A program made the translations under genes and the position numbers. A DNA stretch of 61,620 nt from a virus (taxonomy: Duplodnaviria; Caudoviricetes), in the IMG/VR virus record IMGVR_UViG_3300028559_000041, positions 1 through 61,620 of that record, one strand, 5' to 3'. A model generated the notes under the pieces. That model worked only from the letters and a program-made list of their open reading frames with translations, was not told where the DNA came from and did no database searches. This document shows, piece after piece, positions 1 to 61,620 of this stretch (position 1 is the first letter of the stretch; each line of letters starts with the position of its first letter).

Positions 1-1
1 C

Positions 2-589
2 AGGAGTGATTTTTATAAGTTTATTGGCAATGATAAACACGAATTGATAAAGAAAAATTTACTTAAAAATAGAATTCCAAATAAAAATAATGAATCGAAT
101 AAAAAGTCTATTATAATTGATAATATTAGATACGAATCAATATCAGATGCCGTAAAAATTCTAAATATTGATAGGTCTCTAATACGTTCAAGACTAAAAT
201 CATCACATTTCAAAAATTATCTTTATCAAGATGATGAACTGAATAAAAAATATAACAAATTTGTAGAAATTGATCCACATTTTTCAAAAAGAGAACCTAT
301 TTCAATCAAAGGTAAAGAATATGAATCCATCACACAAGCTTCAAAAGATTTAAAAAAACCAAACGATTATATCAATTGGAGATTAAACTCAAAATCTTAT
401 CCAGATTGGTTCTACCTAAATAAAGAAGTGGAATTAAAAGAGACTGGTGTTCCAAAAATGAAAAAGGTTTCAATAATAGGAAATGAATATGATTCAATTG
501 CTGATGCTGTAGTTAAGTCCGGAATAGACAGACAAATAATGAGATATAGATTAAAGTCAAATAATTATACGGATTATTTTTATATATAA
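2..589 (+). CDS. 5'-truncated homing-endonuclease-like protein; C-terminal NUMOD1/HTH-like DNA-binding repeats
   Basis: The frame is open from position 2. It has three copies of I.I.G..Y(E/D)SI..A......R.RL.S..Y..Y.Y. The catalytic domain is presumably upstream of the window. Confidence 0.55.
   Translation, partial: RSDFYKFIGNDKHELIKKNLLKNRIPNKNNESNKKSIIIDNIRYESISDAVKILNIDRSLIRSRLKSSHFKNYLYQDDELNKKYNKFVEIDPHFSKREPISIKGKEYESITQASKDLKKPNDYINWRLNSKSYPDWFYLNKEVELKETGVPKMKKVSIIGNEYDSIADAVVKSGIDRQIMRYRLKSNNYTDYFYI
581..589 (+). promoter_or_regulatory. putative phage late promoter (TATATATAA), representative copy
   Basis: WWTATATA motif just upstream of the ATG at 596; the same motif recurs before more than 20 genes. 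Confidence 0.5.
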
Positions 590-595
590 TCTAAT

Positions 596-1177
596 ATGAA
601 ACATTTAAAATCATATAAAATATTTGAATCTATTTCCGAAAAGCTTTATCACGGTAATAGAAAAGGTGATTTTCCACCTGAGAAAAAAAGATTTGCTGGT
701 GCAATTTTTTTAACATCTAATTTAGATTTTGCAAAGGATTTTGCAGGATTTAATGAAAGAGAAGAATTCTCAAATGGTGCGGTCTGGGAAGTTATTTTAA
801 AACCAGGTTTGAAGTTATGTAATCCAATGGAAGTTGAGACTATGAAAAAAATAAATCTTAAAGAAATCATTCAAAAAATGATTGATGATAAATATGTTGA
901 TGAAACAAATGGTACAAAATTCAATGAGATCAGTGGTTCGGGATTTAAAGGATACAATCCAGATGAAGATAAAGAATTTGATATAAAAGATAAATCGGAT
1001 AGTGTTTATTTTTATCTATGGAGAATAAAAAATGGAGCATGGAGAATAATTGAATGCAATCCAATCATTGAAAAGATTAAAAACTCAGGATTTGATGGAT
1101 TCTTTGTCATAGAAAGAGGATCAAAAAATGTGGCAATATTTGATGAAAAATCTATAAAAAGTTTTAAAGAGATATGA
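596..1177 (+). CDS. ADP-ribosyltransferase-like protein with N-terminal capsid-targeting-like tag
   Basis: LYHG, GAIFLTSNLDFAKDFA and GFDGFFVIE..NVAIFD follow the H-aromatic-E ART fold pattern. It starts MKHLKSYKIFES. Confidence 0.55.
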   Translation: MKHLKSYKIFESISEKLYHGNRKGDFPPEKKRFAGAIFLTSNLDFAKDFAGFNEREEFSNGAVWEVILKPGLKLCNPMEVETMKKINLKEIIQKMIDDKYVDETNGTKFNEISGSGFKGYNPDEDKEFDIKDKSDSVYFYLWRIKNGAWRIIECNPIIEKIKNSGFDGFFVIERGSKNVAIFDEKSIKSFKEI

Positions 1178-1560
1178 AAATTAGAAAGTTTAACGAATCA
1201 AAGAAAGAATTAGACACTGAATATTTAAATTTCGTGTTTAGCGAATTTACTGATAATGGTGCGGAAATAGAAATGGACGAATCTGCAGATCGCACCAAAA
1301 AATACTGGCATATCTTTTTAGAAGAACCTCAATTGAATTTAAAATTCGATTCTATTGATGACTATATAAATAATATAAATGAGGTATATAATTTTTCAAA
1401 GGAATTGGAATCTTGTTTTAAAAAATTAGAAGATGACAAAATTAATTATGAAATTGTCATTGAAGAAATAATAGATGAAAAAGGTAATTATATATTCAAT
1501 CAAGGTTCGGAAATGCCAGAAAAATTACAAAGAATAATAATAATAACATTTTCAGAATGA
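1174..1560 (+). CDS. hypothetical acidic protein, tagged N-terminus (MKIRKFNES)
   Basis: 128-aa ORF overlapping the upstream gene end. Confidence 0.7.
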   Translation: MKIRKFNESKKELDTEYLNFVFSEFTDNGAEIEMDESADRTKKYWHIFLEEPQLNLKFDSIDDYINNINEVYNFSKELESCFKKLEDDKINYEIVIEEIIDEKGNYIFNQGSEMPEKLQRIIIITFSE

Positions 1561-1979
1561 AAAACATATTAAATTTTAAAAAGTTTGAAAATTCAGAGTA
1601 TGATGATGTTAAAGAAAATTTAGAATTTATTTTATTAGATATAAAAGATCTAGGATTAAATTATTCAATTTTTGGCAGAAGTAAATTTTTAGACAATCCC
1701 GGTGAAATGTGGTATAGAAATACTAAAGTTGAAAAAGGATTTAAGGAATATATAAGCCTATCAATTGGAACAAGAAAAGAATGTATAGATGAAATTTTAG
1801 ATATAATAAAAGAATGTATTAATTACATGACAAATAATGATTGGAAATATAGTACAAAAATAGATAGAGGTGTTAGTATGGTTGATATAGACATAAATCA
1901 AATAGTTCCTTTATTCAATCAAAGGAGAGATATTACAAAATATTTAGGACAAATACATATACACTTTTGGAAAATATGA
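1557..1979 (+). CDS. hypothetical protein, tagged N-terminus (MKNILNFKKFEN)
   Basis: 140-aa ORF with ATGA coupling to the upstream gene. Confidence 0.7.
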   Translation: MKNILNFKKFENSEYDDVKENLEFILLDIKDLGLNYSIFGRSKFLDNPGEMWYRNTKVEKGFKEYISLSIGTRKECIDEILDIIKECINYMTNNDWKYSTKIDRGVSMVDIDINQIVPLFNQRRDITKYLGQIHIHFWKI

Positions 1980-2089
1980 TACTACCATTTAAAGAAGAAC
2001 AAGTATCCGAAAATACATTCATCAGAACATTCTATCAGGATGTTGATTCTTTGATCGTAAACACCGAGATAGAGAGAACAATATTTTAA
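1976..2089 (+). pseudogene. 5' remnant of a small cupin-like gene disrupted by the downstream HNH gene
   Basis: Translates MILPFKEEQVSENTFIRTFYQDVDSLIV, then HRDREN in a shifted frame. This matches LPFNEEIINSSEYIRTFKSDIEEESLMWHRDFEDR at the C-terminus of 2100..3230. Confidence 0.7.
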
Positions 2090-2099
2090 TATATACTCT

Positions 2100-3230
2100 A
2101 TGAATTTAGAATTAATTTATATTAAAATATGTGAAAGAGGTCAAATAAGAATACTTGATAAATTAGTATATACTGAAAAACATCATATTATTCCAAGATG
2201 TATGAATGGATTTGATGATAAAACTAACATAACAACTTTGACAGCTAAAGAACATTTTATTTGCCATAAAATATTATGTGAGGTTTATCCAGAAAATGAG
2301 AAGTTGAGATATGCTTTTTGGGCAATGTGTAATCAAAAAGTCAATAGAGATTATATTGTTTCATCTAGAGATTATGAGTATGCTAAATCATTATGTTTAG
2401 AAATGTGGAAAAAACCAAAATCTAAAACTACAATCAATAAAATAAAAGATACAAAAAAACGCAACAAGATTTTAAGACAATTAAAAGGCGAAAAAATCAA
2501 TAGAAAACAAGATGCTGAACTCAATCACAATTATAATAAAAAATGGGTAACGAATATCTTAACAAATAAATCAAAAATGATAATTGGAGATATACCCGAA
2601 GGTTATAAATTAGGCAGAGTTAAAATTGGTAGCTTAGGCAAATCAAATTCAATTGGTAAAAAATGGTATCACAATCCAGAAACAGGTGAAGAAAAATATT
2701 TTAGTGTTGATGATGTTATTCCGAATGGTTGGTTATCTGGTCGTTCTAAACATATAAAATTAGGAGGCAATAATTTATCTGGTAAAATTTGTTACTTTAA
2801 TATTTCTTTGAATAAAGAGAAATATTTTAATAATGATGATGTTATACCTGATGATTGGGTAAAGGGTAAGTTAAAAAATAGATGTTGGTATTATAATAGC
2901 GAATTAAATATTGAAAAGTTATTCGATTTAGATTCGGTAGAATCTGGGTTTATTAGAGGCAGATTGCCTAAATTACCATTTAATGAGGAAATAATAAACT
3001 CAAGTGAATATATAAGAACTTTTAAAAGTGATATAGAAGAAGAATCTCTTATGTGGCATCGTGATTTCGAAGATAGAATAATAGAATCTATTGAAGAAAC
3101 TGATTGGAAATTTCAACTAGATGATAAATTACCAATCAATATAGAAGGTGAAATATTTATACCAAAAGGTGTTTATCACAGAATAATAAAAGGAACTGGT
3201 GATTTAAAAATTAAATTAAATAAACTTTAA
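2100..3230 (+). CDS. HNH homing endonuclease with W-Y-N..G(W/F)..GR repeats, fused to a C-terminal cupin-like domain
   Basis: EKHHIIPRCMNG.DD.TNITTLTAKEHFICHKIL is an HNH motif. Four KWY.N...EKYF....IP.GW..G-type repeats follow. The C-terminal WHRD...IFIPKGVYHRIIKG are cupin motifs. Confidence 0.75.
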   Translation: MNLELIYIKICERGQIRILDKLVYTEKHHIIPRCMNGFDDKTNITTLTAKEHFICHKILCEVYPENEKLRYAFWAMCNQKVNRDYIVSSRDYEYAKSLCLEMWKKPKSKTTINKIKDTKKRNKILRQLKGEKINRKQDAELNHNYNKKWVTNILTNKSKMIIGDIPEGYKLGRVKIGSLGKSNSIGKKWYHNPETGEEKYFSVDDVIPNGWLSGRSKHIKLGGNNLSGKICYFNISLNKEKYFNNDDVIPDDWVKGKLKNRCWYYNSELNIEKLFDLDSVESGFIRGRLPKLPFNEEIINSSEYIRTFKSDIEEESLMWHRDFEDRIIESIEETDWKFQLDDKLPINIEGEIFIPKGVYHRIIKGTGDLKIKLNKL

Positions 3231-4337
3231 TTACTCACTCTTAACCTTATAATTCTCATTATAAATACGAATAATCTCTCCAAATTCACCCAATAAACCT
3301 TCTTTAAAAGAATCATTTTCGAAATTTTGATTCTTAATATACCCCTTAATGAACTCTTCATATTCTAATTGAATAGAAATTTGTAATTCTTCTTCTGTTA
3401 ATTCTTTTTCTTTCTTTTCTTTTTCAGTTTTAACAATATCATCAAGATATTCAACTGAAGCAAAATTACCAGTTTCTAATATTGTTTCTAATTTTCTTCT
3501 TAACTTACGATTATTAATTAATAAGTTATTTGATATAGATAAGTCAATATAATCCTTAGTATCTTTTAAAGATTCAATTAACTCAATATCATCTTCATTA
3601 ACAACTTGAAACTTTCTAAATACCGGAGAATAGGTATTAGGTTCAAAATGAATTTTACCACTAACTAAATCTAAAACGGTAATTCCTTTTTGATCACCCA
3701 TGTCATTACGATCCATTTGATAGGGGCTTCCAACAAATGTGAAATTCTTATTAGTTTGTCTTATATGTATATGACCCGAAAATACGTGTTTAAATCGATT
3801 AAATTCATCTACATCTATCTTATCAGCATTCCTATGGGCAACTGAGTTTAAATGCATTCTACACCCATTTAAATCACTATGACAGAATAGATAATCTCCT
3901 GAATTAGATTGAAGTTGTTTAATCATATCTAATCGTTTTTCAACCCAAGGCATTAGAACCAACTTACTACCAAAAACTTCAATAGTTGATGATTCTGTAT
4001 AAACATTGATATTATCAACAAAATTAAAAAGACGAACTGAGTTAATATCATTAGATCCTTTATTCCAAAGGTCGTGATTTCCAACAATCAAATGAACTGG
4101 GATTATTTTGGATATTTCAGTTAATATCTTTTCAGCTTTATATGAGGCAATAATAGGAATTGATGTTCGGTTATCATAAAGATCACCACAATGTACTAAT
4201 ATATCACCTTCTTTGACATTTTCTTTTAGGTAAGGTATGAAGAAATTATAGAAATAATCCTCCATCATATTTAACCATTTATCTAAATTATTAACGTAGA
4301 CACCAAAATGCCAATCTGTTGTAATAAATACTTTCAT
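3231..4337 (-). CDS. Mre11/SbcD-like recombination nuclease (T4 gp47-like)
   Basis: Phosphoesterase motifs TDWHFG, GDLYDNR, GNHD, SGHIH and VGSPYQ. Confidence 0.85.
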   Translation of the reverse strand: MKVFITTDWHFGVYVNNLDKWLNMMEDYFYNFFIPYLKENVKEGDILVHCGDLYDNRTSIPIIASYKAEKILTEISKIIPVHLIVGNHDLWNKGSNDINSVRLFNFVDNINVYTESSTIEVFGSKLVLMPWVEKRLDMIKQLQSNSGDYLFCHSDLNGCRMHLNSVAHRNADKIDVDEFNRFKHVFSGHIHIRQTNKNFTFVGSPYQMDRNDMGDQKGITVLDLVSGKIHFEPNTYSPVFRKFQVVNEDDIELIESLKDTKDYIDLSISNNLLINNRKLRRKLETILETGNFASVEYLDDIVKTEKEKKEKELTEEELQISIQLEYEEFIKGYIKNQNFENDSFKEGLLGEFGEIIRIYNENYKVKSE

Positions 4338-4385
4338 TCATATATTATATTTTAATTTATATGAAAAATCAGAGATATGTTCAAC

Positions 4386-4416
4386 AAAAAAGCCGATAGA
4401 TTTTCTATCGGCTTTT
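4386..4416 (-). terminator. intrinsic terminator after tail tube gene
   Basis: AGCCGATAGA-TT-TTCTATCGGCT hairpin flanked by A/T runs. Confidence 0.75.
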
Positions 4417-4446
4417 GAATTATTTTTAAAAATGTAGAGATTGATT

Positions 4447-5076
4447 TTATTCGTAACCAGAAACAAATGGTGGTGCTATTGTGAAGTCACCATCAATGTA
4501 CTCATCAATCCAGTAGTCACAACAGAAGTCTGCAGTAACATCAGCTAATATACCTTGTGCAGAATAATCTAAAGATGGACCAGTAACTGACTTCAATTGA
4601 CAGTTTTGGAAAGTAACACGTCTTAAAACTAGACCTTTCTTATCGTGTTGGTTTACAATCATAGTACCGATTGTATCAGCTTTGTAATGTAAATAACCGT
4701 TTTGAGAATTCCATCCAAGATCATACCAAGCTCTTAGGCCTGCCCAAGTTTCCATAGATCCTTGATTATTTACGTTTACGTTAAATTTGACCTGAAGTGA
4801 ATCGATACTAGTCGAAGGAGGTCCAGCTTGTAAGAACTTACGAGTAGAATACTTCCAGCGTTGTTCAGCAGTTGCAATCGCAACGTTAGTAGTTCCCAAG
4901 TCGATTGATAGGGCTTGTTGTAAGAAGATTATAGGGTCTCTACCCTGTGATTGTAAAATTGTAGGAAGTACAAACGTAATCTCAAAGAGGTTAGTAAATA
5001 CTGGCTCCTGTGGAGTTGTTCCAGGACCACCTGGAGAACCCGCTACTACAAGTTGTGTAAAATGTGGTAATGGCAT
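4447..5076 (-). CDS. tail tube protein (T4 gp19-like)
   Basis: NLFEITF, LRAWYDL, YKAD..GTMIVNQHDKKG...RRVTFQNC...LDYS....VTADF.CDYW are typical of contractile tail tube proteins. Confidence 0.75.
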   Translation of the reverse strand: MPLPHFTQLVVAGSPGGPGTTPQEPVFTNLFEITFVLPTILQSQGRDPIIFLQQALSIDLGTTNVAIATAEQRWKYSTRKFLQAGPPSTSIDSLQVKFNVNVNNQGSMETWAGLRAWYDLGWNSQNGYLHYKADTIGTMIVNQHDKKGLVLRRVTFQNCQLKSVTGPSLDYSAQGILADVTADFCCDYWIDEYIDGDFTIAPPFVSGYE

Positions 5077-5265
5077 AACTTATTTATATTTTTTTTTGTT
5101 TAATTGTTTTACCAATTATAGATTATATATTTTTATTTATTCTGTCTCTATTAAAATACATGATATATATTATAAAAAATAATCGACTTTTTTCATTTTT
5201 ATAATATAAATAAACAATAGGAGGAATTAAAAATATAACTATATATAAAAAAATATCATTAAAAA

Positions 5266-6210
5266 ATGAGCAATAATAAAGAAATGTCGGAAGAGGATTT
5301 TCTAAAAAAACACATAGACGAGCAAGAATCTCGTGGAAAATCACAAGAAAGTCAAATGGTTTTTGAGCAACCAGTAAAAAAAGATAATTCTAGAGTATCA
5401 GATTTACAATACTTTAACTTTGATGTAAAGGAACTACCTTGTGGTCAATTTTATCCAACTGGTACAATGTTTATGGTGAGACCTGCTCAAGTTAGAGAGA
5501 TCCAAGCATATTCGATGGTAGATGATAATAACTTCTACGATATAGTAGAGAAAATGAATGATATGCTATCATCTTGTGTGAGAATTAAATATCCTGATGG
5601 TAAGATGGCAAGTTATCTTGATATAAAAGACCAAGATAGACTATATTTAGTATTCGCTATTAGAGAACTAACATTCCAACAAGGTAATGAATTAGCAGTA
5701 AGTGTTAAGTGTGACGCATGTGGGGAAAATAATCAATTAGAATTGGTTAGAAAAAACTTTAGATTCCATGAAATTGATGAAAAAATATTCAAATATTTTA
5801 ACAGATCTAGTAATTCATTTGTTTTCAAAACAATCAATAATAAACAATTTGAATTAACTCCACCGAATATTGGAATACAAAAAGCATTTACCGATTATAT
5901 AATCAAAGAAAATAACGAAAATAAAAGTCCTAATTTATCATTTTTGAAAATTATTCCTTTTATGTTGGATGGTAGAAATAGTATTACATATGAGGGAATT
6001 AAAACCAAATTAAGTGACTTTGAACAACTAGATGATATATCTTTTCAATTCCTAAATGCCGCAGTCTCTAAAATGACTTTTGGAATAAAAGACTTAGTAA
6101 AAGAATGCACTAACTGTGGAGTGGAGGTCCGCAGTGAAATGCAATTTCCCAACGGAGCGTCAAGTATTTTCGTTGTTCATGATGCCTTTGAAGCCTTTAT
6201 TAAAGAATAA
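5266..6210 (+). CDS. baseplate hub / tail assembly protein (T4 gp26-like)
   Basis: ELPCGQFYP...VRP, DRLYLVFAIRELT and two CxxC zinc ribbons (CDAC, CTNC). Confidence 0.55.
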   Translation: MSNNKEMSEEDFLKKHIDEQESRGKSQESQMVFEQPVKKDNSRVSDLQYFNFDVKELPCGQFYPTGTMFMVRPAQVREIQAYSMVDDNNFYDIVEKMNDMLSSCVRIKYPDGKMASYLDIKDQDRLYLVFAIRELTFQQGNELAVSVKCDACGENNQLELVRKNFRFHEIDEKIFKYFNRSSNSFVFKTINNKQFELTPPNIGIQKAFTDYIIKENNENKSPNLSFLKIIPFMLDGRNSITYEGIKTKLSDFEQLDDISFQFLNAAVSKMTFGIKDLVKECTNCGVEVRSEMQFPNGASSIFVVHDAFEAFIKE

Positions 6211-6430
6211 ACTTCTACTTCAGAAACATTATCATGTTAATGAGTTTTGTATTGATGAGTGGCCATTCTGGCTTCTTGAAGAAAATATTAAAATAATTAA
6301 TGAACTGACTGATGAAGAAGAACAACAAAGGAAATCTGAAGAATCTCAGCAAAACAAATCTATGAATATGGGTAATTTTAATCCATCAAACATAATGAAT
6401 AATTTTAATGGTGGATTACCTAGTGTATAA
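6179..6430 (+). CDS. small baseplate-hub assembly partner (gp51-like)
   Basis: KLLLQKHYH...IDEWPFWLLE resembles the short genes following gp26-like hubs. It overlaps the upstream gene in the +1 frame. Confidence 0.45.
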   Translation: MMPLKPLLKNKLLLQKHYHVNEFCIDEWPFWLLEENIKIINELTDEEEQQRKSEESQQNKSMNMGNFNPSNIMNNFNGGLPSV

Positions 6431-6431
6431 C

Positions 6432-6464
6432 AAAAAAAACCAGATAGTGATATCTGGTTTTTTT
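6432..6464. terminator. bidirectional intrinsic terminator
   Basis: A8-CCAGATA-GTGA-TATCTGG-T7 between convergent genes. Confidence 0.8.
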
Positions 6465-6466
6465 AT

Positions 6467-8173
6467 TTAAATAACTTTATAAATCCATTTCTTATTACCC
6501 GCATTATATATCCTATAATAACCCAATTCACTCATAATCTCCTCCTCTGTTTTACTAACATCATAACCCATTTTAATTAATCTCTGCTTTCTCCAGTTGA
6601 ACCTATGATCTCTAATACCATCAATTACATACCAATATCCTGGTTTTGATGTATGTGAGTATTCAAATCCTAAAGTTTGATATAGATTTCCATTTGATAT
6701 TAAATTATCAGAATAGGTCTCTACTTGTATAGGATTATATTTTTTAATAAAATAATTCATCAATTTTGAAGCACCGCCAGTAACACTGGTGTTTATTTTG
6801 TTACAAAATCTAGTCAATTCATAATGTCTTTCTTTTTTTCTATTTTTTTCAATCTTTTGTAATGGAAGCCTTAACTTTGAAAAGGTCATAATACTCAACA
6901 ATTCATCATTATTAAATAATCCAATTCTTATTGATGATTTACAATCTCCCTGTAGGTGATTATTATCTAAAAACGTCTTAGATTCATTGTATGAAACTTC
7001 TCTAATAGAACAATTTCTAGCATATATTTTATTCGAAGTCCTTCCTAATTTATTTAAGATAAAAGATTCACATATCTCTCTATTTACTACCCAATCATCT
7101 TCCCAAATTGTTATTAAACTAATACCATTCAAATTTGATAGTTCATATTTTTTTAAATGATAATTCTCTTTTTTAAATCTCTCAGAATGCCACCAAATGC
7201 CATTAAATTCGAATCCTATTTTTAGATCTGGTAGATAAATATCCATTTCATATGGACTAATTATATTTTTGCAATCTAATATAACTTCACCAATATAATT
7301 CTTAGTAATAAAGTTATATAATTCAATTTGTGATATAGATGCATTATCGGATATCGGAAAACAATTAGTACATATACTAACACCACTATTTGTCCTATAA
7401 TAAAACTGGTAAGTTAATATATCAAAATCTTTTTTACATTCAAGACAATTAAATAACAAACTTGTTGATATTCCTCTTTGAAACTTTATAAATTTAAACT
7501 TATTAAAGTCAATCTTACTCTCTATTCTATCCTTATAAGAAGAATAAAAGAAATCTATTGTTTTATTATGTATATTCTTATCCATCCATGGATGATCTAC
7601 TCCATATTTCTCTAAAGATGTTTTTTTGTATGTTTCTCTATAATTACTTTGTTTAAAGGTTTGTATCCTTTTAAACAGAATATCTTTAGATTCGCTTGGA
7701 TTAGTAACACCATAGTTTCTAAATAGTGTGTCCTTCGATTTTTCCTGTGTTTCTAATAAACACATAGCCGAATTATGACCGTATCTTATCTGGTTTGTCT
7801 TAATAGCCTTATCCTTTACAATTTTTGACTGTGATGGTGACTTTGTTCCAAACCTTTTCAAAGATTTCTCCTCTTTCATCTTAATCATATTTGGATCAGA
7901 TGACACACATCTTCTACTACAATATTCAAGATATCCAATTGTTGAGTTTTTAAAATTTACTTTGTTTTTACAATTTATGTTTTTACAAACAGGTATGTTA
8001 TTTAACTTATTCAAAGCTAAATAAACCTTTTCTTTAAAGGATATGTCTAATAAATTATTATTATCACAATAATCTATTATATAATCATACTCTTCTCTAT
8101 GATTCTTAATCATAAATGGTTCCTTATACATACGACCCGAAGAATCTGGTAAATTAAATATTGATAAATCCAT
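6467..8173 (-). CDS. homing-endonuclease-like protein (KYG repeats, PD-(D/E)XK-like domain, C-terminal GNAT/Mom-like domain)
   Basis: Repeated (K/R)YG..NP/HP motifs; EMDIYLPDLKIGFEFNGIWWHS; ELTRFCNK...GGASKLM...TYSD...GNLY..LGF. Confidence 0.65.
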   Translation of the reverse strand: MDLSIFNLPDSSGRMYKEPFMIKNHREEYDYIIDYCDNNNLLDISFKEKVYLALNKLNNIPVCKNINCKNKVNFKNSTIGYLEYCSRRCVSSDPNMIKMKEEKSLKRFGTKSPSQSKIVKDKAIKTNQIRYGHNSAMCLLETQEKSKDTLFRNYGVTNPSESKDILFKRIQTFKQSNYRETYKKTSLEKYGVDHPWMDKNIHNKTIDFFYSSYKDRIESKIDFNKFKFIKFQRGISTSLLFNCLECKKDFDILTYQFYYRTNSGVSICTNCFPISDNASISQIELYNFITKNYIGEVILDCKNIISPYEMDIYLPDLKIGFEFNGIWWHSERFKKENYHLKKYELSNLNGISLITIWEDDWVVNREICESFILNKLGRTSNKIYARNCSIREVSYNESKTFLDNNHLQGDCKSSIRIGLFNNDELLSIMTFSKLRLPLQKIEKNRKKERHYELTRFCNKINTSVTGGASKLMNYFIKKYNPIQVETYSDNLISNGNLYQTLGFEYSHTSKPGYWYVIDGIRDHRFNWRKQRLIKMGYDVSKTEEEIMSELGYYRIYNAGNKKWIYKVI

Positions 8174-8222
8174 AAAACATACTATTTAACATATATATTA
8201 AATACACCTATTTATGTTTAAC

Positions 8223-8254
8223 AAAAAAACCCAGATATCACTATCTGGGTTTTT
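8223..8254 (-). terminator. intrinsic terminator after tail sheath gene
   Basis: CCCAGATA-TCAC-TATCTGGG with A7 on the left; its core is the reverse complement of the 6432 hairpin. Confidence 0.8.
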
Positions 8255-8272
8255 GTTAGTTTTATAATTTAA

Positions 8273-11200
8273 TTATGAATTAATAAATCCACCGGCTGAA
8301 ATCGCTCCAGTTCTAAGTATTGTGATGTTATTCACGATTATACCCATACCCTTAATTGGTTCAACATAAGTATCAATTACACCTATTTGATTATCAATTA
8401 TCTCAGCCGTGTTATTCTCTTCATCAATCTTGTTGAAGTAATTGAATAGACCACTTTGTGCAACGTATTTTTCACAAATAACATCTGCCGCTAATTTTAT
8501 TGATGCTCTTATCTCAGGAGTATTGTAAGTCCACTGGAAGTCAAGTAACATTCTAGATAATTCTCTCTCAAGTTCAATCAATACTTCTCTAACGTGTATT
8601 AAAGAAAGTGCTGACTTAACAAGTACTTGAGCTGTGTTTTCAGTTTCAATTACGAAACCTCTATTTCTCTTGAATGTCAATGGATTCATTTGAGCTTGAT
8701 TTAAGTATTCAAGATCCGAAGGACTAAATATTTGTTCCAAGTCTAGGATACCAGTGATACGACCATTGTTAACACCAGCAGCGATTGTCCAAGGAGTAAT
8801 ACTAGTTGTAGTACTTGTATGTTTTCTCATAAAAGTTTGTCCTACATAAGCTGCTGGTGGAATCTCAATAATTCTACCAAAATCATCAACTTGTACATAT
8901 GGTAAGAAGTAACCAACAGTCGTAACACCCGCACCTTTACCAAAAGAGTATAGGAAAGAAGGATTACTTTCTGGATCACCACCCAAAGCAACATATTGCA
9001 TTTGAACATTACCACTAGAATCTTTAAATGATGGATTAACTGATGTTTTAAATTGTCTCAATGATGGCATATTTAATATACCAAATGCGTCCAATCTATC
9101 TCCACACAAATCAACTAAGTTTTGTTTAGAATCTGCTGTTAAACCAAGTCCAAAAGAGTCAATTAAATAACGGAAGTCAAATGCTTCTTTATTTGTCATT
9201 GCTTTATAAAGGTTTGTACCTTTTTTAACAACATCAAGTATTGTGTTTTGTCTAACATCAGTACCATCTGGCGCAGATGCTTCTCTAATTCTAAATCCTT
9301 TTAGTGATATAGCCTGGTAAGTACTTACCATATCATCAAGTTTAGTGAATCTAGTAGTTTGTTTATCACCGTTGATTGTCTTTACCTTAATTGATAAATC
9401 ACAAGATATTTCTACATAGTTAGAATCTACTGACCAAACCTTCTTACCTTGTATTCTAGCAAGTTTCTTTGGCATTTCATCTGCTCTAAGTAGAGTTTCA
9501 TCATAACTAGCCTCTAAATAATCACCAACTCTAATTTCACCATATCTTCCTCTTTTTATAAGGATAATATTTGGTTGTTCAACCCATCCAGATGGTGTTT
9601 CAATCTCAACAGTTTGTTTATAGTTACCCATTTGTGATTTTATGTAAAGAGTACCATTTGTTTTGATTCCCTCATTAGCAGAAATAGATCCTAGATATGC
9701 TTGTACTTCTAAAGAAGAATCTGTAAAGTTAACAACTAAATCTCCATTGTCTTTTGTATATCCTCTTAAATATAATGGTTTATCATTATAGTCAGAATCA
9801 TAACCATACACTTTAGCAATCTCAACTGTTTCATCAACAATTGTATTATTAACTTCAAATGCGTAGTAACTAAATGTTCCAGCTACATCTAAAGATTCAA
9901 CAGTACCATTACTATATTGGTTAAGCAAATAAGCTCTACCACCAGCTGACCCACTTGCATCAGCAGGAGTTGTAAGTAGATTAGACGGTACCAAACCTCT
10001 ATCATAGATAGTTGTAAATACACCCTTGTTTAAGGCTCCACCAATTAAGAATTGATAACCAATAACATCTGATGAAAACTCATCCTGTGCAGGAGATCCA
10101 ATTAAATCATTAATCTCAGTAAGGAAGGTATTGTTTTCAGATGCGTAATTTCCAGTCTCATCAACACGGAAAATAATATAGTTATATCCAGCAAGTGATG
10201 CAGTAACACCTTCTCCTTTTATAAACTGTACTTGAACGTTATCATAGATATTATTCTGGAAGAATACATCTTCTGTTGAAATATTACCCTGATCAAACTG
10301 AGTATAGAAAGTTGAATACTTACCAACAACACCCATAGATGATGTTAAACCAGTAACTAATCCAGGAAGTGTATTTTTAGTTTCAAAACCAGCATAGTCA
10401 ATCAAGAACTCATCATCAAGTTTGTAGAATACAAGTTCTCCCTCAGTTACAATAGGAGTGATATCAGCAGATGTTAATCCAGTTCTAACAACAAATGATT
10501 TATTAACTGTTGTTCCAGTTTTAATATCAGTGAACGTTACTTCTGATAAACTCTTTTTAGTAGTTGTCCCCTGTGGATCTAATAACATAAGTCCTTTATA
10601 AGTTGTTGCAGAATTAATATAAGTTAACATTGAATTAAACATTTTAAATATTCTGTACTGCTCATAATTTGTAACATCTGGTGTAGAGTTAGTATCTAAG
10701 AATGTAACAATAAAATCGCCTTCATTAAGTGTTATTTGTGCAGTTGATGCAGTTGAAAATGAATAATCAAAATTAAACTCCATCGGAATGTATGCATCTG
10801 GACCACTACCAACAGTACTATTTATAGTTACTTGAGTGTCACCCGGATTAGAATCAAAAAATCCAGCTGTTAAAGTAGCTTGACCGTAAGCTAAAACTAT
10901 ATCAGTAGCGGCAACTGTTGCCTGTGAAGCAGTAGCGGCTGATATTTTAGCGGTAATAGATCCATTTGAACTAAGTACAAAAGCATAATTGAAAGTTTCT
11001 TGACTTGCAAGATTTGGGAATGAGCTAGATTTTAATTCAACAGAATATGTACCAGATAAAGAAACATAATTTCCACCAATAATAGCATAACCATTATCAG
11101 AAGTTGAATCAACAGTATATGTTCTTATCCAACTTGCAGTACTACTAACAGTATCAAAACTAACTTCATAAAGGTCATTCACATATCCTTCTGCGAACCA

Positions 11201-12469
11201 GTAAGTTCTTTCAGCATTTGCGATGTATCCTAAACTGTCTCCAGATAAAACACCACCAACAGCACCTGATACTCCATCATTATAAGAGTGGTCAAAGTCA
11301 TTATCAATCAATGCTGAAGTACCAGCATTATATCCATCAAATAAAGCAACTACGTTACCTGGTCTATCTAAAACTCTGTTAGAGATAGCAACAGTTTCAG
11401 TAATTTGTTGTTTATAAGATAAGAAGTTAATTGAAATTTCACCATCAGCTGCACTATCATTAACATCTAATGATTGGTAATATGTTGCATCAAGAGATGG
11501 TGGATTAGAAAGTAGGTTATCACTAACCAAACTATTACCAATTAAGTCAAGAAGACCCTTAGGGTAATCAGTTTCAACTAAGTTGTTATTAAATGCACAG
11601 AATAATCCAGTTCTATCAGTATCTCTGTTAATAACTGTTTCAATAAAGATATTTCTACCATTTAAATCTCTAAAATAAGGAATCATTGATGTTCCTTCAT
11701 AATACGCTAATGTAGTAATATTTCTATCATTAGCAAAATTTCTAATTTCTGTCTTTTTAAGACCTGTAGATGAGAAATATCTCATCCATCTTGGATCTGT
11801 TGAAAGTTCTGAATAATTTGTCCAGTCTCCACCAACTACAATAACATCAACTAGATAGTCAGACGCCAAATCAGTAGGATAAACATAAGGAGGCAATTTC
11901 TCTATAGAACCATACCATTCTAGTAGAGCTCTATCGAATCCAGAAACCTGAGATTTAACAACAAATACACTTATGTATCTATCTCCAACATTTGTAAGAT
12001 TCAATACACGCTTAGCATAATCTGTATTTACTGTCGTAAGATCAACAAATGCCTCAGTATCTCTTTTCCAAAAACCAGTTGTGTCAAAAAACTTACGAAA
12101 TGAGTCAGCCCTTTCAATATCATTTTTATACTGTGATGTTGTAGATAAAGATTGATATTCAATTGTATCTAACTCATCGTCAGTTAATAAGAGGTTGACA
12201 GCATATACTGGACCAGCCTCTAACATTTTGGAAATTGTTCTGTGAAAATAAGAACCTTTTCTCTCTAGTTGTCTGTCTAAAGAACCAAAAATAGTCTCAA
12301 GTTCACTAAGATTTGTTAACAACACTGCTGAGTTAACTGGACCTTTTTTAGAAAAACCGATAATCAAGTTTGGCATAGGCCCCACAATAGGAGGACTTGT
12401 TATAATTGACTTATCAATTTCTTCTATGAAGATTCCTGGTCTTTTGTATTTACCGATTTGAATTGCCAT
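8273..12469 (-). CDS. tail sheath protein with large internal insertion
   Basis: N-terminal RPGIFIEEIDKS...GFSKKGPVN..L...ELETIFG; C-terminal IPPAAYV, AAGVNNG, LSLIHVREVLIELE, IDEENNTAEIIDNQ..VIDTYVEP. Confidence 0.9.
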   Translation of the reverse strand: MAIQIGKYKRPGIFIEEIDKSIITSPPIVGPMPNLIIGFSKKGPVNSAVLLTNLSELETIFGSLDRQLERKGSYFHRTISKMLEAGPVYAVNLLLTDDELDTIEYQSLSTTSQYKNDIERADSFRKFFDTTGFWKRDTEAFVDLTTVNTDYAKRVLNLTNVGDRYISVFVVKSQVSGFDRALLEWYGSIEKLPPYVYPTDLASDYLVDVIVVGGDWTNYSELSTDPRWMRYFSSTGLKKTEIRNFANDRNITTLAYYEGTSMIPYFRDLNGRNIFIETVINRDTDRTGLFCAFNNNLVETDYPKGLLDLIGNSLVSDNLLSNPPSLDATYYQSLDVNDSAADGEISINFLSYKQQITETVAISNRVLDRPGNVVALFDGYNAGTSALIDNDFDHSYNDGVSGAVGGVLSGDSLGYIANAERTYWFAEGYVNDLYEVSFDTVSSTASWIRTYTVDSTSDNGYAIIGGNYVSLSGTYSVELKSSSFPNLASQETFNYAFVLSSNGSITAKISAATASQATVAATDIVLAYGQATLTAGFFDSNPGDTQVTINSTVGSGPDAYIPMEFNFDYSFSTASTAQITLNEGDFIVTFLDTNSTPDVTNYEQYRIFKMFNSMLTYINSATTYKGLMLLDPQGTTTKKSLSEVTFTDIKTGTTVNKSFVVRTGLTSADITPIVTEGELVFYKLDDEFLIDYAGFETKNTLPGLVTGLTSSMGVVGKYSTFYTQFDQGNISTEDVFFQNNIYDNVQVQFIKGEGVTASLAGYNYIIFRVDETGNYASENNTFLTEINDLIGSPAQDEFSSDVIGYQFLIGGALNKGVFTTIYDRGLVPSNLLTTPADASGSAGGRAYLLNQYSNGTVESLDVAGTFSYYAFEVNNTIVDETVEIAKVYGYDSDYNDKPLYLRGYTKDNGDLVVNFTDSSLEVQAYLGSISANEGIKTNGTLYIKSQMGNYKQTVEIETPSGWVEQPNIILIKRGRYGEIRVGDYLEASYDETLLRADEMPKKLARIQGKKVWSVDSNYVEISCDLSIKVKTINGDKQTTRFTKLDDMVSTYQAISLKGFRIREASAPDGTDVRQNTILDVVKKGTNLYKAMTNKEAFDFRYLIDSFGLGLTADSKQNLVDLCGDRLDAFGILNMPSLRQFKTSVNPSFKDSSGNVQMQYVALGGDPESNPSFLYSFGKGAGVTTVGYFLPYVQVDDFGRIIEIPPAAYVGQTFMRKHTSTTTSITPWTIAAGVNNGRITGILDLEQIFSPSDLEYLNQAQMNPLTFKRNRGFVIETENTAQVLVKSALSLIHVREVLIELERELSRMLLDFQWTYNTPEIRASIKLAADVICEKYVAQSGLFNYFNKIDEENNTAEIIDNQIGVIDTYVEPIKGMGIIVNNITILRTGAISAGGFINS

Positions 12470-12542
12470 ATTAGTTATTTTTTTTTTATTTTTATAGATT
12501 ATATATTAATAGAAAAAAGTCATTTTTTTCTATTTTCTATTT

Positions 12543-13151
12543 CTATTTGGTTAAATTTTGTATTCTTTTTTCTTCCTCTTTCATTTGAGTTTCAAAATCT
12601 CTTTTTCTTTTGTCATAATTGGTTTGATCAAGATTCAACTCCTTCATATTTTTATTAATATTAAAATCAATCTTCTTTAAATAGTCTTGATTTTTCTTAA
12701 TTTTATCTAAAATATCGGTCTTATCTTCTGTATTAGTCACTTCTAATAGGTCATCTTTGAGATTATATATATTCTGTTGTATATCTATTTTACGAGACTT
12801 ATCATCAGAAATACTTTTCTTTGTTTTTCTAACTCTTCTAGTTAGTCTTAATATATTCTCATATTCTTGAATATATCTATTTCTTCCTTGGTCTTGTTTA
12901 TTGTTCTTATAAACTGAATCCATGAGTTCCTTTCTTAAATCAACGTCATTAAGATTCTTCTTAAAAATATCATCTACCATCTGTCGTTTTTGTCTAAAAT
13001 CTTGAAGTGATTTTTGAATTTTTGACAATGTATCTTTATGTGTCTGTGCTGTTGCTTTATCAAGATCCGGATTAGGTTCAACCGGTGATATATCATCACT
13101 TGTTATCTCTTCTTCTGCCTCAAAAACTCTCCATTCCTTTATAAACTTCAT
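12543..13151 (-). CDS. coiled-coil protein, tagged N-terminus (MKFIKEWRVFEA)
   Basis: 202-aa ORF; TAATATATAC immediately upstream. Confidence 0.7.
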   Translation of the reverse strand: MKFIKEWRVFEAEEEITSDDISPVEPNPDLDKATAQTHKDTLSKIQKSLQDFRQKRQMVDDIFKKNLNDVDLRKELMDSVYKNNKQDQGRNRYIQEYENILRLTRRVRKTKKSISDDKSRKIDIQQNIYNLKDDLLEVTNTEDKTDILDKIKKNQDYLKKIDFNINKNMKELNLDQTNYDKRKRDFETQMKEEEKRIQNLTK

Positions 13152-13185
13152 ACCGTATATATTAAAAAATTTATAAAAATTAAAT

Positions 13186-13587
13186 CTATTTAAAGAATTT
13201 AGAGATTTTATCTACTTTAAACTTACTCTTTCTTTCATATTCATCTAGAAGATACCAAAGATTTCTACAAGTTCCGGAATATACATCATATGTAACATTA
13301 TTAACAACCAACTTCCAAGTAGGTTTTTTAATAACTTCAATTACAAAGATTTCCCCATCTATTTTAAGAGAAATAGTCATTTTGAAATCTCCATAGTCTG
13401 CTAAATTATATCTATTTATCTTACCTATCATTTCAACTTTAGGATCTGAATCTCCCTTTAGAAATTTCTCAACTTTTGCGACAATATCCTTGCCTAATTC
13501 TTTATGCTCAGGACCCATAAAAAGTCTTTTGAGTCCTCTTGTAAGATCGCTCTCAGAAATAAAACTACTATATCGTTGTATCTTCAT
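13186..13587 (-). CDS. hypothetical protein, tagged N-terminus (MKIQRYSSFISES)
   Basis: 133-aa ORF, TAATG-coupled to the upstream gene. Confidence 0.7.
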   Translation of the reverse strand: MKIQRYSSFISESDLTRGLKRLFMGPEHKELGKDIVAKVEKFLKGDSDPKVEMIGKINRYNLADYGDFKMTISLKIDGEIFVIEVIKKPTWKLVVNNVTYDVYSGTCRNLWYLLDEYERKSKFKVDKISKFFK

Positions 13588-16364
13588 TACAATCTACTAT
13601 TTTTTAGTATAATTACAGCATTTGGTAATTTTGAATTTAAAGGCTCAAATTTACCTCTTAATACAGGTTTAAAATCTTTATAGGGTTTATTCTCATCTGG
13701 ATTTTCACCAGCACTCATCAAAACTTCTATACTTTTAACAGGATATTCAATTTTTTTAGCAGGATTATTTTGATTTCCAGCATCCTCCAATGATATATAG
13801 TTGATATTACATTTATCATTAACTTTTAATTTACCGACTATCCTTCCATAATTAACAGTGGATGTTGGTGTCTTATTACCATCAGGCAATAGAACTTTAG
13901 CCATATCAAAAGCATATCCTATTCGAGAGAAAAACATATTACCCATTTTTTTATCAGCAATAAACTCATGAACACATGCATAATAAGTAACCTCTTTATT
14001 ATCCTTATCAATAACCTTAAATCTAAAAGATAATCCCTTAGTCTCCTCTTTATCTCTCTTAATAATTTCGAATAGGTCTTCTCCTTTTAATCCTGATGCA
14101 CTTAATTTAACCCATTTAGTTTTGACTTGCTTTATTCCATCAGCTATTGGAGCAATCTCATTTAGGTCAATAAAACCCTGTGTTTCAGGCTTGTCTGATT
14201 TAGGAGCTAATCCAAAGTATTCCTCATAGAATTTATACATCGCACTTCCTTTATCACCACCATAAGAACCACTACCACCAGAATACATACTGTTATCATC
14301 ATTTAACTTATTAATAAATCTTAATAACATTTTACCTGGTGCTTTAACCGTATCACCAGCTTTAACTTTACCACCTTCAGTATTTTGAAAGGAAAGTGTT
14401 GTATTTTCTGAGAAAATAGGTTTATATTTGGTATCGGCTAAAATTGAATCAACTCCTTCTTTCCATTTATCAAATATTTTAATATTTCTATATGGCCCTC
14501 CTCCTGGTTGAGTAGGACTTCCACCAGATCCTGATCCCATATATTCATATTCATTATAAACGGATACTGATACTTTACCATCAGTTCTTCCTGAAGGAAT
14601 AGCACCCGGTGTGTGTAGTCTATAAGCTCGACTAAACAGTCGAATAATACTCATTATTGGATCAGCAGCATTTTGTATAAGTATTTTACCACCTGGTCGT
14701 TCTTTTGTCTTTTTAAGTTCTTCAATCTCCTCATCTGTAAAAGATATTTTTTCTTGTATCTCCGCTGTAAAAAATTCTTCAAATTTAGTTTTTATTTCTT
14801 CTGAATTGTTATTTTTCTCAAGTAGTGAGTTCACAAAAGATCCATATCTAAAAATAAATGAGTCGTTTTGTTTTTCTGGCTCTTTTTCTTCTTTTTCTTT
14901 GGATGAGTCAAGATTTTTCTCTGTACTAGTCGTTTCGGTTGGTTTCTTTTTTTTAACTGGATTACTACCTATAGAACCCATAACTTCCTTCATTGTTTTA
15001 TTAAATTCTTCAAGTGGTCGTCCTAAATCGCCCATTCCACCATATAAATTCTCTCCCTCAAATTGGAATGCTCTTTTACAAAATCTTGCAATTTTTTCAG
15101 CAACAACTACAATTTTCTTATCATCAGATAAAATCTCAATACTTTCTTTATAAAGAGCATCTCTTTCTTGTATAGTTAATTTTTTATCACCATCAAGATA
15201 TCTTTTTATTTCACGATAAAGTTTATAAATAGTTTCTTTGTTTTTAGAATCTAAAGCCGATTTAGTAATATTATTAATGAAAACACTATCAACACCAATA
15301 CCCTTTTCTTTAGAAGATATAAGAACATCTATGTCTTTCTTTAACTTAGAAAATGCTTGTTCAAGGTGTGATTCACCGGACTTCACCTCACCTTTCGCAC
15401 CACCAGATTTTATCACACCTCTATTTTCTCCACCACCAACACCAAGTGTTGCCTCACTTAAAAAAAGACTTTCATTAACTTCAACCAACTTACCTTTTTC
15501 AGTTTTATAGGAACCTAAACTTATTTTTAATCCTGCCTTAAGTGACATATTATCTTTATTACCTTTTGGTGCTATTTTAGGATCTTTATTAAAAGATTCT
15601 TGTTGGTCTTTTAGAGGCTTTGGATTTTTAGCCCAAATTTTAGCAGAATCCCATTTTAATTTATTTTCAGGACTGGCTACGATCTTAGCAACCGTATCAT
15701 TTGCTTTAGTAATATAGACTATTTTATCTATAGCTTCCGTATTAACTGAAACTCCACGACCTGAATTTCCACCATTAGTCTTATATTGACTTAGTAATGA
15801 TCCAAGTGATTTCAAATTTTTAATCATCAACGGATATAAATTTTTCCCGTCTCCTTCTTCACCGCCTTCACCTTCTCCTTCACCCTCGCCTTCACCTTCT
15901 CCTTCACCCTCGCCTTCACCCTCACCTTCTTCCTCAGAATCTTCTAATTCTTCCAAGAATTCAATGAATGAATCAATAGCTTCTAAAATATTATCTTTGT
16001 CCTCTAGTTCAGATATTGAATCTACTTCCTCTCTTAACCTTTTAGTAGTATTTAATATAGTAGATACTTCCTCTTCGTCCTCTACTTGTTTTTTTAGAGT
16101 AGAGAAAAAAGTCCATAGTTTCAACTTCACTATTCTAGATTGATCTATATCAGCTTTTCCCTCTTCAATTAGTCTATCGAACTCTGTTCTAAGACCACTA
16201 ATCACCTTATCTATTCTTTTAGCTTTGATAGCTATTCCTGCCTTTCTAGCAATTGAATTTATAAGTCTACCAATAAGTGAATCTCCCCAAGGGATATCAT
16301 TAGTAATTGCTTCGTTTGTAATATTTTTTTTCAGAAATTGATCTCTGCGTAATATTTTGCTCAT
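13587..16364 (-). CDS. large putative virion/internal protein with EG repeat and LysM-like segment
   Basis: The ATG at 16364 follows a TTTATATATAAC motif. Contains an (EG)n tract and YITKANDTVAKIV...NP...LKAGLKISL, which resembles LysM. Confidence 0.55.
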   Translation of the reverse strand: MSKILRRDQFLKKNITNEAITNDIPWGDSLIGRLINSIARKAGIAIKAKRIDKVISGLRTEFDRLIEEGKADIDQSRIVKLKLWTFFSTLKKQVEDEEEVSTILNTTKRLREEVDSISELEDKDNILEAIDSFIEFLEELEDSEEEGEGEGEGEGEGEGEGEGEGEGGEEGDGKNLYPLMIKNLKSLGSLLSQYKTNGGNSGRGVSVNTEAIDKIVYITKANDTVAKIVASPENKLKWDSAKIWAKNPKPLKDQQESFNKDPKIAPKGNKDNMSLKAGLKISLGSYKTEKGKLVEVNESLFLSEATLGVGGGENRGVIKSGGAKGEVKSGESHLEQAFSKLKKDIDVLISSKEKGIGVDSVFINNITKSALDSKNKETIYKLYREIKRYLDGDKKLTIQERDALYKESIEILSDDKKIVVVAEKIARFCKRAFQFEGENLYGGMGDLGRPLEEFNKTMKEVMGSIGSNPVKKKKPTETTSTEKNLDSSKEKEEKEPEKQNDSFIFRYGSFVNSLLEKNNNSEEIKTKFEEFFTAEIQEKISFTDEEIEELKKTKERPGGKILIQNAADPIMSIIRLFSRAYRLHTPGAIPSGRTDGKVSVSVYNEYEYMGSGSGGSPTQPGGGPYRNIKIFDKWKEGVDSILADTKYKPIFSENTTLSFQNTEGGKVKAGDTVKAPGKMLLRFINKLNDDNSMYSGGSGSYGGDKGSAMYKFYEEYFGLAPKSDKPETQGFIDLNEIAPIADGIKQVKTKWVKLSASGLKGEDLFEIIKRDKEETKGLSFRFKVIDKDNKEVTYYACVHEFIADKKMGNMFFSRIGYAFDMAKVLLPDGNKTPTSTVNYGRIVGKLKVNDKCNINYISLEDAGNQNNPAKKIEYPVKSIEVLMSAGENPDENKPYKDFKPVLRGKFEPLNSKLPNAVIILKNSRL
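15852..15932 (-). repeat. in-frame 6-nt-unit repeat encoding (EG)n
   Basis: CCTTCA/CCTTCT/CCCTCG units on the + strand. Confidence 0.85.
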
Positions 16365-16411
16365 AAAAAACTTTAGTTTTGTTATATATAAAAAAAAATA
16401 TTTCACATTTT

Positions 16412-16442
16412 TTTGTTTTTTAAAATTTAATTGTTATATTTG
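16412..16442 (+). promoter_or_regulatory. Bacteroidota-type housekeeping promoter TTTG-N19-TATATTTG
   Basis: TTTG at 16412-16415 and TATATTTG at 16435-16442, 22 nt upstream of the ATG at 16465. Confidence 0.7.
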
Positions 16443-16464
16443 TATAACAAAATACGATAGACAT

Positions 16465-16965
16465 ATGGAAAATCTAAACTGGAATGAAATTGTTTGTATT
16501 GATCTTCGCTCATACAATGACGAATCATTAGCAATGATAGAAGAATTTTTTGGCATTGGTAACTCTGTATTCATCAAGAATAAAAAAATAGGAATAAATA
16601 AAATTTACTTCATTCCGAATGGTGGAGAAGCAATTGCTTATGAAGCAAAAAAAGGATATGAAAGTAAAATCGATGGTGATTGGTACAAAGGAGTATCAAC
16701 AACTATTCCTCTTTCTAGAAGAGAACTAAAAAAATTATCTGAAATTAAACCATTAGATTTCTATAAGATGCGCAAAGAGCTAAATAAAATTGCTAAGAGT
16801 GTAGAAAATTCTGAATCAGTTCCAGAAGTTGAGGTTCAAGACGAAGTTAAGGTTAAAACCAAAGTTGAAGAAGTTCTCGAATTAGATCCTATTTTGGAAA
16901 AAATCTCAAAATTTGGTGTTAATTCACTAACAAAAAGAGAAAAAGATTTTCTTGATAATTTATAA
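16465..16965 (+). CDS. hypothetical protein with C-terminal LDxILEKIS..G..SLT..EK.FL helical module (DUF6576-like)
   Basis: C-terminal motif; the start is reassigned to the ATG at 16465, downstream of the promoter. Confidence 0.6.
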   Translation: MENLNWNEIVCIDLRSYNDESLAMIEEFFGIGNSVFIKNKKIGINKIYFIPNGGEAIAYEAKKGYESKIDGDWYKGVSTTIPLSRRELKKLSEIKPLDFYKMRKELNKIAKSVENSESVPEVEVQDEVKVKTKVEEVLELDPILEKISKFGVNSLTKREKDFLDNL

Positions 16966-16969
16966 AAAT

Positions 16970-16997
16970 AAACCGAAGATAAGTCTTCGGTTTTTTT
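16970..16997 (+). terminator. intrinsic terminator
   Basis: AACCGAAGAT-AA-GTCTTCGGTT followed by a T run. Confidence 0.8.
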
Positions 16998-17067
16998 ATT
17001 AAAAACCTATTTTACTTTTTTACCATAAAAATTCATGAATATATAAATCAAGATTGAATATTTTTTT

Positions 17068-17358
17068 ATGAGATACAAAGAGTTAAAAATTGATGGGAAA
17101 GTATTAACATCACAAAGCAAAATTGACTCTGCTTTAGAATCAAATGGATTTTATTGGGTAGTTGATTCAGAGATTGAGAACGCGGTTCTCGAAATAACCA
17201 AAAACACACTTATTTGGCATAATGGAACATTTTACAATGGAAAGTGGCATTATGGAATTTTTAAAGATGGTATTTTTAATGGAGTTTGGATTAATGGAAT
17301 TTTTGAAAATGGAATATTTAGAGGCAAATGGGAAAGCGGAATTAGAAGTAATCAATAA
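17068..17358 (+). CDS. hypothetical protein with 5-aa (W/F)xNG repeats
   Basis: WHNGTFYNGKWHYGIFKDGIFNGVWINGIFENGIF. Confidence 0.7.
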   Translation: MRYKELKIDGKVLTSQSKIDSALESNGFYWVVDSEIENAVLEITKNTLIWHNGTFYNGKWHYGIFKDGIFNGVWINGIFENGIFRGKWESGIRSNQ

Positions 17359-17383
17359 TTGATATAAAAATTAATTTTTTTTT

Positions 17384-17836
17384 ATGAAAAAGAAGAGAGT
17401 AGCTGAGATGATTGAATACAATGTATGGTTTGATCAATTAGTTAAGATAGGACATAACAAAGAGGAATATTTCTTTGAAATTGGATCAAAAACTACAAAT
17501 GACTTAGCTGAAGGAGTAGTATTACTTATGAAATCTAAAAAATATGATGAAAATGATCAGTTTTGGAAAATAGAAGTAAGCGATATAAACTATTATAATA
17601 TTTCTCCAGATAAATCACTTTACTGGTTATCAGGCGGTGATTACGAATGGAGAGAAATGAATAACTATAAAAAAACTTGGTTCGAGGCTTCACTTATGTT
17701 TCAAGAAGAATTTGGAATAAAAATAATAAACATATTAAAGAAATCTAAAACTTTAAATGATATAAGGATTGAATTTATAAAACATCTGAATTTAATGACT
17801 CTATATGAATTTGCTTTAGAAAATGAAATAGCTTAA
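17384..17836 (+). CDS. hypothetical protein
   Basis: 150-aa ORF. Confidence 0.7.
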   Translation: MKKKRVAEMIEYNVWFDQLVKIGHNKEEYFFEIGSKTTNDLAEGVVLLMKSKKYDENDQFWKIEVSDINYYNISPDKSLYWLSGGDYEWREMNNYKKTWFEASLMFQEEFGIKIINILKKSKTLNDIRIEFIKHLNLMTLYEFALENEIA

Positions 17837-17842
17837 AAAAAT

Positions 17843-17875
17843 AAAACCCATCTATTTAATCAGATGGGTTTTTTT
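17843..17875 (+). terminator. intrinsic terminator
   Basis: AAAACCCATCT...AGATGGGTTTTTTT. Confidence 0.75.
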
Positions 17876-17887
17876 ATATATACACAT

Positions 17888-18733
17888 ATGAACGCACATT
17901 TCATTGATATAGATATCGTACTAAATACTGACTCAAAACCTTGGATAATAGATAAGTCTAATCCAAATATACCAATAATGAAAATGGAAACTTCTGATTT
18001 TGACCTTTTCAAGTCTGGTATTTTAAGATCTCAGAATAATAAAATTAGTTTCAACGGTAAAGACTTCTGGTTATCTAATGATTTTATGAATAAATTAAAA
18101 ATAAAATCCAAAAGAAATAAATTTGATATTTCTAATTTAGGAATATCTATGCAAGAGTTTCTTAATCCAGATGTGACTGAAAATATAAAATTTGATGTAG
18201 ACATATCGTTATTTAGACCGATTATCAATACAAATGATGATATCTATATTATCTGTTCTAAAAACAAAAAATCTAATTTTGAAAAACAAATATCAAAACT
18301 AGAAGAGAAATTAGAAGAAATAGGATTAAAAGTTAAAAAATATTACTATATCTCTGAAACATTCTATAATAAAGATGAAGATAGAATTGCTTATCTAAAA
18401 TCTAAATTACTTATACAACACTTATTAGGATTAAAGACAGATGGTGATATATTCACAAATGAAGAGATTGATAACTACAATCAAATCACATTCTATGATG
18501 ATGATTTGAAGTCTATACAAATGTGTAGATATATTAACTCAGTTTTAGAAAAATTACTTCTAAAAACAGACAATAATATTAAAATTATAGTAAAAGATAA
18601 GATAAAAAATGATGATAATTTTCTTCTAATAAAAGAATATACTCACAATAAGTCGTTTAAATTTAAAGAATATAATGCTCAGTTAGAATATTCCAATATA
18701 ATTAAGAGCTTTGAAGGATTTAAAAATAAATAG
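17888..18733 (+). CDS. degenerate HAD-fold-like protein
   Basis: N-terminal HFIDID..L and later FYDDD resemble HAD motifs I and IV. Start placed at ATG 17888, after the TATATA motif. Confidence 0.4.
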   Translation: MNAHFIDIDIVLNTDSKPWIIDKSNPNIPIMKMETSDFDLFKSGILRSQNNKISFNGKDFWLSNDFMNKLKIKSKRNKFDISNLGISMQEFLNPDVTENIKFDVDISLFRPIINTNDDIYIICSKNKKSNFEKQISKLEEKLEEIGLKVKKYYYISETFYNKDEDRIAYLKSKLLIQHLLGLKTDGDIFTNEEIDNYNQITFYDDDLKSIQMCRYINSVLEKLLLKTDNNIKIIVKDKIKNDDNFLLIKEYTHNKSFKFKEYNAQLEYSNIIKSFEGFKNK

Positions 18734-18735
18734 TA

Positions 18736-19347
18736 TTAATTCTTCTTCTTCTTCATAGCCTCACTAATCAAATCATTTAACTTCTTACTATCTACAATAG
18801 TACCATCAGGATCATCTTTGGATGTATCTGATGACTTCATTGTAGCAGCAACCTCAGTTAAATCATCTCTAAACTTCTTATAATATTGTTCTAATTCAGT
18901 TCTTTGAGAAGATGAGAATTTAGAATTCTCTCTTATTTCACGTATTGTTTGGTTAATAACCTCATGCATTCTAGCAGAATTATCACCATTATCTACCTGA
19001 CGCATCTGAGTTAAGAAATTCTTCCTAGTCATCTTAGATAGGAAAAGTGTTTCTGCATAAACAATTGCGTCCTCGCGTAGTTTGTTCTTTATATAAGGAT
19101 GACTTTTTAGATCACCAAAATCTCCCAAATAAAGATCAACAAGTGATTCTATAACCTCCATACCTTTTTGAGCGACTACTGTTAGATCAGAATCGTAGTC
19201 ATAAAGTTCTATTTGACCAAGATCTGGTAGATCATCAAGTTTTGCTAGATGATTTGCTATATCGAAGTCTCTATTTTCCTCTTGAATTATATCGAATTCG
19301 TCATTTATTCTATTGTGTTCTTTCTGTGATTTTGACATTGTACCCAT
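18736..19347 (-). CDS. candidate terminase small subunit
   Basis: Divergent from terL. SARMHEVINQTIREI resembles the (P/A)RxxEV helix of gp16-type TerS. Confidence 0.4.
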   Translation of the reverse strand: MGTMSKSQKEHNRINDEFDIIQEENRDFDIANHLAKLDDLPDLGQIELYDYDSDLTVVAQKGMEVIESLVDLYLGDFGDLKSHPYIKNKLREDAIVYAETLFLSKMTRKNFLTQMRQVDNGDNSARMHEVINQTIREIRENSKFSSSQRTELEQYYKKFRDDLTEVAATMKSSDTSKDDPDGTIVDSKKLNDLISEAMKKKKN

Positions 19348-19407
19348 AATTAATGTATATATACTAAAAATTACCACACATCTAAATTTTCAAAAAAATT
19401 AAACATC

Positions 19408-21525
19408 ATGTCAAGACAAATAATTTGGACAACTAAAATGGTTGAGGAAGCGACTGATAAACTGAGTAATGGATTTTTACTAAAAAGAGTAGAGAATCCA
19501 TTTTTCGAAAATGTTATAGGTCTAAGATCATCTGGTCTAACTTTTAAAATGTCCAATGATGAACAGGAAGAATATATTAAATGCGCACTAGATATTCATT
19601 ATTTCGCTAGAACATACTGTTACATCAAAGGAGAAGAAGGACAACCAATAATAATACCACTAAGAGATTATCAAAATGAAATATTAGATAACTTCTTTAA
19701 TAATAGATTTAATATACTAATGGCTAGTAGACAGATTGGTAAAACAATTTGTTCATCAATAATGATGTTACACTATGTTCTTTTTAATAATAATAAAAAT
19801 GTATTAGTAACAGCTAATAAATTAGACACAGCGGTTGAAGTATTAGATAAAATAAGAGAAATATATCAAAGACTTCCATTTTTCCTTCAACAAGGAATAA
19901 TAAACTGGAACCAAAAATTTATGGTTTTTGATAATAAGAGCAGAATTAAAGGATTCGCAACAACAAAGACATCATCAATAGGTCAAACTGCTGACTTTTT
20001 ATATTTAGATGAGTTTGCTTATCTACCAGATAATATTGCAGATAAATTTTACAAATCGGTATTTCCAACCGTATCAAACATAGAAAATTCTAAAATTATT
20101 ATAACATCAACACCTAATGGATTTAATCTATTTCATAGGTTATTAAGTGATGCTGAAAAACCAGAAGATGAGAAATCATCATATTGTGCCAAAAGAGTTT
20201 ATTGGTGGCAAGTTCCGAAGAGGTTCTCTACTTATATTAGATTAAATCCTAAAAAAGTAGAAGAATATGAAATAAACAGAGATGAATTACTTAATTACTT
20301 AATTGAAAAATATCCAAAAAATGAACATTCTCTAAAATATAATAACGAATTAAAAAAGTGGGTAATAACGACCTTAAATAATAGTGATTGCACTGAGGAA
20401 AATATTTTATCAGAAAGCTTTAATGGAATTAGATTATTAGAATTCGCAGATATAACCACTTGGAAAAAAGAAACTATCAAGGACATAGGAGGCGAAGAAG
20501 CATTTAATCAGGAATATGATTTGAGATTTATAAACTCATCAAGAAGTCTTCTAAGCGAAACGTTGATTGATAAAATGACAAAAAATAAAAAGACATATGA
20601 ATGGGAACCTCTAGACGAGTTTGAAAAACTTAAATTCTCATATCAAGACTTAAAATGGATAAAAGATGATGAAGTATATCTACCGATTCAAAGAAAAACT
20701 CAAAAAATTATTATATCAGTTGATGTTGCTGAAGGATTAGGTCAAGACTACTCAATAATTAACATATTTAAAATTGATGTAAAATCTAAAGAACTAATTG
20801 AACAACAAAAACATAAATATAAATCTATTGTCGATTTCTTCAGATTGGAACAAATAGGGATGTATAGAAATAATCTAGTATCTGTACAACAACTATCAGA
20901 AGTACTATACATACTAGCATTTGAATACTTTAATCCAGATAATGTGAAGATTGTACTTGAGATTAACGCATATGGAAATGAACTACTAGCTCATTTACCT
21001 CAAGTATTTGATGGTCGGAATGATTATGGTTCATCTATATTCTTTAGATTCAAACACAGAGCAGATGCTACAGAAGAAAAAATAGGACTTAAAGTCGGTG
21101 AGAATAAAAACCTACTAGTTAAAGAGTATCAAGATAAGATGGAAGACCAGTCAATTATAATAACAAATGAGGTCAATATTAATGAGATAACAACTTTTAT
21201 AAAACACACAACAAATGCCGGAAATACTAGATATGCTGCAGATGGATCATCACATGATGATACAGTTATGACGATTGTAGATATGTGTGCTATTTTTCAA
21301 AAAAATGATTTCAAACAAATAGTAGAAGAATATGCTGAAACAATTATAGACAAATCTCTATTTAACTATATAAATGATACAATAAATACATTGGAATATG
21401 TTGAACCTGTTAATTACTCACAACTTTTAGAAATTAGGAGGAAAAATAAAATACAATATAAATATAAGAGTGATATAATACAAAAAAATATAGATAATCC
21501 ATTCAAAAATAATAACTTTTTATGA
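19408..21525 (+). CDS. terL: terminase large subunit (T4 gp17-like)
   Basis: LRDYQ (Q motif), ASRQIGKT (Walker A), LYLDEFA (Walker B), ITSTPNG, FNQEY, nuclease SVDVAEG.GQDYS and HDDTVM. Confidence 0.93.
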   Translation: MSRQIIWTTKMVEEATDKLSNGFLLKRVENPFFENVIGLRSSGLTFKMSNDEQEEYIKCALDIHYFARTYCYIKGEEGQPIIIPLRDYQNEILDNFFNNRFNILMASRQIGKTICSSIMMLHYVLFNNNKNVLVTANKLDTAVEVLDKIREIYQRLPFFLQQGIINWNQKFMVFDNKSRIKGFATTKTSSIGQTADFLYLDEFAYLPDNIADKFYKSVFPTVSNIENSKIIITSTPNGFNLFHRLLSDAEKPEDEKSSYCAKRVYWWQVPKRFSTYIRLNPKKVEEYEINRDELLNYLIEKYPKNEHSLKYNNELKKWVITTLNNSDCTEENILSESFNGIRLLEFADITTWKKETIKDIGGEEAFNQEYDLRFINSSRSLLSETLIDKMTKNKKTYEWEPLDEFEKLKFSYQDLKWIKDDEVYLPIQRKTQKIIISVDVAEGLGQDYSIINIFKIDVKSKELIEQQKHKYKSIVDFFRLEQIGMYRNNLVSVQQLSEVLYILAFEYFNPDNVKIVLEINAYGNELLAHLPQVFDGRNDYGSSIFFRFKHRADATEEKIGLKVGENKNLLVKEYQDKMEDQSIIITNEVNINEITTFIKHTTNAGNTRYAADGSSHDDTVMTIVDMCAIFQKNDFKQIVEEYAETIIDKSLFNYINDTINTLEYVEPVNYSQLLEIRRKNKIQYKYKSDIIQKNIDNPFKNNNFL

Positions 21526-22367
21526 AAAAAATAGAAATAATACAAAACGTTGAAGAGAGTAAAGATATAGAATTGGTCAAATTGACCGAATATCAACTAT
21601 TAGATCTAATTAATAAGGATGGTCTAATGGAAGTTTTAACAAACTACGAAGTTCCTGAGGATTTTATACTAAAATGGGGTACTGGTGACTCTGAATTTAA
21701 TGGTATTGATAAATCGTTAGTCATATCAATAATGAATCTTTCAGAAGATTTTATAAAAGCTGCTCTAATTAGTGAGTATTTTAATCTTGATGATATTTCC
21801 GAATTAAATATGATCACATATTCTGGTTTAACAGAAGAATTTATCAATGAATATGAAAGTTATATAAATTGGAGTAGAATGATATTATACCTATCATCTT
21901 CTGATAAAATTGAAAATATTGAAAAATTTGAATCAATTATTGAAAAGAACAATCTATGGAATCTTATAAGTGCGAATCCACTACCAATAGATTTTATAAG
22001 GAAAAATAAAGGAAAAATTGACTGGAAGATAGCATCTATTGTAAATAAATTCACAGAGGATGAAAGGACCGAATTCAATGATCTAATTATCAAATACACT
22101 GATGTAGTTCCATTAAATGATTTAACAGAAGAAGTATATACAGTAAGTGATATTAGAAAATTAATAAAATTATCAAATCTTAATCAAGATCGGGACATCA
22201 CTGTGAGCAGTACTGAAGATCTAAAATCTAAACTAGATAGAGTAAATAAAGTAGAAGAAGAGAATTTAAGATTTGAGGTAAAACATAAAATTGAAAGATT
22301 AACGAGAGAAGATCTCTTAAAGATTAAGGAAACTATAAGACAATCTGAAACAAAAAAGTCCTCATAA
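21522..22367 (+). CDS. hypothetical protein with L.EDFI..Y...I(N/D)W repeats
   Basis: Tryptophan-repeat-like units (LSEDFI, LTEEFI...INW, LPIDFI...IDW). Confidence 0.6.
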   Translation: MKKIEIIQNVEESKDIELVKLTEYQLLDLINKDGLMEVLTNYEVPEDFILKWGTGDSEFNGIDKSLVISIMNLSEDFIKAALISEYFNLDDISELNMITYSGLTEEFINEYESYINWSRMILYLSSSDKIENIEKFESIIEKNNLWNLISANPLPIDFIRKNKGKIDWKIASIVNKFTEDERTEFNDLIIKYTDVVPLNDLTEEVYTVSDIRKLIKLSNLNQDRDITVSSTEDLKSKLDRVNKVEEENLRFEVKHKIERLTREDLLKIKETIRQSETKKSS

Positions 22368-22379
22368 GAGGACTTTTTT
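22352..22379. terminator. bidirectional intrinsic terminator
   Basis: A6-GTCCTC-ATAA-GAGGAC-T6 between convergent genes. Confidence 0.8.
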
Positions 22380-22380
22380 G

Positions 22381-22662
22381 TTAGTTAGCTTCCATTGTAA
22401 CCGATAATCCGGCATCTCTTAGCTTATCTTTCATAGTTGAGATTGTCTCAAGATCCCCATACTTAACATCACACTCGCCTTTAAAGTGAACAATATGAGC
22501 GCATTGGTTCGCTTGCTCGAATTCATGTCCACATATTTTAACTAGACAAGTTATTACCCAATCGAATGAATTGTAATCATCATCTGATAAAATTAACCTC
22601 CAGGGTTGAGACAAAATATGTTCAACTTCTGATTTTGTTTTCTTTTTTGTAATTGTGTTCAT
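22381..22662 (-). CDS. clpS: ATP-dependent Clp protease adaptor ClpS
   Basis: LILSDDDYNSFDWVITCLVKICGHEFEQANQCAHIVHFKGECDVK...L...GLSVTME. Confidence 0.85.
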   Translation of the reverse strand: MNTITKKKTKSEVEHILSQPWRLILSDDDYNSFDWVITCLVKICGHEFEQANQCAHIVHFKGECDVKYGDLETISTMKDKLRDAGLSVTMEAN

Positions 22663-23558
22663 AAAATAGATTTTATTTGTGTTAATTTTTTATTATTTAA
22701 TATTAGTAAGTTTATATTATTTTTTTCAAGAAAGTTTTTCTTAATATTATCTCTATATATTTGATTGTAATAGACCTTATCTCCTCCCCAACATTCAATA
22801 GACTTATAATGTTGCACACCATGAACTTCGATTATCAGATTTTTTTCCGGAAGATAGAAATCAAATCTTAATTTTCTATTCGTTTTTGGGTTTACTAAGC
22901 CTTCAAAAGTTTTTTCACGAATATATTTTATATTTTTTTCATCAAGATATTTTAGAATATAATTTTCAGCGTACTTTAGATCAGTATTGGAACAATAAGG
23001 ACAACCTCTCTGACCATGTATGAAGGAATTCATAGACTTAAGATGTATTCTTTTACAGATGTTATGTCTGATGGACACTTTAGAATTACAATTACTCACC
23101 TCTTCTAATATTGTATAATCGTCGCACCAAATTTCTTTACATCTATAAATCCAATACTGATGTGATTTATGAGAATATTTGGAACAGGATTTACAAGCAT
23201 TTTTATGGTTAATATGGTTATTCATTGTCATTTCCAAGATAAGTCCACATTTCTTGTGGATAACCTGTACTTTATGTTTACTATTTTTTGGTTCATTTAA
23301 AATTTCAAATTCATAATTGTGAGTATCATCACTTAATTTTTGCCACTCTTGTTTTGTCTTCTTTTTCTTATTGTTACAATAGACACAGTATCTTTTGAGG
23401 TGGTTATTCAATCTTATTTGTAGAACTTTTTCACATTTCTTATGAAGAACTTTCACAATATGTTGACCACTCTGTGGATCTTCCAATATTTCAAATTCGG
23501 AATTATATTTCAAGTCACTCTCAATTTGCCACTCATATCTTGTTTTTCTTTTTGACAT
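22659..23558 (-). CDS. homing-endonuclease-like protein with HxxC/CxxC repeats and C-terminal PD-(D/E)XK domain
   Basis: Three H.(K/I)C....C..C units; LRFDFYLP...IIEVHGVQHY...D..K. Confidence 0.65.
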   Translation of the reverse strand: MSKRKTRYEWQIESDLKYNSEFEILEDPQSGQHIVKVLHKKCEKVLQIRLNNHLKRYCVYCNNKKKKTKQEWQKLSDDTHNYEFEILNEPKNSKHKVQVIHKKCGLILEMTMNNHINHKNACKSCSKYSHKSHQYWIYRCKEIWCDDYTILEEVSNCNSKVSIRHNICKRIHLKSMNSFIHGQRGCPYCSNTDLKYAENYILKYLDEKNIKYIREKTFEGLVNPKTNRKLRFDFYLPEKNLIIEVHGVQHYKSIECWGGDKVYYNQIYRDNIKKNFLEKNNINLLILNNKKLTQIKSIL

Positions 23559-23602
23559 AAGTTATATATTAACTAAGTCAAACTCCCTAGATATAATTAG
23601 GA

Positions 23603-24115
23603 TTAATTATTATATATTTTTTGTGTTTTGTTTACTACATCAATGATGATAATTTGACAATTTTGTGTTGTTGCCCAATCTCCAAATTTATCCAAATGTT
23701 CTTGTCTATCATCATACATAACGAATGAATTTGGTTTGTGTACCTTTATAAGATTCTCAAAAAGTCGTTTTTTAAATAAAAAAGTATCCATACCTGGATT
23801 ACAATGTACTTCATCAAACTCTAACTCATATAAATCCAATACCTTCTGAACATCCTTTTTCAATTTATTTAAACGACCAGTTGCTAAAACAACATACGAG
23901 TCTTTGTCTGATAGATGTTCTAAATAATCAGTATAAACTTCTGTATTTAGTGGAATTTGAAAAACATCCAAATCAAGTGATTCTCCTCTACCCCACCAAC
24001 CTGGATATGGCCATTCACCACCCGTCTTATTTTTAAATACCACCTTACCAGATTCTGGTTCGGGAGTATAACACATCGTGCCATCAAAATCAAATGATAC
24101 TACTTTTTTCATCAA
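23603..24115 (-). CDS. HAD-superfamily phosphatase (RNA-repair-associated type)
   Basis: FDFDGT, WW, LATGR, TFLFK and MYDDR.EH motifs. Confidence 0.7.
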   Translation of the reverse strand: MMKKVVSFDFDGTMCYTPEPESGKVVFKNKTGGEWPYPGWWGRGESLDLDVFQIPLNTEVYTDYLEHLSDKDSYVVLATGRLNKLKKDVQKVLDLYELEFDEVHCNPGMDTFLFKKRLFENLIKVHKPNSFVMYDDRQEHLDKFGDWATTQNCQIIIIDVVNKTQKIYNN

Positions 24116-24154
24116 AGAGATAATTTATTAAGATATATATATATATATTATATA

Positions 24155-24185
24155 CAAATATATCAAAAAAAATAATACAAACAAA
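24155..24185 (-). promoter_or_regulatory. Bacteroidota-type promoter TTTG-N19-TATATTTG
   Basis: CAAATATA at 24155-24162 and CAAA at 24182-24185 on the + strand; faces the HAD gene. Confidence 0.6.
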
Positions 24186-24613
24186 TGTTAAATAAATTTT
24201 TTCACTATTTTAGTTTTAAAGACATAACTCTAATTATTATGGCATCTCTATGTATATTCATGTTCATAAGTTATATAAATACATCAAATTCTAGTAAAAG
24301 AGAAATAAAGAGAATTGAGCAAGAGAGTAAAGAGATACAAAAAGAAAGAAACAGACTCACTATCGAAAATATTAGACTAAAAGGTGAAGAAAAGAATATT
24401 CAAAAAAGAATACAAAAATATCAATCAAGTATAGATTCAGTACAAACTCTATTAAATACTAAGCAAGTTGAATTAAACTATGCACTTGGTAAATTAAAAA
24501 AGAATAAAGAACAGTTAGAAAAAACCAAAAAGGAAATTGAAAAACTTCAAAAAAATCCTATAAAAAGAAAAGGTAACGAATTATTAAACTCGATAAAAGA
24601 AAAAACAAAATAA
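24185..24613 (+). CDS. membrane-anchored coiled-coil protein (i-spanin-like)
   Basis: N-terminal TM helix followed by a long coiled coil. Confidence 0.45.
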   Translation: MLNKFFHYFSFKDITLIIMASLCIFMFISYINTSNSSKREIKRIEQESKEIQKERNRLTIENIRLKGEEKNIQKRIQKYQSSIDSVQTLLNTKQVELNYALGKLKKNKEQLEKTKKEIEKLQKNPIKRKGNELLNSIKEKTK

Positions 24614-24615
24614 TT

Positions 24616-25116
24616 ATGAAAAATATACTATTGACTATACTAATCTTGATAATACCTACTTTATCATTCTCACAAAATCGTGATCTACCTCAATATTTCA
24701 TTGAAGGTGGTGATACCATCGGTATTTTACTATCAATTGAACAAGTTCAAAAGCTTGATAATAACTCTCAACTATTAGATTTATTCAAACAACTTCAAAT
24801 TGACTGTGATAATATTGAGACCAGTTATGCCGGAGTAATTAATAAATGTAATGAAAAAATTGCATTGTTAGAATTAAATTTATCAGATTTAAGAAATCAA
24901 AGTCTAGAAAAAGATGATTTAATATCAAATCTAAAAACTCAATTATCAAACTCGGAGAGTAATAAATCACTATGTGATGTACAAATAGGTAAAAAAGATG
25001 ATGAAATATCTCTTCTAAAGTCTGATTTAAGAAAGGAAAAGTTTAAAAAATGGGTCAGCACCGGTGGTAATGTAATATTAGCAGCAGCCGCGGTGTTTTT
25101 ATTACTTAAATTGTAA
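24616..25116 (+). CDS. secreted coiled-coil protein with C-terminal hydrophobic anchor (spanin-like candidate)
   Basis: Signal peptide MKNILLTILILIIPTLSFSQ, coiled coil with Cys residues, C-terminal VILAAAAVFLLLKL. Confidence 0.45.
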   Translation: MKNILLTILILIIPTLSFSQNRDLPQYFIEGGDTIGILLSIEQVQKLDNNSQLLDLFKQLQIDCDNIETSYAGVINKCNEKIALLELNLSDLRNQSLEKDDLISNLKTQLSNSESNKSLCDVQIGKKDDEISLLKSDLRKEKFKKWVSTGGNVILAAAAVFLLLKL

Positions 25117-25168
25117 AAAGTGAGTTTTAAACTATAATATATAACTAATAAAAAATATTTTTGTTAAG

Positions 25169-25747
25169 ATGAAGCATCTAAGAAAATTTGAAAAACACAG
25201 AAACTTGAGAAAATCATCCGGTGAAGTAAAAAATCCCGTTAATGAGTCAGTTCTACAAGTTAATGATATCTACAAAGTAAGAGTTTTGGTAGATGTTCCA
25301 CAATCACTAGTTAATTCTTATGTGAAGAAAGCAAAAGATGAGTTAGGTAAAAACGTTCGTCAATTTTACGGAGACATGGATATAGCTGAAGAATTGGTTA
25401 AAAACGTCGTAATGGCAGGACTAACAATAGATACTATACCAGCAACTTCTTTAGTTGGTGGAGAGGCACAAACACAGGCTCAAGGACAATCTCAACCTCA
25501 GGTTCAAGTAGAGCCGCAAGCACAGCCGCAAGCACAGCCGCAAGCACAGCCGCAAGCACAGCCTCAAGCACAGCCGCAAGCACAGCCGCAAGCACAGGCA
25601 CAACCTCAAGGACAATCTCAACCTCAAGTTCAAGTAGAAGCACAGCCGCAAGGTGAAGGAGAATATGAAGAGGTTGGTGATGAAGATGAAGAAAAAGAAG
25701 AGGGTCAAGAAGAAGAAGAAACTGGCGAAGAAGAACTTCCGATTTAA
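25169..25747 (+). CDS. putative head-internal/scaffold-like protein with tagged N-terminus, QPQA repeats and acidic tail
   Basis: Starts MKHLRKFEK; contains VNES; ends in an E-rich tail. Confidence 0.6.
   Translation: MKHLRKFEKHRNLRKSSGEVKNPVNESVLQVNDIYKVRVLVDVPQSLVNSYVKKAKDELGKNVRQFYGDMDIAEELVKNVVMAGLTIDTIPATSLVGGEAQTQAQGQSQPQVQVEPQAQPQAQPQAQPQAQPQAQPQAQPQAQAQPQGQSQPQVQVEAQPQGEGEYEEVGDEDEEKEEGQEEEETGEEELPI
25512..25600 (+). repeat. 12-nt tandem repeat (GCACAGCCGCAA)n encoding QPQA
   Basis: About seven tandem units, directly visible. Confidence 0.9.
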
Positions 25748-26370
25748 ATCTTATTTGATTTTTTAAGGTTATCCAAAGCCCAAAGTGGTTGGAAATTTGT
25801 ATAGTGATTAAGTTTAATCAAGTCGTCACAATTTTTGGCACTTGAAACTGGAACAATATGATCCAACTGCCAACCACTCATGTCTTTTCCATAGTTTTCC
25901 CAAGACATTCCATCAAGGAATAATGACTCCAAGTGAATTTTAAATTCATGAATTTCACATCCTATAATTTCTCTTGTCTTTGAACACTTATTAAATCCTA
26001 GTTGGTTTAGACTTTCACGTATCCTATTTCTGATTGAAATTGATAATTTAAAAAGAGGATCGATTTGCTTTCTATTTTTGATATAGCTTCTATTATATGT
26101 TCGTTTATAGTCCTTATACTTTTCTGAATTCTCATACTCTCTCCTCTTTTCACTATTTTCATATCCTTTTCTGTGATTTTTCTTGTAATCTATTCTTTTC
26201 TCATCGGTCTTCAATTTCTCAAGATATGATATTCTTTTATCCGTTTTTTGATATTCTCTATCATATTTCTTTGCACACTCTTTACAACAACTTCTGTAAG
26301 AATTTTTTCTTCTTGAAAAGCTCGATATCTCTTTTTCAATTCCACATTGAGTGCACTTTTTATATTCCAT
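25744..26370 (-). CDS. HNH endonuclease (CxxC N-terminus; WxLDHIxP type)
   Basis: CTQC...CKEC; GMSWENYG...WQLDHIVPVS....LNHYTNFQPLWALDNLKK. Confidence 0.8.
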   Translation of the reverse strand: MEYKKCTQCGIEKEISSFSRRKNSYRSCCKECAKKYDREYQKTDKRISYLEKLKTDEKRIDYKKNHRKGYENSEKRREYENSEKYKDYKRTYNRSYIKNRKQIDPLFKLSISIRNRIRESLNQLGFNKCSKTREIIGCEIHEFKIHLESLFLDGMSWENYGKDMSGWQLDHIVPVSSAKNCDDLIKLNHYTNFQPLWALDNLKKSNKI

Positions 26371-26453
26371 AAATAAATTTGTTTTATTGTATATATAAAA
26401 AGGACAAGCTCAAGCTCAATATTTTATGATATTTTTTTATTTATATATAGTAT

Positions 26454-27071
26454 ATGAGATTCATTAAGACATTTGAAAATTACGAACAGTCCGATATATT
26501 AATAATCATTGACGTCCAGAAATCATTTAAGAAATTCTTTACTGAGATGTATATAAATCAGTTAACTAAGTATTGTAATAACTTTAATGAAGTATATCAA
26601 ATATGGGACAATCACATAGACGGTAAAAATGTAGATAAGGACTATCTATATGATGATGAACCGGAAATTCCTATACATGATGACTTATATCATTTTCCAA
26701 ATCAAAAAGATATCATAGAAAAAAGATATAACTATGATGTAGATGCTGATTTCTATAAGAAAATATTAGACAAAGAAGTTTATGACAAGATAAGTGATAT
26801 GGAAGAATCTAAATCATTAAAAAAAGGTGATATATTTCCAACAAAAGAGGGAACCGTTATAACATATATTGGAAACAAACACGTTTGGTTTCACTGTCCT
26901 AAAAAACTTTATGAATTACTAAATAGTTTAAAGGGTAAAAACATCAAAATAGTAGGTGGTTCTGACTCAGAATGTTTAGAAGATGTCTTCACATTGGCTG
27001 AAAAAATAGGTTTAAATATTAAAAGAGACCACAGATATATCTGGTCAGCAAATCATTGCCCAATAAAATGA
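26454..27071 (+). CDS. cysteine hydrolase (isochorismatase/nicotinamidase-like), tagged N-terminus
   Basis: LIIIDVQ..F, IIEKRY and IVGGSDSECLEDV provide a D-K-C triad. Starts MRFIKTFEN. Confidence 0.65.
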   Translation: MRFIKTFENYEQSDILIIIDVQKSFKKFFTEMYINQLTKYCNNFNEVYQIWDNHIDGKNVDKDYLYDDEPEIPIHDDLYHFPNQKDIIEKRYNYDVDADFYKKILDKEVYDKISDMEESKSLKKGDIFPTKEGTVITYIGNKHVWFHCPKKLYELLNSLKGKNIKIVGGSDSECLEDVFTLAEKIGLNIKRDHRYIWSANHCPIK

Positions 27072-27445
27072 GAAACATACTCGAATACAATTCTTACGAT
27101 GTAATATCATCTCTAGAGAATGGAATATCAAATATATTTCCATATGTTAAAGTAATAACAAATAAAATATACGCATCAACATTAATTAGTAAATCCGGAA
27201 GACCAATAGTTAGAATAGATTCGAAAAATCCTGTTAAAGCTTTATTATTACAAGTAAAAGAAGATGGAGTGGTTATTAAATCGATAGTAAATTCAACCAG
27301 TGATAAAAATCTTATGCAAGAAATAATTGAAGTATTTGAAATCCTACCAAATAGTTATAAAATATGGATAGATCAAGATGTTAGTGGAGGATTTTGGGAT
27401 AAAATAATTCAAAAATATCCAGAATATAATTGGATAAAATTATAA
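27068..27445 (+). CDS. small GNAT-like protein, tagged N-terminus (MRNILEYNSY)
   Basis: C-terminal IWIDQDVSGGFWDKI resembles GNAT motif B; weak evidence. Confidence 0.35.
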   Translation: MRNILEYNSYDVISSLENGISNIFPYVKVITNKIYASTLISKSGRPIVRIDSKNPVKALLLQVKEDGVVIKSIVNSTSDKNLMQEIIEVFEILPNSYKIWIDQDVSGGFWDKIIQKYPEYNWIKL

Positions 27446-28537
27446 TGAATCTATAAATTTATATAACTTCTTTAAATATTCACGGCGTTTGTATTCAACA
27501 TTAGTCATACAATAAACTAAGAAACTGAAATACTTTAATTTATCAATTAATGATTCTTGTGATATATCACCACCAGCATATCTAAATTCAACATATTTTT
27601 TATCAATTCTTGTTATATTAAATCCAAAATTTTTCAATCCATCTTCTTTAACCTTATTGGTTAATAAATAGTTAATATCACTCTCAGTTTTTTGAATATT
27701 ATCAATATTAAATTTATTCTTTAGATCTAATCTCTTAACACTATCCATTTTATAGATAGATTCTAAAAGAGATCCACAAAATTTATTATTTTGTCTCCAA
27801 GTCATATCCTTAAAAACCAAAGGAACTCTCTCTCCATTTTTATTAAAATCATCCATAATAAGTAATCCTTTAAGTGGATTCCAATTAACTTCCTCAGTTG
27901 TGCCTATATTTATATGTAATCCAGTTGTAGGAGCAAATTTCCAATATGATTGAGCAGAAAGAGCTGAGTAAAAATCCTCTATCATTTCTATTCCCTTTGA
28001 AATTCCAACTACATATGTTTTAGGCTTTATTTCTATACCTCTATCTAAGGTAACATCTGCGATAAGATCAACATCATCTCCCCATTTATCTAAAAAAGGC
28101 TTTAAATGTGCTCTAACCATCTCGCTTAGATACTCAAAGTCGTTAGATATTATCTGACTTAATAAAATTGATTTAGTAAATTCAGATATCATAATCTGAA
28201 CATCATCAGGATTTGATAATTCAAATACCGAATTAAAACTCATCTCATCTAAACCATCTACATCAATCAATTCTAAAATAGAATCTAATAGACTTTTTAA
28301 AAATATAACATCACTTCTTCTTGTTAGATTTAATTCCTTCTTAACATCCTTGAAAGTATCATCTATTACATCCTCATCAATTTCAGCAAAATCATGTTGA
28401 TAATTACTAGTATCGTCTGTTTCTACCTCAAATTCAAATGCTATTGTAAAATAGTTATCGAATTTTGATTCAATAAAAGATATGTCTCTTGGATTTATCT
28501 CCTCATTAAATTTATAAAAATCAAATATGTATTTCAT
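27440..28537 (-). CDS. putative amidoligase (COOH-NH2 ligase type), tagged N-terminus
   Basis: AFEFEV, D.TLDRGIEIK, TTGLHINIG and YVEFRYAGG. Confidence 0.7.
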   Translation of the reverse strand: MKYIFDFYKFNEEINPRDISFIESKFDNYFTIAFEFEVETDDTSNYQHDFAEIDEDVIDDTFKDVKKELNLTRRSDVIFLKSLLDSILELIDVDGLDEMSFNSVFELSNPDDVQIMISEFTKSILLSQIISNDFEYLSEMVRAHLKPFLDKWGDDVDLIADVTLDRGIEIKPKTYVVGISKGIEMIEDFYSALSAQSYWKFAPTTGLHINIGTTEEVNWNPLKGLLIMDDFNKNGERVPLVFKDMTWRQNNKFCGSLLESIYKMDSVKRLDLKNKFNIDNIQKTESDINYLLTNKVKEDGLKNFGFNITRIDKKYVEFRYAGGDISQESLIDKLKYFSFLVYCMTNVEYKRREYLKKLYKFIDSL

Positions 28538-28539
28538 AC

Positions 28540-28553
28540 TTAATATATATTAA
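28540..28553. promoter_or_regulatory. palindromic bidirectional late-promoter candidate TTAATATATATTAA
   Basis: Perfect 14-bp palindrome in a 30-nt gap between divergent genes 28537(-) and 28568(+). Confidence 0.55.
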
Positions 28554-28567
28554 AAAGTAATTACTAA

Positions 28568-29380
28568 ATGCCAGCAAAATCTAAACAACAATTCAAATAT
28601 ATTTGGGCTATGAGAAATAAATATAAATCTAAAAAGAATGCGCCGAAGAGTATGAAGTGGACATTTGATAAAGAATGGACTAAAAATGTTCCTTTTAAAG
28701 AATTACCTACTAAAATAAAAGAATCTTTTAATCATATATTAAACTTTAAATCATTTAATGAGGCGGTAATAGAACCATATGACTTTAGTGAGATAATCAG
28801 TAATATTAAAAATATGAGAAGTATTACAATGTATGAATTAAAAGTTATGTTTAATGATTTAGATGTTGAATTTATAGATATTGACTACTTTAAATCCAAG
28901 TTACAAACAGATAAAGAAATTGAATTAGTACCCGTAAATATGCCACATATTATACCTGGGTTAAGATTTGCAGCTCATAATGTTTATACTAATAAAATGT
29001 ATATCTGTGTAGTTGAAGATAAATTCATAGAAACATTAAATGGGCCAATTAAAAACAATTTATTAGACCTATTAGAAGAAATATTAAGACATGAATCTAT
29101 ACACAAACAACAAGCTGAAAAAAGACCAAATATTCAAATTCGTAATTTGGAAAATTCACCATTACAGATGAAAAAGTATTTTAGTTCCACTGATGAGATT
29201 ATGGCTTATGCTGATTCTTTCATCACACAATGTCGTAAAAGAGGATTAAGTGATGATAGGATAGTGGATTTATTAAAAACTGGTAGAAAAGCTTCTTGGG
29301 TTCAAGATGTTTATAGTAAGATGGACCCTGAGGTTCAAAATAGATTTAGAAAATATGTATATCAATATTTAGATAAATAA
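28568..29380 (+). CDS. zincin-like metallopeptidase with basic N-terminal module
   Basis: LRHESIHKQQ (HExxH) and YFSSTDEIMAYA; internal tag-like HILNFKSFNEA. Confidence 0.6.
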   Translation: MPAKSKQQFKYIWAMRNKYKSKKNAPKSMKWTFDKEWTKNVPFKELPTKIKESFNHILNFKSFNEAVIEPYDFSEIISNIKNMRSITMYELKVMFNDLDVEFIDIDYFKSKLQTDKEIELVPVNMPHIIPGLRFAAHNVYTNKMYICVVEDKFIETLNGPIKNNLLDLLEEILRHESIHKQQAEKRPNIQIRNLENSPLQMKKYFSSTDEIMAYADSFITQCRKRGLSDDRIVDLLKTGRKASWVQDVYSKMDPEVQNRFRKYVYQYLDK

Positions 29381-29408
29381 AAAAACCCACTCATTTGAGT
29401 GGGTTTTT
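29379..29408. terminator. bidirectional terminator, ACCCACTCA family copy 1
   Basis: AAAACCCACTCATTTGAGTGGGTTTT. Confidence 0.85.
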
Positions 29409-29409
29409 A

Positions 29410-30057
29410 TTACATTGTAATTTTTTCATCAACCTCGTCTAATATATCACCATTACCATCTAATGTAAGAGCCCACTCAGCAATATCTTTTGTTAGATTC
29501 TTAGCATTAGCATCATAGTAACTTACTAATTTAGATATCTCTCCAATTCTTAATAGAATTTTTGAAAAAGTATAAGTTTCCTTAGTAATACCCTTAACTT
29601 TATAAGTTTGAATTAAATGATAAATATATGTTATTTCAGTCGCATTACAAGCGAATGACTTAATTTGACTATCATCATTATACTTAGTACCGTGCATTGA
29701 TGCTAATAGTTCTGTAAGTTCAATTGCTATAAAGATATTATCCACACCATACTCCAATTTCTTTAAAAGAATATCTGTTAGTAATGTATATTGTGATCTA
29801 TCTAAATTAAAATTGAATTTAACAACTCTTAGATCCTGTTGGTAAGATTTCCACATAACTTGAGCGTTAGCGTAATCCATATCTTTTTGTTCATCTGTTT
29901 TACCTACACCATTTGTGTTCGACATGAAGTTTCTGATAGAATCTATATTACTATCCAATCTTATCTCGGAATCAACATCTAAAATTCTCACATCAACTCC
30001 TTCGATTGAAAATGAGATTTCAGGTTTAACTGTGTTTACTTCTAATTTTTCTGACAT
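29410..30057 (-). CDS. hypothetical protein
   Basis: 215-aa ORF. Confidence 0.7.
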   Translation of the reverse strand: MSEKLEVNTVKPEISFSIEGVDVRILDVDSEIRLDSNIDSIRNFMSNTNGVGKTDEQKDMDYANAQVMWKSYQQDLRVVKFNFNLDRSQYTLLTDILLKKLEYGVDNIFIAIELTELLASMHGTKYNDDSQIKSFACNATEITYIYHLIQTYKVKGITKETYTFSKILLRIGEISKLVSYYDANAKNLTKDIAEWALTLDGNGDILDEVDEKITM

Positions 30058-30064
30058 CTTTTAA

Positions 30065-30307
30065 TTAAATTTTTATTCTCATTTTTTCTGAGTCGAATAT
30101 GGATTCAAGTGTGGTTAGTTTATCCGTTGCATTAGCTAAAACCTCGATCCATCTATCATGTTCTGCTAATAAATCTGAGTGTTCTCCAATAGCAGCCATA
30201 TTTTTTGAAGAAAAGTATAATGCTAAGTTTGCTTTAGCTTCTTCAATTTGTGCTTCATAACGCTTTTTTAAAGCGTTATAATAATTTAGTGTTAGTGTAT
30301 TTTCCAT
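30065..30307 (-). CDS. small hypothetical phage protein (A.IGEHSD motif)
   Basis: 80-aa ORF with AAIGEHSDL. Confidence 0.65.
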   Translation of the reverse strand: MENTLTLNYYNALKKRYEAQIEEAKANLALYFSSKNMAAIGEHSDLLAEHDRWIEVLANATDKLTTLESIFDSEKMRIKI

Positions 30308-30311
30308 AATT

Positions 30312-30737
30312 TTATGCTATAAATTCTTCTTTTCCGTCTTTTACTTGTTGTTGATAAAGTTCTTCAACTTGATTAGCTCTAGCAACTTTATCTACTCCAT
30401 ATTTAGTAATTAATGATGAAAAAGTTGTTAAATCCGGCTTAATCATTTTAATTTTTCCAGATTGTGTATCAATGGATATTTTATCAATCTCTTGTTCAAT
30501 AAGAATTGTAATAGATTCATCCTCAAAAACTGACATCAAATCTTCATTAACCTGAACAATTAATTCCTTATTAAGGAGGAAAATATATTGGTCTGATAAT
30601 TTAGAAATTTTAATCAACGACTTTTGATTCTCACAACCAACAAACTGAAAATTAATGGCTAATGGAAAGCTTTTTTTATTAAAAACCTTTAAAAAAACAT
30701 CCTTTGTGTCTTGTGACACTTCATAAAATTTACTCAT
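30312..30737 (-). CDS. hypothetical protein
   Basis: 141-aa ORF. Confidence 0.65.
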   Translation of the reverse strand: MSKFYEVSQDTKDVFLKVFNKKSFPLAINFQFVGCENQKSLIKISKLSDQYIFLLNKELIVQVNEDLMSVFEDESITILIEQEIDKISIDTQSGKIKMIKPDLTTFSSLITKYGVDKVARANQVEELYQQQVKDGKEEFIA

Positions 30738-30747
30738 ATGTATTTAT

Positions 30748-31182
30748 TTATATTATTTTAATTAGTAAAATTATTAATGAGATTAATGATATTAATCCTA
30801 AAATTGGCAACAATCTCATATAAATTATAGTATTATATTTAACAGAATTAAAAGGTTTAAATCCAATCACAACCAAAAATGAATACTTATCAACTCGCTT
30901 TACAGGTTCATAAAAATCATAAATCTCTGATAAACCAATTGAATTTAAAAACTCGGATAGCTTATTGATATACTCACGTATATAGGTTTGTGAAATTGTC
31001 TCAATGTCTTGTTTCCTTGTAGTATAAGGTTCGTCAAATAGATCTTCTGGAATATTAATAACAGTATATAATCTTGAAGCTCTATCTATTTTAATATTAA
31101 AATCACCAGTTAGTCTGATATAATTTTTTCTTAGGGAAGATTTATAAGACCAAAAAAGACGTATTTTGCTAAAAATATTCAT
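30748..31182 (-). CDS. membrane protein with C-terminal TM helix
   Basis: LLPILGLISLISLIILLIKII. Confidence 0.65.
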   Translation of the reverse strand: MNIFSKIRLFWSYKSSLRKNYIRLTGDFNIKIDRASRLYTVINIPEDLFDEPYTTRKQDIETISQTYIREYINKLSEFLNSIGLSEIYDFYEPVKRVDKYSFLVVIGFKPFNSVKYNTIIYMRLLPILGLISLISLIILLIKII

Positions 31183-31250
31183 TACTTGCTTATATCTATT
31201 ATTTAAATAAATGTTTATTTAAATTTAAATAATAACAGTCAATAAAATTT

Positions 31251-34200
31251 TTAACTAAAATCGAACCAAGATCCCTTATCTTCTTTTGGTTTGATACTTT
31301 CAATATATTCCATCAAGGTACCTTTAGATCCAACAACACTAGCAATATCAGCCATAATTGTAACTAATTTATCCATAGTCGCTTTTGATTGATTATCAGT
31401 GGCAGCTTTACTTACATCTGTACCACTTGATGGTCTGTTTACTGAACCCATACTAACAACACCAGTAGAACGAACACTACCAGATGATGATGGTGCTGAT
31501 GGTGCTGATGATTTGGTCTTAGAATCATTTATTAATCCATTAAATACTTGAGATTTAGATTCTAATTTTGACATCATAGTCTCAAATTGATTTGGATCCA
31601 TCATAGATAATAAAACAACATTACTGGTTAGAGTTCTTATAGACTCTAGTTTTTTAGCATCTATAACATCAACACTTTTAGTAAATCTATCTATTGCTAT
31701 ACCAAGTCTATCAAAAGCTCTTGTTAATAAATCGATATTACCAATAGCTGAAATAATACCAGTATTCTTACCTATACCAGATCCTAAATTTTTGAAATCT
31801 AATAATTTGAGTATATTTCCAAATTTAGACAGAGCTACTATAGTACCGTTTGCCCAACTAACAGTTGGAAACTTTGTCCAATTTCCTGATTTAAATCTAG
31901 AATCAACAAATAACATTAGGTCAATTACTTTAGCTATTTTATTTTTCTCTGTCTCCTCATCTTTAGGAAATAAATAATCCATCATACTACTGTTGAATTT
32001 CAAATTCATGAATCCCTGTAATGCTTTAGGAACACCCGACGCCCAATCAAGACTCGGAAAAGATGTATATTTACCCATTGATAAATATCCTGATATAGCT
32101 GATATTGTTTTTGAAATGTTAAGTATCTTCAATAATCCAGTATTAAGACTCGATAGACCATATTTTTTATCAACAGACATTGATAATTCACCAAATCTAT
32201 TTACTAACAATTCAGTTGCTTCTATCCAAGATAATTCTGGATATTTAGAATATTTTCCAGATGATATCTTATTAGAAACATCTACTATATTTTTAATAAT
32301 AGTACTAATTTTAAAAGATCCTAGTAATAATCCTTCTGTAGTGAAAGATTTATTAACAGACATAATCAAAGATCCATACTTCATAATAGACTTTGATATA
32401 TTATCAATCCAGGATGTTGGTGGATAATCTTTATATCTACCTAATTCTACCAATTTATCTATCTTTAATATAGAAATTGTTAAATTTTCAATTTTTTTAC
32501 TATCGGATAGGTTGGTCTTACCACCTATAATCTTTATAAGATCAGCAAATTTACTTAATGTTTTGGAAGTAGAATCTATCCAATTATCTGGTATCTCAGC
32601 AAATTTAATTTTTGATAAACTAAATGACAATTTTTGAAGTTGATTTGGTAATAGATATACTTTAATCATATCCTTATTGGTAATAGATCTAACCTTTTTA
32701 ACAATAGATGTAATACTATCAATAGCCTTTTCAAAACTTGACATGTAATCTTTCGGCATACTAACATCATATTTACCAGTTGATATAATATTAGAAATGT
32801 CTCTAATATTATTAGCTAAAGATAACATCGTAGCAAATTTATTTACAGGTTCTTCAATATCAGATGTTTTATTCAATAATTTAACGAAACTTGAAATTAG
32901 ACTAGTTGATTCCTTTTCATATTTCAAAAACTTAGTCTCATACTTACCAGCTGATAGAATAATGGATACTTGTTTAATATTCATAGATAAATCTTCCAAA
33001 GTGGTAAATTTCTTCTTGGCGTCTTCCAAATCAGATAATTTATCATATAAACTTAAAAAACTTGAAATCAACTTAGTTGCGGATTTATCAAATTCAAAAA
33101 ATTTAGTATCATATAAACCAGTTGCTAAAGTGTCGGATACACTTTTAATACCTTTAGCAATTTCAACAACTGCAATATTCTTCTCCTTGATAACATCAAC
33201 ATCAGTCTCCAAATCATCATTGTTAAATAAATCTATAAACTGTTTGTAAATCACACTAATAGATTTACCCCATTTAGCATCTATCTCATATCCATAATTA
33301 CCACCAAATAATGTTGTAGATGCGTCCTTTATTGCTAAGGCAATATCTTTAATTGCAGATTTTAACTTTTGAGCTGCCTCTCCCGCGTCTGAAAACCAAC
33401 CTGAATTTTCACTAAGATATTGGAAAACAGGTGAGAAGGCACTAATCGCCTGACCAACATTTTGACCCCACTCAGCACTAGGTACCTTGCTAAGATCAAA
33501 AACTGCATCCTTTGAAGCTGCTCCGAAAACACCAGCTGCCTCAATTATACCGCCAGAAATCGTAACAATTGCTTCTTTAAATGCCGCAATCGGAGGACCA
33601 CTACCGAAAAGACTTGTTGTTTCAGAAACCGCAGTGAAGACTGGAGCGAATGCTGCTATTGCTTGACCTACACCCTTCGCCCATGTTTCACTAGGACCTC
33701 CTTTCCAAATATCCTTAGCAGCTCCCAAATTTATGGCAGCCGTTGCTAAACCACCAGCGATAACTTCTATAGCTGAACTGAACTCTGTGACTGATACTCC
33801 TAAATCTACAGCCTTTCCTGATCCACCAAATAACTTTCCTATTTTACCAACAATTTTCCCTCCCAGGTTCATTACTTTTTGCTTTTGAAGCATATTATAG
33901 ACTTCAGAAAAAGCACCAATAGCTAACCCTACACTTTTGGCCCATTCTTCTTTTGGACCTCCTTCAAATTTAACACCTCCTAGGGTAGTAGCGGCAGTAG
34001 CTATACCAGTAGATATAGATCCTATAGCTGATGAAAAAGCTTCGACAGTGACACCTAGATCTTTACTAAAAAAGCTCATGATTTTAGATTTCTCCATCAT
34101 ATCATATACTATGGAGAAAGCGCCAATTGCAATACCTACACTTTTAGCCCAAGCTTCTGTTGGACCACCTGTAAAGTTACCACTTGATAATTCATCACCA

Positions 34201-37200
34201 GCTATTTTTATTGCTTCTGATATACTTCTTATCGAAGCAGTGAATGTTTCTCCACCAACTTTTCCACCAGTAAACAAACTCAGTATTTGAGAACTCATCA
34301 TCATTTTATAAACACTTGAAAAAGATCCAAGTGCTAATCCAATACCTTTTGACCATTCAACTTTCGGACCACCAGTATATGAACCAGTACTCAAAATTGT
34401 ATCAGCATCTACTATTGACTGTGAAATATCCTTAATCGCATCAATTCCAGCCTTGATTGGATTTTTAACCAATCCAAAAGTAATACCCTCAAGTGCTCCA
34501 CCTCCTGAACTAATTGCACCTAGTGTCACAACGGCAGTACCAAAAAGAAGTAGAGTTTTAGCAACTCCTGAGATCCATTGATCTGTTGGAAAGTTACCAT
34601 AATCACCATCCGCTAAAATTGAACTTGTTTCAACTATAATACCGGATATTTTTCTCACCGCATCTATACCAGCATCTATAGGATTTTTAACCAATCCGAA
34701 TGTTATACCCTCAAGAAGACCACCACCAGCTGAGATAGCACCTAATGTAACAACGGCAGTACCAAAAAGAAGTAGAGTTTTAGCAACTGAACCTATCCAG
34801 TCATTGGAAGGAAAAGTCGTATATGACCCACTTGATAATATTTTATCTGTGGCAACAATAGTGGCAGCAAGACCTAGAATAGCCAAAGCACCAAGTGCCA
34901 TAGCACCAGCGGCTAAACCACCAGTAGCCAAGATCAACTCACCTATTGCTAATGAAGCAACTCCGAATGCCACCAATGTTAGTCCAACTCCTAGTGACCA
35001 ACCGACAGTAGGATATTTACTATAATCACCCATAGACAATATTTGACTAGTGAGTGCAATAGCGGCTCCTAAAACGACAATAGCAACAGCTCCTATGAGG
35101 AACTCCTTTACACCAATTTTCTTGATCAAAAATCCAAGACCACCCGCAACTAATCCAAAGACACTAATTGTAAATGCGGTAGATAGTGTCCATATAGCTT
35201 CTGGAAATTTACTATAATCGCCCATAGATAGTATTTGAGAAGTCAATGCGATCGTTATTGCTAAGGCAACTATAACAAGAGAAGCCTTAATCATATCTTT
35301 TTGAGAAATATTTTTGGTTATCTTTGTTATAGCTAATGCAACAGCCGCTAATGAAACTAACACTAATGATAATTTGATAAACGAACCAAATTGTGAATTT
35401 GATATATTCGGTATTAATTTTATAAGTAATGATGCTGCAAGAATACCAACAGCCATTGCGACTAGAATTAACCCACCTTTTACCATATCTTTAGCTGATA
35501 TTCCTCTAGTATTCTTCACAATAAATTTAACAGCAAATGACAGAGCTACAAAGATTATAGAAATCATTATTGATGCAAAAAATTGTTGTAATCCAATTGG
35601 CTTAACATTACGAATAAATTGAGATGACTCCATTATTGCATATGACATCGCAATGAGTATTATTGGAGCAAATATTGCCGCTTTGGTTATATCAACCAAA
35701 CTTATTTTATCAAGTGCCTTGACAATTTGTTTAATTCCAAAAGAAAGTACAACAAAAACAAGAGATATAACAACTGATGCGAAAAATTGTTGAAAACCAA
35801 CTGGTTTAACATTACGAATGAATTCTGATGATTTCATTATCGCATATGAAATACCTATAAGTATTATAGGACCAATGATCGCAAAGGCAAGTGCCTCCAT
35901 TGGACTTATTTTATCAAAGGCTTTCAACATTTTTCCAAGACCAAATCCAACCAGGGCGAAAACTCCAGCAATAACAATAGAACTGAATGCCTGTTGGAAT
36001 CCGATAGGCTTAACATTACGAATGAAGTCTGATGACTTCATTATAGCATATGAAACTCCAATGAGAACAATTGGCATAAGAGCGGCTGCTACCAGAGCAG
36101 CAACTGGACTAATTCCTTTAAAAGCACCAATTAATTTTCCAAGACTCAATGAGATAATAGCAAATGTTGCAGCGATAACAATTGTTGAGAAAGCTTGTTG
36201 AAATCCAATTGGCTTAACATTACGAATGAAGTCTGATGACTTCATTATAGCATATGAAACGGCAACTAAAACAATAGGCATTAAAAGTGCTGCAATTACT
36301 GCAGTAACAGGACTTATCTTACCCAAGGCACCAATCAGTTTTCCCATCTGTGTAGATATGATGGCAAAAGCACCAGCAATAACAATTGTTGAGAAAGCTT
36401 GAGCCATTCCTATTGGCTTAACCTTAGATAGTATAAAAGATGTAAGAAGAATAGCACCCGCCATTATTACAAGAGACAATGAAACCATTGCCATCTCTCT
36501 TGGTGTAGTTTTAACCTTCGATATTTTCTCAAAAGCAATTGCAACTAAAGGTAAAGCAACTGCCAAGGCAAGTACAGAAGCAACATTAATACCACCAACT
36601 ATTTTAAATGCTAATCCAATCGCAACTATACCAACTGCCATCAATAATAACAATTTAACACCGTCTCCTATTGCCTTCTTCTGTTCTTCAGAAAATAATC
36701 CCTTCTTCTTTTTTTCTTCACCTTCTTTAGAAACAGTCTCAACACTAGGTCTAGACATATCTTTCGCAGCCGATTTTTTAACATCAGGTGATTTAGATCT
36801 AGAATCCTTTATATCAGCCGGACCTTTAGCCGCTTTTCTTCGACCAATAACTGTAGCTGCAGAGTTAGATCCCAATAATTCGGATCCATCGCCAAATGAA
36901 ACAATAGCAACCGGAATAACTGGTAATCCAGACCATGAACCTCCCTTAGCAGGAGGATTCATAGCAGGTGGAGATCCAGGCGGAGTAGTTGGTCTGACTA
37001 TACTTGTCGTGACTGCTGGTCTAACTGGACCAACTGGAGTGGAACCAACTGGAGTGGATGGACCAACTGGAGTAATAGGACTACCTGGAACGATAGGAGA
37101 TACAGTTGGAGTAGGTGGTCTAACTATACTTGTTGTGACTGCTGGTCTAATTGAACTAGCTGGAGTAATAGGACTAGCTGGTGTGATAGGACTAGCTGGT

Positions 37201-40115
37201 GTGATAGGACTACCTGGAACGATAGGAGATCCAGTTGGAGTAGGTGGTCTAACTATACTCGTCGTAACTGCTGGTCTAATTGAACTAGCTGGTGTGATAG
37301 GACTAGCTGGTGTGATAGGACTAGCAGGAATGATAGGACTAGCTGGAGTAAAAGTAGGTGGCCTAACTATACTTGTTGTGACTGCTGGTCTAATTGAACT
37401 AGCTGGAACGATAGGACTAGCTGGTGTGATAGGACTAGCAGGAATGATAGGACTAGCAGGAGTAAAAGTAGGTGGTCTAACTATACTTGTTGTGACTGCT
37501 GGTCTAATTGAACTAAGACTAGGAACAACAGGTTTAGTAGGAGTAAGTGAAGGAATAATTGGACCAGAAACAACCGGAGTAACAGGTTTAACAATACTCG
37601 TTGTAACCGATGGTTTTAATGGAAGAGAAGGTTTATCAGGAACAGTAACTGGTTTAGGTTTTAAAAAGTCAAAAATACCGGAAAATATACCTTTCTTTTT
37701 TACTTCACCATCCGGTGTAGTAACTGAAGGAGTAACAGGTTTAACAATACTTGTTGTAACTGTTGGTTTAGGTTTTAAAAGATCTAGAAGTCTAGAAAAT
37801 ACACCTTTCTTCTCATCTCCTTTAGAAACCGTCTCAACACTAGGTCTAGACATATTATCAACATTGTTAATTGGTTTAATACTTGTCGAAACTGTTGGTT
37901 TTAATGAACCAATTGGAGTAATAGGCTTAGTAGGAGTAATAGAAGGAATAATTGGACCAGAACCAACTGGGGTAACCGGCTTAACAATACTTGTCGTAAC
38001 TGTTGGTTTTTCAACAGGGTTAACAACTGGTTTAGGTTTAAAAAAATCAAAAATACCTGAAAATATGCCCTTCTTTTTTACTTCACCGTCTGGAGTAACC
38101 GAAGGAGTAAGAGGTTTAGCAGGAGTAATAGAAGGAATAATTGGACTAGAACCACCCGGAGTAACAGGTTTAACAATACTTGTTGTGACTGTTGGTTTAG
38201 TTTTAAAAAAATCTATAAATCTAGAAAATATATTCTTCTCATTTACTTTAGAAACAGTCTCAACACTAGGTCTAGACATATTATCAACATTATTAATTGG
38301 CTTGATACTTGTCGAAACTGTTGGTTTCAATGATCCAACTGGTGTAATAGGTTTAGCAGGTACAATCGATGGCATAATTGGGCCAGAACCAACTGGGGTA
38401 ACAGGTTTAACAATACTTGTTGTAACAGTTGGTTTTTCAACAGGGTTAACAACTGGTTTAGGTTTAAAAAAATCAAAAATACCGGAAAATATACCTTTCT
38501 TTTTTACTTCACCGTCTGGAGTAATAGAAGGAATAATTGGACTAGAACCAACCGGAGTAACAGGCTTAACAATACTTGTTGTAACCGTTGGCTTACTAGG
38601 TTTAAAAAAATCTAGAATCCTGGAGAATACACCTTTCTTCTCATCTCCTTTGGAAACAGTCTCAACACTAGGTCTAGACATATTATCAACATTATTAATT
38701 GGCTTAATACTAGTTGTAACCGTTGGTTTCAATGATCCAACTGGTGTAACAACAGGTTTAGCAGGAGTAATAGAAGGAATAATTGGACTAGAACCACCCG
38801 GAGTAACCGGTTTAACAATGCTTGTCGTAACTGTTGGTTTAGGCTTTAAAAAATCTATAAATCTAGAAAATATATTCTTCTCATTTACTTTAGAAACAGT
38901 CTCAACACTAGGTCTAGACATATTATCAACATTATTAATTGGCTTGATACTTGTTGTAACTGTTGGTTTAGGTTTTAGAAAATCAAAAATACCGGAAAAT
39001 ATACCTTTCTTTTTTACTTCACCATCTGGAGTAGGTGTAATTGAAGGACCAGAACCAAACTGAGTAACAGGTTTAACAATACTTGTTGTAACTGTTGGTT
39101 TAGCTTTAAAAAAGTCGAGAACTCTGGAGAATACACCTTTCTTCTCATTTACTTTAGAAACAGTCTCAACACTAGGTCTAGACATATTATCAACATTGTT
39201 GATTGGCTTAATACTAGGAGTGACTGTTGGTTTTACAACAGTGGTGACTGGTTTAGGTTTCAAAAAGTCAAAAATACCAGAAAATATACCCTTCTTTTTT
39301 ACTTCACCATCTAGTGGTGTAACCGAAGGGGTGTCAGGTTTAACAATACTTGTTGTAACTGTTGGTTTAGTTTTAAAAAAGTCTATAATTCCGGAGAATA
39401 CACCCTTCTTCTCATCACCTTTGGAAACGGTCTCAACACTAGGTCTAGACATATTATCAACATTATTAATTGGTTTGATACTTGTCGCAACTGTTGGTTT
39501 CAATGAACCAATTGGTGTAATAGGCTTAGTAGGAGTAATCGAAGGAATAATTGGACTAGAACCAACCGGAGTAACCGGTTTAACAATGCTTGTTGTAACC
39601 GTTGGTTTTTCAACAGGGTTAACAACTGGTTTAGGTTTAAAAAAATCAAAAATACCGGCAAATATACTCTTCTTTTTTACTTCTCCATCTGGAGTAACCG
39701 AAGGAGCAGGAGTAATCGAAGGAATAATTGGACTAGAACCAACCGGAGTAACAGGCTTAACAATACTAGTTGTAACCGTTGGTTTCATAGAACCACCATC
39801 AATTGGTGTAAGTAAAGGAGCAGTAGGTTTAATAATACTAGGAACAGGCTTAATTGAATTGACTTTCGTACCTTCAACAGATTTCTTACTCTCAAGTATA
39901 TTAAGTATTGTATTTTGATTATCTAATATTTTTTTAGTGTCTGTTTCCAATCTAGAAATTGACTCAGATATATTAGTCAGTGACTTAGAAAAGTCACCAG
40001 AAGCCAATGATGTACCAACAGGAGATTTCATCTCCGATTTATTAATAAGTGTCTCTGCAACCTTTTCTAAAGAAAGAGATAAATTATTTAACGCATCTAG
40101 TAACTGTTTATCCAT
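31251..40115 (-). CDS. giant tape-measure-like protein (about 2950 aa)
   Basis: Long Ala/Gly/Ile-rich helical and hydrophobic repeats (AIMKSSDFIRNVKPIG; ILS.G.Y..FP...W) after a P/T/S-rich N-terminal third. Preceded by a TATATA motif. Confidence 0.6.
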   Translation of the reverse strand: MDKQLLDALNNLSLSLEKVAETLINKSEMKSPVGTSLASGDFSKSLTNISESISRLETDTKKILDNQNTILNILESKKSVEGTKVNSIKPVPSIIKPTAPLLTPIDGGSMKPTVTTSIVKPVTPVGSSPIIPSITPAPSVTPDGEVKKKSIFAGIFDFFKPKPVVNPVEKPTVTTSIVKPVTPVGSSPIIPSITPTKPITPIGSLKPTVATSIKPINNVDNMSRPSVETVSKGDEKKGVFSGIIDFFKTKPTVTTSIVKPDTPSVTPLDGEVKKKGIFSGIFDFLKPKPVTTVVKPTVTPSIKPINNVDNMSRPSVETVSKVNEKKGVFSRVLDFFKAKPTVTTSIVKPVTQFGSGPSITPTPDGEVKKKGIFSGIFDFLKPKPTVTTSIKPINNVDNMSRPSVETVSKVNEKNIFSRFIDFLKPKPTVTTSIVKPVTPGGSSPIIPSITPAKPVVTPVGSLKPTVTTSIKPINNVDNMSRPSVETVSKGDEKKGVFSRILDFFKPSKPTVTTSIVKPVTPVGSSPIIPSITPDGEVKKKGIFSGIFDFFKPKPVVNPVEKPTVTTSIVKPVTPVGSGPIMPSIVPAKPITPVGSLKPTVSTSIKPINNVDNMSRPSVETVSKVNEKNIFSRFIDFFKTKPTVTTSIVKPVTPGGSSPIIPSITPAKPLTPSVTPDGEVKKKGIFSGIFDFFKPKPVVNPVEKPTVTTSIVKPVTPVGSGPIIPSITPTKPITPIGSLKPTVSTSIKPINNVDNMSRPSVETVSKGDEKKGVFSRLLDLLKPKPTVTTSIVKPVTPSVTTPDGEVKKKGIFSGIFDFLKPKPVTVPDKPSLPLKPSVTTSIVKPVTPVVSGPIIPSLTPTKPVVPSLSSIRPAVTTSIVRPPTFTPASPIIPASPITPASPIVPASSIRPAVTTSIVRPPTFTPASPIIPASPITPASPITPASSIRPAVTTSIVRPPTPTGSPIVPGSPITPASPITPASPITPASSIRPAVTTSIVRPPTPTVSPIVPGSPITPVGPSTPVGSTPVGPVRPAVTTSIVRPTTPPGSPPAMNPPAKGGSWSGLPVIPVAIVSFGDGSELLGSNSAATVIGRRKAAKGPADIKDSRSKSPDVKKSAAKDMSRPSVETVSKEGEEKKKKGLFSEEQKKAIGDGVKLLLLMAVGIVAIGLAFKIVGGINVASVLALAVALPLVAIAFEKISKVKTTPREMAMVSLSLVIMAGAILLTSFILSKVKPIGMAQAFSTIVIAGAFAIISTQMGKLIGALGKISPVTAVIAALLMPIVLVAVSYAIMKSSDFIRNVKPIGFQQAFSTIVIAATFAIISLSLGKLIGAFKGISPVAALVAAALMPIVLIGVSYAIMKSSDFIRNVKPIGFQQAFSSIVIAGVFALVGFGLGKMLKAFDKISPMEALAFAIIGPIILIGISYAIMKSSEFIRNVKPVGFQQFFASVVISLVFVVLSFGIKQIVKALDKISLVDITKAAIFAPIILIAMSYAIMESSQFIRNVKPIGLQQFFASIMISIIFVALSFAVKFIVKNTRGISAKDMVKGGLILVAMAVGILAASLLIKLIPNISNSQFGSFIKLSLVLVSLAAVALAITKITKNISQKDMIKASLVIVALAITIALTSQILSMGDYSKFPEAIWTLSTAFTISVFGLVAGGLGFLIKKIGVKEFLIGAVAIVVLGAAIALTSQILSMGDYSKYPTVGWSLGVGLTLVAFGVASLAIGELILATGGLAAGAMALGALAILGLAATIVATDKILSSGSYTTFPSNDWIGSVAKTLLLFGTAVVTLGAISAGGGLLEGITFGLVKNPIDAGIDAVRKISGIIVETSSILADGDYGNFPTDQWISGVAKTLLLFGTAVVTLGAISSGGGALEGITFGLVKNPIKAGIDAIKDISQSIVDADTILSTGSYTGGPKVEWSKGIGLALGSFSSVYKMMMSSQILSLFTGGKVGGETFTASIRSISEAIKIAGDELSSGNFTGGPTEAWAKSVGIAIGAFSIVYDMMEKSKIMSFFSKDLGVTVEAFSSAIGSISTGIATAATTLGGVKFEGGPKEEWAKSVGLAIGAFSEVYNMLQKQKVMNLGGKIVGKIGKLFGGSGKAVDLGVSVTEFSSAIEVIAGGLATAAINLGAAKDIWKGGPSETWAKGVGQAIAAFAPVFTAVSETTSLFGSGPPIAAFKEAIVTISGGIIEAAGVFGAASKDAVFDLSKVPSAEWGQNVGQAISAFSPVFQYLSENSGWFSDAGEAAQKLKSAIKDIALAIKDASTTLFGGNYGYEIDAKWGKSISVIYKQFIDLFNNDDLETDVDVIKEKNIAVVEIAKGIKSVSDTLATGLYDTKFFEFDKSATKLISSFLSLYDKLSDLEDAKKKFTTLEDLSMNIKQVSIILSAGKYETKFLKYEKESTSLISSFVKLLNKTSDIEEPVNKFATMLSLANNIRDISNIISTGKYDVSMPKDYMSSFEKAIDSITSIVKKVRSITNKDMIKVYLLPNQLQKLSFSLSKIKFAEIPDNWIDSTSKTLSKFADLIKIIGGKTNLSDSKKIENLTISILKIDKLVELGRYKDYPPTSWIDNISKSIMKYGSLIMSVNKSFTTEGLLLGSFKISTIIKNIVDVSNKISSGKYSKYPELSWIEATELLVNRFGELSMSVDKKYGLSSLNTGLLKILNISKTISAISGYLSMGKYTSFPSLDWASGVPKALQGFMNLKFNSSMMDYLFPKDEETEKNKIAKVIDLMLFVDSRFKSGNWTKFPTVSWANGTIVALSKFGNILKLLDFKNLGSGIGKNTGIISAIGNIDLLTRAFDRLGIAIDRFTKSVDVIDAKKLESIRTLTSNVVLLSMMDPNQFETMMSKLESKSQVFNGLINDSKTKSSAPSAPSSSGSVRSTGVVSMGSVNRPSSGTDVSKAATDNQSKATMDKLVTIMADIASVVGSKGTLMEYIESIKPKEDKGSWFDFS
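36730..39860 (-). repeat. modular in-frame repeat array (PTVTTSIVKPV, NNVDNMSRPSVETVSK, KKGIFSGIFDFFK, PASPIT)
   Basis: DNA block GTCTCAACACTAGGTCTAGACATA occurs seven times, interspersed with other reshuffled modules. Confidence 0.9.
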
Positions 40116-40175
40116 CAAAATTAACTTTAATTTACAAAGTATATATAAATTATGTTAACATCTTAATATATAAAC

Positions 40176-40673
40176 ATGAAAAACATGATAAATGATAAAA
40201 ATACTATGAAGATTATGAAATTTAAAAAATTCATATCCTATTTCAATTTACGTGAATCTCTTAAAGAGGTTGAATTGAATCAAATTCTTGATAAAATTTC
40301 AAAAAAAATGAAATTGACTTATGGAGAAGAGTCATTTCTTGGTAAATTTGGAAAAGTAAAAGATGATGATTTAAAAGATTATAAAATGCTTTCAATGCAA
40401 TCAACATTTGAAAAAATAAGCGATCTAATAAATAATAATAAAAAAGTTATTTGTGATCTATATGATAAAAATGGTAAAGTAGGAATTCAAATAATTTCAA
40501 TTTATAACGATTATGAAAATGAAATCTGTATTCTGGAATTAAAGAACGGTGAGAAAATCGATCTAAAAGATAATTATCTTTATAACATAATATATAACAT
40601 ACAAAAAGATTCATATTCATTACAAGCTGAAGACGAATTCTTTGAGAAAATACCAGTGAAAAATGAAGATTAA
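40176..40673 (+). CDS. hypothetical protein; tag-like MKIMKFKKF..LRES and LNQILDKIS module
   Basis: 165-aa ORF (alternative start 40206); TAATATATAA upstream. Confidence 0.65.
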   Translation: MKNMINDKNTMKIMKFKKFISYFNLRESLKEVELNQILDKISKKMKLTYGEESFLGKFGKVKDDDLKDYKMLSMQSTFEKISDLINNNKKVICDLYDKNGKVGIQIISIYNDYENEICILELKNGEKIDLKDNYLYNIIYNIQKDSYSLQAEDEFFEKIPVKNED

Positions 40674-40932
40674 AAATTATAAATCATTCTTAGAAGCAAT
40701 ATCCGGAACTGAACTAGTAGGACACATGGGTCCTAACTACGGCGAAGAAGATAACTCACCTATGAAAAAACTAGGAACCACTGATGTTATTTATTCAGAT
40801 ATGTTCGGAAAAATGGTACTATATGATGATTATCAAGACCTATATATGGATTATCTTAAAAAAGGTGGAACTCCACTTCAAGGATTTAATTTAGAAAACT
40901 TAGATAAGGTTTTAGGAGTTTTGAATAATTAA
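40663..40932 (+). CDS. small protein, tagged N-terminus (MKIKNYKSFLEA)
   Basis: 89-aa ORF. Confidence 0.65.
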   Translation: MKIKNYKSFLEAISGTELVGHMGPNYGEEDNSPMKKLGTTDVIYSDMFGKMVLYDDYQDLYMDYLKKGGTPLQGFNLENLDKVLGVLNN

Positions 40933-42164
40933 ATCTTATTTTTAAGACTCTCTTTCAAAATATCAAATATCCGGTCAATCTGGTCATATCTAATACGGAT
41001 TAAATCAATGTAATTATCTTCACAATAATCATTTTTAATTTTATCGTTTATTTTGAGTGATTCATATGATTTTAATCCACCGAAAAGCTCTACTGGTTCA
41101 TAGTGTTGAATTCCATCAAACTCTATAGCGATTCTGTATTTAGGTAGGTAGAAATCAAAAGGTAGTTTATATCTCAATCCAATACATCCATCAAACTTTT
41201 TTTGCCTAACATATTCAATCTGATTTATATCTAAAAATTTAGATATTTTCTTTTCACCCTTTGATTCATTACAATGAGAACAACCTGCACCACTCAAATG
41301 TGATGATGATACTTGTTCAAAATCACCGTGTATTTTACAAACTATTTTTACCTTTGTCTGATTATTCACATATTTAACCTTTGAGTAGTCATATAAAAAA
41401 TTATGTATCTCATTTGCTTCTTTTATAAATTGATTTGTTGTTTTTTTTAAAATTACTCTTTCGACCAATCCAGAAGAATGTATATGAGCTCCTGCTTTTT
41501 GTTCATATACCTTACCTTCAAATATTATTTTAACTTTGTTTTGACTACCACTATATTCAACCAATGAATAATCATATTTATCTCCGTGTTTATCATAACA
41601 TTTTCTTAAAAAGTCGTCTTGATTTTTTATAGTATCTCTTTCACAATTATATCCAAGTAGATGTAAAACCGGTTTCTGTCTATAAATGACATCATCATAT
41701 TTAATCAAAACTTCTATGTGTGATCCTTTATAATCCACTAATGAATAATCATATTTATAACCCCAAATTGATCTAGCATCATCTATAAAATCTCTGTTAC
41801 TTCTAAGTCGTCTAACTCTTTCTGGTTTACGACCCATTAAATGTTTACTTGGATTTTGCAAATATTCAATACCATCTTTTATAAGTACTACCTTTGTGTT
41901 CATGTTTTTAAAAACGGTCTTACTATATTCATACTCTTCACCATGTATCTTTTTGGACTCAAAAATGAACCTATCGGTGTCCCATCTCAATTCACACATT
42001 TTACCTAAGATGTGATCTTCTGCTTTTTGTGAAAATATCCAATCCTTGTAAATTATTTTAATACTTGTCTTCATATTTTTATAATCAACAAGTGAGTAAT
42101 CATATTTATCACCCCATATTTTCCTTGATTTACTTATAAAATCCTCATTAGATATTCTTTTCAT
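40929..42164 (-). CDS. homing-endonuclease-like protein with KYDYSLVxY repeats and C-terminal PD-(D/E)XK domain
   Basis: Five F......G.KYDYS.V.Y-type repeats; SKGE..I, LPFDFYLP...IEFDGIQHY. Confidence 0.7.
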   Translation of the reverse strand: MKRISNEDFISKSRKIWGDKYDYSLVDYKNMKTSIKIIYKDWIFSQKAEDHILGKMCELRWDTDRFIFESKKIHGEEYEYSKTVFKNMNTKVVLIKDGIEYLQNPSKHLMGRKPERVRRLRSNRDFIDDARSIWGYKYDYSLVDYKGSHIEVLIKYDDVIYRQKPVLHLLGYNCERDTIKNQDDFLRKCYDKHGDKYDYSLVEYSGSQNKVKIIFEGKVYEQKAGAHIHSSGLVERVILKKTTNQFIKEANEIHNFLYDYSKVKYVNNQTKVKIVCKIHGDFEQVSSSHLSGAGCSHCNESKGEKKISKFLDINQIEYVRQKKFDGCIGLRYKLPFDFYLPKYRIAIEFDGIQHYEPVELFGGLKSYESLKINDKIKNDYCEDNYIDLIRIRYDQIDRIFDILKESLKNKI

Positions 42165-42290
42165 ATATAGTATATATAAAATATATCTTCTTCCTATCCA
42201 CTATTTAACATATACTTTGATACATAAATTTATTTTTTGATGTGGTATATTAAATCAAATATATACTATATAAAAAATAAATTTTTAAAA

Positions 42291-43517
42291 ATGGCAAAAC
42301 AAACAGGTAAAGAAACCAAGAAATTTGAATTCAGTAAAGTAGGATCTATATTGGATAATATAGCAAAAACAATTCCAATTGTTATTGAAAAGGAAGTAAA
42401 AGAAAAGAAATTTATTAGTACTGGAAATTATCTATTAGACGCAGCTTTATCAGCTAGATTAGTAGGAGGTGGAATTTTAGGAGGTAGAATTTTTGGAATT
42501 TTAGGTGAAAGTGGTAGCGGTAAATCCTTTATAGCATATTCAATATGTAGATCGGCACAAAAAGATGGATATTCGATTATTTACATTGATACGGAAAACT
42601 CGATAGATTTAGACGGCATCACGAAGTATGGTATTGATAACTCTAATGAAAAATTCAGATTAATCAGATCAAATAAAGTTGAAGATATAAATATGTCACT
42701 CACTCAATTATTAGATGATTTAAAAGAAGCTAAATTAGGTGGATATGAAATGCCAAAATTATTAATTGTATTAGATTCAATTGGTATGATGTCATCTAAT
42801 AAGGAAAAAGAAGATTTGTTAAAAGGTGCAATGAAACAGGACATGACACGTGCGAAAGGATTAAATGCTCTTTTCAGAAGTATTAGCTCTGATCTTGGAT
42901 ACCTTGATATTCCTATGATCTGCTGTAACCATACGTATCTATCCCAAGATCTTTTCCCAAAAGAGATTTCCAAAGGCGGGATGGGTCTAGTATATTCCGC
43001 ATCAGTTTTGGGATTTTTAAGCAAAAGTAAGCTTAAAGATGGAACAGAAGATGAGATGGATTTAGGTCAGTCAGGTATTTCTGTTCTATTCAAAACTCAA
43101 AAGAATCGTTTAGCCAAACCAAAGAAAATTAGATTTGATATTTCTTTTGCAACAGGTTTAAATAAATATAGTGGTTTAGAGAATTTCTGTCGTCCAGAAT
43201 ACTTCACACAAGTTGGAATCGCTCAAGGTAAAATGGAAGTTGATAAAAAAACTGGAGAGATGACATTTACACCAGGTGGTAACAGATGGTATATAAATCA
43301 TTTAAATAAATCAGTCACAACTAAACAATTATTCACTCAAGAAATATTCACAATGGAAGTTCTTGAGAAGATGGCACCAATTGTTAATGATTATTTCAGA
43401 TTTAAATCATTAGATGAAATTGAACAAGTTGAAAAAGAGTTTAATGATATAATTGGTGAAGAAGAAATTGAAACACCAGATAGTGAATCATTTGATGCAG
43501 GTGATTTCTTTAGTTAA
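42291..43517 (+). CDS. uvsX: UvsX/RecA-like recombinase
   Basis: ISTG...LDAALS, GESGSGKS (Walker A), YIDTENS, IVLDSIG, DMTRAK, NHTY and GGMG..YSAS. Confidence 0.9.
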   Translation: MAKQTGKETKKFEFSKVGSILDNIAKTIPIVIEKEVKEKKFISTGNYLLDAALSARLVGGGILGGRIFGILGESGSGKSFIAYSICRSAQKDGYSIIYIDTENSIDLDGITKYGIDNSNEKFRLIRSNKVEDINMSLTQLLDDLKEAKLGGYEMPKLLIVLDSIGMMSSNKEKEDLLKGAMKQDMTRAKGLNALFRSISSDLGYLDIPMICCNHTYLSQDLFPKEISKGGMGLVYSASVLGFLSKSKLKDGTEDEMDLGQSGISVLFKTQKNRLAKPKKIRFDISFATGLNKYSGLENFCRPEYFTQVGIAQGKMEVDKKTGEMTFTPGGNRWYINHLNKSVTTKQLFTQEIFTMEVLEKMAPIVNDYFRFKSLDEIEQVEKEFNDIIGEEEIETPDSESFDAGDFFS

Positions 43518-43523
43518 TAATTT

Positions 43524-43550
43524 AAAACCCACTCAAATGAGTGGGTTTTT
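43524..43550. terminator. bidirectional terminator, ACCCACTCA family copy 2
   Basis: AAAACCCACTCAAATGAGTGGGTTTT. Confidence 0.85.
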
Positions 43551-43816
43551 CATTTATATTTAATAACTCCTCCAATATTATTTAATATTGGTACTGATAA
43601 TTGATTTGGTTTTCCGACTGTTTGTACAGTAATACTTTTAATTTGTTCCGGATATTTTGTAAAATAATCTACCAGAACTTGTTTCTTTTCTTCTTCTCCG
43701 CTTTCATCTTCAAAATCAAAGAATCTTATCAATCTAAAAATATTGTTATCAACATATTCTTTAGCATCAAGTTTATTTTTCTGATTATATAAATCCCAAT
43801 CATCAATATGGTCCAT
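43550..43816 (-). CDS. hypothetical protein
   Basis: 88-aa ORF. Confidence 0.6.
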   Translation of the reverse strand: MDHIDDWDLYNQKNKLDAKEYVDNNIFRLIRFFDFEDESGEEEKKQVLVDYFTKYPEQIKSITVQTVGKPNQLSVPILNNIGGVIKYK

Positions 43817-43817
43817 A

Positions 43818-44117
43818 TTATTTACTTTTTGATTCGTTACTAACGTGACCTATTTTTCTATCCATTTCATCAAGAGTATTTACAACCTTTTCTGGGAAAA
43901 ATTGATTTAACTTTTGAATAGTAGAATCGTCATCATAGTAATATAATTGATTATCAATAACCGATATTTCGCCTTGTGAAATCATACTAGATATGATAGG
44001 ATCAGTAAGATAGTTCATCTCAGAGTCAGATATAGATATAGATATAACATTTTCAACACCTGGACCAGGAGGAATGTTATTAGATTCATTAATAAATTGT
44101 AAATATGTCTTTATCAT
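43818..44117 (-). CDS. small protein, tagged N-terminus (MIKTYLQFINES)
   Basis: N-terminus closely resembles the T4 IPII/IPIII sequence MKTYQEFIAE; TTAATATATAA upstream. Confidence 0.65.
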   Translation of the reverse strand: MIKTYLQFINESNNIPPGPGVENVISISISDSEMNYLTDPIISSMISQGEISVIDNQLYYYDDDSTIQKLNQFFPEKVVNTLDEMDRKIGHVSNESKSK

Positions 44118-44147
44118 ATAGTATTTTAGTTTTTTTATATATTAAAT

Positions 44148-44176
44148 TTTGTTATTAGAAATATTTCGTATATTTG
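44148..44176 (+). promoter_or_regulatory. Bacteroidota-type promoter TTTG-N17-TATATTTG
   Basis: TATATTTG at 44169-44176, directly before the ATG at 44181 (near-leaderless). Confidence 0.6.
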
Positions 44177-44180
44177 TCAT

Positions 44181-44786
44181 ATGAGAATTGAACATCAAAA
44201 CATCCATTTCGCTAGTGATTACCACATTGGCCATCACAATGTCATTAGATTTGACGGAAGGCCGTTTGTAAGTATAGAAGAAATGCATGAAACACTTATT
44301 AAAAACTGGAACTCAGTAGTTGAAGATGAAGATATAGTATTTTACTTAGGTGACTTTGCTTTTAAAGATAAAGGTGAACCAAAGTGGTTTAGAGAACAAT
44401 TAAAAGGTAAGATTTATTTTATAATGGGAAACCACGATAGAATAAGAGACATATCTAAATTAGGATTTGAAAAAGTATTTGGTGATGATACTGCTCTTGG
44501 TGGAGCAACTATATCAGTAAAAGATGAAGATGCAAATAGAGGATATCAAGATATAATAATGTGTCATTATCCAATACTTTCTTGGAATAAAGCACATCAT
44601 GGTTCGTGGCATATTCACGGACATTGTCACCAATCACTGGCTAAAAACCCAGAAATGGATTGGTATTACAAAAGAAAAGTTATAGATGCTGGAACTAATG
44701 GATTAGGATATACACCGATATCTTACACAGAGTTGAAAAAGATTATGAATGAAAAGATTGTATCATCAGTAGATCATCACGAATAA
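44181..44786 (+). CDS. calcineurin-like metallophosphoesterase
   Basis: SDYHIGH, LGDF, GNHD, CHYP and HGHCH. Confidence 0.85.
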   Translation: MRIEHQNIHFASDYHIGHHNVIRFDGRPFVSIEEMHETLIKNWNSVVEDEDIVFYLGDFAFKDKGEPKWFREQLKGKIYFIMGNHDRIRDISKLGFEKVFGDDTALGGATISVKDEDANRGYQDIIMCHYPILSWNKAHHGSWHIHGHCHQSLAKNPEMDWYYKRKVIDAGTNGLGYTPISYTELKKIMNEKIVSSVDHHE

Positions 44787-44980
44787 TGAAAGTACTTTGT
44801 ATAGATAACAAAAATGTTTCACTATCTTTAACAATTGGAGAATGGTATAAAGTAATTTCAGAAGATGAACATACTTATCTCATTGATAATGATCACGCAT
44901 ACACAAAAAGAATTGCTAAAAGTAAATTTTTATCAAAGGAAGAACTACGACAACTTAAACTAGAAAAATTAGGCATATGA
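44786..44980 (+). CDS. small protein (KVLCID..LTIG..Y; C-terminal R..KLEKLGI)
   Basis: 64-aa ORF coupled to its neighbours. Confidence 0.65.
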   Translation: MKVLCIDNKNVSLSLTIGEWYKVISEDEHTYLIDNDHAYTKRIAKSKFLSKEELRQLKLEKLGI

Positions 44981-45390
44981 ACTCACTAAACAAATCATCA
45001 GAAATTTTATTGTCAGAAATGACATCAGAAGATATCATCAGAAAAGAACTTGATGATGTCACACTTTATTTTGATTATCAAGAAACTGATTCTGAGACTG
45101 AATTGTCTCTTATAACAATTTCTAAAAATCACGGTGAAAGATTTCTTTTTCACAAGATAAGTTCAAATAGTAAATTATCTTGTCTAGGTAAAATGATCGA
45201 TTATATCAAATCAGATTACAAGGTAAATCATCAAAATTATGAAATCATTTGGAGAAAAAAGGGAGACACAAAAGATAATGTCTCTTGGTTCAACGGTAAA
45301 TCGTTTTTATCTATTATAGATAAGTTTTACTTCATGAAAGATCCATCTGATATTTTAATCTATGAGGTTAAAATGAAACCGATGGCTTAA
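44977..45390 (+). CDS. hypothetical protein
   Basis: 137-aa ORF. Confidence 0.65.
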   Translation: MNSLNKSSEILLSEMTSEDIIRKELDDVTLYFDYQETDSETELSLITISKNHGERFLFHKISSNSKLSCLGKMIDYIKSDYKVNHQNYEIIWRKKGDTKDNVSWFNGKSFLSIIDKFYFMKDPSDILIYEVKMKPMA

Positions 45391-45391
45391 A

Positions 45392-46051
45392 TTACCAGTT
45401 AGGTAAATAAACTGTATTCACAAATACCATTCTTTCATTAGAATTATAGATTAATTGCTTATGAGTGACATAATTAAGTGATAACATAAAGTTATTATAA
45501 TTAACTGCTCTGCTATCTATCTCTAAAACTATTATAGGTTTATCTCTTTCTATTATTTCCTTTGCACCCTTTAATGCTTCGAGTTCATATCCTTCTAGAT
45601 CTAAATGAATTAGAGATATTTTACAATCTTTAGGAATTATAGAATCTAGTTTAACCATTTCAACCTTATAACCTACATCTCCTATCTCACTTCTTGGTCC
45701 CATTTCTAAACCAATTTCATCTATATGTTTTAATACACATTCGCCATCATATTCCCCTATTGCGTATGGAAATATATTAACATTGTCTAATTTATTTAGC
45801 GATATTGTATCTAATGAAGATTCATACATTAATTTATTAGGTTCAAAAGCCCATACTTTGTCACAGTTTTTTAAAGCCGGTAAAAAATCACCAAAACCTG
45901 ATCCTGCGTGAATTATATTTCCACCTATTGACCTGATATAATCAATTGTTGTATCTTCATGCACATCACCATCTAATATGGTTTGAGCATTATATGTATA
46001 TGCAATTTCTTTTGGTATTGAATAAACACCGTATTTATTCTTCCCTTGCAT
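45392..46051 (-). CDS. FkbM-family SAM-dependent methyltransferase
   Basis: IIHAGSGFG, VWAFEPN, LDSII, LIHLDLEGYELEALKGA...I....P.I.LE. Confidence 0.8.
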   Translation of the reverse strand: MQGKNKYGVYSIPKEIAYTYNAQTILDGDVHEDTTIDYIRSIGGNIIHAGSGFGDFLPALKNCDKVWAFEPNKLMYESSLDTISLNKLDNVNIFPYAIGEYDGECVLKHIDEIGLEMGPRSEIGDVGYKVEMVKLDSIIPKDCKISLIHLDLEGYELEALKGAKEIIERDKPIIVLEIDSRAVNYNNFMLSLNYVTHKQLIYNSNERMVFVNTVYLPNW

Positions 46052-46424
46052 CTTTAAATATTTTATTCATTGTCCATCCTCTCCAGAAATCTTTTCCTTC
46101 AGTCTCGGTTTCATCCATGAAATTGATTATTAAATCACTTATTCTTGATTTTATTATCTTTTGATATTCAATTTCCAATTTATCCATCCAAATTTTACTA
46201 AATTCCTCAGATTCATAAACAACTGACTTACCATAATCATATGTTAATTCAATTATATGGTTTCTATTATCTATAGTAATATGTAATGTACTACCATTTT
46301 TTGTTGGTAAATCAACATTAATCAAGTAATATTTATATCCGTATTTTAATTTTTTATTAATAATAATTCTTGGATCATCTATATTCTCTAATACGTAATT
46401 TAAAAAATCTTCAAGTTCTTCCAT
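46035..46424 (-). CDS. hypothetical protein
   Basis: 129-aa ORF. Confidence 0.6.
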   Translation of the reverse strand: MEELEDFLNYVLENIDDPRIIINKKLKYGYKYYLINVDLPTKNGSTLHITIDNRNHIIELTYDYGKSVVYESEEFSKIWMDKLEIEYQKIIKSRISDLIINFMDETETEGKDFWRGWTMNKIFKDAREE

Positions 46425-46433
46425 ATTAGATTT

Positions 46434-47012
46434 TTATATCAAATCAGGTAGAATAAGTTTTAAAGGTTTATCTTTAAGAATTGATTTGATTCCACAGTTT
46501 AGAGCACCTTCATAGTCCGCTCTAACACTATCTCCTATCATTAGTAATTGACCAGGTTGTAATCCACTCCTCTCAATAACTATTTTATAGATATTTGGGT
46601 CTGGTTTAGAATACCCAACATCACAAGAAAATATAGGATCTTTAATCCACTTATCTAAACCAAGATTATAAAAACATTCTTTGTAAGGTGTTGCAATATT
46701 TGATATTAGATATAAGTCATATCTTTTTGATAGTTCATTTAATACAAATTCGGTATCGTCAAATAAATGTGTACTTTCATTCTCTTCTTTGACATCATAC
46801 TCATATTGAGTAGTATAAACATTTGATCCAGGTCTTATCGCCTCTTTGAGTTCTTCAAAGCTAAAATTTTCCGACATTACCTTGTCTCTCCAAAAGTTCA
46901 TTTCTTCTTTGGTGAGTCCTAATGTTCTAAATAAATTTAAATAAGGTTTTGCTTTATACTCGGTATATAATAGTGTATTATATAAATCAAATATTATCGA
47001 TTTTGTTTTCAT
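46434..47012 (-). CDS. HAD-superfamily hydrolase (subfamily IA)
   Basis: IFDLYNTL, LISN, KPDPNIY and MIGDS..AD..GA...G. Confidence 0.85.
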   Translation of the reverse strand: MKTKSIIFDLYNTLLYTEYKAKPYLNLFRTLGLTKEEMNFWRDKVMSENFSFEELKEAIRPGSNVYTTQYEYDVKEENESTHLFDDTEFVLNELSKRYDLYLISNIATPYKECFYNLGLDKWIKDPIFSCDVGYSKPDPNIYKIVIERSGLQPGQLLMIGDSVRADYEGALNCGIKSILKDKPLKLILPDLI

Positions 47013-47050
47013 TTAAGTTATATAAAAGATATATCATGATGTTACATGAA

Positions 47051-47764
47051 TTACATAAATGTTGCAATAAAGTTTTCTTCATCATCACACAATTTGCATC
47101 CTAAAATTGAACTAGTAATATTTTTAACATTTTCTTTAGTTAAAATCTCTTCTATCTTATTATTGAATTTCTCTGTATCCATAAAATCCTTTACATTCAC
47201 ATTAAGATCTAAATCCGAGCTTCCTAAATCTAGTTTAATATTTTTACTAAATGTTTGATTTAACACATAGTCTTTAATATTTTCTTTTATTATATTTAAT
47301 TCATCTTCATTATAAATCACAATATTTAATTCATCTATTTTAAATATATGTTTTTCAGCAGAAACAACATCAATTTGACTTAAAGATACATCATAATAAT
47401 CTGCTAATATTTTTTCATGATTTATAGTCACATTGTCTATCCCTTTATATAAACACTGTTTAAGATCTAAAATTTTAAAATCGTCAGATTCTAGAAATTT
47501 AAAGTTTTCAAAAGTCATCACAGAGTCTTTTCTCATAGATACTCTATCTTGTAAGATATCGGATAAAACCTGTTCGATTCCATTTACATCGGATAAACCT
47601 CTTCTACTTATAAAGTTTTTAAGTTTGGCTTTATTTTCTAAAAGATAAGATTCTACTCTACTAGGTTTAAATTTATGTTTCTTAATAAATTCTTCTATAT
47701 AGTCATCAACATATTGATTTACAAGTTGATAGTATTTGTTTGCATCTTCGGAATTTCTTATCAT
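47051..47764 (-). CDS. hypothetical protein with internal tag-like VMTFENFKFLES
   Basis: 237-aa ORF; TTAATATATAC upstream. Confidence 0.65.
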   Translation of the reverse strand: MIRNSEDANKYYQLVNQYVDDYIEEFIKKHKFKPSRVESYLLENKAKLKNFISRRGLSDVNGIEQVLSDILQDRVSMRKDSVMTFENFKFLESDDFKILDLKQCLYKGIDNVTINHEKILADYYDVSLSQIDVVSAEKHIFKIDELNIVIYNEDELNIIKENIKDYVLNQTFSKNIKLDLGSSDLDLNVNVKDFMDTEKFNNKIEEILTKENVKNITSSILGCKLCDDEENFIATFM

Positions 47765-47858
47765 AAAAGTATATATTAAAAATAATTTGCACTTTTATTA
47801 ATTTTTTTCTAAACAAAAATCGTTCCAAATTATATATAAAAATAAAAGTAAATATAAA

Positions 47859-48032
47859 ATGAAAAAGGTATTTTTAGCATTAACAATTTTTACAGTAATT
47901 GCATCATCTTGTGGAACAAGTTCAACTGATGGAACTGTTACTAATGACAGCACATCGGTTAAACAAGACTCAATGACTTGTGACACAACAAAATGTGATA
48001 CAACTTGTGTAGCTGATTCAGTTAAGAAATAA
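47859..48032 (+). CDS. small lipoprotein (57 aa; absent from the ORF track)
   Basis: MKKVFLALTIFTVIASS|CGTSSTDGTVTNDSTSVKQDSMTCDTTKCDTTCVADSVKK has a basic n-region, hydrophobic core and lipobox-like Cys. It has its own upstream TATATA motif and downstream terminator. Confidence 0.75.
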   Translation: MKKVFLALTIFTVIASSCGTSSTDGTVTNDSTSVKQDSMTCDTTKCDTTCVADSVKK

Positions 48033-48054
48033 TTGTTACTGAATATAAAAATAA

Positions 48055-48080
48055 GCCCCAGATATCTCTGGGGTTTTTTT
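48055..48080 (+). terminator. intrinsic terminator
   Basis: GCCCCAGA-TATC-TCTGGGGT followed by a T run. Confidence 0.8.
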
Positions 48081-48126
48081 ATGCACTAATTAAAATTAAT
48101 ATATATGAAAACACTAAAAATTATTC

Positions 48127-49032
48127 ATGAATATTTCTCAAGTTAAATCTTTCTTTAATCGTAAGCCTGTTGAATTTATAGTTAAGGAATCTTATAATGA
48201 TCTTAAAGAAGATAGAGAGTTTATTCCTAGATTCTCACTTAAAAACATTAAGGACTTCCAAAATGTTCCTATAAACTCACCAATTAAATATGATGAAAAG
48301 CTTTTGATTAAAGCTATTCAATATGGAATGATATTTTTGATTAACTATAAAGGAGAAAAAGATAAATTATTTAGTGGTCATGAAAGAGTTATTTATCCTA
48401 TGGTTTTGGGAAGATCCGCACAAGGTAAGACTTTACTTAGAGGATGGCATTTAAATGGATGGTCTGTTTCTAAAAATAGACATATAAATAAAATATGGAG
48501 ACTTTTTAGGACAGATAGAATTTTATCTATGACTTTTACAGGATCATTCTACAGACTTCCACCAGCGGGTTATAACATGAATGATAAAGGAATGAGAGGG
48601 GGACTAATTGTAAGTGCTGATTTCAACGCTATTAGAAGAAATCAACAAAATTTGGTTCAACAAAATGTAATTCAAAATAGAGAAGACGTATCATTGAGTC
48701 AAGATGAGAGAAAATTTGTAACGATAAGAGTAAAAGGAACAGATTCTAAACTAGACCTAAACAAACCACTTGATAACGCATATATAAATAACCTTAAAAA
48801 TGTTGAAAATGTTAGAATATCATTCCTAAAGAGTATATATGGGAACCAGTATGTCGCAATACTTGGTGCAATGGGTGAGCCAGGAAATACTGTTAAAATA
48901 TTAGATGATAAAGGTAAAAATTTAGGAGTTTATAAAGTTTTAGATTCAACAACGGGTCAAATACTTAAAAGTATTACTAAAGTAAAGGGTAATTCACTCT
49001 ATGATTTATACATTTTTGATAAAAAGATTTAA
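48127..49032 (+). CDS. WYL-like domain protein
   Basis: INYKG......ERVIYPMVLG.......LLRGW ... WRLFRTDRI. Confidence 0.6.
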   Translation: MNISQVKSFFNRKPVEFIVKESYNDLKEDREFIPRFSLKNIKDFQNVPINSPIKYDEKLLIKAIQYGMIFLINYKGEKDKLFSGHERVIYPMVLGRSAQGKTLLRGWHLNGWSVSKNRHINKIWRLFRTDRILSMTFTGSFYRLPPAGYNMNDKGMRGGLIVSADFNAIRRNQQNLVQQNVIQNREDVSLSQDERKFVTIRVKGTDSKLDLNKPLDNAYINNLKNVENVRISFLKSIYGNQYVAILGAMGEPGNTVKILDDKGKNLGVYKVLDSTTGQILKSITKVKGNSLYDLYIFDKKI

Positions 49033-49042
49033 TATATAATAT

Positions 49043-50194
49043 ATGTTACGATATTTAAAACACATAAAAGAAGAATTAAACATCAGCAAAATGACTGATG
49101 CCGATTTTAGTAATTTATTAAAAAATATTACTACTAATCTGGATCAATATAAAAATTCAATATTATTTAATATTGAATATAATCTTAAAACCAATAAAAT
49201 TGAGTATAAAGATTTTAATAATATCAATGTACCTCAAATTATATCACAACTAAATTCAAGTTTAGGAAAAGATATTGTAGATCAATTTAATATTGAATCT
49301 TTTCTAAGAAAAATTAATCAAATTTTAGATTTGAAGAAAAGAAATACTAAAAAGAAGATTAAAGAAGAATTTATAAGTTATTATTCTTCATTAGAAGATA
49401 GATTTGAAGAAGAATCACAAGATTCTAAAGAAGAAGACCATTTTGATAGAGTAGAAGGAGAACACTCTCTAATAACACGTAGAAAATATGAAGATGAGAA
49501 ATATGATATTCAAGTTGAATTAATGAAACTACAAGAATGGGTTATTAAAAATAATGAAAGAGTTGCAATTGTTTTTGAAGGTAGAGATTCAGCTGGTAAA
49601 GGTTCAACTATTAAAAGATTTATTGAGTATTTAAATCCTAAACACTTCAGAGTTGTTGCTCTTGGATTACCAACAGAAGAAGAGAAGAATAATTGGTTTG
49701 GTAGATATGAAAAACACTTACCAAACCCAGGTGAAATTGTTTTCTTTGATAGATCTTGGTATAATAGAGGAGTTGTTGAACCAGCAATGGGTTATTGCAG
49801 CGAAGAACAATATATGAACTTTATAGAAAATGTTGGAGATTGGGAGGAATCAATGATTAAAAAAGGATTAATTCTAATTAAATTCTGGTTTTCTATAACA
49901 AAAGAGAAACAACAATTAAGATTTGAGTTAAGAAAACAATCACCTTTAAAGTATTGGAAGTTTTCACCAAATGATGCAAAAGTTGTTGATAAATGGGACA
50001 TAATAACCAATTATAAGAATCAAATGTTTAATAAAACTTCAACAAGAATGTCGCCTTGGGTGATAATAAATTCTAACGATAAAAAAATAGGAAGATTAAA
50101 TGCAATGAGATATGTTTTAGATAAAATAAAATATGACAATAAAGATGAAACAAAATGTCATTGGTATCCAGAAGTAGTAAATATTTTAAAATAA
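49043..50194 (+). CDS. ppk2: polyphosphate kinase 2 with N-terminal extension
   Basis: FEGRDSAGKG, ALGLPTEEE, FDRSWYNR and LIKFWFSI; starts MLRYLKHIKEE. Confidence 0.9.
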   Translation: MLRYLKHIKEELNISKMTDADFSNLLKNITTNLDQYKNSILFNIEYNLKTNKIEYKDFNNINVPQIISQLNSSLGKDIVDQFNIESFLRKINQILDLKKRNTKKKIKEEFISYYSSLEDRFEEESQDSKEEDHFDRVEGEHSLITRRKYEDEKYDIQVELMKLQEWVIKNNERVAIVFEGRDSAGKGSTIKRFIEYLNPKHFRVVALGLPTEEEKNNWFGRYEKHLPNPGEIVFFDRSWYNRGVVEPAMGYCSEEQYMNFIENVGDWEESMIKKGLILIKFWFSITKEKQQLRFELRKQSPLKYWKFSPNDAKVVDKWDIITNYKNQMFNKTSTRMSPWVIINSNDKKIGRLNAMRYVLDKIKYDNKDETKCHWYPEVVNILK

Positions 50195-50222
50195 AAAAAC
50201 CCACTCAAATGAGTGGGTTTTT
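50193..50222. terminator. bidirectional terminator, ACCCACTCA family copy 3
   Basis: AAAACCCACTCAAATGAGTGGGTTTT. Confidence 0.85.
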
Positions 50223-50226
50223 AGTT

Positions 50227-50763
50227 TTATAGTTGAATATACGTTGTACCGGGTATAAATTGTTTAGCAGTGTGTTTTGGTAACAATGTTCTCCAAGTAT
50301 TTCCAAATGTTTTTTCAAAATGTGGAGCATCTTTAAAAGATTTCCAATCACCTCCCCATTCCCATCCGTGTTTCTTTAGAATGTTAACAACTTCCATCCA
50401 ATCAGCTTTACCATCTTTATCGAAATCTACATTTGTTTCCCAAGAAGCAGATTCAAATGTACCATCTGCATTAGTATCTTTTAGAAGTACAATATCAAGT
50501 GCCAGTCCAAAATTGTGTATAGATTGACCACCTTTTGCTTTTGTTACAACGCCTAATCTTTTACCATTAGCGTCAAATAATTTAGTTCTACCTTGTGCAT
50601 AAAGAGCATCTTGCTCAGCGAATGTTCTTAAAGTATATGCAAATCTACATATAGCTCTTCCAGATAAAGCTGGAATGATTTCATTTAAGTAAATATCTTT
50701 AACTTCTTGTCTAACTGCTGGATGTAATAATTCAATTCTATCCAATGTTGGTTTATCACTCAT
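50227..50763 (-). CDS. M15 family L-Ala-D-Glu peptidase (endolysin)
   Basis: LRTFAEQDALYAQGRT, VTKAKGGQSIHNFGLALD and WGGDW..FKDAPHFE. Confidence 0.9.
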   Translation of the reverse strand: MSDKPTLDRIELLHPAVRQEVKDIYLNEIIPALSGRAICRFAYTLRTFAEQDALYAQGRTKLFDANGKRLGVVTKAKGGQSIHNFGLALDIVLLKDTNADGTFESASWETNVDFDKDGKADWMEVVNILKKHGWEWGGDWKSFKDAPHFEKTFGNTWRTLLPKHTAKQFIPGTTYIQL

Positions 50764-50822
50764 AATATTAATATTTTTTGAGTATATATTTAACTTTTTT
50801 TCTTACTTATAGTATAATAAAT

Positions 50823-51314
50823 ATGAATGTATATAATGCAGAAGAAGTTGAAAGAATTAATAGATTAAAAGAGACTAATGATAAATTAGAAAAGTATTTT
50901 ACTGATAAAAGAGAGAATTGGGAAAAAGAAATTGAACCTCTTTTTGAAACTATTAAAGTAGAGATAAACTTACAAACTTCCCGACAGATTATTGAAACAC
51001 AATCTCTCTGCTTAACATATCGTCAAAAGATTACCGAAGAGATTTCTTCATTTTTAGATAAACGATCTAAACAAGATGTTAAATTAAAAAGAATTAAACA
51101 AGATAAATTTATCTGGTACGCAACTTCATTCGGCATTAAAACAAATATGGGTGAGAAATCATTGTTAATTGAAGCTCATGTTGCAGAGGAACAAAGAAAT
51201 ATTGAATTAATTGAAAATTATATCGAATATCTTAGACAAACTAATAAAAATTTGGAAAGTTTGCAATTCACTATTAAGAATATTATAGATTTATTTAACT
51301 ACTTAGGAAGATAA
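50823..51314 (+). CDS. UvsY-like recombination mediator
   Basis: Helical protein ending IEYLRQT.KNL....FTIKNII, similar to the UvsY C-terminus. Confidence 0.45.
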   Translation: MNVYNAEEVERINRLKETNDKLEKYFTDKRENWEKEIEPLFETIKVEINLQTSRQIIETQSLCLTYRQKITEEISSFLDKRSKQDVKLKRIKQDKFIWYATSFGIKTNMGEKSLLIEAHVAEEQRNIELIENYIEYLRQTNKNLESLQFTIKNIIDLFNYLGR

Positions 51315-51342
51315 TTTTTTTAAACACAATTATATTAAATAT

Positions 51343-51702
51343 ATGTCTAAATTTATTTTAAAAAAAGATTGGATTCTAAAATACACAATTTTAGATAAAC
51401 AAGGTCAAGAATTACTATACACAAAAGGTAAAATATTCGAACCTAACGAACACGGAGAGTATATAATATCAAGTACACACGGTCAGATGATACTCAAATA
51501 TAAGGACATGAAATCGTCTGTTGATGGAGAAGATCTTCTATTTGAAGAAGTAGAGGAACTTCCAGAAATAAAAATTTCTCTTTTGGAAGAAGATGAAGAT
51601 GCTATAAAAAATTATAGACTTCAATTGGATGTTAAAACAACACCAAGAAAAGCAAAAGAGATTGAAAATTATTTAAGAAAAACTTTACAAGAAATGTTAT
51701 AA
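51343..51702 (+). CDS. hypothetical protein
   Basis: 119-aa ORF. Confidence 0.65.
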   Translation: MSKFILKKDWILKYTILDKQGQELLYTKGKIFEPNEHGEYIISSTHGQMILKYKDMKSSVDGEDLLFEEVEELPEIKISLLEEDEDAIKNYRLQLDVKTTPRKAKEIENYLRKTLQEML

Positions 51703-51709
51703 ATTTTTG

Positions 51710-51717
51710 TATATTTG
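51710..51717 (+). promoter_or_regulatory. Bacteroidota-type -7 element TATATTTG upstream of the NAD operon
   Basis: Motif match only; no clear -33 element. Confidence 0.45.
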
Positions 51718-51745
51718 TATATAGATAAAAATGGTGCTATTGTAG

Positions 51746-51783
51746 GTTAGAATATTTTATATATAAATTAAAAATATTCTAAC
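51746..51783 (+). promoter_or_regulatory. 13-bp hairpin enclosing a late-promoter motif, just upstream of the GIY-YIG start
   Basis: GTTAGAATATTTT...AAAATATTCTAAC, with TATATATAA overlapping the loop. Confidence 0.65.
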
Positions 51784-51787
51784 AACT

Positions 51788-52396
51788 ATGAAAATAATAT
51801 GTATTTACTCTATAAAAAATATGGAAAATGAAAAGATATATATCGGTAGTTCAGTTGATTTCAATAGAAGGAAAAGAGTGCATTTAAATTTACTTTTTAA
51901 AAATAAACATCACTCAATAAAGCTTCAAAATAGTTTTAATAAACATGGATTTGATAAATTTCATTTTAGTATTTTAGAAATGGTTGACAGTATCGATTTA
52001 TTAATAGAAATTGAGCAAAAATATTTAACAAAACTTAAACCGGATTTAAATATGACACATATAGCTGGATTAAACTCACATATCGGCTTAAAAAGGAGTG
52101 AAACAACTAAAGAGAAAATAAGATTGTCAAATACTGGAAAATTAACATCAGAAGAGACTAAAGAAAAACTTAGACAACATAACTTAGGAAAAAAACAAAG
52201 TAAGGAGACAAAAGATAAAAAGGCAAAAGCACTTTACAAACCAATTATACAAATCAAAAATGATGGAGAAACGATTGAATGGGAGAGTGCAACAGTTGCA
52301 TCCAATGTATTAGGTATAAGTAGAAGAGTAATATATGCGTGTCTTTGGGGCACAAAAAAGACCTATAAAAAAAGTAAATGGATTTATAAAAAATAA
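51788..52396 (+). CDS. GIY-YIG homing endonuclease with NUMOD3 repeats
   Basis: CIYSIKN.....IYIGSS....R...H, EQKYL......N; three SE(T/E)TKEK-type repeats. Confidence 0.85.
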   Translation: MKIICIYSIKNMENEKIYIGSSVDFNRRKRVHLNLLFKNKHHSIKLQNSFNKHGFDKFHFSILEMVDSIDLLIEIEQKYLTKLKPDLNMTHIAGLNSHIGLKRSETTKEKIRLSNTGKLTSEETKEKLRQHNLGKKQSKETKDKKAKALYKPIIQIKNDGETIEWESATVASNVLGISRRVIYACLWGTKKTYKKSKWIYKK

Positions 52397-52400
52397 AAAA

Positions 52401-53336
52401 ATGAAAAGTTTAGAAGAATATCAAATTGGATGTGTATGTGGTAGATTTCAAGTACATGAACTACACGATGCTCATAGATATGTTATCGACCAAGTTGTTA
52501 ATAATCACAAAAAATCAATTATATTTTTAGGAGTTCCTAAAGTAGTTGGTACTAAAAAGAATCCACTAGACTTCGATACTCGTAAAAAGATGATTCAATC
52601 ATCTTATCCAGACACATTGATACTATCACTTCCCGATATAGGTGATGATTTTAAATGGACTGCTGAATTGGACAAAAGAATTAGAGAAGTCTATCCAATA
52701 GGTGATGTTGTTTTATATGGTGGTAGAGATTCTTTCATACCATATTATCAAAAAGGAAAAGGACAATTTGATTGTAAAGAATTAGACCAATATACATTCG
52801 TATCTGGAACAGAAGTTCGAAAAATTGTATCCGAAACAGTTAAAAATTCTACCGATTTTAGAGCTGGTGTTATTTATAACGCCTACAACCAATATCCAAA
52901 AGTTCACCCTTGTGTAGATATAGCTATTTTAGATGAAAACTGTACTATGATTCTCTTAGCAAAAAGACCATATGAAAGTGGTTGGAGATTTATTGGTGGA
53001 TTCGCACATCCAAGCGATTCATCATATGAATCAACAGCAAAAAGAAAGATATCTCAAGATGCAGGTGATAACTTAGAAACATCAGATCTTGCCTATATTA
53101 ATAGCACAATGATTCCAGACTGGAGATATCGGGGAGAAGAAGATAAAATCATTAGTGTCTTGTATAAGACAAAATATATTGGTGGAGTAATTGAACCATC
53201 CGATGATGTAAGCGAACTTAAATGGTGGAATTTACATGATATATCACAATATTGGTTTGATGTAGAAGATAATGTAGTTGGACCAATTGTTGATGAACAT
53301 AAACCTTTATTAAAAATACTTTTAAAAAATATATGA
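52401..53336 (+). CDS. nadM: bifunctional NMN adenylyltransferase / Nudix hydrolase (NadM-Nudix)
   Basis: GRFQ..LHDAH, KNPLDF..RK.MI and SGTEVRK; C-terminal Nudix-like WRFIGGF with a degenerate box (KRKISQD). Confidence 0.8.
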   Translation: MKSLEEYQIGCVCGRFQVHELHDAHRYVIDQVVNNHKKSIIFLGVPKVVGTKKNPLDFDTRKKMIQSSYPDTLILSLPDIGDDFKWTAELDKRIREVYPIGDVVLYGGRDSFIPYYQKGKGQFDCKELDQYTFVSGTEVRKIVSETVKNSTDFRAGVIYNAYNQYPKVHPCVDIAILDENCTMILLAKRPYESGWRFIGGFAHPSDSSYESTAKRKISQDAGDNLETSDLAYINSTMIPDWRYRGEEDKIISVLYKTKYIGGVIEPSDDVSELKWWNLHDISQYWFDVEDNVVGPIVDEHKPLLKILLKNI

Positions 53337-54424
53337 AAGTAAACCACTCTCCAGTATCGTATTCATCAATTGTTGAGATTGGTGAAAGAACATTACACCT
53401 TGAAAAAACAACAGGTGAAACCTATTTAAAACTACACCGTGGTGTAATGGATGTTGATATGATAGATCTAAACTCATTTATGAGTGATTTCGATTATAAT
53501 CAAAAGTCCGTACAACAATATGGTGGTAATGATGGTGATTCGGTACTAGTTAATGTTATTAAAGATAAGTTTCACTTAAAAGACCATTATGTAATGACTG
53601 TTCCTGGTGGAATGGCAACACTTGATTTGGTTATCAACTCACTATCAGAAGATAATTTTTGGGTTCCAAAGTATCATTGGGGTTCTTGGAATAAAATACT
53701 TAAAATTCATAATAAAAATACTCAAGAGTTCGATGATTTTAATATTGGTGAATTTAAAGCAAATGATCCAATAGTTGGATTCTCAGGAGTTGTGATGTTG
53801 TGTTATCCTTCAAATCCAACCGGATGGTCTCCTGACTTCGAAGATTTGAAAAAGTTCTTAGACCACTCTAAAGAACATAATATTACAGTCATTTTAGACT
53901 TACCATACTATTATCTTTTCAATGATATCGATAATCCTATTCATGAACTATTTTATGATAATGTGATCGTTATATCATCATTTTCTAAATCAATGGGATT
54001 ATCTGGACTTAGAATTGGATACATTGCGACAAAAAATCAAGAGTTGTATAACTCTATGAAAATACGTTCTTTATATAAGTATAACTCAATATCAACAATA
54101 CCACAACAAGTAATAACAAGATTACTAACAACAGAAGGGGGTAAGACATCTTTAGAAAACTATAAAATGAAAACTCAAGACAGTATTACTAAAAATATAC
54201 AATATTTAAAAGAAAGAGGATTCTTATTTGATGAATATCCATCAACTCCAACAGGACCCTTTGCGATTGTTAATATAAATTTTGATATTCTTTTATTTAA
54301 TCGAATATCTTCCGTACCTTTACATAAATTCTCACTCAACAGAACAGTTAACCCACAATATTCAAGAATATCAGTATCAGTACCACACGAAATATTCAAA
54401 CAATACTTTGACAAAATAAATTAA
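53333..54424 (+). CDS. PLP-dependent aminotransferase class I/II
   Basis: PSNPTG, ILDLPY and SFSKSMGLSGLRIGY (PLP lysine). Confidence 0.8.
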   Translation: MKVNHSPVSYSSIVEIGERTLHLEKTTGETYLKLHRGVMDVDMIDLNSFMSDFDYNQKSVQQYGGNDGDSVLVNVIKDKFHLKDHYVMTVPGGMATLDLVINSLSEDNFWVPKYHWGSWNKILKIHNKNTQEFDDFNIGEFKANDPIVGFSGVVMLCYPSNPTGWSPDFEDLKKFLDHSKEHNITVILDLPYYYLFNDIDNPIHELFYDNVIVISSFSKSMGLSGLRIGYIATKNQELYNSMKIRSLYKYNSISTIPQQVITRLLTTEGGKTSLENYKMKTQDSITKNIQYLKERGFLFDEYPSTPTGPFAIVNINFDILLFNRISSVPLHKFSLNRTVNPQYSRISVSVPHEIFKQYFDKIN

Positions 54425-54431
54425 TAAACAT

Positions 54432-55871
54432 ATGGAACCAAATATCTTATTACTCACAGACTCTTACAAACCAACACACTGGAAACAACTTCCTAAAGGC
54501 GTAACGATTTTAAGATCTTATCTTGAAAGTCGTGGTGGTAAATTTGACAACACTCTATTTTATGGTCTTCAATATATCATAAAAGAGTATCTACAAGGTA
54601 AAGTAATTACTTTGAATAAAATCAATCGTGCTAAATTATTTTGGGACGCACATCTTGGACCAGGTCATTTTAATATGGATGGATGGTTACATATTTTAGA
54701 AAAACATAACGGACACTTACCAGTTATTATTAAAGCTGTTCCAGAGGGAACAGTTGTTCCAACAGGAAATGTTCTTTTGACTATTGAAAATACAGACCCA
54801 GAAGTTCCTTGGTTGACAAACTATCTTGAATCATTACTTTTACAAGTTTGGTATCCAATTACGGTTGGAACACTTTCAAGAGAAGTTAAAAAAGTTCTTG
54901 TCGATTATTTAGTAAAAACATCAGACCATGATGAAAATGGAATTCGTGGAATTGTGAGTTTTATGCTACACGATTTCGGATTCCGTGGAGCATCATCTGT
55001 TGAAAGTGCAGGTATTGGTGCATCTGCTCACCTTATTAACTTTAAAGGAACAGATACTGTTGAAGGTATTCTATTAGCACAAGAGTATTACAATACTTTA
55101 GATATGTTGGCATTTTCAATTCCAGCATCCGAACACTCAACTATTACATCTTGGAGTGAACCACTTGAGGTTAAGGCATTTGAAAATATGTTAGACCAGT
55201 TCCCTACTGGATTGGTAGCTTGTGTATCTGACTCATTTGATATTATCAGAGCTTGTAGAGACCATTGGGGAACTACTTTACGAGATAAAATCTTAAATCG
55301 TGACGGTCGTCTTGTAATTCGTCCTGATAGTGGTGACCCTGTTCAAACATTGAAACAAATCTTTCATATTCTTTGGGATAAATTTGGTGGAACTGTTAAT
55401 AAAAAAGGATTTAAAGTTATTGATCCACACGTCAGAGTAATTCAAGGTGATGGTGTAAACTATGACTCTATTATCGAGATTCTTGATATGATGGTTGAAG
55501 AAGGATTTGCAGCAGAGAATATTGCATTCGGTATGGGTGGTGCTCTTTTACAAAAAGTAGATAGAGATACTCAAAAATTCGCTATCAAATGTTCATCAAT
55601 TGTAATTAATGGTGAAGAAGTTGAGGTTCAAAAGAATCCAATTGAGATTAATGAAAAAGGCGAAAGAGTTAAATCATTTAAAAAGTCAAAAGCAGGTAGA
55701 TTGAAGTTAATTAATAATAATGGAGTATTTGAAACTATCCAACATTGTCAGGATTTTAGTGGTGATATTTTAGTACCTATTTTTGAAAATGGACATATTC
55801 TAAAAGAATGGACATTTGAAGAAGTTCGTGAAAGAGCCGAAGTAAAAATTAATGTTGAGGAATTAGTTTAA
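54432..55871 (+). CDS. nadV: nicotinamide phosphoribosyltransferase (NAMPT)
   Basis: LTDSYK..H, LHDFGFRG, GTDT, PASEHS, VSDSFD, IRPDSGDP, QGDG and FGMGGALLQ...RDT. Confidence 0.93.
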   Translation: MEPNILLLTDSYKPTHWKQLPKGVTILRSYLESRGGKFDNTLFYGLQYIIKEYLQGKVITLNKINRAKLFWDAHLGPGHFNMDGWLHILEKHNGHLPVIIKAVPEGTVVPTGNVLLTIENTDPEVPWLTNYLESLLLQVWYPITVGTLSREVKKVLVDYLVKTSDHDENGIRGIVSFMLHDFGFRGASSVESAGIGASAHLINFKGTDTVEGILLAQEYYNTLDMLAFSIPASEHSTITSWSEPLEVKAFENMLDQFPTGLVACVSDSFDIIRACRDHWGTTLRDKILNRDGRLVIRPDSGDPVQTLKQIFHILWDKFGGTVNKKGFKVIDPHVRVIQGDGVNYDSIIEILDMMVEEGFAAENIAFGMGGALLQKVDRDTQKFAIKCSSIVINGEEVEVQKNPIEINEKGERVKSFKKSKAGRLKLINNNGVFETIQHCQDFSGDILVPIFENGHILKEWTFEEVRERAEVKINVEELV

Positions 55872-56659
55872 TGAATAATTGTAGAACTCTATCTAAAGAA
55901 GAGGGTGAATATTGGTCAGATAAAATATTTTCTGCTCCTTATACAGTTCCTTCCGGCATTACACCAGGTGGGTATGGAAACGGTTATATTATAAGGGATA
56001 AATTTGGACTTCCCGAAATTTATAATCCTAATTCTATTAGTAGAAAAAATATAAATTATAGATTTGCTTTTTCAATCTCAAAAAATAATATTCAAAGATT
56101 TGAAAACCTTTTAAATCAATTCTTAAAAGATGGATGTAATCACACTTTATATGAAAGTGGAAATAAAGAATATTATCAAAACTTTGAATTTAATGATCTA
56201 AATATACTAAGAGAAATTGAGGTAAGAGAGGAACATCAAACATATGGAGTTGACTTTGTTAAATTTACTTATGAATTTAAAGGTTCTCCAGCATTGGCTA
56301 CAATATTCTTCATACAAACAGTAAAAGATGTAATTAATATAATTGGTGAATATTGGGGATTTGATAAAGATGGAGGGGAAGTTTGCTCTATAAAATATCC
56401 AGTTGGCTCAATAGTATCAACTAAAGATAAAAAATTGGATTTCTTTATAGAGTCAATAATATTTGTTAGAGAAAATACACTTAAATTTAAAGAATTGAAG
56501 TTAAAATATGGTTTCAAAGAAGAATTATTGTTATATAATTTACTTGAAATTGTGAAAAATAACAATTCACAAGTTTTGGAATTTTCAGATGTTCTTACAA
56601 CATCATCAGATTTTATAATTCCAAATAGAGGTCAAAGATTAGATGAACTTTTAGGATAA
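55871..56659 (+). CDS. hypothetical protein (C-terminal R..RLDELLG)
   Basis: 262-aa ORF, TAATG-coupled to NAMPT. Confidence 0.65.
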   Translation: MNNCRTLSKEEGEYWSDKIFSAPYTVPSGITPGGYGNGYIIRDKFGLPEIYNPNSISRKNINYRFAFSISKNNIQRFENLLNQFLKDGCNHTLYESGNKEYYQNFEFNDLNILREIEVREEHQTYGVDFVKFTYEFKGSPALATIFFIQTVKDVINIIGEYWGFDKDGGEVCSIKYPVGSIVSTKDKKLDFFIESIIFVRENTLKFKELKLKYGFKEELLLYNLLEIVKNNNSQVLEFSDVLTTSSDFIIPNRGQRLDELLG

Positions 56660-56684
56660 AAAAAGACCCGTAAGGGTCTTTTTT
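56658..56684. terminator. bidirectional terminator
   Basis: A7-GACCC-GTAA-GGGTC-T6. Confidence 0.8.
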
Positions 56685-56685
56685 A

Positions 56686-56961
56686 TTACATTTCATCATT
56701 ATCCAAACCAATTGCATAATTCAATTCGTCAAGAACAGCATCAAGAGTAGTATCTACATCATCCTCAGTATAGAAAATTCCATCCCAATATCCAGTAAGT
56801 TGAGGAACATCCTCACGAGCAACAGTACTGTTATAAGTATCCATAATATCTTCAGGTGAAGCAAATTCTCCAAGTTCCATTCTAATTCCTGAATAGACTT
56901 CCGGTATATGGATTTTATCAGAGTTGTCTAAATTTTCATTAAATCTTTTTAAGTATTTCAT
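56686..56961 (-). CDS. acidic protein, tagged N-terminus (MKYLKRFNEN)
   Basis: 91-aa ORF. Confidence 0.7.
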   Translation of the reverse strand: MKYLKRFNENLDNSDKIHIPEVYSGIRMELGEFASPEDIMDTYNSTVAREDVPQLTGYWDGIFYTEDDVDTTLDAVLDELNYAIGLDNDEM

Positions 56962-56997
56962 ATTATTTATTTGTTTTTATTTCTTCATTGGTTGATT

Positions 56998-57585
56998 TTA
57001 CTTCTTTAAATCATCAACTGCCTTTAAGAAAGACTTTAAACTCTTTGTGAGTTCATCTAAAGTTTTAAACTTAGATATCTTACCAGTAAACATATTAACA
57101 ATATCTTTAGGATTTCTGAAAAGATCGTTCGAGAGATACTTGAATGTCTCTTTAGTTTCATCATCAGACTCATTATATAAATCTTTTAATGGTCTTACTA
57201 ACCCATTATAGAGTTTTGGTCTACCATCCTTACTTTCAAAAATGAAACTTTCGGAACTATTAAAAGATGGTGCTATTGCTTTGATGAAGTTTTCATAATC
57301 ATCAAATTTGTATGGCTTTTGAATTGGTGGTGTTGGTTTATAACCTGCTTTAACAGCTGCGTCCAAAACCTGTTCTTCTTTCTCATGAGTTTTTTTACTT
57401 CCAGTAAATGGAAAATTACTACGATCTCCAGTTAAACTCATCATTGAATTTTCGTGATCAACCATTTCTTTTCCCCATAATTCACCACAATCTTGAACCA
57501 TCTTCAAAAGATTTTCGTCTGGTGTAAATATATACGTTTGTGATTCAGTGTTCTCAAACATTTTGAATTTTTTTAAATGTTTCAT
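56998..57585 (-). CDS. hypothetical protein, tagged N-terminus (MKHLKKFKMFEN)
   Basis: 195-aa ORF; TTAATATATAAA upstream. Confidence 0.7.
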   Translation of the reverse strand: MKHLKKFKMFENTESQTYIFTPDENLLKMVQDCGELWGKEMVDHENSMMSLTGDRSNFPFTGSKKTHEKEEQVLDAAVKAGYKPTPPIQKPYKFDDYENFIKAIAPSFNSSESFIFESKDGRPKLYNGLVRPLKDLYNESDDETKETFKYLSNDLFRNPKDIVNMFTGKISKFKTLDELTKSLKSFLKAVDDLKK

Positions 57586-57617
57586 AATTTAGAATTATTT
57601 TTATTTATATATTAATT

Positions 57618-58331
57618 TTATTTACTAGATAATCTAATGGTTTCTCCAGTTGATAATTTTTGATATTCGTAACCAATAAACTTCTCTCCTTTTTCCAACA
57701 TTTGAATGCAATAGTGCATCGTTGCCTTATCACCACCTCTAGAATCCTGAACTAATTTACCAGCTAAATCAATTGATTTGTTGGCAAGTGTAACCGCGTC
57801 TTGACCAAATGAATTGATATCATTTGGGTTAATAACACCACCGGCATCACGAAGTTTTATTAAGTAAGCAGTTGTTTTAGCAACATCCAATTCACTGACA
57901 TTACTTAATCCACCATGTTCTTTCATATCATTAATTAAACCAATTGCTAAATTGATATATTCAGTTTCGATAGGTTTTCCAGTTGTGGCTGCATAAGCAG
58001 CACTGCCAGAAATTATTAAAATTAAGATCACTAAAATCGTGATAACTAATACTTTAAACAACACTGGATTTTTTTCTTTAAAACTCCTTATCTTGTTTAT
58101 TATCCAAGAAAAAATCGATTTAACTTTTTGCAATATTTTAAAACCAATTATTACAGATTGAGTCAAAATAGTCCAAAATACATCAACTACTTTTTGTTTA
58201 ATCCATTTTAAAAAATCAAATAAATCTTCATTTAATGAGTCTAAATAATTAAATAAAGTTTCTTTCGAGATTTTATCTTGTAAGAACAATTCAACTGGAT
58301 TGTAGTTATTAAAGGATTCAAGGTGTTTCAT
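57618..58331 (-). CDS. membrane protein, tagged N-terminus (MKHLESFNNY)
   Basis: TM helix VLVITILVILILIISG. Confidence 0.7.
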   Translation of the reverse strand: MKHLESFNNYNPVELFLQDKISKETLFNYLDSLNEDLFDFLKWIKQKVVDVFWTILTQSVIIGFKILQKVKSIFSWIINKIRSFKEKNPVLFKVLVITILVILILIISGSAAYAATTGKPIETEYINLAIGLINDMKEHGGLSNVSELDVAKTTAYLIKLRDAGGVINPNDINSFGQDAVTLANKSIDLAGKLVQDSRGGDKATMHYCIQMLEKGEKFIGYEYQKLSTGETIRLSSK

Positions 58332-58621
58332 TTAGCATAATTCGGTGTTCTTCCACTGCCTTTTGAACCTTCTTTTTCAACTTTTCTTTTTCTAGCAACA
58401 GATGCCTTTTTTTGTTTTTTAGTCATTCTAGCAGCTACTCTAACCTTTCTACATTTAGGATATCCACCCTTACTAGTATCAGATCTTCCGCATGGTGGAT
58501 GTGATCCATCAGGATTAGTTTTTGATATATCTACCCACTTTTCCTTGAACCATTTGTCCAAGCCGCCTTTGGTTTTCTTTTCTTCTAATATAAAATCCTC
58601 AAAAAGTAATATATGTTCCAT
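58328..58621 (-). CDS. small basic protein (GL.KWFKEKWVD...PCGR...YPKCR), tagged N-terminus
   Basis: Conserved-looking Trp/Cys motifs; starts MEHILLFEDFILEE. Confidence 0.7.
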   Translation of the reverse strand: MEHILLFEDFILEEKKTKGGLDKWFKEKWVDISKTNPDGSHPPCGRSDTSKGGYPKCRKVRVAARMTKKQKKASVARKRKVEKEGSKGSGRTPNYAK

Positions 58622-58986
58622 TATTTCTTACTTGATTTTTTCTTTTTCCATTTACCACCTTTAGACTTATATCTCTTAGCAGCTGCTCCACAGGCATAAG
58701 CGGAAGGCCAAACATCATATTTCGATTTCGCCCAAGCCTTACAGGCATTCCACAGTTTGGAATTTGTCGCAACATTTTTTTCATTTATAATCGATTCTAG
58801 AATATCATCATCGTAGTTGTCATCATCGTAGTTGTCATCATCATCTGGATAATTACACTCTGGGCAACAATCACAATCTTTCTCACCAATACACTCAGGA
58901 CAACATCCACATCCTTTATATTCTGGAAAGAAAATAAAATCGTTTTCTTCTTCGTCAAAATTTTCAAATAGTTTTAAATACTTCAT
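58621..58986 (-). CDS. small protein (Cys cluster, acidic linker, K.KYDVWPSAYA..Y...GG domain), tagged N-terminus
   Basis: Starts MKYLKLFENF; contains GCGCCPEC...CDCCPEC and a DDDNY repeat. Confidence 0.7.
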   Translation of the reverse strand: MKYLKLFENFDEEENDFIFFPEYKGCGCCPECIGEKDCDCCPECNYPDDDDNYDDDNYDDDILESIINEKNVATNSKLWNACKAWAKSKYDVWPSAYACGAAAKRYKSKGGKWKKKKSSKK

Positions 58987-58990
58987 ATAT

Positions 58991-59353
58991 TTAATTCTTT
59001 TTATAATTATTTAATTTATTTAAAAGTCGTTCAGATTCACTTGTACTATTCCCAACCTTACTAAAAATATCATTAATTACTTCTGTTGGGTCTTCACCCT
59101 CAACAATTCTATGCATCATTTCCTTATAAAGAGGATCTTTTTTATCAATTAACTCTTGTAATTCGATTTTTAAAGCATTAAATGCTGTCCAATATCTAGC
59201 TTCAGAGTCAGATGATAGTCCTGAAACAACAATTTTTGAAAATTGTTTTTCTAGTCTAGTATCTTTACCAAAAATCTCTTCAGCTCTTGATAATGGTTCA
59301 TCATCAGAATCAGAATCATCATTAAATTTTTCAAATAGTTTTAAATACTTCAT
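58991..59353 (-). CDS. hypothetical protein, tagged N-terminus (MKYLKLFEKFND)
   Basis: The first eight residues are identical to the next gene; CTTAATATATAA upstream. Confidence 0.7.
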   Translation of the reverse strand: MKYLKLFEKFNDDSDSDDEPLSRAEEIFGKDTRLEKQFSKIVVSGLSSDSEARYWTAFNALKIELQELIDKKDPLYKEMMHRIVEGEDPTEVINDIFSKVGNSTSESERLLNKLNNYKKN

Positions 59354-59405
59354 AAACAAACTAAATTTTCTTTATATATTAAGTAAATAAAATCATTATT
59401 AAATA

Positions 59406-60182
59406 ATGTCAAAATTAACTATACTATTAAAACCTAATAAATTTGATGACTTTTTAACAAAATTGGAAGATTTAGCTAAAATAAGTGACACGATTAAACT
59501 AAAAATAGATTCAGAAAATATATTAATGTATTCTATTGTTGGAGAAACAATACTTTTGGCATTTAAAAGTTATTTAGTGGATACCAAAGATTATTTTGAG
59601 ATGAAAGAAGATTTGGAAAATACAATAGATATGATAATATCTGGAGCTAAAAAATTTGTCAAAAATCTTAGTTTTATTAAATCATCAGAAAAAATTACAA
59701 TGAATATCGATTATCGAACTACTGATGATGATATATCACTAGTAAGATTTAGTCAAATTAAAAATGGTAAATTAAAAATTGGTCTCCAAGGAGGAGAATC
59801 ATCAGAAATTCGAGATATTAATAAATCTACTTTATCTAAAAGAGTTGATATTAAAAATAGTAAATGGTCTTTTAAAATTGATAAATCAGAATTTCAAGAT
59901 ATTAAAAAATTATCATCAATTAATTCAGATGGTAAAGTAATAAATTTAAATATAGACGATAAAAAAGTTGTCTTATCTGAATCATCTACTTGGGAATTCC
60001 AAGTAGATGAAGTTGATCTAACAGATAGACATTTAATGTTTAATAAAACATTTTTACCATCTATAAATGAAAATAGTGATAAAATTCAATTTTATGTATT
60101 TGATACTTTTATATTAACAAAAGATGAAACAAGTCACTTAATGATTTCATTTGAACAGGATTTTACAAATGATGATGATTAA
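59406..60182 (+). CDS. sliding clamp-like protein (gp45/PCNA fold)
   Basis: 258 aa with a two-fold beta-alpha-beta pattern (LEDLAKISDTIKLKID / IKKLSSINSDGKVINLNID); lies close to the polymerase gene. Confidence 0.5.
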   Translation: MSKLTILLKPNKFDDFLTKLEDLAKISDTIKLKIDSENILMYSIVGETILLAFKSYLVDTKDYFEMKEDLENTIDMIISGAKKFVKNLSFIKSSEKITMNIDYRTTDDDISLVRFSQIKNGKLKIGLQGGESSEIRDINKSTLSKRVDIKNSKWSFKIDKSEFQDIKKLSSINSDGKVINLNIDDKKVVLSESSTWEFQVDEVDLTDRHLMFNKTFLPSINENSDKIQFYVFDTFILTKDETSHLMISFEQDFTNDDD

Positions 60183-61328
60183 TTAAAATATTTTTATAAA
60201 TTCCTCTTCAATTAAACTACCCTTTATGGAGTTCAAATATCTTTTAGTTATGCATAAATTATCAATATCTCCTATTATTTCCGGATCTATGTTATTATTA
60301 AATCCATAAAAAACACTAATCTTGTGGTCTATACAAGGATAAAACCTATGAGTATGTGAGTAGGCAAGATAGGTTTTTATAACCTCATCATCATAATAAT
60401 CATTACCGTTCCAATTTTCATAGAGAGTTTTCTTATTCTTGTTTGTTATTTTCCTAACTTTCCTTTTATATATTTTCCAATCAGGTAATAATGAATCAGG
60501 TATAATTTGATTATTCTCTATCTTAGTTTTAATTATCCTATCATATATTTCAGAGACTTGCGAAACATTTTCAAATCCATATTTTTCTAAACAAGTATCC
60601 TTTTTCTTCTTTTCAATTTCATCTATCTTATTAATAAAGTTAATTCTCCAATCTTCAGTTTTAAAAATAGAATCAACTCCGTATTTTTTTAAAAATGAAG
60701 ATTTCATTTTACTAATAATCATTTCTTTATTCTCTTGAATTTTATTTTTAAAATACTCAGTTTTTGAGTATGAATCAAATCCCCAGTTTTTTATTAACGT
60801 CAATTTGGATTTATTTTTAAATTCATCAGAAGACATCCATATCCTATTTGAATCTATAATTTCTGGTCTCATTAATGGATTTGTAAATCCATACTTTTCC
60901 AAGCAAGTTTGTTTAGTTTTTTCTCTAAAATCCTTTAACATATTTGGATTTTTAACTCCATATTTTTCTAAGCAAGTTTTATTATATTTTTCCTTAAAGT
61001 CATCAGTTTCAGAAAACGATTTAACACCAAATAATTTTAGATTAGTCATTTCTTTCTTTTTATTTTTACAACCAAAACATGAATAAAAATTATAACCTCC
61101 TCTTTCAAAGTTTTTCCAATACTTTGAAAGTGTAATGTAATTTTCACAATTACACAAGTCACAAATAGCAGTTATTCTAACCTTAGAATTTTTTGGAATG
61201 TCTTTAATTAGTACTTCTAATATTTTTTTATCGGAAAAACCACCAATATGTATATCATATCCCAATAACTTATAGTGTGATATGTTTCTTGAATTTACGG
61301 AGACTAAAACATTTTTTTCTTTTATCAT
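60183..61328 (-). CDS. homing-endonuclease-like protein with TCLEKYG repeats and C-terminal HNH-like motif
   Basis: CDLC/CFGC, several KYG repeats, IDHKISV..GF....I..IDNLCIT...NS.K. Confidence 0.7.
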   Translation of the reverse strand: MIKEKNVLVSVNSRNISHYKLLGYDIHIGGFSDKKILEVLIKDIPKNSKVRITAICDLCNCENYITLSKYWKNFERGGYNFYSCFGCKNKKKEMTNLKLFGVKSFSETDDFKEKYNKTCLEKYGVKNPNMLKDFREKTKQTCLEKYGFTNPLMRPEIIDSNRIWMSSDEFKNKSKLTLIKNWGFDSYSKTEYFKNKIQENKEMIISKMKSSFLKKYGVDSIFKTEDWRINFINKIDEIEKKKKDTCLEKYGFENVSQVSEIYDRIIKTKIENNQIIPDSLLPDWKIYKRKVRKITNKNKKTLYENWNGNDYYDDEVIKTYLAYSHTHRFYPCIDHKISVFYGFNNNIDPEIIGDIDNLCITKRYLNSIKGSLIEEEFIKIF

Positions 61329-61405
61329 ATAAAAACTAATTAATTTTATTATATATAAAATAACATATATACCTTTTAGGATATATTTAAAAAATAATTA
61401 AAAAA

Positions 61406-61620
61406 TTGACTAAACAAGAAAAATTAAATAAAATCGAGTTATTAAAAAATAAAGCCAGCGAGTTGAAAAGGGAAAGTGATTACTACAATGCCTTACAGCT
61501 CGCTCTTTTTTAACCCCCTCAAATTTATTTGAGGGGGTATTGACTAAAACTTATATTGAACGGATCTTATGGTGCATTTGCGACGCAATACTTCATACTT
61601 TTCAACCAACACGTTGCTGG
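61406..61620 (+). CDS. family B DNA polymerase, C-terminal piece (motif B onward); interrupted by a 39-nt insert and truncated by the window end
   Basis: TTG start. Reads TKQEKLNKIELLKNKASELKRESDYYNALQLAL, then in the same frame KLILNGSYGAFATQYFILFNQHVA, the PolB motif B pattern (Q...KxxxN(S/G)xYG). Confidence 0.75.
61505..61546 (+). other. 39-nt in-frame hairpin insert with TAA and TGA inside PolB motif B
   Basis: CTT TTT TAA CCC CCT CAA ATT TAT TTG AGG GGG TAT TGA CTA; stem ACCCCCTCAAA/TTTGAGGGGGT. Confidence 0.8.

What the first reader, a model, noticed from the sequence alone, without database searches (positions are those of the whole stretch)
61406..61620. 39-nt stop-containing hairpin inserted in DNA polymerase motif B: candidate ribosomal bypass or mini-excision element
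Seen: one frame reads ...N-A-L-Q-L-A-L(CTT 61505)-F-stop(TAA)...stop(TGA)-L(CTA 61544)-K-L-I-L-N-G-S-Y-G-A-F. Removing exactly 39 nt, bounded by a CT direct repeat, restores QLALKLILNGSYG. The insert is almost all hairpin: an 11-bp stem ACCCCCTCAAA/TTTGAGGGGGT with a 4-nt loop, extendable by UUAA/UUGA pairing, which brings two Leu codons (CUU, CUA) together. No U tract follows the stem on either strand, so it is not a terminator, and both flanks look undecayed. Known: motif B Lys and Tyr are essential in family B polymerases. Programmed bypassing (T4 gene 60; byps elements of Magnusiomyces mitochondria) uses take-off codon + stall + hairpin + landing codon. Inference: the phage may express an essential gene by hopping CUU to CUA, or by excising a tiny non-group-I intron. 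Caveats: take-off and landing codons are synonymous rather than identical, a Phe codon precedes the stop, and the gene lies at the window edge.
Basis: partly seen in the sequence, partly recalled or inferred. Interest (0 to 1): 0.9.

Follow-up and report, generated by a model that had tools for sequence, protein, structure and literature searches.

The report
Ribosome-hop hairpin gap in phage polymerase
A huge lake phage's DNA polymerase gene is cut inside its most conserved motif by 39 untranslatable, hairpin-forming bases that travel with a selfish nuclease gene, and ribosomes most likely hop over them, a trick published so far only for phage T4 gene 60 and one yeast mitochondrion.

Summary
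Window 61508-61546 is a 39-nt, two-stop, hairpin-forming insert between Leu34 and the motif B Lys of a separately encoded C-terminal subunit of a family B DNA polymerase. It stands unchanged in contigs of two other sequencing runs. Of 115 evaluable related loci, 48 carry such gaps: 34 distinct versions, 37-48 nt, in all three frames, at four codons. The stems covary and fold better on the sense strand. The downstream frame is under strong purifying selection (dN/dS about 0.1). Near-complete relatives have no second copy of the gene.

The triplet that ends the gap tracks the codon before it: CUU to CUA, GCU to GCA, GUU to GUU, UAU to UAC (23 of 34; 0 of 258 at control offsets). The gap is linked to a homing-endonuclease-like gene directly upstream.

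The best reading is a T4 gene-60-like translational bypass cassette that is not homologous to gene 60 (confidence about 0.68). No RNA or protein data could be examined. Eleven Tyr-site variants lack a matching landing triplet.

Three literature searches found no description of this in print. This scan's earlier AI notes report the same family on other DNA.

The parts
59406..60182 (+). Conserved 258-aa gene that lies upstream of the polymerase C-subunit gene in relatives (context only).
   Evidence: tblastn finds it at 43-54% identity upstream of polB-C in many related loci. It has no Pfam or PHROG match.
60183..61328 (-). Free-standing homing-endonuclease-like gene (381 aa): an N-terminal CxxC...CxxC, repeated KYGV modules (DUF7487) and a C-terminal DH...N...N motif. 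It is taken to be the mobile partner of the gap.
   Evidence: Matches to Pfam DUF7487 (E 2e-22) and to PHROG 3339 and 12131 'homing endonuclease' (E 6e-14 and 1.5e-13). Homologues lie at the same place in 15 of 23 gap-bearing and 1 of 39 gap-free dereplicated loci. Conserved residues are listed. The catalytic class is not confirmed.
61406..61507 (+). First coding segment of the polymerase C-terminal subunit gene (polB-C): TTG start and codons 1-34, ending ...YYNALQLAL.
   Evidence: ORF listing and translation. Relatives start a 474-aa ORF at the same point. The relatives' protein matches PF00136 (E 4e-20) and PHROG 262 positions 493-839 of 856.
61505..61507 (+). Proposed take-off codon CUU (Leu34).
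   Evidence: It is the last codon that matches the gap-free homologues. CUU is the codon before the gap in 11 of the 13 Leu34 gap variants.
61508..61546 (+). 39-nt coding gap: UUU UAA, the hairpin, the AU-rich tail UAUUGA and the landing triplet. It has in-frame stops at 61511-61513 (TAA) and 61541-61543 (TGA).
   Evidence: It is absent from both nearest relatives and is one of 34 homologous gap variants. It scores 55.2 bits (E 8e-15) against covariance model R1 and is the only strong match in the window.
61513..61538 (+). Hairpin with an 11-bp stem (a C5/G5 base plus a variable upper stem) and a UUUA loop. It starts 6 nt after the take-off codon.
   Evidence: Fold energy -19 kcal/mol. In 12 aligned variants 97% of cells are paired, with 19 double-sided changes against 7.0 in shuffles (0 of 500 reach the observed value). 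The sense strand folds better than the antisense strand in 28 of 34 variants.
61544..61546 (+). Proposed landing triplet CUA, where the peptidyl-tRNA-Leu would pair again.
   Evidence: CUA ends all 13 Leu34 gaps. The landing triplet changes with the insertion site.
61547..61620 (+). Resumed polB-C coding: motif B KLILNGSYGAFATQYFILFNQHVA. It runs off the end of the contig.
   Evidence: Translation and alignment to relatives. The window is the whole 61620-base record.

Best explanation
The 39 nt at 61508-61546 are a programmed translational bypass ('hop') element in the mRNA of the polymerase C-terminal subunit.

Proposed mechanism:
1. The ribosome translates 34 codons and reaches CUU (61505-61507) in the P site.
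2. The strong C5/G5-based hairpin that starts 6 nt downstream blocks decoding of the next codons. UUU and then UAA serve as a poor A-site and a fail-safe stop.
3. The peptidyl-tRNA-Leu lets go of CUU.
4. The ribosome slides over the hairpin and the short AU-rich tail.
5. The same tRNA pairs again with CUA (61544-61546).
6. Translation resumes at AAA, the essential motif B lysine, so one intact protein is made.

At the DNA level the gap belongs to a mobile cassette made of the endonuclease-like gene at 60183-61328, the first about 100 nt of polB-C, and the gap. By analogy with T4 MobA/gene 60, the gap would break the nuclease's target in the conserved motif B DNA and so protect carriers.

Shown here:
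- The gap is real and recurs in relatives.
- The stem covaries and folds better on the sense strand.
- The landing triplet tracks the take-off codon.
- The downstream frame is under selection.
- The gap is linked to the endonuclease gene.
- The cassette edges lie upstream of the endonuclease gene and at the gap.

Inferred, not shown:
- The hop itself.
- The identity of the tRNA.
- The role of the hairpin on the ribosome.
- The nuclease's target and the protection.
For: (1) Reality. The gap is unchanged in contigs of two other runs.

(2) Recurrence. Of 115 evaluable related loci, 48 carry +37 to +86 nt in motif B, 66 carry none and 1 has -1 nt. There are 34 distinct versions at four codons. By length modulo 3 they fall into classes 0, 1 and 2 as 11, 15 and 8. 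Read-through or recoded stops therefore cannot serve.

(3) The gene works. The downstream frame is uninterrupted for about 430 codons in the relatives. dN/dS is 0.08-0.12 between gap-bearing pairs, against 0.09 for a gap-free pair. In three whole relatives (two of them 98% complete) the polymerase profile finds one N part and one C part only.

(4) Codon pairing. The landing triplet is readable by the same tRNA as the take-off codon in 23 of 34 versions. The figure is 0 of 258 for triplets at other offsets of the 3' tails and 0 of 658 for cross-site pairings. The pair shifts with the site: CUU/CUC/CUG to CUA (13), GCU to GCA (2), GUU to GUU (1), UAU to UAC (7).

(5) A stop lies within the first two codons of the gap in 29 of 34 versions.

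(6) Hairpin. 97% of cells are paired and the covariation exceeds all 500 shuffles. The sense strand is more stable in 28 of 34. The hairpin lies at a fixed 6 nt from the take-off codon in 30 of 34.

(7) Published work shows that stem-loops near the mRNA entry can dock in the A site and block tRNA binding whatever the codon (bioRxiv 10.1101/2020.02.05.936120, passages read).

(8) Cassette. The endonuclease homologue lies upstream in 15 of 23 gap-bearing and 1 of 39 gap-free dereplicated loci. On the tree it goes with the gap in a mean of 5.3 of 8 independent pairs and never the other way. L011 and L017 are 96% identical in both flanks but only 72% identical (71 of 99) in the polB-C 5' segment, and identity returns at the end of the gap.

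(9) The same architecture is described for T4 gene 60 homologues: an HNH element, a short N-terminal segment, then a gap ending at the landing codon, with wobble-matched codons (Manning and Atkins preprint, passages read).
Against: - No RNA or protein data exist for this phage: no RNA holder was listed.
- Eleven of 34 versions, all at Tyr42, end in AAC, UAA, AAU, AGC or GAC rather than a Tyr codon.
- In 27 of 34 versions, the window included, a sense codon stands between the take-off codon and the stop. In T4 the stop follows at once.
- CUU to CUA needs one tRNA-Leu that reads both. The host is unknown. No tRNA gene lies in the window, and no tRNA-Leu, -Ala or -Tyr was found in two near-complete relatives.
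- Genes of the window lack Shine-Dalgarno motifs (3 of 62 against a background of 9.5%). The G-run, 6 nt before the landing triplet, therefore cannot be assumed to act as the mini-SD known from T4.
- The fixed C5-before-G5 polarity is unexplained.
- This copy of the gene is cut off 74 nt after the gap.
Which part was not told.
Confidence: 0.68

Rival explanations
1. RNA-level excision. The hairpin marks a tiny intron-like segment that an endoribonuclease and an RNA ligase (from phage or host) cut out of the mRNA, so ribosomes read a continuous message.
For: The element is a conserved, covarying, sense-strand RNA hairpin. Gap lengths in all frames fit excision as well as they fit hopping. The 11 Tyr42 variants without a matching landing triplet are easier to explain if no tRNA pairing is needed.
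Against: - Excision gives no reason for the last triplet of the gap to copy the codon before it at four different sites (23 of 34 against 0 of 258).
- It gives no reason for a stop within two codons of the gap's start (29 of 34).
- The 5' edge lies at a fixed 6 nt from the stem, while the 3' edge lies 5-14 nt after the G-run. This does not fit a symmetric structure-measuring nuclease.
- There is no Rfam match, and 39 nt is far too small for a self-splicing intron.
- An earlier AI note of this scan (e1-5957529) says that RNA keeps the gap in a marine relative. This was not tested here.
Confidence: 0.12
2. Termination and a further split. Ribosomes stop at UAA, a 35-residue peptide is released, and the rest of the protein is started anew after the hairpin, so the polymerase works from one more piece.
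For: The polymerase of this clade is already split only 34 codons upstream. The 3' arm is G-rich and resembles a ribosome-binding site. Several tails hold an AUG.
Against: - There is no in-frame start codon between the hairpin and the essential lysine codon. In the window the frame reads UGA CUA AAA, and the first in-frame UUG (61556) lies after the lysine.
- The AUG in the tails (UAAAUGACUA) is out of frame.
- The phage's genes do not use Shine-Dalgarno sites.
- Gaps at Tyr42 would separate K...N..Y from G within one helix.
Confidence: 0.05
3. Dead gene. The insert is damage left by a selfish element, the interrupted polB-C is not expressed as a working protein, and another polymerase replicates the phage.
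For: The window's copy is visible for only 74 nt after the gap, and the genome is about 10% complete. A second copy in this phage therefore cannot be excluded. No polymerase N part lies in the window.
Against: - Across 34 diverged versions the downstream frame stays open and shows dN/dS about 0.1, the same as a gap-free pair.
- Near-complete relatives hold one N and one C part only.
- The hairpin itself is kept by compensatory changes.
Confidence: 0.04
4. Assembly or sequencing artefact at a contig end.
For: The feature lies 74 nt from the contig end. Assemblies tend to break at this hairpin: an X6 contig ends at 61519, X15 contigs start at 61537, and L130 ends at the take-off codon plus stop.
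Against: Contigs of runs X3 and X11 bridge the gap with 0 differences. Forty-seven other loci from many samples carry homologous gaps.
Confidence: 0.01

Closest known systems
Phage T4 gene 60 50-nt translational bypass within the MobA HNH homing-endonuclease element, and its homologues in topoisomerase genes of myoviruses (Manning and Atkins, bioRxiv 10.1101/2022.08.31.505936; outline and passages read; supplements not seen)
   Same: - An untranslatable gap lies a few dozen codons into the second half of a split essential replication gene (codon 34 here, codon 46 in T4).
- A stem-loop sits at the take-off site, with a stop at the start of the gap.
[quoted passage not shown]
- The tail before the landing triplet is AU-rich.
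- A G-rich stretch lies 5-8 nt before the landing triplet in 28 of 34 versions.
- A free-standing endonuclease gene lies next to the gap, and the mobile segment ends at the gap.
- Distribution is patchy, with nuclease-less 'hit and run' carriers.
   Different: - The gene differs: family B polymerase motif B rather than topoisomerase. 'Polymerase' occurs 0 times in the preprint's main text.
- No sequence homology was seen.
- The gap is 37-48 nt rather than 50.
- The hairpin has an invariant C5/G5 base and starts 6 nt after the take-off codon.
- The stop is usually the second codon of the gap, not the first.
- There are four insertion sites, and one contig (L116) has two gaps in tandem.
- The nuclease is a DUF7487-type protein on the opposite strand.
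- The split of the gene is also present in all gap-free relatives.
- The host seems not to use Shine-Dalgarno sites.
- Nothing has been tested at the bench.
byp elements of Magnusiomyces capitatus mitochondria (Lang et al. 2014 PNAS, recalled; described in passages of the Manning and Atkins preprint)
   Same: - They are short (27-55 nt) untranslatable inserts in essential genes of an AT-rich genome.
- Matching of the take-off and landing codons tolerates wobble and larger deviations.
- The translation system does not use Shine-Dalgarno sites.
- The 3' part is AU-rich.
   Different: - byps are dispersed: 81 copies in 12 of 15 genes. Here there is one element per genome and only in polB-C. Model R1 finds no other strong match in the window or in five whole relatives.
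- The element here is linked to an endonuclease gene.
- It belongs to a bacterial virus, not an organelle.
Split family B DNA polymerases of T4-like phages (gene 43A/43B of Aeromonas phage Aeh1 and relatives; recalled from Petrov et al. 2006, not read here)
   Same: The polymerase is encoded as separate N- and C-terminal genes, with the break in the fingers region shortly before motif B.
   Different: - Here the two genes lie 95-130 kb apart in near-complete relatives.
- The C gene in addition carries the hairpin gap.

Membership tests
Programmed translational bypassing (T4 gene 60 type mechanism) | An untranslatable gap inside an otherwise intact, selected reading frame, whose omission restores the conserved protein | tested here: met
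   The relatives lack exactly these 39 nt. There are 34 versions in all three frames. The downstream frame is open with dN/dS about 0.1. For the window itself only 24 codons after the gap are visible.
Programmed translational bypassing (T4 gene 60 type mechanism) | Take-off and landing triplets that one tRNA can read | tested here: met
   In the window the pair is CUU to CUA. Across the family it holds in 23 of 34 versions, against 0 of 258 control triplets and 0 of 658 cross-site pairs. It is not met in 11 Tyr42 variants. Whether one host tRNA-Leu reads both CUU and CUA is not known.
Programmed translational bypassing (T4 gene 60 type mechanism) | A stop or poorly decoded codon directly after the take-off codon | tested here: inconclusive
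   The window reads UUU then UAA. The stop is the first codon of the gap in 2 of 34 versions, the second in 27 and absent from the first two in 5.
Programmed translational bypassing (T4 gene 60 type mechanism) | A conserved stem-loop at the take-off site | tested here: met
   The stem has 11 bp at -19 kcal/mol. Covariation was shown. It starts 6 nt after the take-off codon in 30 of 34 versions, and in L012, L045 and L119 the stem extends to the take-off codon.
Programmed translational bypassing (T4 gene 60 type mechanism) | A Shine-Dalgarno-like element a few nt before the landing site that pairs with 16S rRNA | tested here: inconclusive
   The G-run ends 6 nt before CUA in the window and 5-8 nt before the landing triplet in 28 of 34 versions. 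However, only 3 of 62 ORFs of the window have such a motif upstream.
Programmed translational bypassing (T4 gene 60 type mechanism) | A nascent-peptide signal and a single full-length protein product | not testable with these tools
   No peptide signature separates gap-bearing from gap-free alleles by eye. No RNA or protein data exist.
Gene 60 / MobA element family (by descent) | Located in the topoisomerase II large-subunit gene and homologous to the gene 60 cassette | tested here: not met
   The host gene is a family B polymerase C subunit (PF00136 and PHROG 262 matches of the relatives). The element works like this family but is not a member of it.
Homing-endonuclease-plus-gap mobile cassette | The endonuclease gene and the gap are inherited together, and the mobile segment ends at the gap | tested here: met
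   Fifteen of 23 gap-bearing against 1 of 39 gap-free loci carry the endonuclease homologue. In tree pairs it goes the same way as the gap in a mean of 5.3 of 8, and never the opposite way, with median p 0.06. For L011 against L017, identity is 96% in the flanks and 72% in the 5' segment.
Homing-endonuclease-plus-gap mobile cassette | The nuclease cuts the gap-free allele and the gap protects carriers | not testable with these tools
   This is inferred only by analogy with MobA (passage read).
HNH homing endonucleases | An HNH (beta-beta-alpha-metal) catalytic domain | tested here: inconclusive
   PHROG 'homing endonuclease' families and DUF7487 match. No HNH Pfam, NCBIfam or PDB sequence match was found. 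The model has pLDDT below 50 over most of residues 309-381, and there was no fold match at E up to 0.001. A conserved DH...N...N motif is seen by eye.
Magnusiomyces byp elements | Many dispersed copies in many genes of one genome | tested here: not met
   Model R1 gives one strong match in the window and one per genome in five whole relatives. The weak matches are terminators.
Self-splicing introns / inteins | A ribozyme core (hundreds of nt), or an in-frame protein-splicing domain | tested here: not met
   The element is 39 nt with no Rfam match. It holds stops, and in relatives it shifts the frame. True mini-inteins occur elsewhere in this gene, in motif C of L041 and L125.
Intrinsic terminators | A GC-rich hairpin followed by a T tract | tested here: not met
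   No terminator-like site was found in 60000-61620. Terminators of relatives have similar stems but carry A and T tracts.

The most novel reading that the evidence does not exclude
This would be a second family of homing-endonuclease-borne ribosome-hop cassettes, evolved independently of T4 gene 60, that invades the catalytic motif B of a split DNA polymerase in huge freshwater phages.

- It works on ribosomes of hosts that do not use Shine-Dalgarno sites.
- It follows a 'weak take-off, strong landing' rule: NNU read by wobble goes to the Watson-Crick-matched NNA or UAC in all 22 non-identical synonymous pairs, and never the reverse.
- It can occur twice in tandem, 15 nt apart, in one gene (L116).

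If true, hopping is a general and evolvable way for selfish DNA to enter indispensable sequence, not a T4 curiosity.
Probability: 0.6. Interest if true: 0.9.

Novelty: new variant of a known kind. Interest (0 to 1): 0.85.

Why it matters
Efficient long-range translational bypassing has been shown at the bench only for T4 gene 60. The Manning and Atkins abstract calls it 'an isolated phenomenon'. The other established case is in one yeast mitochondrion.

A non-homologous family with dozens of natural variants would matter in three ways:
- It offers a ready-made mutational series for working out what a ribosome needs in order to take off, slide and land. The variants cover four sites, three frames, different loops, matched and unmatched landing triplets, and a tandem pair.
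- It would test these requirements on ribosomes that do not rely on Shine-Dalgarno pairing.
- It would show how homing endonucleases can colonise catalytic motifs without killing the gene.

It also matters for annotation. Gene callers will report these essential polymerases as truncated or frameshifted.

Tried and rejected
Searches and tests that led nowhere:
- An exact search for the two hairpin arms in viral contigs gave 0 matches. The 11-nt arm does not recur in the window beyond chance (9 matches with up to 2 mismatches against 10.6 expected; only the two arms match exactly).
- No RNA holder was listed among the 24 runs that hold this DNA, so expression and excision could not be tested.
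- In run X15 one contig of a diverged relative shows a joint 61455 to 61586 (skips 130 nt, side 26, content between unknown). It is not the 39-nt-less form and was not interpreted.
- tRNA genes: none in the window. Two near-complete relatives encode tRNAs for Ile, Met, Gln, Trp, Cys, Arg and Glu but not Leu, Ala or Tyr. No dedicated hopping tRNA was found.
- Rfam gave no match in 61200-61620. The terminator scan found none.
- Weak matches of model R1 in whole relatives (E 0.02-0.6) are ordinary intergenic terminators with A and T tracts. The idea of a dispersed, byp-like family was therefore dropped.
- The catalytic class of the endonuclease-like protein was not settled. There was no HNH hit in Pfam at E up to 5, none in NCBIfam and none among PDB sequences. 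The AlphaFold2 model from 8 sequences has mean pLDDT 66 and is poor over the C-terminal 70 residues. Foldseek against the PDB gave nothing at E up to 0.001.
- No peptide signature in residues 1-34 separates gap-bearing from gap-free alleles by eye.

Readings rejected:
- Stop-codon recoding or read-through, because 23 of 34 gaps are not multiples of three.
- Two compensating frameshifts, because there are no slippery sites and the gap lengths vary.
- A target-site duplication as the sole cause of the repeated triplet. The two copies differ systematically at the third letter, always in the same direction.

Literature: searches found no paper on a coding gap in a phage polymerase. One search did not hold the original byp paper, which is therefore cited from recall. 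The supplements of the Manning and Atkins preprint, which may list metagenomic cases, could not be seen.
Full report
**What the window is.**
The window is a whole 61,620-base viral contig, linear, with a CheckV estimate of 10% complete. It is AT-rich, with 25-40% G+C. It encodes a T4-type large terminase, a RecA/UvsX-like protein, an Mre11-like phosphoesterase and a sheath-like giant protein.

Its nearest named relatives are uncultured huge phages of 635-735 kb, LR745206.1 and LR756502.1 among them. Only 3 of 62 ORFs of 110 residues or more have a Shine-Dalgarno-like motif upstream, against a background of 9.5%. The host therefore probably starts translation without such sites. This is a habit of Bacteroidota, which I state from general knowledge.

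**The observation.**
The ORF that starts at TTG 61406 is not a fragment of a broken gene. In both GenBank relatives a 474-aa ORF starts at the same point, 33-34 codons before motif B. That protein matches DNA_pol_B (E 4e-20) and positions 493-839 of the 856-position T4-type polymerase profile PHROG 262.

In three whole relatives, two of them 98% complete, that profile finds exactly one N part and one C part. They lie about 95 kb apart in G001 and G003 and about 130 kb apart in G002. The polymerase of this clade is therefore split, and 61406 is the true start of the C subunit gene (polB-C).

Against both relatives the window has exactly 39 extra nt, 61508-61546, between Leu34 and the motif B lysine.

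**Not an artefact.**
Twenty-four public DNA runs from lake and estuary metagenomes hold the region, and none is on record as RNA. I laid Logan contigs of four runs that are not marked as the possible source.
- A contig of X3 covers 60811-61620 with no difference or gap.
- A contig of X11 covers 61390-61620 with no difference or gap and runs 27 nt beyond the window.
- No form without the 39 nt was listed.
- Contigs of X6 and X15 end or start inside the hairpin, which suggests that assemblers tend to break there.

**A family of gaps.**
With the relatives' protein as query I fetched 42 loci from viral contigs and 74 from metagenome contigs. Together with the two GenBank records and the window that makes 119 sources, of which 115 could be scored across motif B.
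- 48 carry +37 to +86 nt.
- 66 carry nothing.
- One has a 1-nt deletion.

After removal of duplicates there are 34 distinct versions (33 distinct gap sequences) at four codons:

| Site | Versions |
|---|---|
| After Ala33 | 2 |
| After Leu34 | 13, the window among them |
| After Val37 | 1 |
| After Tyr42 | 18 |

One short contig, L116, has two gaps 15 nt apart.

Lengths run from 37 to 48 nt. Eleven are multiples of three, 15 are +1 and 8 are +2. Read-through of stops cannot be the general answer.

In the relatives the frame after the gap is open for about 430 codons. dN/dS downstream of the gap is 0.08-0.12 for six pairs of gap-bearing genes, and a seventh pair was saturated at synonymous sites. 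A gap-free pair gives 0.09. The interrupted gene is therefore expressed in its proper frame, and it is the only copy.

**Anatomy shared by the versions.**
- A run of C starts at nt 7 of the gap in 30 of 34 versions.
- The stem has an invariant C-run/G-run base and a freely covarying upper part. In 12 aligned versions 97% of cells pair. Five of 11 pairs change on both sides, in 19 cells against 7.0 in shuffles (0 of 500 shuffles reach this), and slid controls pair at 48-56%.
- G-U pairs make the sense strand the more stable one in 28 of 34 versions, by a mean of 3.4 kcal/mol. This points to a role as mRNA.
- A stop is the second codon of the gap in 27 versions, the first in 2 and absent from both in 5.
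- A short AU-rich tail of 5-9 nt in 30 of 34 versions separates the G-run from the last triplet.

**The key regularity.**
The last triplet of the gap follows the codon before the gap:

| Site | Codon before the gap | Last triplet of the gap | Versions |
|---|---|---|---|
| Leu34 | CUU (11), CUC (1), CUG (1) | CUA | 13 |
| Ala33 | GCU | GCA | 2 |
| Val37 | GUU | GUU | 1 |
| Tyr42 | UAU | UAC | 7 |

That is 23 of 34 versions with a triplet that the same tRNA could read. The figure is 0 of 258 for triplets at all other offsets in the tails, and 0 of 658 when codons of one site are paired with triplets of another.

In all 22 pairs that are synonymous but not identical, the first codon ends in a letter read by wobble and the second is the Watson-Crick partner of a U34 or G34 anticodon. 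That last step is my inference from standard decoding rules.

This is the signature of peptidyl-tRNA re-pairing in translational bypassing. The preprint on gene 60 homologues reports the same behaviour: codons that are identical or differ at an allowed wobble position, and a shift of both when the site moves by one codon (passages read).

Eleven Tyr42 versions do not fit: they end in AAC (4), UAA (4), AAU, AGC or GAC. The preprint notes that pairing in the P site tolerates deviations, but these versions remain evidence against a strict rule.

**Link to a selfish nuclease gene.**
The 381-aa ORF at 60183-61328, on the opposite strand, matches DUF7487 and two PHROG families annotated as homing endonucleases. 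Its catalytic class could not be confirmed.

Homologues lie at the same place, between the conserved upstream gene and polB-C. Among dereplicated loci with at least 1300 nt of upstream sequence:

| Loci | Full homologue | Partial | None |
|---|---|---|---|
| 23 gap-bearing | 13 | 2 | 8 |
| 39 gap-free | 1 (L125) | 0 | 38 |

On a tree of polB-C built without the motif B columns, the gap state needs 12 changes across 39 rows. In 8 independent pairs the nuclease gene goes with the gap in a mean of 5.3 and never against it (median p 0.06).

L011 (gap after Ala33, with nuclease gene) and L017 (gap after Tyr42, without it) show the cassette edges:
- They are 96% identical upstream (173 of 180) and downstream (1243 of 1290).
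- They are only 72% identical (71 of 99) in the first 99 nt of polB-C.
- Similarity returns at the end of the gap.

The mobile unit is thus the nuclease gene plus the 5' end of polB-C plus the gap. This is the layout described for the MobA element of T4, where the gap protects the carrier from nicking by MobA (passages read). Protection here is inferred, not tested.

**One element per genome.**
A covariance model of the element (R1) finds only the polB-C site in the window (55 bits; the next best is 13 bits). It finds one strong match in each of five whole relatives. The weak matches are intergenic terminators whose stems resemble the gap hairpin but carry A and T tracts. This sets the family apart from the dispersed byp elements of Magnusiomyces mitochondria.

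**How it most likely works.**
With CUU in the P site the hairpin base lies at +9/+10. This is close to the position (11-12 nt from the first P-site nucleotide) at which stem-loops were shown to block A-site tRNA binding, whatever the codon, and to dock in the A site (passages read). That may explain why a sense codon (UUU here) can follow the take-off codon, with the stop behind it as a fail-safe. This step is inference.

The peptidyl-tRNA-Leu would then leave CUU, which a U34 tRNA reads only by wobble. The ribosome would slide over the hairpin and the 6-nt tail, and the tRNA would pair with CUA, so that AAA (the motif B lysine) enters the A site.

Whether the G-run helps landing as the mini-SD does in T4 is doubtful in a host without Shine-Dalgarno use. 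The fixed C-then-G polarity is unexplained.

**Rivals.**
- RNA excision is the main rival. It explains the hairpin, but not the codon tracking or the early stops.
- A further split by termination and restart lacks any in-frame start before the essential lysine.
- A dead gene is contradicted by selection and by the single copy in relatives.
- An artefact is contradicted by independent contigs.

**Novelty.**
Searches found no paper that describes a coding gap in a phage polymerase. The gene 60 preprint finds homologues in topoisomerase genes only, and 'polymerase' occurs 0 times in its main text. Its supplements could not be seen.

Earlier AI notes of this scan describe the same family on other genomes.
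- One note (e1-5957529) says that RNA keeps the gap in a marine relative, which I could not test.
- Another says that part of a similar claim on other DNA fell on checking, without saying which part.

These notes are leads, not evidence. Everything counted above comes from my own calls.

**Verdict.**
The element works like the T4 gene 60 / MobA cassette but is not a member of that family, so I class it as a new variant of a known kind. Confidence in bypass is 0.68 and interest is 0.85.

Noticed in passing
L116:782-828 and L116:844-882: One 1471-nt metagenome contig carries two hairpin gaps in the same gene, 15 nt apart. The first is 47 nt after Val37 (GUU to GUU, stop directly after the take-off codon). 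The second is 39 nt after Tyr42 (UAU to UAA). If both are hopped, this is a tandem double bypass.
   Followed up: partly
L041:3349-3822; L125:3301-3795; also L032, L109, L111 (about 1.6 kb) and L033-L035 (about 500 nt): Motif C (DTDS) of the same polymerase subunit is invaded too. L041 and L125 carry an in-frame mini-intein-like insert (C...HN|S). Other loci carry larger inserts at the same codon, some with a frame change; their nature was not determined.
   Followed up: partly
L125 (upstream of 3001): This is the only gap-free locus with the endonuclease homologue upstream of polB-C. It has the motif C mini-intein instead. It is an exception to the nuclease-gap link.
   Followed up: no
window 6467-8173 (-), 2100-3230 (+), 40929-42164 (-), 22659-23558 (-), 51788-52396 (+): The window holds several further free-standing endonuclease-like ORFs. 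One matches DUF7487. The others have no Pfam hit, and one looks GIY-YIG-like by eye. The phage seems heavily colonised by selfish genes.
   Followed up: no
window 61519 and 61537; L130 end: Assemblies break at the hairpin. A contig of run X6 ends at 61519, contigs of run X15 start at 61537, and contig L130 ends right after the take-off codon and stop. The window's own contig ends 74 nt after the gap.
   Followed up: partly
L058:about 1500-1535; L054:about 1505-1535: Intergenic terminators of related phages (A tract, CCCTC...GAGGG stem, T tract) resemble the gap hairpin without its extra C/G pairs. The bypass hairpin may derive from a terminator-like hairpin.
   Followed up: no
G001:171951-173477 and 76058-77326; G002:232990-234228 and 365459-366478: The N and C parts of the family B polymerase are separate genes about 95 and 130 kb apart in near-complete relatives. 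The window holds no N part.
   Followed up: partly
L037-L040 (polB-C residues 133-205 of the reference): Four related loci lack a stretch of about 73 residues of the C subunit but keep the frame. This is a variable, dispensable insertion in the palm/thumb region.
   Followed up: no
window, 62 ORF starts: Shine-Dalgarno-like motifs are depleted upstream of genes (3 of 62 against 9.5% background). Many starts are preceded by TATATA-like AT-rich boxes. This fits a host that does not use Shine-Dalgarno sites.
   Followed up: partly
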